From: Breznakia blatticola
GTDB lineage: Bacteria > Bacillota_I > Bacilli_A > Erysipelotrichales > Erysipelotrichaceae
Assembly: GCF_004365815.1 (NCBI RefSeq)
Contig: NZ_SODD01000044.1
Span: forward strand, 1 to 20,725
DNA length: 20,725 bases
Reading direction: 5' to 3'
This document shows, piece after piece, positions 1-20,725 of the stretch; positions within the stretch are counted from its first letter, which is position 1, and each line of letters starts with the position of its first letter. The notes beneath the pieces are model-generated. The model was not told the origin of the DNA, searched no databases, and saw only the letters and a list, made by a program, of their open reading frames with translations. Both the position numbers and the translations under genes were made by a program.

Positions 1-94
1 AACTGTCGAAACATGTTGGAAAGCCGTATACGTTAGTAGCGTACGTACGGTTTGATAAGGGGCGATTGAAGTAATTCAGTCGCCTACTTTTTAT
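1..94 (+). mobile_element. 3' terminus of a group II intron (domains V and VI), cut by the window edge
   Basis: 22..52 AGCCGTATACGTTAGTAGCGTACGTACGGTT fits the group II domain V pattern: AGC triad at the base, two helices split by a 2-nt bulge, and a 3' strand GTACGTACGGTT. Compare ai5gamma DV GAGCCGUAUGCGAUGAAAGUCGCACGUACGGUUC (from memory). 61..70 GGCGATTGAA pairs with 75..84 TTCAGTCGCC (loop GTAA) as a domain VI-like hairpin. A86 can be drawn as a bulged branch-point A, 7-8 nt before an ..AT end near 93-94. The 3' boundary is inferred. Confidence 0.75.
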
Positions 95-98
95 TGGA

Positions 99-545
99 TT
101 ATACTTGAAAAAGAATACCTAATATTCTCACAACCACAAAAAACAATACAAATCCAAGCAGAAACGGTATTGTCATTTTACCAGGTCCTTTTCCATATAA
201 CATTTCAAGTTCACCCATGGTTTTCTTTGGATTGTTGGGGTTTACATACAGTGTGATTTGCGCTGGTGCACGACCTTGCATTATTTTGTTTGTCTTATAC
301 ATCTTACTTCCAGGATTTATATAGTATTTATAGGTTGCTTTATAGTAAACGCTATTTTTTTCTTCATAATAGCGTCTTTGTTTTAGTAAGTATCCCGTTA
401 CTTCTAAACCATCTTGTTTTGCTTGCTCGATGGTTTTATACGCTTTTGCTTTGCTTTTATTTTGTATTTTCATCATAAAAATGAAGTAAATGATTGTAAT
501 TACTAAAGCAATACATAAGATGATAACCGTTTTCGTTTGTTCCAT
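99..545 (-). CDS. small membrane protein with DUF3592-like architecture
   Basis: 148-aa ORF with an N-terminal TM (VIILCIALVITIIYFIFMM), a soluble middle ending in ITLYVNPNNPKK (resembles the DUF3592 V.YdP.nP motif) and a C-terminal TM (IPFLLGFVLFFVVVRILGILF). ATG at 543-545 is preceded by a GGGGA RBS. Family assignment is from memory of the motif only. Confidence 0.55.
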   Translation of the reverse strand: MEQTKTVIILCIALVITIIYFIFMMKIQNKSKAKAYKTIEQAKQDGLEVTGYLLKQRRYYEEKNSVYYKATYKYYINPGSKMYKTNKIMQGRAPAQITLYVNPNNPKKTMGELEMLYGKGPGKMTIPFLLGFVLFFVVVRILGILFQV

Positions 546-628
546 TTATCTGTCCCCTTTTTCAAAAGTATAGCATATGAATTTCGTATCATACTATGTT
601 TTCTTTTTACGACACATAGGGCTTTCAT

Positions 629-660
629 AAAAAAAGTATGACTTTTTGATCATACTTTTT
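629..660 (-). terminator. rho-independent terminator of the PadR-DUF1048 operon
   Basis: Arms 631..641 AAAAAGTATGA and 650..660 TCATACTTTTT with an 8-nt loop. On the minus strand the stem is followed by the U-run encoded by the A-run 629..635. It overlaps the TAA at 659-661. A/T runs on both sides make it potentially bidirectional. Confidence 0.65.
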
Positions 661-1027
661 AATCTTTAAATCGTTTTGTTAGTTTCTCTTTTTCTTTATT
701 GACCCAAGAGTGATCAATTTCTTTAGCTAAACTATCTGCAAATTCACCAACATCATCTCCAGTAATTTGTTTTACCGATAAACCTTGTGCAACACCATCT
801 TCAAACATCTCAAGAAGTCCTCCGATTACTTGTTGAGCATTATGTCCTGATGTATCTGCATGTGACCATAAATATTTTTCTACATGTTCATAAACATCTT
901 TATAATCTTTAGGTAATGCTTCAATTCTCGCTTTGTATTTACGATATTCTTCTTTATCTTTTTTTATGTTTTTTAAACTTACAAGACCTTCTTTTATATA
1001 GTTTTTAATACTCATTTTTTCATTCAT
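659..1027 (-). CDS. DUF1048-family protein (PadR-associated)
   Basis: 122 aa. YRKYKARIEALPKDYKDVYEHVEKYLW....LLEMFEDGVAQGLSVKQITGDDVGEFADSL matches my memory of DUF1048 proteins that follow PadR regulators in Firmicutes. The GGAGGA RBS (1035-1040) overlaps the end of the PadR gene, with a 3-nt gap to the PadR stop. Confidence 0.75.
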   Translation of the reverse strand: MNEKMSIKNYIKEGLVSLKNIKKDKEEYRKYKARIEALPKDYKDVYEHVEKYLWSHADTSGHNAQQVIGGLLEMFEDGVAQGLSVKQITGDDVGEFADSLAKEIDHSWVNKEKEKLTKRFKD

Positions 1028-1030
1028 TTC

Positions 1031-1363
1031 TTAGTCCTCCAAATGTGTTTTTTGTATATGTTGTATTTTTGTGGATAGTTCATTCCATGATCGCCAAAAA
1101 GCATCTAACTGCTGTTGTCCTTGTGTATTTAATGTATAAAACTTACGCATTGGACCAATCGATGATGGTTTTTTACTAATATCTACCCACCCATTTTTTT
1201 CTAAACGAATCAGTATTGTATACACCGTTCCTTCAACAACATCTTCAAATCCTTGTTCATTTAGTGTTTTGGTAATTTCATATCCATACGTTTCCTGTTT
1301 TTTTATAATATCCAACACCAATCCTTCAAGAACACCTTTTAGCATCTCTGTTTGTTTAATCAT
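1031..1363 (-). CDS. PadR-family transcriptional regulator
   Basis: 110 aa. LKGVLEGLVLDIIKKQETYGYEITKTL....EGTVYTILIRLEKNGWV....RKFYTLNTQG is the canonical PadR winged-HTH signature. RBS AGAGG at 1371-1375. Confidence 0.85.
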   Translation of the reverse strand: MIKQTEMLKGVLEGLVLDIIKKQETYGYEITKTLNEQGFEDVVEGTVYTILIRLEKNGWVDISKKPSSIGPMRKFYTLNTQGQQQLDAFWRSWNELSTKIQHIQKTHLED

Positions 1364-1391
1364 ATGTTTACCTCTAATCGTACTAACTACT

Positions 1392-1442
1392 TTGTATCAC
1401 TTAATACAAGTAGATAGTAACACATAGTAGTGTAGTTGTCTA
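1392..1442 (-). promoter_or_regulatory. candidate sigma-A promoter plus palindromic operator of the PadR operon
   Basis: Minus strand: -35 TAGACA (1437-1442), 17-nt spacer, extended -10 TGtTACTAT (1414-1422). Immediately downstream is the palindrome TTGTA-N8-TACAA (1392..1409), with the same half-site spacing as the ATGT-N8-ACAT PadR operator consensus. Sequence inspection only. Confidence 0.4.
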
Positions 1443-1463
1443 CTATTTTGTCTTACTAAGTAG

Positions 1464-1503
1464 TACTATAATAACCCAATATATAAAATGGGTTATTATA
1501 GTA
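1464..1503. repeat. perfect 15-bp inverted repeat (hairpin), possible terminator or island boundary
   Basis: 1464..1478 TACTATAATAACCCA and 1489..1503 TGGGTTATTATAGTA are exact reverse complements separated by a 10-nt AT loop. It lies 40 nt downstream of the S8 stop (1543-1545). No U-run follows on either strand, so it is not a canonical intrinsic terminator. Confidence 0.5.
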
Positions 1504-1542
1504 TCAAGATAAAACTACACTTTGAAAACTAATTAAATTTTT

Positions 1543-3774
1543 CTATTCTAAAGTAATTTCTTCATTTGCTGTTTGATATATATCAATGCGATTTTCAACA
1601 TTGATGCGATTTACAAGCCATCCTTTAAAGTGACATTGTTGAATAAAATCATCAATTCTATTTACTCCATTTATCTCTTTTAAAGTAACTACAACACCAA
1701 ATCTAATACCCTCACCATCACTGTTACTCAAACGCTCTTTTGTTTTAATACTCATTCCCCACATTGGATTTTTATAGACTTTTTTACCTTTTGAACGTTC
1801 TTTGATAGGTTCACTAATATGCTTTACGTTATCCCATTTTCTAAATAATTTTCTCGCATCTTCTTCAAAAAGATAATGTTCCTTATCTTCAATACTCTGC
1901 TTGTTTTTGTTAATAGATTTTAGTATACCATTGTCATCAATTCTTCCAAAGTAAATATCCAACTCAGTATTAGTATAATCTACTCCTTGATTTCTAGAAC
2001 ATTTTGGGAAGTAACATAATGTAGCTTTTGCTACATATGGATGTTTATTTTGGTATATAGGAACTGGAAAACTGTACTTGTATGTATCATATTTTTCTGA
2101 CACACCCTCAACAACAAATTTAATTTCATCTTCTGTCGACTGTATAATATCCTCAATTCGTATAGGAACTACTCCATTTCCTTTAAGTGATAGTTCTTCA
2201 AAATCTTTATGATTTTCCCAACCAATAGCAGAGTCAATAATTAGAGCTTTAGCTATCTCCTTACTAAGTCCTATAACGTCTATAAGATAAGAAAGTTTTC
2301 TTGCAATCCATGGCGCAGCAAACGAAGTACCTGCTACTTTTGATTCTCCAAGAGGCTCACATACTGAAATATAATTATCCCTCGTTCCTCCATAATAACA
2401 AACATCTGGTTTAGTAAAAAAGGAAAGAACAATACCTCTTCTTGAATAATCTGCAGGTATATTATTTAAGTCCACAGAGTTAACTATTATTGAATTAATG
2501 GAGTCTGCTGGAGCACCAATTCTTCTGTTTTCATCTTTATCTCTATTATTTGTTCCAGCTATTACGAAAATCACATCGTTCTCAAATTGAATTTGATCCA
2601 AAACTGCTCCCTCTGCTGAGATAAAACTTTCTTTAATCTCATCATTAGAACCTAATGACAGATTCCATACTCTAATATCACGGTTTTCTGCCACAATTTC
2701 CTTAATAGTACGTATAATTGTAAATGAATTAAATGCTCTATTTGTTGCTACACCAAAATGACGTACTTTAAATCTTCCACAACCGTCATCTAGATGTGGA
2801 TTAATACTCGGTCCATCTACAATTAATGATGAAACTGCAGTACCATGTTTATAATCATCTGCATCTGTAGGAATATTTACATCTATTTTATTATGAAATT
2901 CTACCCATTCATGAAAATATACTCGTTCATCAAAAAGAGTATCTATAACTCCTATTGTGGGTTCATTCTTCGGTGATGGTATTAAGTTAGCATCGATTTC
3001 AAACGGTTCCGAGAAATCACTTGGAGAAAGTTCAGAAATATTTTCAACTGCCATTGCTACTAAATATGGTGCTTTTTGAAGAAGTGTATGTAAATACTGT
3101 TCATCCAATAAAACTGTTGTTTTATTTAAAATACGTTCGTTAAATATTGGAATTCCTAGTTTTTCTAATAACTCTTGTGTATTAGTTCCTGTATCATAAA
3201 GTGTCACAATAGAACTTTTATTTATTTCAAAATCAGCACGTTCTACATCAAACTTTTCGATATAAGAAGTATCTACGATTATTTTTTGAAATTTAGATTT
3301 TGAAGTATTATATGATTTACAATTAATACATTCAATGTTTTTTTTCTCATTAAAATAGATATCATTTATACTCCCATTAAACTCATTATTTAATATATTA
3401 ATCACATACTGTGCATTAATAATTGAATTTTCTATTGCCGAATAAGGAATAAAATGTGTAATTATATGTTTCTTTTTGTTGTCCGAAAATTTTGCTCCAA
3501 CAATTGTATCATTAGGAGATTTACTTCCATTACATAAAAAAAACTTACATCTGTTACTCTTAGCAATAATTGTATTGTAATAAACACTAATAAGACATCC
3601 GTTTAGTAGTTTCTCTATTTTCCAAAATCTCTTCATTTCTTCTAAATACAAAATTAAGCGTTCAATATCCTTTACACTTACTATACTATTTTTAGCCAAT
3701 TTTGGAGAACCTGGTTTACCAGGATTTTTTCTTTGATCAAAACTTCCTTTCAAGTTCAAAATATCATTTTTCAC
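1543..3774 (-). CDS. cytoplasmic S8 (subtilisin-like) serine peptidase with unassigned N- and C-terminal regions (IetS-like)
   Basis: 743 aa. Catalytic residues occur in subtilase order: D278 in IGVIDT (nt 2941-2943), H310 in KHGTAV (2845-2847), oxyanion Asn in IAGTNN (N409), S484 in AGTSFAAPW (2323-2325). No hydrophobic signal peptide (starts MKNDILNLKGSFDQRKNPGKPGSP). GTG start 3772-3774 has RBS AGGGAGG at 3781-3787, 1 nt after the upstream TGA. Confidence 0.9.
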   Translation of the reverse strand: MKNDILNLKGSFDQRKNPGKPGSPKLAKNSIVSVKDIERLILYLEEMKRFWKIEKLLNGCLISVYYNTIIAKSNRCKFFLCNGSKSPNDTIVGAKFSDNKKKHIITHFIPYSAIENSIINAQYVINILNNEFNGSINDIYFNEKKNIECINCKSYNTSKSKFQKIIVDTSYIEKFDVERADFEINKSSIVTLYDTGTNTQELLEKLGIPIFNERILNKTTVLLDEQYLHTLLQKAPYLVAMAVENISELSPSDFSEPFEIDANLIPSPKNEPTIGVIDTLFDERVYFHEWVEFHNKIDVNIPTDADDYKHGTAVSSLIVDGPSINPHLDDGCGRFKVRHFGVATNRAFNSFTIIRTIKEIVAENRDIRVWNLSLGSNDEIKESFISAEGAVLDQIQFENDVIFVIAGTNNRDKDENRRIGAPADSINSIIVNSVDLNNIPADYSRRGIVLSFFTKPDVCYYGGTRDNYISVCEPLGESKVAGTSFAAPWIARKLSYLIDVIGLSKEIAKALIIDSAIGWENHKDFEELSLKGNGVVPIRIEDIIQSTEDEIKFVVEGVSEKYDTYKYSFPVPIYQNKHPYVAKATLCYFPKCSRNQGVDYTNTELDIYFGRIDDNGILKSINKNKQSIEDKEHYLFEEDARKLFRKWDNVKHISEPIKERSKGKKVYKNPMWGMSIKTKERLSNSDGEGIRFGVVVTLKEINGVNRIDDFIQQCHFKGWLVNRINVENRIDIYQTANEEITLE

Positions 3775-3775
3775 T

Positions 3776-4819
3776 TCATACCTCCCTCAGTTCTCTTGCT
3801 ACCTGACTTTTTGAAATTCCCGTTAATAACTCGATTTCTCGAAGTGTAAACCCCAACTCTTTTAGTTCTAATAAAGATGGTTCTTTGTGTTCAAAATCTA
3901 TAAATTTCAGTAATCTTTTTAAATAGTCAAATTCATTACTTGGATCACTAAAAGCTAGAGATACCTTAATTATGTTTTTTAATTCTCCTGGATTCGGAAT
4001 ATTATCCATATTTTTCATTATTTTTCTAAAAAGTTTCATGTTTTTACCAGCATATTTAAATTTTTTTAGTAATCCATTAAGCATTATTTCAGATATATCA
4101 ATTAAATCTTCTTTCGAATATCTATTAAAATTGATAATTGAATCAAATCTTCTCACTAAGGCCTTATCAAAATTTTTAAACAAATTTGTTGTTGCAATTA
4201 ATACTACTTGATCATTTAATTGATCCAACTCTTTTAGAATAGTTGAAGTTACTCTTCCCATTTCTCTTAAGTCATTTGAATTCACTCTATCTAATGCAAT
4301 AACATCTATTTCATCAAATAAAATTAGTATTTTTGAAGGATGTGGTAATTTATTAATTTCACTAAAAACAGATACAATATTCTTAGCTGTTTGACCCATC
4401 TTGCTATCAATTAATTCGCTAAATTCAATCATATATAATTTTCTATTTAGCAATCGTGCAACTTGCTTCACCGTTTCTGTTTTCCCTGTACCTGGTAATC
4501 CTTCAAATAAAAATTTATTAATTCCCACATCATGATTAACTGCGTTAATTATTCCCTTTATATCGTCTGTAATTTCTTTAGGCAGAGGTAATGGCTCGCT
4601 ATTTACTTCAACTTCTTTAAAAAATGTATTTTCAAAATACTCTCCCTGTGGTACAAATGTATTTGCATTTGATAACAAACTCATAATGTACTCTGATAAT
4701 TGGTGATCACCATTTTTATCAAAATATCGAGCAATTTCAATTGCTTCATTTCTAAATTGCATGTCATTTTTTTCTGTATAATATTTAATTAAGTTAAGTA
4801 TATTTTTCTTTTTCATCAT
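3776..4819 (-). CDS. single-module classical AAA+ ATPase with C-terminal HTH-like tail (IetA-like)
   Basis: 347 aa. Walker A GLPGTGKT (aa 107-114, nt 4478-4501), Walker B ILILFDEID (aa 164-172), sensor-1 LIATTN, arginines in LVRRFD. The C-terminal aa 315-347 LLELKELGFTLREIELLTGISKSQVARELREV look like a helix-turn-helix. GGAGG RBS at 4826-4830, 6 nt before ATG 4817-4819. Confidence 0.9.
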   Translation of the reverse strand: MMKKKNILNLIKYYTEKNDMQFRNEAIEIARYFDKNGDHQLSEYIMSLLSNANTFVPQGEYFENTFFKEVEVNSEPLPLPKEITDDIKGIINAVNHDVGINKFLFEGLPGTGKTETVKQVARLLNRKLYMIEFSELIDSKMGQTAKNIVSVFSEINKLPHPSKILILFDEIDVIALDRVNSNDLREMGRVTSTILKELDQLNDQVVLIATTNLFKNFDKALVRRFDSIINFNRYSKEDLIDISEIMLNGLLKKFKYAGKNMKLFRKIMKNMDNIPNPGELKNIIKVSLAFSDPSNEFDYLKRLLKFIDFEHKEPSLLELKELGFTLREIELLTGISKSQVARELREV

Positions 4820-4839
4820 CTACTACCTCCTGTATATAT

Positions 4840-4881
4840 ATTTTAACACATTTTGGGACAAAAATACATTAAATGGGACAA
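4840..4881 (-). promoter_or_regulatory. candidate promoter and tandem direct repeats upstream of the ATPase-protease operon
   Basis: Minus strand has an extended -10 TGtTAAAAT (4840-4848) with no good -35. Plus-strand repeats are ACATTttGGGACAA (4848-4861) and ACATTaaaTGGGACAA (4866-4881). The TGGGACA cores at 4854-4860 and 4874-4880 are 20 bp apart and cover the spacer/-35 area. Several other AT-rich -10-like hexamers exist, so the TSS is unresolved. Confidence 0.3.
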
Positions 4882-4980
4882 TTTCTTTTTTTATTATAAT
4901 TTACAAAGAAGTTGAATAATTTTAACCTTATTATAGAAATAGTATATAATCCTTTTTTCTAATAAGCACAATTTTTGATA

Positions 4981-5004
4981 TAAAAAAACACCCTTTCGAG
5001 TGTT
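4981..5004 (-). terminator. rho-independent terminator after jag
   Basis: The minus-strand RNA reads AACACUC-GAAA-GGGUGUU followed by UUUUU. That is a 7-bp stem with one G.U pair (arms 4987-4993 / 4998-5004) and a GAAA tetraloop, starting at the last base of the jag TAA. Confidence 0.8.
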
Positions 5005-5615
5005 TAGTCTTCGCTATAACAGATTTTCAAACGACGTTGGTTTCCATCACCCTCAGATACAGTTGTAATGTGATCAAATGTTGATAGATGATTGTGAATT
5101 GCTTTACGTTCATCATTTGGCATTGGATCTAAAACTGCATCCGTTTTGGTTTGTTGAACACTTTTTGCAACACGTGTTGCAATTGATACAACTTTGCGGT
5201 AGCGTTCTTCCTTATATCCATTAATATCAACTAATGTTGAAATACGTTTTTTGAATGTTCCTGATACTGCTGCTTTTAATACCGTATTCATGGCTTGTAA
5301 TGTTTGACCATTCTTACCAATTAAAATCGCATTGTTTCTTGCATTAATTGTTGCTTTATAGAAGTTATCATCTTCCTCTTCAACACTTAATTCGATTTCC
5401 ATTTCCATGTTATCGAAAAATTGAAGAATATAATCATAAACAAAATCTAAGATATCACGTTTTGTAAATGCTTCAACTGTAATTTCTTTTCCGACTCCTA
5501 GAAATCCTGCTTTTTCTTCAAGAATTTTATATGTAATATCTTCGATATCTACATCTTCTTGTGTGGCAATCGTTTCTAGAATTTCATCAATTGATTTCCC
5601 TGTATATGTTTTCAT
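5004..5615 (-). CDS. jag: Jag/KhpB RNA-binding protein (Jag_N + KH + R3H)
   Basis: KH-like IGKNGQTLQAMNTVL and C-terminal R3H LDPMPNDERKAIHNHL....GDGNQRRLKI, in the conserved position downstream of yidC. I prefer ATG at 5613-5615 (MKTYTGK; RBS AGGTGG 5621-5626) to the GTG at 5624 in the ORF track. Confidence 0.85.
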   Translation of the reverse strand: MKTYTGKSIDEILETIATQEDVDIEDITYKILEEKAGFLGVGKEITVEAFTKRDILDFVYDYILQFFDNMEMEIELSVEEEDDNFYKATINARNNAILIGKNGQTLQAMNTVLKAAVSGTFKKRISTLVDINGYKEERYRKVVSIATRVAKSVQQTKTDAVLDPMPNDERKAIHNHLSTFDHITTVSEGDGNQRRLKICYSED

Positions 5616-5624
5616 AGCAACCAC

Positions 5625-6512
5625 CTAGTCTTTAATAAAGAATTTATCAATCACAATATTTTGAATTACACGAACACATGAACTAACTAATAAGTAGAAT
5701 GTCATACCTAATGGCCAGCTAAATCCTAAGAATACCATCATTGCTACAGAAACATACATCATCATGTTCATGTTTCCAGCCATACCTTTTTTCTCAGGTT
5801 GTGCATATTTCTTAATTTTTCTATTCTTTTCATTACGACGTTTCGCTAAAATTTGAGGAATTTTGAATGAAACAAATTGCATCACTGCCATTAATAAGAA
5901 AATTACAATAACTGGAATTTCCATTTCACCAATTGCAGCTTGTGGTGTCATCGTTAAATCAATTCCAAAGAATGATCCTGTATAAACTGATGATGCTCTC
6001 ATACATGCTTGATAGATACCAATCATAATTGGTAATTGAATAAATAACGTTACGATTGAACCCATTGGGTTGATGTCGTGTTTTTTATATAGCATTTGAA
6101 GTTCTTGGCTCATACGCATTTTACTTGCTTGATCCGTTTTACCTTCATATTTTGCTTGAATTTTAGCTTGCTCACCTTGAATCATTTGCATCTTTTGTGT
6201 TTGTGCTTGTTGTTTAATTGTAAATGCAGCTGTAATTACGTTTACAATAATTGTTGTCACAATAATACCAACCCCTGCATCAGAGAATGTTGCAACCCAG
6301 TTGATCATTTGTGCCATTGGCCAAACAAAGATGTTAAACCATCCATCACCAATACTCTTTAAATATGGTGTACTAAGGAAAATTAATTGTTCCTTATCTA
6401 CAGTACCATCTGCGTTACGTGGTGAACTACACCCAGCAACAAAAACTATTAAGAACAATGAGAAGATAATTAACTTCTTATGATCTTTTATATACTTTTT
6501 AATCATGTTCAT
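5625..6512 (-). CDS. yidC: YidC/OxaA/SpoIIIJ membrane protein insertase (lipoprotein form)
   Basis: 295 aa with lipobox LIVFVAGCSS, multiple TM segments, a conserved Oxa1 core and a basic C-terminal tail (KRRNEKNRKIKKYAQ). Syntenic with rnpA and jag. Confidence 0.9.
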   Translation of the reverse strand: MNMIKKYIKDHKKLIIFSLFLIVFVAGCSSPRNADGTVDKEQLIFLSTPYLKSIGDGWFNIFVWPMAQMINWVATFSDAGVGIIVTTIIVNVITAAFTIKQQAQTQKMQMIQGEQAKIQAKYEGKTDQASKMRMSQELQMLYKKHDINPMGSIVTLFIQLPIMIGIYQACMRASSVYTGSFFGIDLTMTPQAAIGEMEIPVIVIFLLMAVMQFVSFKIPQILAKRRNEKNRKIKKYAQPEKKGMAGNMNMMMYVSVAMMVFLGFSWPLGMTFYLLVSSCVRVIQNIVIDKFFIKD

Positions 6513-6537
6513 TTTTCTACTCCATTTCTAAAAATGC

Positions 6538-6870
6538 TTACTTTTTAATTCTAACTTGTTTTACTATTCTTTCCAAGTTATTTTTGTTGTTTTTATAGTC
6601 GTTTTCAAGATAATCTTCGCGAATAAGTAAAATTGAATCGAAATCTTCTTCAAAACTATAAATTTCCTGAACCATCATTCGCACTTGTCGTTTAACTTTA
6701 TTTCTTACAACTGCATTTCCAATCTTCTTTTTTACCGTAATTCCAACACGCGGAATATCTTCTTTACGTTTTCTAACATATAAAATAATTCCTTTGGATT
6801 TGTAAAATTGTCGATTTTTGATGATTTCAGTAAATTCATCTGCTTTTTTGATCCTGTATGCTTTTTTCAT
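6538..6870 (-). CDS. rnpA: RNase P protein component
   Basis: RNR motif GNAVVRNKVKRQVR, small basic protein, in the rpmH-rnpA-yidC order. The GAGGA RBS (6877-6881) abuts the track start at 6876 but sits 6 nt from ATG 6868-6870, so I use 6870. Confidence 0.9.
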   Translation of the reverse strand: MKKAYRIKKADEFTEIIKNRQFYKSKGIILYVRKRKEDIPRVGITVKKKIGNAVVRNKVKRQVRMMVQEIYSFEEDFDSILLIREDYLENDYKNNKNNLERIVKQVRIKK

Positions 6871-6889
6871 ATACATTCCTCACATAAAT

Positions 6890-6919
6890 AAAAATATCTC
6901 GCCAAGACGAGATATTTTT
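6890..6919 (-). terminator. hairpin between rpmH and rnpA (attenuator/terminator-like)
   Basis: Perfect 12-bp arms AAAAATATCTCG (6890-6901) and CGAGATATTTTT (6908-6919) with a 6-nt loop. The T-rich run continues on the minus strand. The stem is AT-rich, so strength is uncertain. Confidence 0.45.
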
Positions 6920-6967
6920 AAAGCGTTGTTATTAAACTCATGTTTATCATTTTAACTGTTATATTAA

Positions 6968-7101
6968 TTAAGCTGATAAAACTTTTCTACCTTTACTACG
7001 TCTTCTAGCTAGAACGTTACGTCCTCCAGGTGTTTTCATGCGAGCTCTAAACCCGTGTGTTTTTTGATGTTTTCTCTTATTTGGTTGATAAGTTCTTTTC
7101 A
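6968..7101 (-). pseudogene. rpmH: rpmH (50S ribosomal protein L34), reads with a 1-nt frameshift in this sequence
   Basis: ATG 7099-7101 (RBS AGGAGGTG 7107-7114) encodes MKRTYQP, then [14 protein letters not shown]-stop. The -1 frame continues [40 protein letters not shown] (6968-6970). Together these give a full 44-aa L34. The span is 134 nt rather than 135: CCAATAAG is present where CCAAATAAG is expected (7076-7083). Confidence 0.85.
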
Positions 7102-7146
7102 TCAAGTACACCTCCTTTTCTACATATTAATAAACATTGCTTTTAG

Positions 7147-7175
7147 ATTATATCGCAGCACCTTATCCAAGTCAA
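7147..7175 (-). promoter_or_regulatory. sigma-A promoter of rpmH
   Basis: Minus strand has TTGACT (7170-7175), a 17-nt spacer and TATAAT (7147-7152), about 45 nt upstream of the rpmH ATG. Confidence 0.7.
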
Positions 7176-7361
7176 CAAAAAAGTGTATTTCAGAGCAGAT
7201 TCGTTTGTAAGGTTTTTCATGGGTCAATGAATATTGCTTGTGCATTTGAAAACGAAAATGACGAATACACTTTTGCTTAGTCATTTGAAACTGTCTAAAC
7301 ATCATGCATATCGTCATTTTTTGCATTATAAAAAAACTTATGTCCTTAACCTCTTTTGGTT

Positions 7362-8670
7362 CTAGTTAAAATTATACATACTCATATAATTGGTTTGTTT
7401 TTTCTCGACATGAGTCTTCGCCATCGATAGCATTACCAGATTTGCTAATTGAACTCTCACTCTAATTGTATCTAAGTTTCGCAAATAATGATGCTCAAAT
7501 CCATAATCACAATCCAACCTTGCATTATACCTTTCAACTGCGGTACGCCCTTTATAGAGTCTTTTAAACTTCTTTGATCCTCTTGCTACTTCGTTGAATA
7601 TACGCTCATCATCTTTTAGATATAATCGATATACTTTTCCATTATGCTCATATCTCATGGCTTTTCTTGTTTTGTCATAACCTAAGTATTTCATAGAATC
7701 CGCTTTACCTGTTTCAGGATTTGCGTAATAAATATCACCATTTTCATAGTAGTATATGTTCGTATCTTTGTATTGTGTTCCATCTTCATCTTTTCGCATT
7801 TTCCTTGCATCAACGATAGGTATAATCCCCAGTCCTCTTGCTTGATTGAATAATTCCTTCCCATCATATCCTTTGTCAAGCATTAGGTACTTTGGCTTGT
7901 GACTTAACCTTCATTACCGTACGTTCACTGATATTGGCTTTATCAATATGTACGTTAATTGGGAGTCCAGTTAATACATCCACAATTACGTGCGCTCTAA
8001 ACCCAAAGAAACTATGTTTTTTAATCTTTTCTTTTCCATTTTTATCTGTAATGAAATTTTCTTTAATGGATACCGATGCATCATTCTCGCTACGACGATC
8101 TCCATCTGCATGTTCATTTACTCGATTCGCATAACTCTGAATATATTTTCCATCTCCAGCTAACTTTTCTCCAAATCCATCCACATTCTCATAAAAATAC
8201 TCTACCAGATTCTTTTGAATAGAATCTAGTTCCTCTTGATAATTTTCCAACCTTTGGTAGAATCGCGTAAAGACTGCTTCTCCAGGAACTTTCTTTTTAA
8301 TCCCATCAATATAATCAATATCTCTTAACCCACATATCTTTCGCAAATCTCTATTTCGGTTTAATTCTCTTATAAATGAAGCAGTAGAATTATGTCCTAA
8401 TACAATCTTTGCGAGAGCTAGATTCAACATCACTTCATTTGGATAATCATTTCTTCCTTTTCCACGCTCACGATTCAGAGCAGTTACCAATGTAGAAACA
8501 TCTAGTCCCTTGAAACAATATTCTAAACGCAAAAAATCATCACTTACTTCAAGATCTAAACACTCGAAGATATCCATTTGAGTGTGTTGCATTCGGAATT
8601 TCTTCAAAAGTGATTTTTCTTCATGAATTAATAATGATTTTGGTTGTTCTTGTGGTACAATTGTTTGCAT
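7362..8670 (-). mobile_element. IS5/IS1182-type DDE transposase gene split by a frameshift; element termini not identified
   Basis: The N-terminal ORF (7876-8670) has a DUF772-like GKGRNDYPNEVMLNLALAKIVLGHNSTASFIRELNRNRDLRKICGL and FGFRAHVIVDVLTGLPINV. The C-terminal frame, open from 7910, reads RLSHKPKYLMLDKGYD ... YKGRTAVERYNARLK (DDE second D and a Y-2-R-3-E signature). The frames differ by +1, and removing one base in AAGGTT (7905-7910) would fuse them. I could not find terminal inverted repeats. Confidence 0.8.
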
Positions 8671-8778
8671 AAGAGGTCTCCTGTATTATGTATTGTTTGG
8701 TACTTATATTTTACCATGGATTGGCCTCTTATACCTTTAAATAAAGGGTTTTTGAACCTTTTTTCAATTTGATACGTA

Positions 8779-8821
8779 AAAACGATGGATTTCACTCATT
8801 TCAGAGATAATCCATCGTTTT
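8779..8821. repeat. 12-bp perfect inverted repeat upstream of the transposase
   Basis: AAAACGATGGAT (8779-8790) and ATCCATCGTTTT (8810-8821) are separated by a 19-nt loop and followed on the plus strand by T-rich TTTTCTTTGTGGTTTT. Function unknown; it could be part of an IS end or a transcription insulator. Confidence 0.5.
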
Positions 8822-8997
8822 CTTTGTGGTTTTGGTGCGAAACGAATTTATCACACATCATTTCAACCAGTGTTCATCGCAATTATTTAACTAACGAATT
8901 GACTCGTATTTCATGATTAATAAAGTATACAATTTATCGAATATTTCTTTCTATTATTTATGATGTAAAAAAGAATATATTTTTAGTTTCAAACAGG

Positions 8998-9277
8998 TTT
9001 TCCATGATGTTAAAAAACATAGTTTTCCACATAGGGTGGAAAACTGGGGAAAGTTGTTTAAAGCCCTTTAGTCATGCTCATTTTCTTTTATGGAAAACTA
9101 TACAATTCTTAGTTTCTTGTGGAAATTTATCAATTTTCTTTTCCACACTTTCCACATCGTACTTTTCAACATAAACTTTTCCCACAGTTTTCCACACCAA
9201 AAGATGGGGAAAACTATTTAAAGAGTGATATATCCTTTATTTAAAAGGGTTTTCAATTTTTACGATAATGTGGAAAA
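8998..9277. promoter_or_regulatory. oriC part 1: DnaA-box cluster upstream of dnaA (also the dnaA promoter region)
   Basis: Perfect TTTTCCACA boxes at 9023-9031, 9139-9147 and 9188-9196 (+) and 9269-9277 (-). Boxes with one mismatch (8 of 9) are at 9035-9043, 9089-9097, 9118-9126, 9148-9156, 9178-9186 and 9205-9213. Weaker ones are at 8998-9006 and 9045-9053. TTTTCCACA is a low-GC variant of the TTATCCACA consensus. Confidence 0.85.
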
Positions 9278-9365
9278 CTATGTTTTTTACTTTTTGATGG
9301 TAGTAATTTACTATCGTTTCATGTAATATATGAGATGTAAATTTGTATTAGGAAAGGATATATTT

Positions 9366-10727
9366 ATGACGGAATCTGGATCAAACACGTATCAAGACTG
9401 TTGGCATCAGATTTTGCACAATATCCAAGAAAACAATATCTTTGAAAAATCAGTTTTCCACTCTTACGTTTCAAATTCACTTCTCTACGATGTGCGTGAT
9501 GGAATTGCGACAATTGAAGTCCCATTTATCACGACAAAACGGTTCTTCGAACAAAACATTGAAGTCTTTAATGATTTACTGTCTACACAGCTAGATCAAC
9601 AAATTTCTGCTCAAGTTTTGTTAGAAAAAGAACTGTCGAATCGAAAACGTCAAGAGACGCCAAAAGAGGAGTTTATTTTTGAAAATGGAAATAAAATTTT
9701 AGAGAACTATACGTTTGAGAATTTTATTCAAGGTCAAAGTAACCAACAATCGTATGCAGCAGCATATGGTTGTGCGTATTCGAGGGAACAAAGTTTTTAC
9801 AATCCATTATTTATTTATGGAAATTCTGGATTAGGAAAAACCCATTTATTGCATGCTATTTGTAATTATCTTAAAAGTAATCGTCCAGATGTAAAATATC
9901 TTTACATTGATGGAAATGATTTCATTAATTTAATTATTAAATCGCTTAAAGAGAATAAATCTGATGTTTTTATAGAAAGTATTTGTCAATTGGATTATTT
10001 GCTAATCGATGATATTCAGCATCTTGCAAAAACAAATCAAAGCCAAGAATTATTCTTTAATATTTATAATAAGTTGAAGGATAGTGGGAAACAAATCATT
10101 TTAACTAGTGATGTGTACCCTTCAGAACTAAAAAATATTAATGCGAGAATTATTTCACGTTTTACATCGGGCTTATCGGTAAGTATTACATCACCTGAAT
10201 TTGAAACAGCGGTTTCGATTCTTCAAAAGAAACTTGAAGGTAGAACCAATGAAATCATTATTACAGATGATGCACTCTTCTATATTGCAAACCGTTTTAA
10301 TGAAGATGTTAGAAAACTGGAAGGTGCCTTAAATGAACTATTATTTAAAGCAATCTTACATAACCCAGAAGTTATTGATGAACATTTCACAATTGATATG
10401 TTCAAAGACAATCCGATTATTTCACAAACGGATGAATTAACACCAAAGAAAATAAAGAAAGAAGTTTGTAATTACTACAATATTACATTGAAGCAAATTG
10501 AATCAAAATCAAGAACTGCAGATATTGCAAATGCACGTCATATCGCTATTTATTTAATTCGTGAACTTCTTGATGTACCATTTAAAAAGATTGGATCTGA
10601 ATTTGGTAATCGTGATCATTCCACAATTATGACTTCTTATGATAAAATTGTAGGGTACCTAAATGAAAAAGGTATCTATAAAGATGTTATTGATGATATT
10701 AAAAAACGTTTAGGTGTTTACGCATAA
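9366..10727 (+). CDS. dnaA: chromosomal replication initiator DnaA
   Basis: Walker A GNSGLGKTHLL, Walker B LLIDDIQ, and the domain IV DNA-binding signature RHIAIYLIRELLDVPFKKIGSEFGNRDHSTIMTSYDKI. I prefer ATG 9366 (MTESGSN; RBS AGGAAAGGA 9350-9358) to the track start at 9330. Confidence 0.95.
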   Translation: MTESGSNTYQDCWHQILHNIQENNIFEKSVFHSYVSNSLLYDVRDGIATIEVPFITTKRFFEQNIEVFNDLLSTQLDQQISAQVLLEKELSNRKRQETPKEEFIFENGNKILENYTFENFIQGQSNQQSYAAAYGCAYSREQSFYNPLFIYGNSGLGKTHLLHAICNYLKSNRPDVKYLYIDGNDFINLIIKSLKENKSDVFIESICQLDYLLIDDIQHLAKTNQSQELFFNIYNKLKDSGKQIILTSDVYPSELKNINARIISRFTSGLSVSITSPEFETAVSILQKKLEGRTNEIIITDDALFYIANRFNEDVRKLEGALNELLFKAILHNPEVIDEHFTIDMFKDNPIISQTDELTPKKIKKEVCNYYNITLKQIESKSRTADIANARHIAIYLIRELLDVPFKKIGSEFGNRDHSTIMTSYDKIVGYLNEKGIYKDVIDDIKKRLGVYA

Positions 10728-10730
10728 ATT

Positions 10731-10860
10731 ATTTCCACAAAATTTTGCCGTAAATCTAAACAGTGAAAAACTGCTAAAAAGTATGATAAATACTTATTAT
10801 TTTTTACTTTTCAAGGTTTTCCACACACTAGTAGTAATACTATCTTAAAAAATTATTATA
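10731..10860 (+). promoter_or_regulatory. oriC part 2: DnaA boxes, DnaA-trio-like repeats and AT-rich unwinding candidate
   Basis: ATTTCCACA at 10731-10739 and a perfect TTTTCCACA at 10817-10825. After CAC come TAG TAG TAA TAC TAT (10829-10843), then AT-rich CTTAAAAAATTATTATA (10844-10860), just before the dnaN RBS. The layout resembles the B. subtilis box-trio-DUE arrangement. Confidence 0.65.
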
Positions 10861-10878
10861 CAGACAGGGGGTCACACG

Positions 10879-11997
10879 ATGTTTTTTAAAGTTGATAAGA
10901 AACAATTGCTTACAAAATTAAATGTTGTATCTAGAGCTATTTCAAACTATTCACCTTTACCAGCATTTTCTGGTATTAAGTTTGATGTAAATGAAAATGA
11001 AATTTGTTTAATGGCATCTGATTCAGATATTTCAATTAAAAACTATATTTCAAAACGTGATGAATGCTTTTTAGAAATTGAACAAACAGGTTCAATTGTT
11101 ATTGAGGCAAAATACATTCTTGATATTGTTCGTAAAATGGACACAGAAGTTATTTCTATTGAAGTAGCTGATGGAGTGAATGTTAAAATTTATGATGAAA
11201 CAAGTGAATTTAATATTATTGGTATTTATGCAAATGAATATCCAATGATTGATTTCACAAAAGGAGAAGACTTCTTTACAATTTCAACAATGAAATTAAA
11301 GTCGGTCTTAAATCAAACCTTATTTGCGACAAGTGATAAAGACAATCGTCCTTACTTAAATGGAATTAATGTTCATATTCATGATGGACATGTCGATTGT
11401 ACAGCTACAGATAGTTATCGTTTAGCAAAAACTTCATTTGATGTAGATAGTACGATTGATTACAACATTATTATTCCTTCAAAATCATTAAATGAATTAT
11501 TAAAGTCATTAGATGATGATCAAGAAATCAAAGTTCATGTATCGAATAAGAAAGTACAATTTGTATTTGAAGATACACTTATTCAAACACGTTTAATTGA
11601 AGGAAGTTTCCCTGATACAAATAAACTGATTCCTGAACAGTTCCAATATGAACTTAAAGTAGAAACAAGAGATATCTTAAGTGCGATTGACCGTATGAGT
11701 TTTATTAAAAATGATGGAATTAACATTATTAAATTAGATCTTAACGAAAATGAAAGTATTCTTTCAACGAAATCACAAGATATTGGATCTGCTACTGAGA
11801 TTTTAAAAACAGCTTCATTCAATGGTGAATCCTTAGCGATTTCATTTAATGGTCGTTATGTATTTGAAGCCATTCGTGCAATTCATGCAGATACGATTAC
11901 TTTTAAGTTTTCAGGAGAGATGAAACCATTCATTATCCAAAGTGAAGAAAACGAAGAAGTATTACAATTGGTATTACCAGTTCGTACCTATCTATAA
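10879..11997 (+). CDS. dnaN: DNA polymerase III beta sliding clamp
   Basis: 372 aa, three-domain clamp length, typical N-terminus (LLTKLNVVSRAIS) and C-terminus (MKPFIIQS....LVLPVRT), in the dnaA-dnaN order. RBS AGGGGG at 10866-10871. Confidence 0.95.
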   Translation: MFFKVDKKQLLTKLNVVSRAISNYSPLPAFSGIKFDVNENEICLMASDSDISIKNYISKRDECFLEIEQTGSIVIEAKYILDIVRKMDTEVISIEVADGVNVKIYDETSEFNIIGIYANEYPMIDFTKGEDFFTISTMKLKSVLNQTLFATSDKDNRPYLNGINVHIHDGHVDCTATDSYRLAKTSFDVDSTIDYNIIIPSKSLNELLKSLDDDQEIKVHVSNKKVQFVFEDTLIQTRLIEGSFPDTNKLIPEQFQYELKVETRDILSAIDRMSFIKNDGINIIKLDLNENESILSTKSQDIGSATEILKTASFNGESLAISFNGRYVFEAIRAIHADTITFKFSGEMKPFIIQSEENEEVLQLVLPVRTYL

Positions 11998-12002
11998 CAA
12001 AA

Positions 12003-12027
12003 TACGCCTTTTACGGGGCGTTTTTTA
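12003..12027 (+). terminator. probable terminator after dnaN
   Basis: ACGCC (12004-12008) pairs with GGCGT (12017-12021), followed by TTTTTT. The stem is short, so confidence is moderate. Confidence 0.5.
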
Positions 12028-12168
12028 TTTGTCGCATAATTATATTATTTTAACTAAAATTGAATAGAGAGCGTTTTAAGGGTGTATATGGACGTGTCCT
12101 ATCTTTTTAATTATCTATTTTCATTGAAATATGATATAATAATCTAGGTGGAAAATGGAGATATATCT

Positions 12169-12368
12169 ATGGAAATAAAGATTGAAACCGAATATGTAAC
12201 ACTAGGACAATTTTTAAAACTTGCTGATTTTATTAGCAGTGGTGGTGAAGCTAAATTCGCTGTCAAAGAATTGGACATTATCGTAAATGGAGATAAAGAA
12301 GATCGTCGTGGTCGTAAGCTATATCCTAACGATGTTGTAGTAGTTGAAGGTCAAACGTTTACCATTGT

Positions 12369-12372
<4 letters not shown>
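12169..12372 (+). CDS. yaaA: S4-domain RNA-binding protein YaaA
   Basis: 67 aa. ITLGQFLKL....VNGDKEDRRGRKLYPNDVV fits the small S4-like protein found between dnaN and recF in Bacilli. ATG 12169 has a GGAG RBS (12157-12160). An extended -10 TGaTATAAT lies at 12132-12140. Its stop overlaps the recF start (ATGA). Confidence 0.8.
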
Positions 12373-15384
<3,012 letters not shown>

Positions 15385-15396
15385 GGGGAATTTGCA

Positions 15397-17904
15397 ATGG
15401 ATGATATTAATAAAGTAAAGCAGTTAGACATCGTCACAGATATGCGTAAAAGTTTCCTTGATTATTCGATGTCTGTAATTGTTGCTCGTGCATTACCAGA
15501 TGTAAGAGATGGAATGAAACCAGTACACCGTCGTATTATTCATGGGATGAATGAACAAGGAATGTACTCTGATAAACCATATAAGAAAAGTGCCAGAATC
15601 GTTGGGGACGTAATGGGGAAATATCACCCGCATGGGGATTCATCTATTTATGAAGCCATGGTTCGTATGGCTCAAGATTTCTCATATCGTTATCCATTAG
15701 TTCAAGGTCACGGAAACTTTGGTTCGATGGATGGAGATGGTGCAGCGGCAATGCGTTATACCGAAGCACGTATGTCTAAAATCACAATGGAATTGATTCG
15801 TGATATTAATAAAGACACGGTTGATTTTATACCAAACTATGATGGTGAAGAAACAGAACCTTCTGTTTTACCATCAAAATTTCCAAACTTAGTTGTAAAT
15901 GGATCAATGGGGATTGCCGTAGGTATGGCAACTAACATTCCACCACACAACTTAAGTGAAACTATTGATGCAACGATTGCCATTATTCGTAATCCAGAGA
16001 TTACAATTATGGAATTAATGGAAAATCATATCTTTGGACCTGATTATCCTACAGGTGGAACAATATTAGGAAGAAGTGGAATTAAACAAGCCTTTGAAAC
16101 TGGTCGTGGTAGTATTATTACGCGTGCAAAGGTAAAAATTGAAGAGAAAAGTAATGGAAAAACACGCTTTATCTTTAATGAAATTCCATACCAAGTAAAT
16201 AAATCAAACTTAGTTAAGAAAATTGCTGAGCTTGTACGTGATAAAGCAATTGAAGGAATTACAGAATTACGTGATGAAAGTAACCGTGACGGAGTACGTA
16301 TTGTTATTGAGTTACGTAAAGATGTACAACCAGATATCGTATTAAATCAATTGTATCGTTTAACACCATTACAAAGTTCATTTGGTGTTAACTTCTTAGC
16401 ACTTGTAAATGGTGCACCAAAACAATTGAATATTAAAGAAGCATTACAACATTATATTGATCATCAAATCGAAGTTATTGAAAGAAGAACTAGATATGAC
16501 TTACGAAAAGCTGAAGAACGTGCACATATCTTAGAAGGATTAAAGATTGCATTAGATAACATTGATGCGATTATTACATTAATCCGTAATTCAAAAGATG
16601 ATGAAACAGCACGTAATGGCTTAATGGAGAACTTTGAATTATCTGAAATTCAAGCACGTGCGATTCTTGAAATGCAACTTCGTCGTTTAACTGGATTGCA
16701 ACGTGAACGTATTGAAAATGAATACAATGAATTACTAGCTAGAATTACAGATTTGAAAGACATTTTAGCAAATCATGAACGTGTATTAACAATTATTTGT
16801 GATGAGTTAACGGAAATCAAAGAAAAATACGGTGATGAACGTCGTACTGAAATTAGTGATGAAGGTATTGATATTGAGGATGAAGACTTAATCCCAGTTG
16901 AAGATATCGTAATTTCTATGACAGAAACCGGATATATTAAACGTATTCCAATTGATACATACCGTACACAAAACCGTGGTGGTCGTGGAGTTAAAGGAAT
17001 GAATATGAATGAAGATGATGTAATTGATATGTTAATTACAATGTCGACACATGATTATTTGTTACTATTCTCTAACTTTGGACGTGTATATCGTATGAAA
17101 GGTTATAAAGTACCTTCAGGAACAAGAACATCTAAGGGTATTCCAGTAGTGAACTTACTAAATCTAAATGAAGGTGAAAAGATTCGTGCTATGATTCCTG
17201 TACAAACTGAATCAGAAATGAAATATTTATTCTTTGTAACTAAAAATGGATTAGTAAAACGTGTAGATGAACAAGAATTCTATTCAATTCGTCAAAATGG
17301 TAAGATTGCTATTACCTTACGTGATGGTGATGAACTAGTCGGTGTTCGTCAAACAAATGGAGATAATGAAATTGTTATTGCTGGAAGTAATGGGAAAGCA
17401 GTACGTTTCAATGAAAACCAAGTACGTCCAATGGGACGTAGTGCAAGTGGTGTACGTGGATTTAATGTTGACGGATCTACAGTTGTAGGTATGGCGACAA
17501 GTGAAGAAGGTCAATATATCTTATCAGTTAGTGAAAATGGATATGGTAAACGTACAAATATGGATGAATACCGTCTAACAAGCCGTGGTACGAAAGGTGT
17601 TAAAACAATTAATATTACTGAGAAAACAGGTAATTTAGTTGCTGTTCGTGCAGTAAATGGTGACGAAGATGTCATGATTATTACGGACCAAGGTATTATT
17701 ATTCGTATTTCATTAGAAAATGTTGGTGTATATGGTCGTAACACGCAAGGAGTTAAATTAATTAACGTAGCGGAAAATGAAAAAGTAGCACGTGTAGCTC
17801 CAGTTGCGAAACAAGAAAATGAAGAAGACGAAATTTTGGAAGAACTAGAAGAAACAGTCGTTGAAAAAGTTCTTGAAGACCTAGACAACAAAGCAAGTGA
17901 ATGA
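15397..17904 (+). CDS. gyrA: DNA gyrase subunit A
   Basis: QRDR-type [17 protein letters not shown], active-site region [11 protein letters not shown]-terminal beta-pinwheel repeats and an acidic tail. Confidence 0.95.
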
Positions 17905-17914
17905 TATAAATAAA

Positions 17915-18136
17915 GAAAGCGATGATAAGGATAAGTAATTGGATCATTATTTATAGAGAGTTAGTGGTAGGTGTAAACTAATAATAATCCCAGTGAAATC
18001 AACCTTTGAGTGATTTAATGAAATGAGTAATTAAATCCGGTAGTACCGTTATAACTTTAAGGACTGTATAGTTGAAGAAGGGTGGCAACGCGCTGCATAG
18101 CGCCCCTTTAGGTAAGCCACTCTTCTTTTATTTTTG
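17915..18136 (+). promoter_or_regulatory. T-box leader (tRNA-Ser specific) controlling serS
   Basis: Stem I base with a GA/K-turn motif GCGATGATAAGG, and AGAGAG at 17955-17960. The specifier loop reads GAAA-TCA-A, placing a serine UCA codon at 17999-18001 directly before the closing CCTT helix. The T-box sequence AAGGGTGGCAACGCG is at 18078-18092. Terminator arms AAGAAGGGTGGC (18075-18086) and GCCACTCTTCTT (18116-18127) are followed by a T-run. Confidence 0.85.
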
Positions 18137-18150
18137 TAAGGAGATAAACA

Positions 18151-19437
18151 ATGATTGATATTAAGTTTTTAAGAGAAAATCCAGAAGTAGTAAAAGAGAA
18201 TATTAAAAAGAAGTTTCAAGATAGTAAATTACCATTAGTAGATGAAGTTATTGCACTTGATAAAGAAAGTCGTGAGACACAAACAAGAGCTGATGAATTA
18301 CGTGCAAATCGTAATAAACTAAGTAAAGAAATTGGTTTATTAATGAAAGATGGTAAACGTGATGAAGCTGAGCAAGTAAAAAAAGATGTTCAAGCAATGG
18401 CTGATGAACTTGCTACTCTTGAAGCACGTGAAGAAGAAGTACAAAAGAAAGTACTTGATATTATGATGGTAATTCCAAATATCATCGATGATAGTGTACC
18501 TATTGGTAAAGATGATAGTGAAAATGTTGAAGTTGAACGTTATGGTGAGCCAGTAGTACCTGCTTTTGAAATTCCATATCACACAGATATTATGGAACGT
18601 TTTGATGGAATTGATTTAGATTCAGCACGTAAAGTAGCAGGAAATGGATTCTACTATTTAGAAGGTGATATGGCACGTTTACATTCAGCTGCAATCACAT
18701 ATGCACGTGACTTTATGATTGATAAAGGATTTACGTACTGTATTCCACCATTTATGATTCGCAGTAATGTAGTTACTGGAGTTATGAGTTTTGCGGAAAT
18801 GGAATCAATGATGTATAAAATTGAAGGTGAGGATCTTTACCTTATTGGAACAAGTGAACATAGTATGATTGGTAAATTCATTGATACAATTATTGATGAA
18901 GAAACATTACCTAAAACATATACAAGTTACTCACCATGTTTTAGAAAAGAAAAAGGTGCTCATGGTATTGAAGAACGTGGTGTGTACCGTATTCACCAAT
19001 TTGAAAAACAAGAAATGATTGTTGTATGTGAACCAGAAGAGAGTCCTATTTGGTTTGATAAAATGTACAAGTATACAATTGAATTATTTAGAAACTTAGA
19101 TGTTCCAGTACGTGCACTTGAATGTTGTTCAGGAGATTTAGCAGACTTAAAAACAAAAAGTATTGATGTTGAAGCATGGTCTCCACGCCAACAAAAATAC
19201 TTTGAAGTAGGTAGTTGTTCAAACTTATCAGATGCACAAGCTCGTCGTTTAAAAATCCGTGTAAATGGTAAAAATGGGAAGTACTATGCACATACACTAA
19301 ACAATACTGTAGTTGCTCCACCTCGTATGTTAATTGCATTGTTAGAAAATAACCTAAATGAAGATGGCTCAATCAATGTACCAGCTGCATTACAACCATA
19401 CATGGGTGGTAAAAAACGTTTAGTACCTGTGAAATAG
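18151..19437 (+). CDS. serS: seryl-tRNA synthetase
   Basis: 428 aa with an N-terminal coiled-coil arm (MIDIKFLRENPE...) and class II core motifs (FRKEKGAHG..RGVYRIHQFEK, GSCSN..DAQARRL, TLNNTVVAPPR). Confidence 0.95.
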   Translation: MIDIKFLRENPEVVKENIKKKFQDSKLPLVDEVIALDKESRETQTRADELRANRNKLSKEIGLLMKDGKRDEAEQVKKDVQAMADELATLEAREEEVQKKVLDIMMVIPNIIDDSVPIGKDDSENVEVERYGEPVVPAFEIPYHTDIMERFDGIDLDSARKVAGNGFYYLEGDMARLHSAAITYARDFMIDKGFTYCIPPFMIRSNVVTGVMSFAEMESMMYKIEGEDLYLIGTSEHSMIGKFIDTIIDEETLPKTYTSYSPCFRKEKGAHGIEERGVYRIHQFEKQEMIVVCEPEESPIWFDKMYKYTIELFRNLDVPVRALECCSGDLADLKTKSIDVEAWSPRQQKYFEVGSCSNLSDAQARRLKIRVNGKNGKYYAHTLNNTVVAPPRMLIALLENNLNEDGSINVPAALQPYMGGKKRLVPVK

Positions 19438-19441
19438 TATA

Positions 19442-19957
19442 ATGCATCAATCACAACCAAATGTTTGTATATATCCTGCAATAAGTAATCATAAAGAGAA
19501 ACTGCAAGATATATGCAATTCATGGACAAATAAAATTGAAGTAGAAGGTTCAAACTTCGATGAAACTTATATAGCAGATTCCTTAGAACATAAGTATTTA
19601 CCACCAATTGAAGACGCATCAAAAGAGCATCATTACTTTATGGTGATAGAAATAGATAAACAAATCGTTGGTTTCTTTGATATGTATTTAGGATATCCTA
19701 GTCATAATGTTGCATGGATAGGAATGTTTCTTATTGATCAAGCATATCAAAAGAAATCATATGGTACACTTGCTATGCAGTATATTGAGAGATTTGTTAA
19801 GGAAAAAGGATATTGTACAATGCAATTAGGTGTATATCATACGAATGTAAAAGGATTATCCTTTTGGATTCATACAGGTTTCAACCATATTCAAAAGTTT
19901 GTTCATGATAAGGAAACACAAAGAAACATACTTGTACTTGAGAAGCAAATACTATGA
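19442..19957 (+). CDS. GNAT-family N-acetyltransferase
   Basis: 171 aa. Motif A region IGMFLIDQAYQKKSYGTLAMQYIERFVKEKGY, then LGVYHTNVKGLSFWIHTGF. No clear RBS precedes ATG 19442, so the start is uncertain. Confidence 0.75.
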   Translation: MHQSQPNVCIYPAISNHKEKLQDICNSWTNKIEVEGSNFDETYIADSLEHKYLPPIEDASKEHHYFMVIEIDKQIVGFFDMYLGYPSHNVAWIGMFLIDQAYQKKSYGTLAMQYIERFVKEKGYCTMQLGVYHTNVKGLSFWIHTGFNHIQKFVHDKETQRNILVLEKQIL

Positions 19958-19974
19958 TGTTCCACGTGGAACAT
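19957..19974. repeat. perfect 18-bp palindrome at the GNAT stop codon
   Basis: ATGTTCCACGTGGAACAT is centred on CACGTG. Each half contains TTCCAC, the core of the local DnaA-box variant. The nearest T-run (19990-19998) is about 16 nt away, so it is a poor intrinsic terminator. Confidence 0.5.
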
Positions 19975-20004
19975 TCTAACTGTAATTACTTTTTTTTTAA
20001 GTAC

Positions 20005-20033
20005 TTGTCAAAGTAGAAATGATTCGTTATAAT
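20005..20033 (+). promoter_or_regulatory. sigma-A promoter driving the SRP RNA
   Basis: TTGTCA (20005-20010), a 17-nt spacer and TATAAT (20028-20033). The predicted start is about 7 nt downstream, at the 5' end of the RNA helix. Confidence 0.7.
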
Positions 20034-20040
20034 TAGTCTT

Positions 20041-20123
20041 GCTACTGCAACAATATCTAACTAACTTGGTCAGGTCGGGAACGAAGCAGCCATATGGAAG
20101 CTCTATTGTGTGTGGTAGCTTTT
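20041..20123 (+). ncRNA. ffs: small (4.5S-type) signal recognition particle RNA
   Basis: 20068-20092 GGTCAGGTCGGGAACGAAGCAGCCA matches the conserved SRP domain IV (E. coli GGUCAGGUCCGGAAGGAAGCAGCCA), including the GGAA tetraloop. 5' GCTAC (20041-45) pairs with 3' GTAGC (20115-19), closing one long hairpin, followed by TTTTATT. The ends are approximate. Confidence 0.75.
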
Positions 20124-20144
20124 ATTATATTTTGGAGATATCGT

Positions 20145-20597
20145 ATGGATCAAATATATATGAAGGAAGCTATTGTTGAAGCAAAAAAAGCATACGCAAT
20201 GGATGAAGTACCAATTGGTGCTGTAATTGTAAAATATAATACTATTATTGCTCGTGCACATAACTTACGTGAACATGAACAACTAGCAACTGCTCATGCA
20301 GAAATACTAGCAATTAATGAAGCATGCAAGCAACTACAAAGTTGGCGACTTGAAGGATGTACACTCTATGTTACATTAGAACCATGTCCAATGTGTTCAG
20401 GTGCAAGTATATTATCTCGCGTGGATCGTGTTGTATTTGGTGCAAGTGATCAAAAGGGTGGATCTATCGTAAGTAGTTTTTCAATGTTTGACCAACAAGG
20501 ATACAATCATTATCCAACGTATACTTCAGGAGTACTTGCAGATGAATGTGCAAGTTTACTAAAAGATTATTTTAAAGAGAAGCGAAATAAGAAGTAA
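20145..20597 (+). CDS. tadA: tRNA adenosine(34) deaminase TadA
   Basis: CDA zinc motifs HAEILA and PCPMCSGA. ATG 20145 has a GGAGA RBS (20134-20138). The track start at 20094 would run through the SRP RNA and is rejected. Confidence 0.9.
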   Translation: MDQIYMKEAIVEAKKAYAMDEVPIGAVIVKYNTIIARAHNLREHEQLATAHAEILAINEACKQLQSWRLEGCTLYVTLEPCPMCSGASILSRVDRVVFGASDQKGGSIVSSFSMFDQQGYNHYPTYTSGVLADECASLLKDYFKEKRNKK

Positions 20598-20598
20598 A

Positions 20599-20629
20599 GA
20601 TACGACATCGTAATTGTCGTGTCTTTTTT
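20599..20629 (+). terminator. rho-independent terminator of tadA
   Basis: GATACGACA (20599-20607) pairs with TGTCGTGTC (20615-20623): 9 bp with one U.G pair and a 7-nt loop, followed by TTTTTT (20624-20629). Confidence 0.85.
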
Positions 20630-20633
20630 ATAG

Positions 20634-20725
20634 GTGTGCCAGGCATGGTGCATATCTAGTTGGTGAAAGTCCAACCGCAGGTGTTACCGCTAAGCGTAGT
20701 GAACCACAAGCCGAAGTCGGTGACG
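20634..20725 (+). mobile_element. 5' end of a group II intron, class C (IIC)-like, cut by the window edge
   Basis: It starts GTGTG (GUGYG consensus). GTGTGCCAGGCATGGTGCATATCTAGTTGGTGAAAGTCC parallels the 5' end of the Oceanobacillus iheyensis IIC intron (GUGUGCCCGGCAUGGGUGCAGUCUAUAGGGUGAGAGUCC, from memory). It sits 10 nt after the tadA terminator stem; insertion after a terminator is the typical IIC target context. Confidence 0.8.

Follow-up and report, generated by a model that had tools for sequence, protein, structure and literature searches.

A two-gene operon in Breznakia blatticola

The window, a 20,725-nt stretch of contig NZ_SODD01000044.1 from Breznakia blatticola, contains an ATPase gene followed directly by a protease gene. 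We refer to these genes as ietA and ietS. The features of the operon are:

3776..4819, minus strand: ietA, AAA+ ATPase (putative antitoxin and regulator), 347 aa from the first ATG (ORF call, PADLOC, and Pfam)
1543..3774, minus strand: ietS, cytoplasmic S8 subtilase (putative toxin and effector), 743 aa, GTG start (ORF call, PADLOC, and Pfam)
4826..4830, minus strand: ribosome-binding site of ietA, GGAGG, ahead of the ietA ATG (sequence reading)
3781..3787, minus strand: ribosome-binding site of ietS, AGGGAGG, within the final codons of ietA (translational coupling)
1464..1503, minus strand: A+T-rich hairpin 3' of ietS, with 20-nt arms (1464-1483 and 1484-1503) that are 90% complementary

A preliminary description of this DNA reported two minus-strand genes 1 nt apart, and the sequence confirms this: a single base (3775) lies between the TGA of ietA (3776-3778) and the GTG of ietS (3772-3774). 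It also pointed to AGGGAGG inside the 3' end of ietA as a sign of coupled expression. This site is present at 3781-3787, and across 76 related loci, the ietA-ietS junction ranges from -14 to +10 nt, with overlapping genes in 40 of the 76, so the tight coupling is not due to chance. As for the start of ietA, the database protein (P0121, 100% identity) has 346 aa and begins at the second ATG (4816). We favor this start because the homologs open with MKKKN. IetS is 100% identical to P0001 from Breznakia blatticola.

The pair had been described as bracketed by the jag terminator and a 15-bp hairpin. Both elements are real (a terminator scan places the jag terminator at 5005-4986), but the hairpin is larger than described, as each arm has 20 nt. 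The hairpin, which was missed by the G+C-based terminator scan, is probably the terminator and the operon boundary. The neighbors of ietAS in the window are housekeeping genes (jag, yidC, and rnpA), as described previously, and a PadR operon; this is not a defense island. The G+C content over ietA is only slightly lower (0.26-0.28 versus 0.30-0.33), so composition does not mark an island either. Overall, ietAS is a self-contained module in the B. blatticola chromosome, in which two translationally coupled genes share a single promoter and a single terminator.

The pair is a divergent member of the IetAS family

The preliminary description identified the pair as a candidate IetAS system, and profile searches agree. 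Among the PADLOC models, those for IetA and IetS are the best matches of the two proteins. IetA matches PDLC02196 (E = 7.5e-38, aa 2-345 of 347) and three more IetA models (E = 1e-16 to 1e-28). IetS matches PDLC02197 (E = 2e-63, aa 246-731) and six more IetS models, all of which leave out its N-terminal 245 aa. Both proteins also match the expected Pfam families (AAA, E = 1.4e-26; Peptidase_S8, E = 8.3e-30). The best NCBIfam matches are IteA and IteS, and hhalign, which compares profiles with each other, gave probabilities of 99.5% and 99.3% against an annotated iteA/iteS pair. These alignments cover only positions 76-350 of IetA and 270-703 of IetS; both N-terminal domains are unaligned. The NCBIfam bit scores are far below the equivalog cutoffs (102.8 bits versus 510 for IteA, NF042959, and 157.1 bits versus 900 for IteS, NF042956). 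Because of these low scores, we consider that, by sequence, the window pair is a divergent subfamily of IetAS rather than an equivalog of reference IteAS.

The two genes also occur together. The preliminary description would have been refuted by a lack of similarity to IetA/IetS and of a conserved gene pair in other genomes, but ietA is conserved beside ietS: it lies directly upstream in 78/78 testable loci from many phyla. No third conserved gene was found beside the pair in 80 loci. The pair is a real two-gene module of the known IetAS family. We also considered the TRIP13/Cap6 ATPase that is associated with CBASS and is accompanied by HORMA and a cyclase. We rejected this candidate: the PADLOC model for TRIP13 has a far weaker match (3.2e-16) than IetA, and a third conserved gene is lacking.

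Compared to the described IetAS/IteAS systems (pTiC58; Gao et al. 2020; E. coli and B. cereus m1293), the window pair has the same gene order, with the ATPase before the S8 protease, and the same tight coupling. The AAA+ core, the C-terminal helix-turn-helix of the ATPase, the S8 domain, and the C-terminal β domain of the protease can all be aligned, with about 21-27% identity in the shared core. In contrast, no alignment was possible for the first 75 aa of IetA or the first 265 aa of IetS.

IetA has an intact ATPase site and a predicted DNA-binding domain

The domains of IetA, as seen in a structure model, are:

3908..4618, minus strand: AAA+ module, aa 68-304, with Walker A K113, Walker B D169/E170, sensor-1 N212, and R223/R224
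4673..4816, minus strand: three-helix bundle at the N-terminus, aa 2-49, with a disordered linker after it (varies between clades)
3782..3874, minus strand: predicted C-terminal three-helix helix-turn-helix, aa 316-346, with recognition helix SKSQVARELR

The ATPase motifs were described as complete, and when we recomputed their positions, we found GLPGTGKT at 107 (including K113), ILILFDEID at 164, ATTN at 209, and RRFD at 223. The Walker and arginine residues are invariant among 50 homologs. In Foldseek searches, the model of IetA matches p97, Rpt, PAN, FtsH, Vps4, and spastin.

The preliminary description proposed that a sensor or unfoldase gates a protease effector, but whether IetA is an unfoldase is uncertain. 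Pore loop 1 of IetA is K140-M-G, without an aromatic residue; in a HMMER alignment, K140 is opposite the pore-loop tyrosine of Afg2. Because a lysine replaces the aromatic residue that is typical of threading AAA+ motors, processive unfolding by IetA is doubtful.

At the C-terminus of IetA, the structure model predicts a helix-turn-helix fold (helices at 316-321, 326-333, and 337-346; pLDDT 82-94). The Pfam family HTH_38 matches 19/50 orthologs of IetA (best E = 6.4e-08). For IetA from the window, Pfam gave only a sub-threshold helix-turn-helix match (HTH_3, E = 0.022).

IetS is a cytoplasmic subtilase with additional domains

The domains of IetS are:

3220..3774, minus strand: N-terminal α/β domain, aa 1-185 (structure model; clade-specific)
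3010..3219, minus strand: tentative propeptide-like subdomain (I9-like β-α-β-β-α-β), aa 186-255 (order of secondary structure in the model; precedes a low-confidence linker)
2170..2967, minus strand: S8 catalytic domain, aa 270-535, with D278, H310, N409, and S484 (Pfam and homolog alignment)
1570..2142, minus strand: C-terminal β-rich domain, aa 545-735 (structure model; resembles a P-domain or a β-jelly roll; common to canonical IteS)

The catalytic residues that had been assigned (D278, H310, N409, and S484) are each in the expected context, and all four are invariant among 55 homologs. With 19-residue windows, the Kyte-Doolittle hydrophobicity of IetS peaks at 1.0 across the first 70 aa and at 1.24 overall. 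Because no such window in either IetA or IetS exceeds 1.25, neither protein has a signal peptide or a membrane segment, and by this measure IetS is cytoplasmic. This agrees with the earlier report of no signal peptide and no propeptide-like hydrophobic N-terminus. As to a propeptide, the agreement extends only to hydrophobicity.

The structure model tentatively places an internal propeptide-like fold on the N-terminal side of the catalytic domain, directly next to it. The fold matches for IetS extend over 402-408 alignment columns for unprocessed pro-subtilisin E and 573-585 for ProN-Tk-SP, versus about 285-296 for mature subtilisins (Foldseek). Pfam searches of 19 homologs of the N-domain gave no match to Inhibitor_I9 even at E ≤ 10, and hhalign found no similarity between the N-domain profile and the pro-sequence of subtilisin BPN'. 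As these sequence searches were empty, the case for a propeptide comes from the fold matches. Any prodomain would not suffice to keep the protease inactive, since IetS alone is toxic in relatives.

The most N-terminal domain (aa 1-185) is a candidate sensor or IetA-docking domain. It has no Pfam match, and none of the four non-catalytic segments of the pair had a Pfam match above threshold. A profile search against 1.84 billion representatives placed the N-domain exclusively at the N-terminal end of IetS-length proteins (about 730-796 aa) or in fragments, with no sign of domain shuffling among the best 150 matches.

As modeled, IetS reads as an extra N-domain, a propeptide-like fold, an S8 domain, and a P-domain-like β domain. 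The best Foldseek matches are to subtilases with C-terminal β domains (Tk-SP, KP-43, SubHal, and Kex2/furin). Pro-subtilases (Tk-SP, KP-43, and SubHal) and proprotein convertases (Kex2, furin, and PCSK9) share the predicted order of a propeptide-like domain, S8, and a β-sandwich. However, these are secreted or lumenal enzymes with signal peptides, while IetS lacks one. Also, IetS has an extra 185-aa N-domain and an ATPase partner, and its likeness to propeptides is only at the level of the fold. We rejected the idea that IetS is a secreted subtilase with an I9 propeptide: there is no hydrophobic leader, no I9 match, and the resemblance is limited to the fold. We did not find a solved structure of IetA or IetS by sequence and fold searches of the PDB.

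Conserved boxes in the promoter suggest autorepression

Upstream of ietA, we identified these features:

4874..4881, minus strand: box 1, TTGTCCCA, the upstream copy of a direct repeat, which immediately precedes the -35 and may be an operator for IetA
4854..4861, minus strand: box 2, TTGTCCCA, the promoter-proximal copy, within the -35/-10 spacer
4840..4848, minus strand: putative extended -10 of the ietAS promoter, TGtTAAAAT (sequence reading; its position fits the -10 after box 2 in relatives)

A spacing of exactly 20 or 21 nt separates the two boxes in 72/73 related upstream regions, versus 2% of random windows, and also in 12/14 loci from viral contigs. In 67/72 loci, a -10 hexamer (at most one mismatch to TATAAT) is found within 2-12 nt after box 2. 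The exact box pattern occurs once per locus in 61/80 loci, always just 5' of ietA, and is absent from the rest of the roughly 1.1 Mb. A scan of viral contigs with the pattern gave 120 matches, none of them beside ietA or ietS; we rejected these as chance matches, since the pattern has just 14 specified bases. A scan with the sigma-70 consensus found fewer promoter-like sites than in shuffled sequences and did not pick the ietA promoter.

Because the conserved boxes lie around the -35, they suggest that IetA represses its own operon. IetA probably binds the two boxes, which bracket the -35, via its C-terminal helix-turn-helix. A host factor may bind the boxes instead: the box matches 6/9 bases of the DnaA-box consensus.

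In other subclades of IetAS, both the recognition helix and the promoter repeats differ. Instead of the direct repeats of the window's clade, the three proteobacterial loci that we examined have palindromes. For B. cereus m1293, we compared the promoter and the first 95 codons: its 215-nt upstream region has no TTGTCCCA boxes, and the N-terminus of its IetA differs.

Distribution and known relatives

Relatives of the window pair with 53-79% identity are found in Bacillota, Pseudomonadota, Campylobacterota, Bacteroidota, Fusobacteriota, and Saccharibacteria. Such high conservation across six phyla is unusual and argues that this clade is a very mobile module. Members of the clade are also found on plasmids of C. 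perfringens, Carnobacterium, and Macrococcoides and on 16 viral contigs. The nearest neighbors of these relatives include serine recombinases, AbiH, TIR, Fic, restriction-modification genes, and ArdA. Large serine recombinases adjoin the pair in 14/80 loci and make up 8/141 of the nearest neighbors. Among the Mollicutes, the clade includes proteins from Mycoplasma sp. P36-A1 (72% identity) and Mesomycoplasma hyorhinis (44% identity).

IetAS was first described as a system for plasmid stability in Agrobacterium (pTiC58), with the protease as the toxin and the ATPase as the antitoxin. Phage resistance has been reported for IetAS from E. coli and B. cereus. The B. cereus system behaves as an abortive-infection system, and its trigger is YosG of SPbeta. 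The preliminary description considered the trigger, the substrate, and the mechanism of IetAS to be unknown. This is outdated in part: the trigger in B. cereus, the abortive infection, and the toxin-antitoxin roles have been published. Our literature search did not find a substrate or a structure. We did not find any phage test of a member of the window's clade in the literature.

In the ietHAS system (Liu-DS4), a further case of a toxic protease held in check by its ATPase, defense requires protease activity, and a mutant of the ATPase could not be cloned. This system has the same IetA/IetS core as the window pair along with a SNF2 helicase, while the window's clade lacks a helicase or any third conserved gene. 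Another working toxin-antitoxin system is the 132/133 pair of Mycoplasma mycoides. In M. mycoides subsp. capri GM12 (0132/0133), the AAA-ATPase neutralizes a subtilisin-like protease whose toxicity was seen in E. coli, B. subtilis, and M. capricolum; phage defense by this pair has not been reported. We liken GM12 to the window pair by its two-protein makeup and its Mollicutes/Bacillota lineage, not by sequence.

A proposed mechanism and its alternatives

We think it likely that ietAS is a module in which IetS is a latent toxic protease that is restrained by IetA at the expense of ATP and released by phage, giving abortive infection or addiction, and that IetA represses the operon via the TTGTCCCA boxes. 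For the window pair itself, we computed the family membership, the intact catalytic sites, the cytoplasmic location, the conserved coupling, the conserved boxes, and the helix-turn-helix fold. By analogy with its published relatives, IetS would be an intracellular subtilisin-like protease that stays latent, is toxic once free, and needs its protease activity to act, and IetA, a classic-clade AAA+ ATPase, would be the antitoxin that keeps IetS harmless in an ATP-dependent manner. During infection, a phage product would disable or divert IetA or would act on the clade-specific N-domains, which, in both IetA and IetS, are obvious candidates for binding a partner or sensing phage; we infer the identity of this phage-sensing partner, as well as a zymogen step. 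IetS would then mature, probably by shedding the propeptide-like segment, and would cut cellular or phage proteins, so that growth stops before the phage is complete. By the same logic of restraint, the pair would also serve mobile elements as an addiction module. If IetA represses its own operon through the two boxes, then loss of free IetA would also raise expression.

Could the pair chiefly be an addiction module, which stabilizes its mobile DNA by post-segregational killing and has no meaningful anti-phage role in its host? IetAS was discovered in such a role, clade members are on plasmids, large serine recombinases are adjacent in 14/80 loci, an IS element lies 2.5 kb away within the window, and the antitoxin of a type II toxin-antitoxin system typically regulates its own promoter. 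On the other hand, the window pair is chromosomal, beside jag and yidC, with no adjoining recombinase or replication gene in the window; other family members protect against phages; and AbiH, TIR, and restriction-modification genes are neighbors elsewhere. We consider this explanation unlikely, and addiction and defense are not mutually exclusive. It is quite improbable that IetA is mainly a transcription factor, with its "antitoxin" effect due to repression of ietS, and that IetS, instead of being a defense effector, acts under regulation on a specific cellular substrate. The conserved helix-turn-helix and promoter boxes and the non-canonical pore loop of IetA would fit this idea. But ietA and ietS are translationally coupled, so repression cannot alter their ratio, and the complete and invariant ATPase site, together with the lethality reported for ATPase mutants in a relative, points to an ATP-dependent hold that is post-translational. 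Also, the patchy and horizontally transferred distribution is unlike that of a housekeeping regulator. Finally, Foldseek matches to EpiP, PatA/PagA, and pro-subtilisins might suggest an ordinary exported or peptide-maturing subtilase (a lantibiotic leader peptidase, for instance) that has an ATPase as its accessory. This is very improbable: the protease lacks both a signal peptide and a membrane segment and matches the IetS profiles best, and none of the genes conserved around the pair is for a precursor peptide, modification, or transport. Similarly, we rejected a lantibiotic or cyanobactin leader peptidase, as no neighboring families besides IetA and IetS are conserved across the 80 loci.

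Returning to the restrained-protease module, we tentatively put forward a more specific version of it, which may well be wrong. IetA would have two functions: ATP-dependent restraint of the protease and sequence-specific repression of ietAS at two direct TTGTCCCA boxes that are two helical turns apart. The pair would be a feedback-controlled zymogen switch, in which titration of IetA during infection both releases IetS (which loses its propeptide-like segment) and derepresses the operon. The recognition helix and the operator would co-vary between subclades, which would insulate the subclades from one another. Autoregulated type II toxin-antitoxin operons are similar in that the antitoxin-like partner carries the DNA-binding domain and the boxes overlap the operon's own promoter, but their antitoxin is a small labile protein rather than an ATPase. 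DnaA and the NtrC-type activators are also AAA+ proteins with a C-terminal helix-turn-helix, but they are not homologous to IetA beyond the AAA+ fold, and the ietAS promoter is of the sigma-70 type, not the sigma-54 type.

The window pair leaves the overall picture of the family unchanged. What it adds is a conserved promoter repeat, which suggests that IetA represses its own operon; neither the putative operator nor the putative prodomain had an earlier description for IetAS in the literature that we searched. Both, along with the clade-specific N-domains of the two proteins, offer handles on the mechanism of IetAS: the operator and the helix-turn-helix are a conserved pair, and cleavage of the probable prodomain could report activation.

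A divergent member of the IetAS family

The window contains two minus-strand genes, ietA and ietS, which encode an AAA+ ATPase and an S8 subtilase. Both ORFs are exactly where the preliminary description had placed them, and all of its catalytic motif positions were reproduced when we recomputed them. The motif residues are invariant in 50 homologues of IetA and in 55 homologues of IetS.

Features of the ietAS locus
5005-4986: jag terminator, bracketing the pair on one side
4874-4881, minus strand: box 1, exact TTGTCCCA, upstream of ietA
4854-4861, minus strand: box 2, exact TTGTCCCA, upstream of ietA, 20 nt from box 1
3776-4819, minus strand: ietA, ORF of 347 amino acids, ATG start
3781-3787, minus strand: AGGGAGG, within the 3' end of ietA
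1543-3774, minus strand: ietS, ORF of 743 amino acids, GTG start
1464-1503: hairpin past ietS with 20-nt arms, bracketing the pair on the other side

Read directly from the sequence, the stop codon of ietA (TGA, 3776-3778) and the start codon of ietS (GTG, 3772-3774) are separated by 1 base. The database form of IetA begins at the second ATG, which appears to fit the MKKKN N-terminus of the homologues better. IetS is 100% identical to an NCBI protein from Breznakia blatticola. Neither protein contains a hydrophobic segment.

As had been noticed, the pair is flanked by the jag terminator and the hairpin past ietS and lies among housekeeping genes: the contig carries the neighbourhood of the replication origin, in which rnpA, yidC, and jag make up one flank and dnaA, dnaN, recF, gyrB, and gyrA the other. 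A DDE transposase (7362-8670, minus strand; two overlapping ORFs, DUF772 and DDE_Tnp_1) lies between rnpA and dnaA, beside the origin region. The next operon past ietS (99-1363, minus strand) encodes a PadR regulator, a DUF1048 protein, and a small membrane protein, and the spacer before PadR (1400-1470) has many imperfect inverted repeats.

The suggestion that the pair is IetAS-like holds up. The PADLOC models name both proteins (7.5e-38 across the full length of IetA; 2e-63 across residues 246-731 of IetS), Pfam finds AAA in IetA and Peptidase_S8 in IetS, and the best NCBIfam matches are the anti-phage ATPase IteA and the peptidase IteS. The NCBIfam scores are far under the equivalog cut-offs, at 103 vs. 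510 bits for IteA and 157 vs. 900 bits for IteS. We also compared profiles to an annotated iteA/iteS pair from an Acidovorax plasmid. IetA matched IteA with 99.5% probability (residues 76-350) and IetS matched IteS with 99.3% probability (residues 270-703), while the N-terminal ~75 residues of IetA and ~265 of IetS did not align to the Acidovorax pair. Identity to the proteobacterial and Agrobacterium-type proteins is 21-27%. Because the scores are under the cut-offs, the N-termini cannot be aligned, and identity is low, yet the profile-profile probabilities are 99%, these comparisons indicate that the pair is a true member of the IetAS family but from a divergent subfamily. The kind of system is already known, as standard defence-finder models recognise it; the window's copy and its well-defined divergent clade are the new member.

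Distribution of the clade and its gene neighbourhoods

The subfamily has many members and is strikingly well conserved. The best 120 database clusters were all full-length matches, with 56-100% identity. Among the matches listed from contigs with one genome per species, 592 of 599 candidate stretches encode a relative. The best 80 of these at least 592 relatives are 53-72% identical and are from Bacillota, Mollicutes, Neisseria, Pasteurellaceae, Campylobacterota, Bacteroidota, Leptotrichiaceae, and Saccharibacteria. This level of identity (53-72%) persists between hosts as different as Streptococcus, Neisseria, Sulfurimonas, Lutibacter, and Saccharibacteria, which is remarkably tight conservation for a horizontally transferred defence gene.

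In 78 of these 80 loci, ietA immediately precedes ietS in the same orientation; the other two loci extend less than 150 bases upstream of ietS. The junction between the genes ranges from -14 to +10 nt across 76 loci, and the genes overlap in 40. Clustering of all flanking ORFs from the 80 loci did not identify a third conserved gene; the next most common family is a large serine recombinase (14 loci). The 141 nearest neighbours include serine recombinases (8), AbiH (5), TIR (3), and Fic (3), as well as type I restriction enzymes, conjugation coupling proteins, and ArdA. Members of the clade are also found on plasmids of Clostridium perfringens, Carnobacterium, and Macrococcoides and on 16 viral contigs from IMG/VR. 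These neighbours, together with carriage on plasmids and viral contigs, are traces of a mobile module for defence or addiction.

Some more distant IetAS-like pairs are in typical defence-island settings: they lie by Shedu (L081), a caspase-family protein (L082), a type III restriction-modification system (L084), or TIR-domain genes (L087).

Two loci have irregular pairs. On a Saccharibacteria chromosome (L034, 6964-8000), the alignable part of ietA is limited to residues 1-212 (46% identity), and ietS follows only after a gap of 408 nt; ietA appears to be disrupted, and the promoter boxes are intact. In Enterobacter hormaechei (L088, 291-4916), an IS3-family element and a small ORF split the ATPase and S8 genes, so this copy is probably inactivated.

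A direct repeat in the ietA promoter

A pair of boxes with a GTCCC core is present in 72 of 73 related ietA upstream regions, in flanking DNA that is otherwise unrelated. In 49 loci the two boxes are exactly 20 nt apart, and in 23 they are 21 nt apart. Among random 300-nt windows, just 2% have such a pair, even with looser spacing. In 61 of the 80 loci there is a single exact TGTCCC-N12-15-TGTCCC match, always on the gene strand and directly before ietA, and the pattern is found nowhere else in ~1.1 Mb. An independent set, the viral contigs, gave the same result for the boxes in 12 of 14 loci. In 67 of 72 loci, box 2 is followed by a -10 hexamer with no more than one mismatch, mostly 8-10 nt beyond the core, so box 2 fills the spacer between -35 and -10, and box 1 is directly upstream of the -35 position.

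No DNA-binding candidate other than IetA accompanies the boxes across phyla, and we infer that IetA binds TTGTCCCA. Other IetA subclades retain the C-terminal helix-turn-helix (HTH), but their recognition helices differ, as do their promoter repeats.

Recognition helices and promoter repeats of IetA subclades (a small sample of nine loci)
Window clade: helix GISKSQV; TTGTCCCA twice, direct, 20-21 nt apart
Macrococcoides caseolyticum (L083): helix GISISTL; TTTTTCATTA twice, 20 nt apart (1340-1375)
M. canis (L086): helix GISISTL, as in L083; different repeat layout
Enterococcus faecium plasmid (L087): GAACAAAT twice, 21 nt apart, upstream of the ATPase gene and directly ahead of the -10 (about 1570-1600)
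Three proteobacterial loci (L081, L082, L088): GVS-type helix; palindromes upstream of the ATPase gene
Enterococcus durans (distant): window-like helix GISKSSV; one ATGTCCC box, in the same position ahead of the -10

None of these boxes was found in the upstream region (215 nt) from B. cereus m1293. Within this small sample, the apparent covariation of helix and repeat supports IetA as the binder.

Predicted structures of IetA and IetS

The structure model of IetA (pLDDT 84) has an N-terminal three-helix bundle, a disordered linker, an AAA+ module of the classic clade (the nearest folds are p97, proteasomal Rpt/PAN, FtsH, Vps4, and spastin), and a C-terminal three-helix HTH (residues 316-346). 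HTH_38 from Pfam matches 19 of 50 IetA orthologues, with a best E value of 6.4e-08. In HMMER alignments, Lys140 of IetA (S-K-[ML]-G) is opposite the pore-loop tyrosine of Afg2/Drg1 (K-Y-[LV]-G), and therefore processive threading by IetA as an unfoldase is not a safe assumption.

The model of IetS is confident (pLDDT 83, pTM 0.85).

Predicted domains of IetS
Residues 1-185: N-terminal alpha/beta domain
Residues 186-255: small beta-alpha-beta-beta-alpha-beta unit, with a low-confidence linker at its end
Residues 270-535: S8 domain
Residues 545-735: beta-rich C-terminal domain

The N-terminal domain profile matched 531 representative clusters, and the full-length matches were all IetS-sized proteins with the domain at the N-terminus. 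The top folds in PDB are subtilases that retain their propeptide and have a C-terminal beta domain: ProN-Tk-SP comes first (573-585 aligned columns), followed by KP-43, SubHal, Kex2, furin, and PCSK9. For pro-subtilisin E in its unprocessed form, the alignment spans 402-408 columns, vs. ~285-296 for mature subtilisins. Residues 186-255 might thus be a propeptide-like segment preceding the catalytic domain; we keep this reading tentative because sequence-level support for it was not found.

Possible mechanism

The preliminary description took the trigger, substrate, and mechanism to be unknown, which is out of date as regards the trigger and the roles of the two proteins. In relatives of this pair, the protease is the toxin and the ATPase is its antitoxin; an ATPase-site mutant could not be cloned, and defence requires protease activity. 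In Mycoplasma mycoides, an AAA/S8 pair works as a toxin-antitoxin system, and its protease proved toxic in three hosts. IetAS from B. cereus shows abortive-infection behaviour and becomes toxic once YosG from SPbeta is expressed. The molecular mechanism was described as unknown as of April 2026, and our literature search found no paper on the structure or substrate of IetAS.

In our best account, which joins these findings to the predicted anatomy, IetA would keep IetS latent in an ATP-dependent manner and would repress the ietAS operon via the boxes. A phage product might disable or divert IetA, or act on the clade-specific N-terminal domains; IetS would then mature, cleave proteins, and halt growth. 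The roles of the two proteins are carried over from the relatives, and we infer the binding of the operator by IetA, the zymogen step of IetS, and the identity of the sensor. Two modest new leads into this unsolved mechanism are the pairing of operator and HTH and the prodomain-like fold.

The association with plasmids and recombinases would also suit a pure addiction module, and addiction and defence are not mutually exclusive. Two findings weaken the idea that IetA acts purely as a transcriptional antitoxin: the translational coupling of ietA to ietS and the invariant ATPase site. IetS has neither a leader nor conserved partner genes, which rules out a secreted or peptide-maturing enzyme.

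Other features in the window

A T-box leader (17913-18110, plus strand; RF00230 in Rfam, 131 bits) is directly upstream of the ORF for seryl-tRNA synthetase (18151-19437). A small SRP RNA (20038-20125, plus strand; RF00169, 57 bits) overlaps the first codons of a mechanically called, deaminase-like ORF (20094-20597), so the true start of this gene is probably a later ATG. At the extreme edge of the contig, a fragment of a group II intron RNA (19-94, plus strand; RF00029) scores 41 bits, barely above the threshold, and may have caused the assembly to break there.
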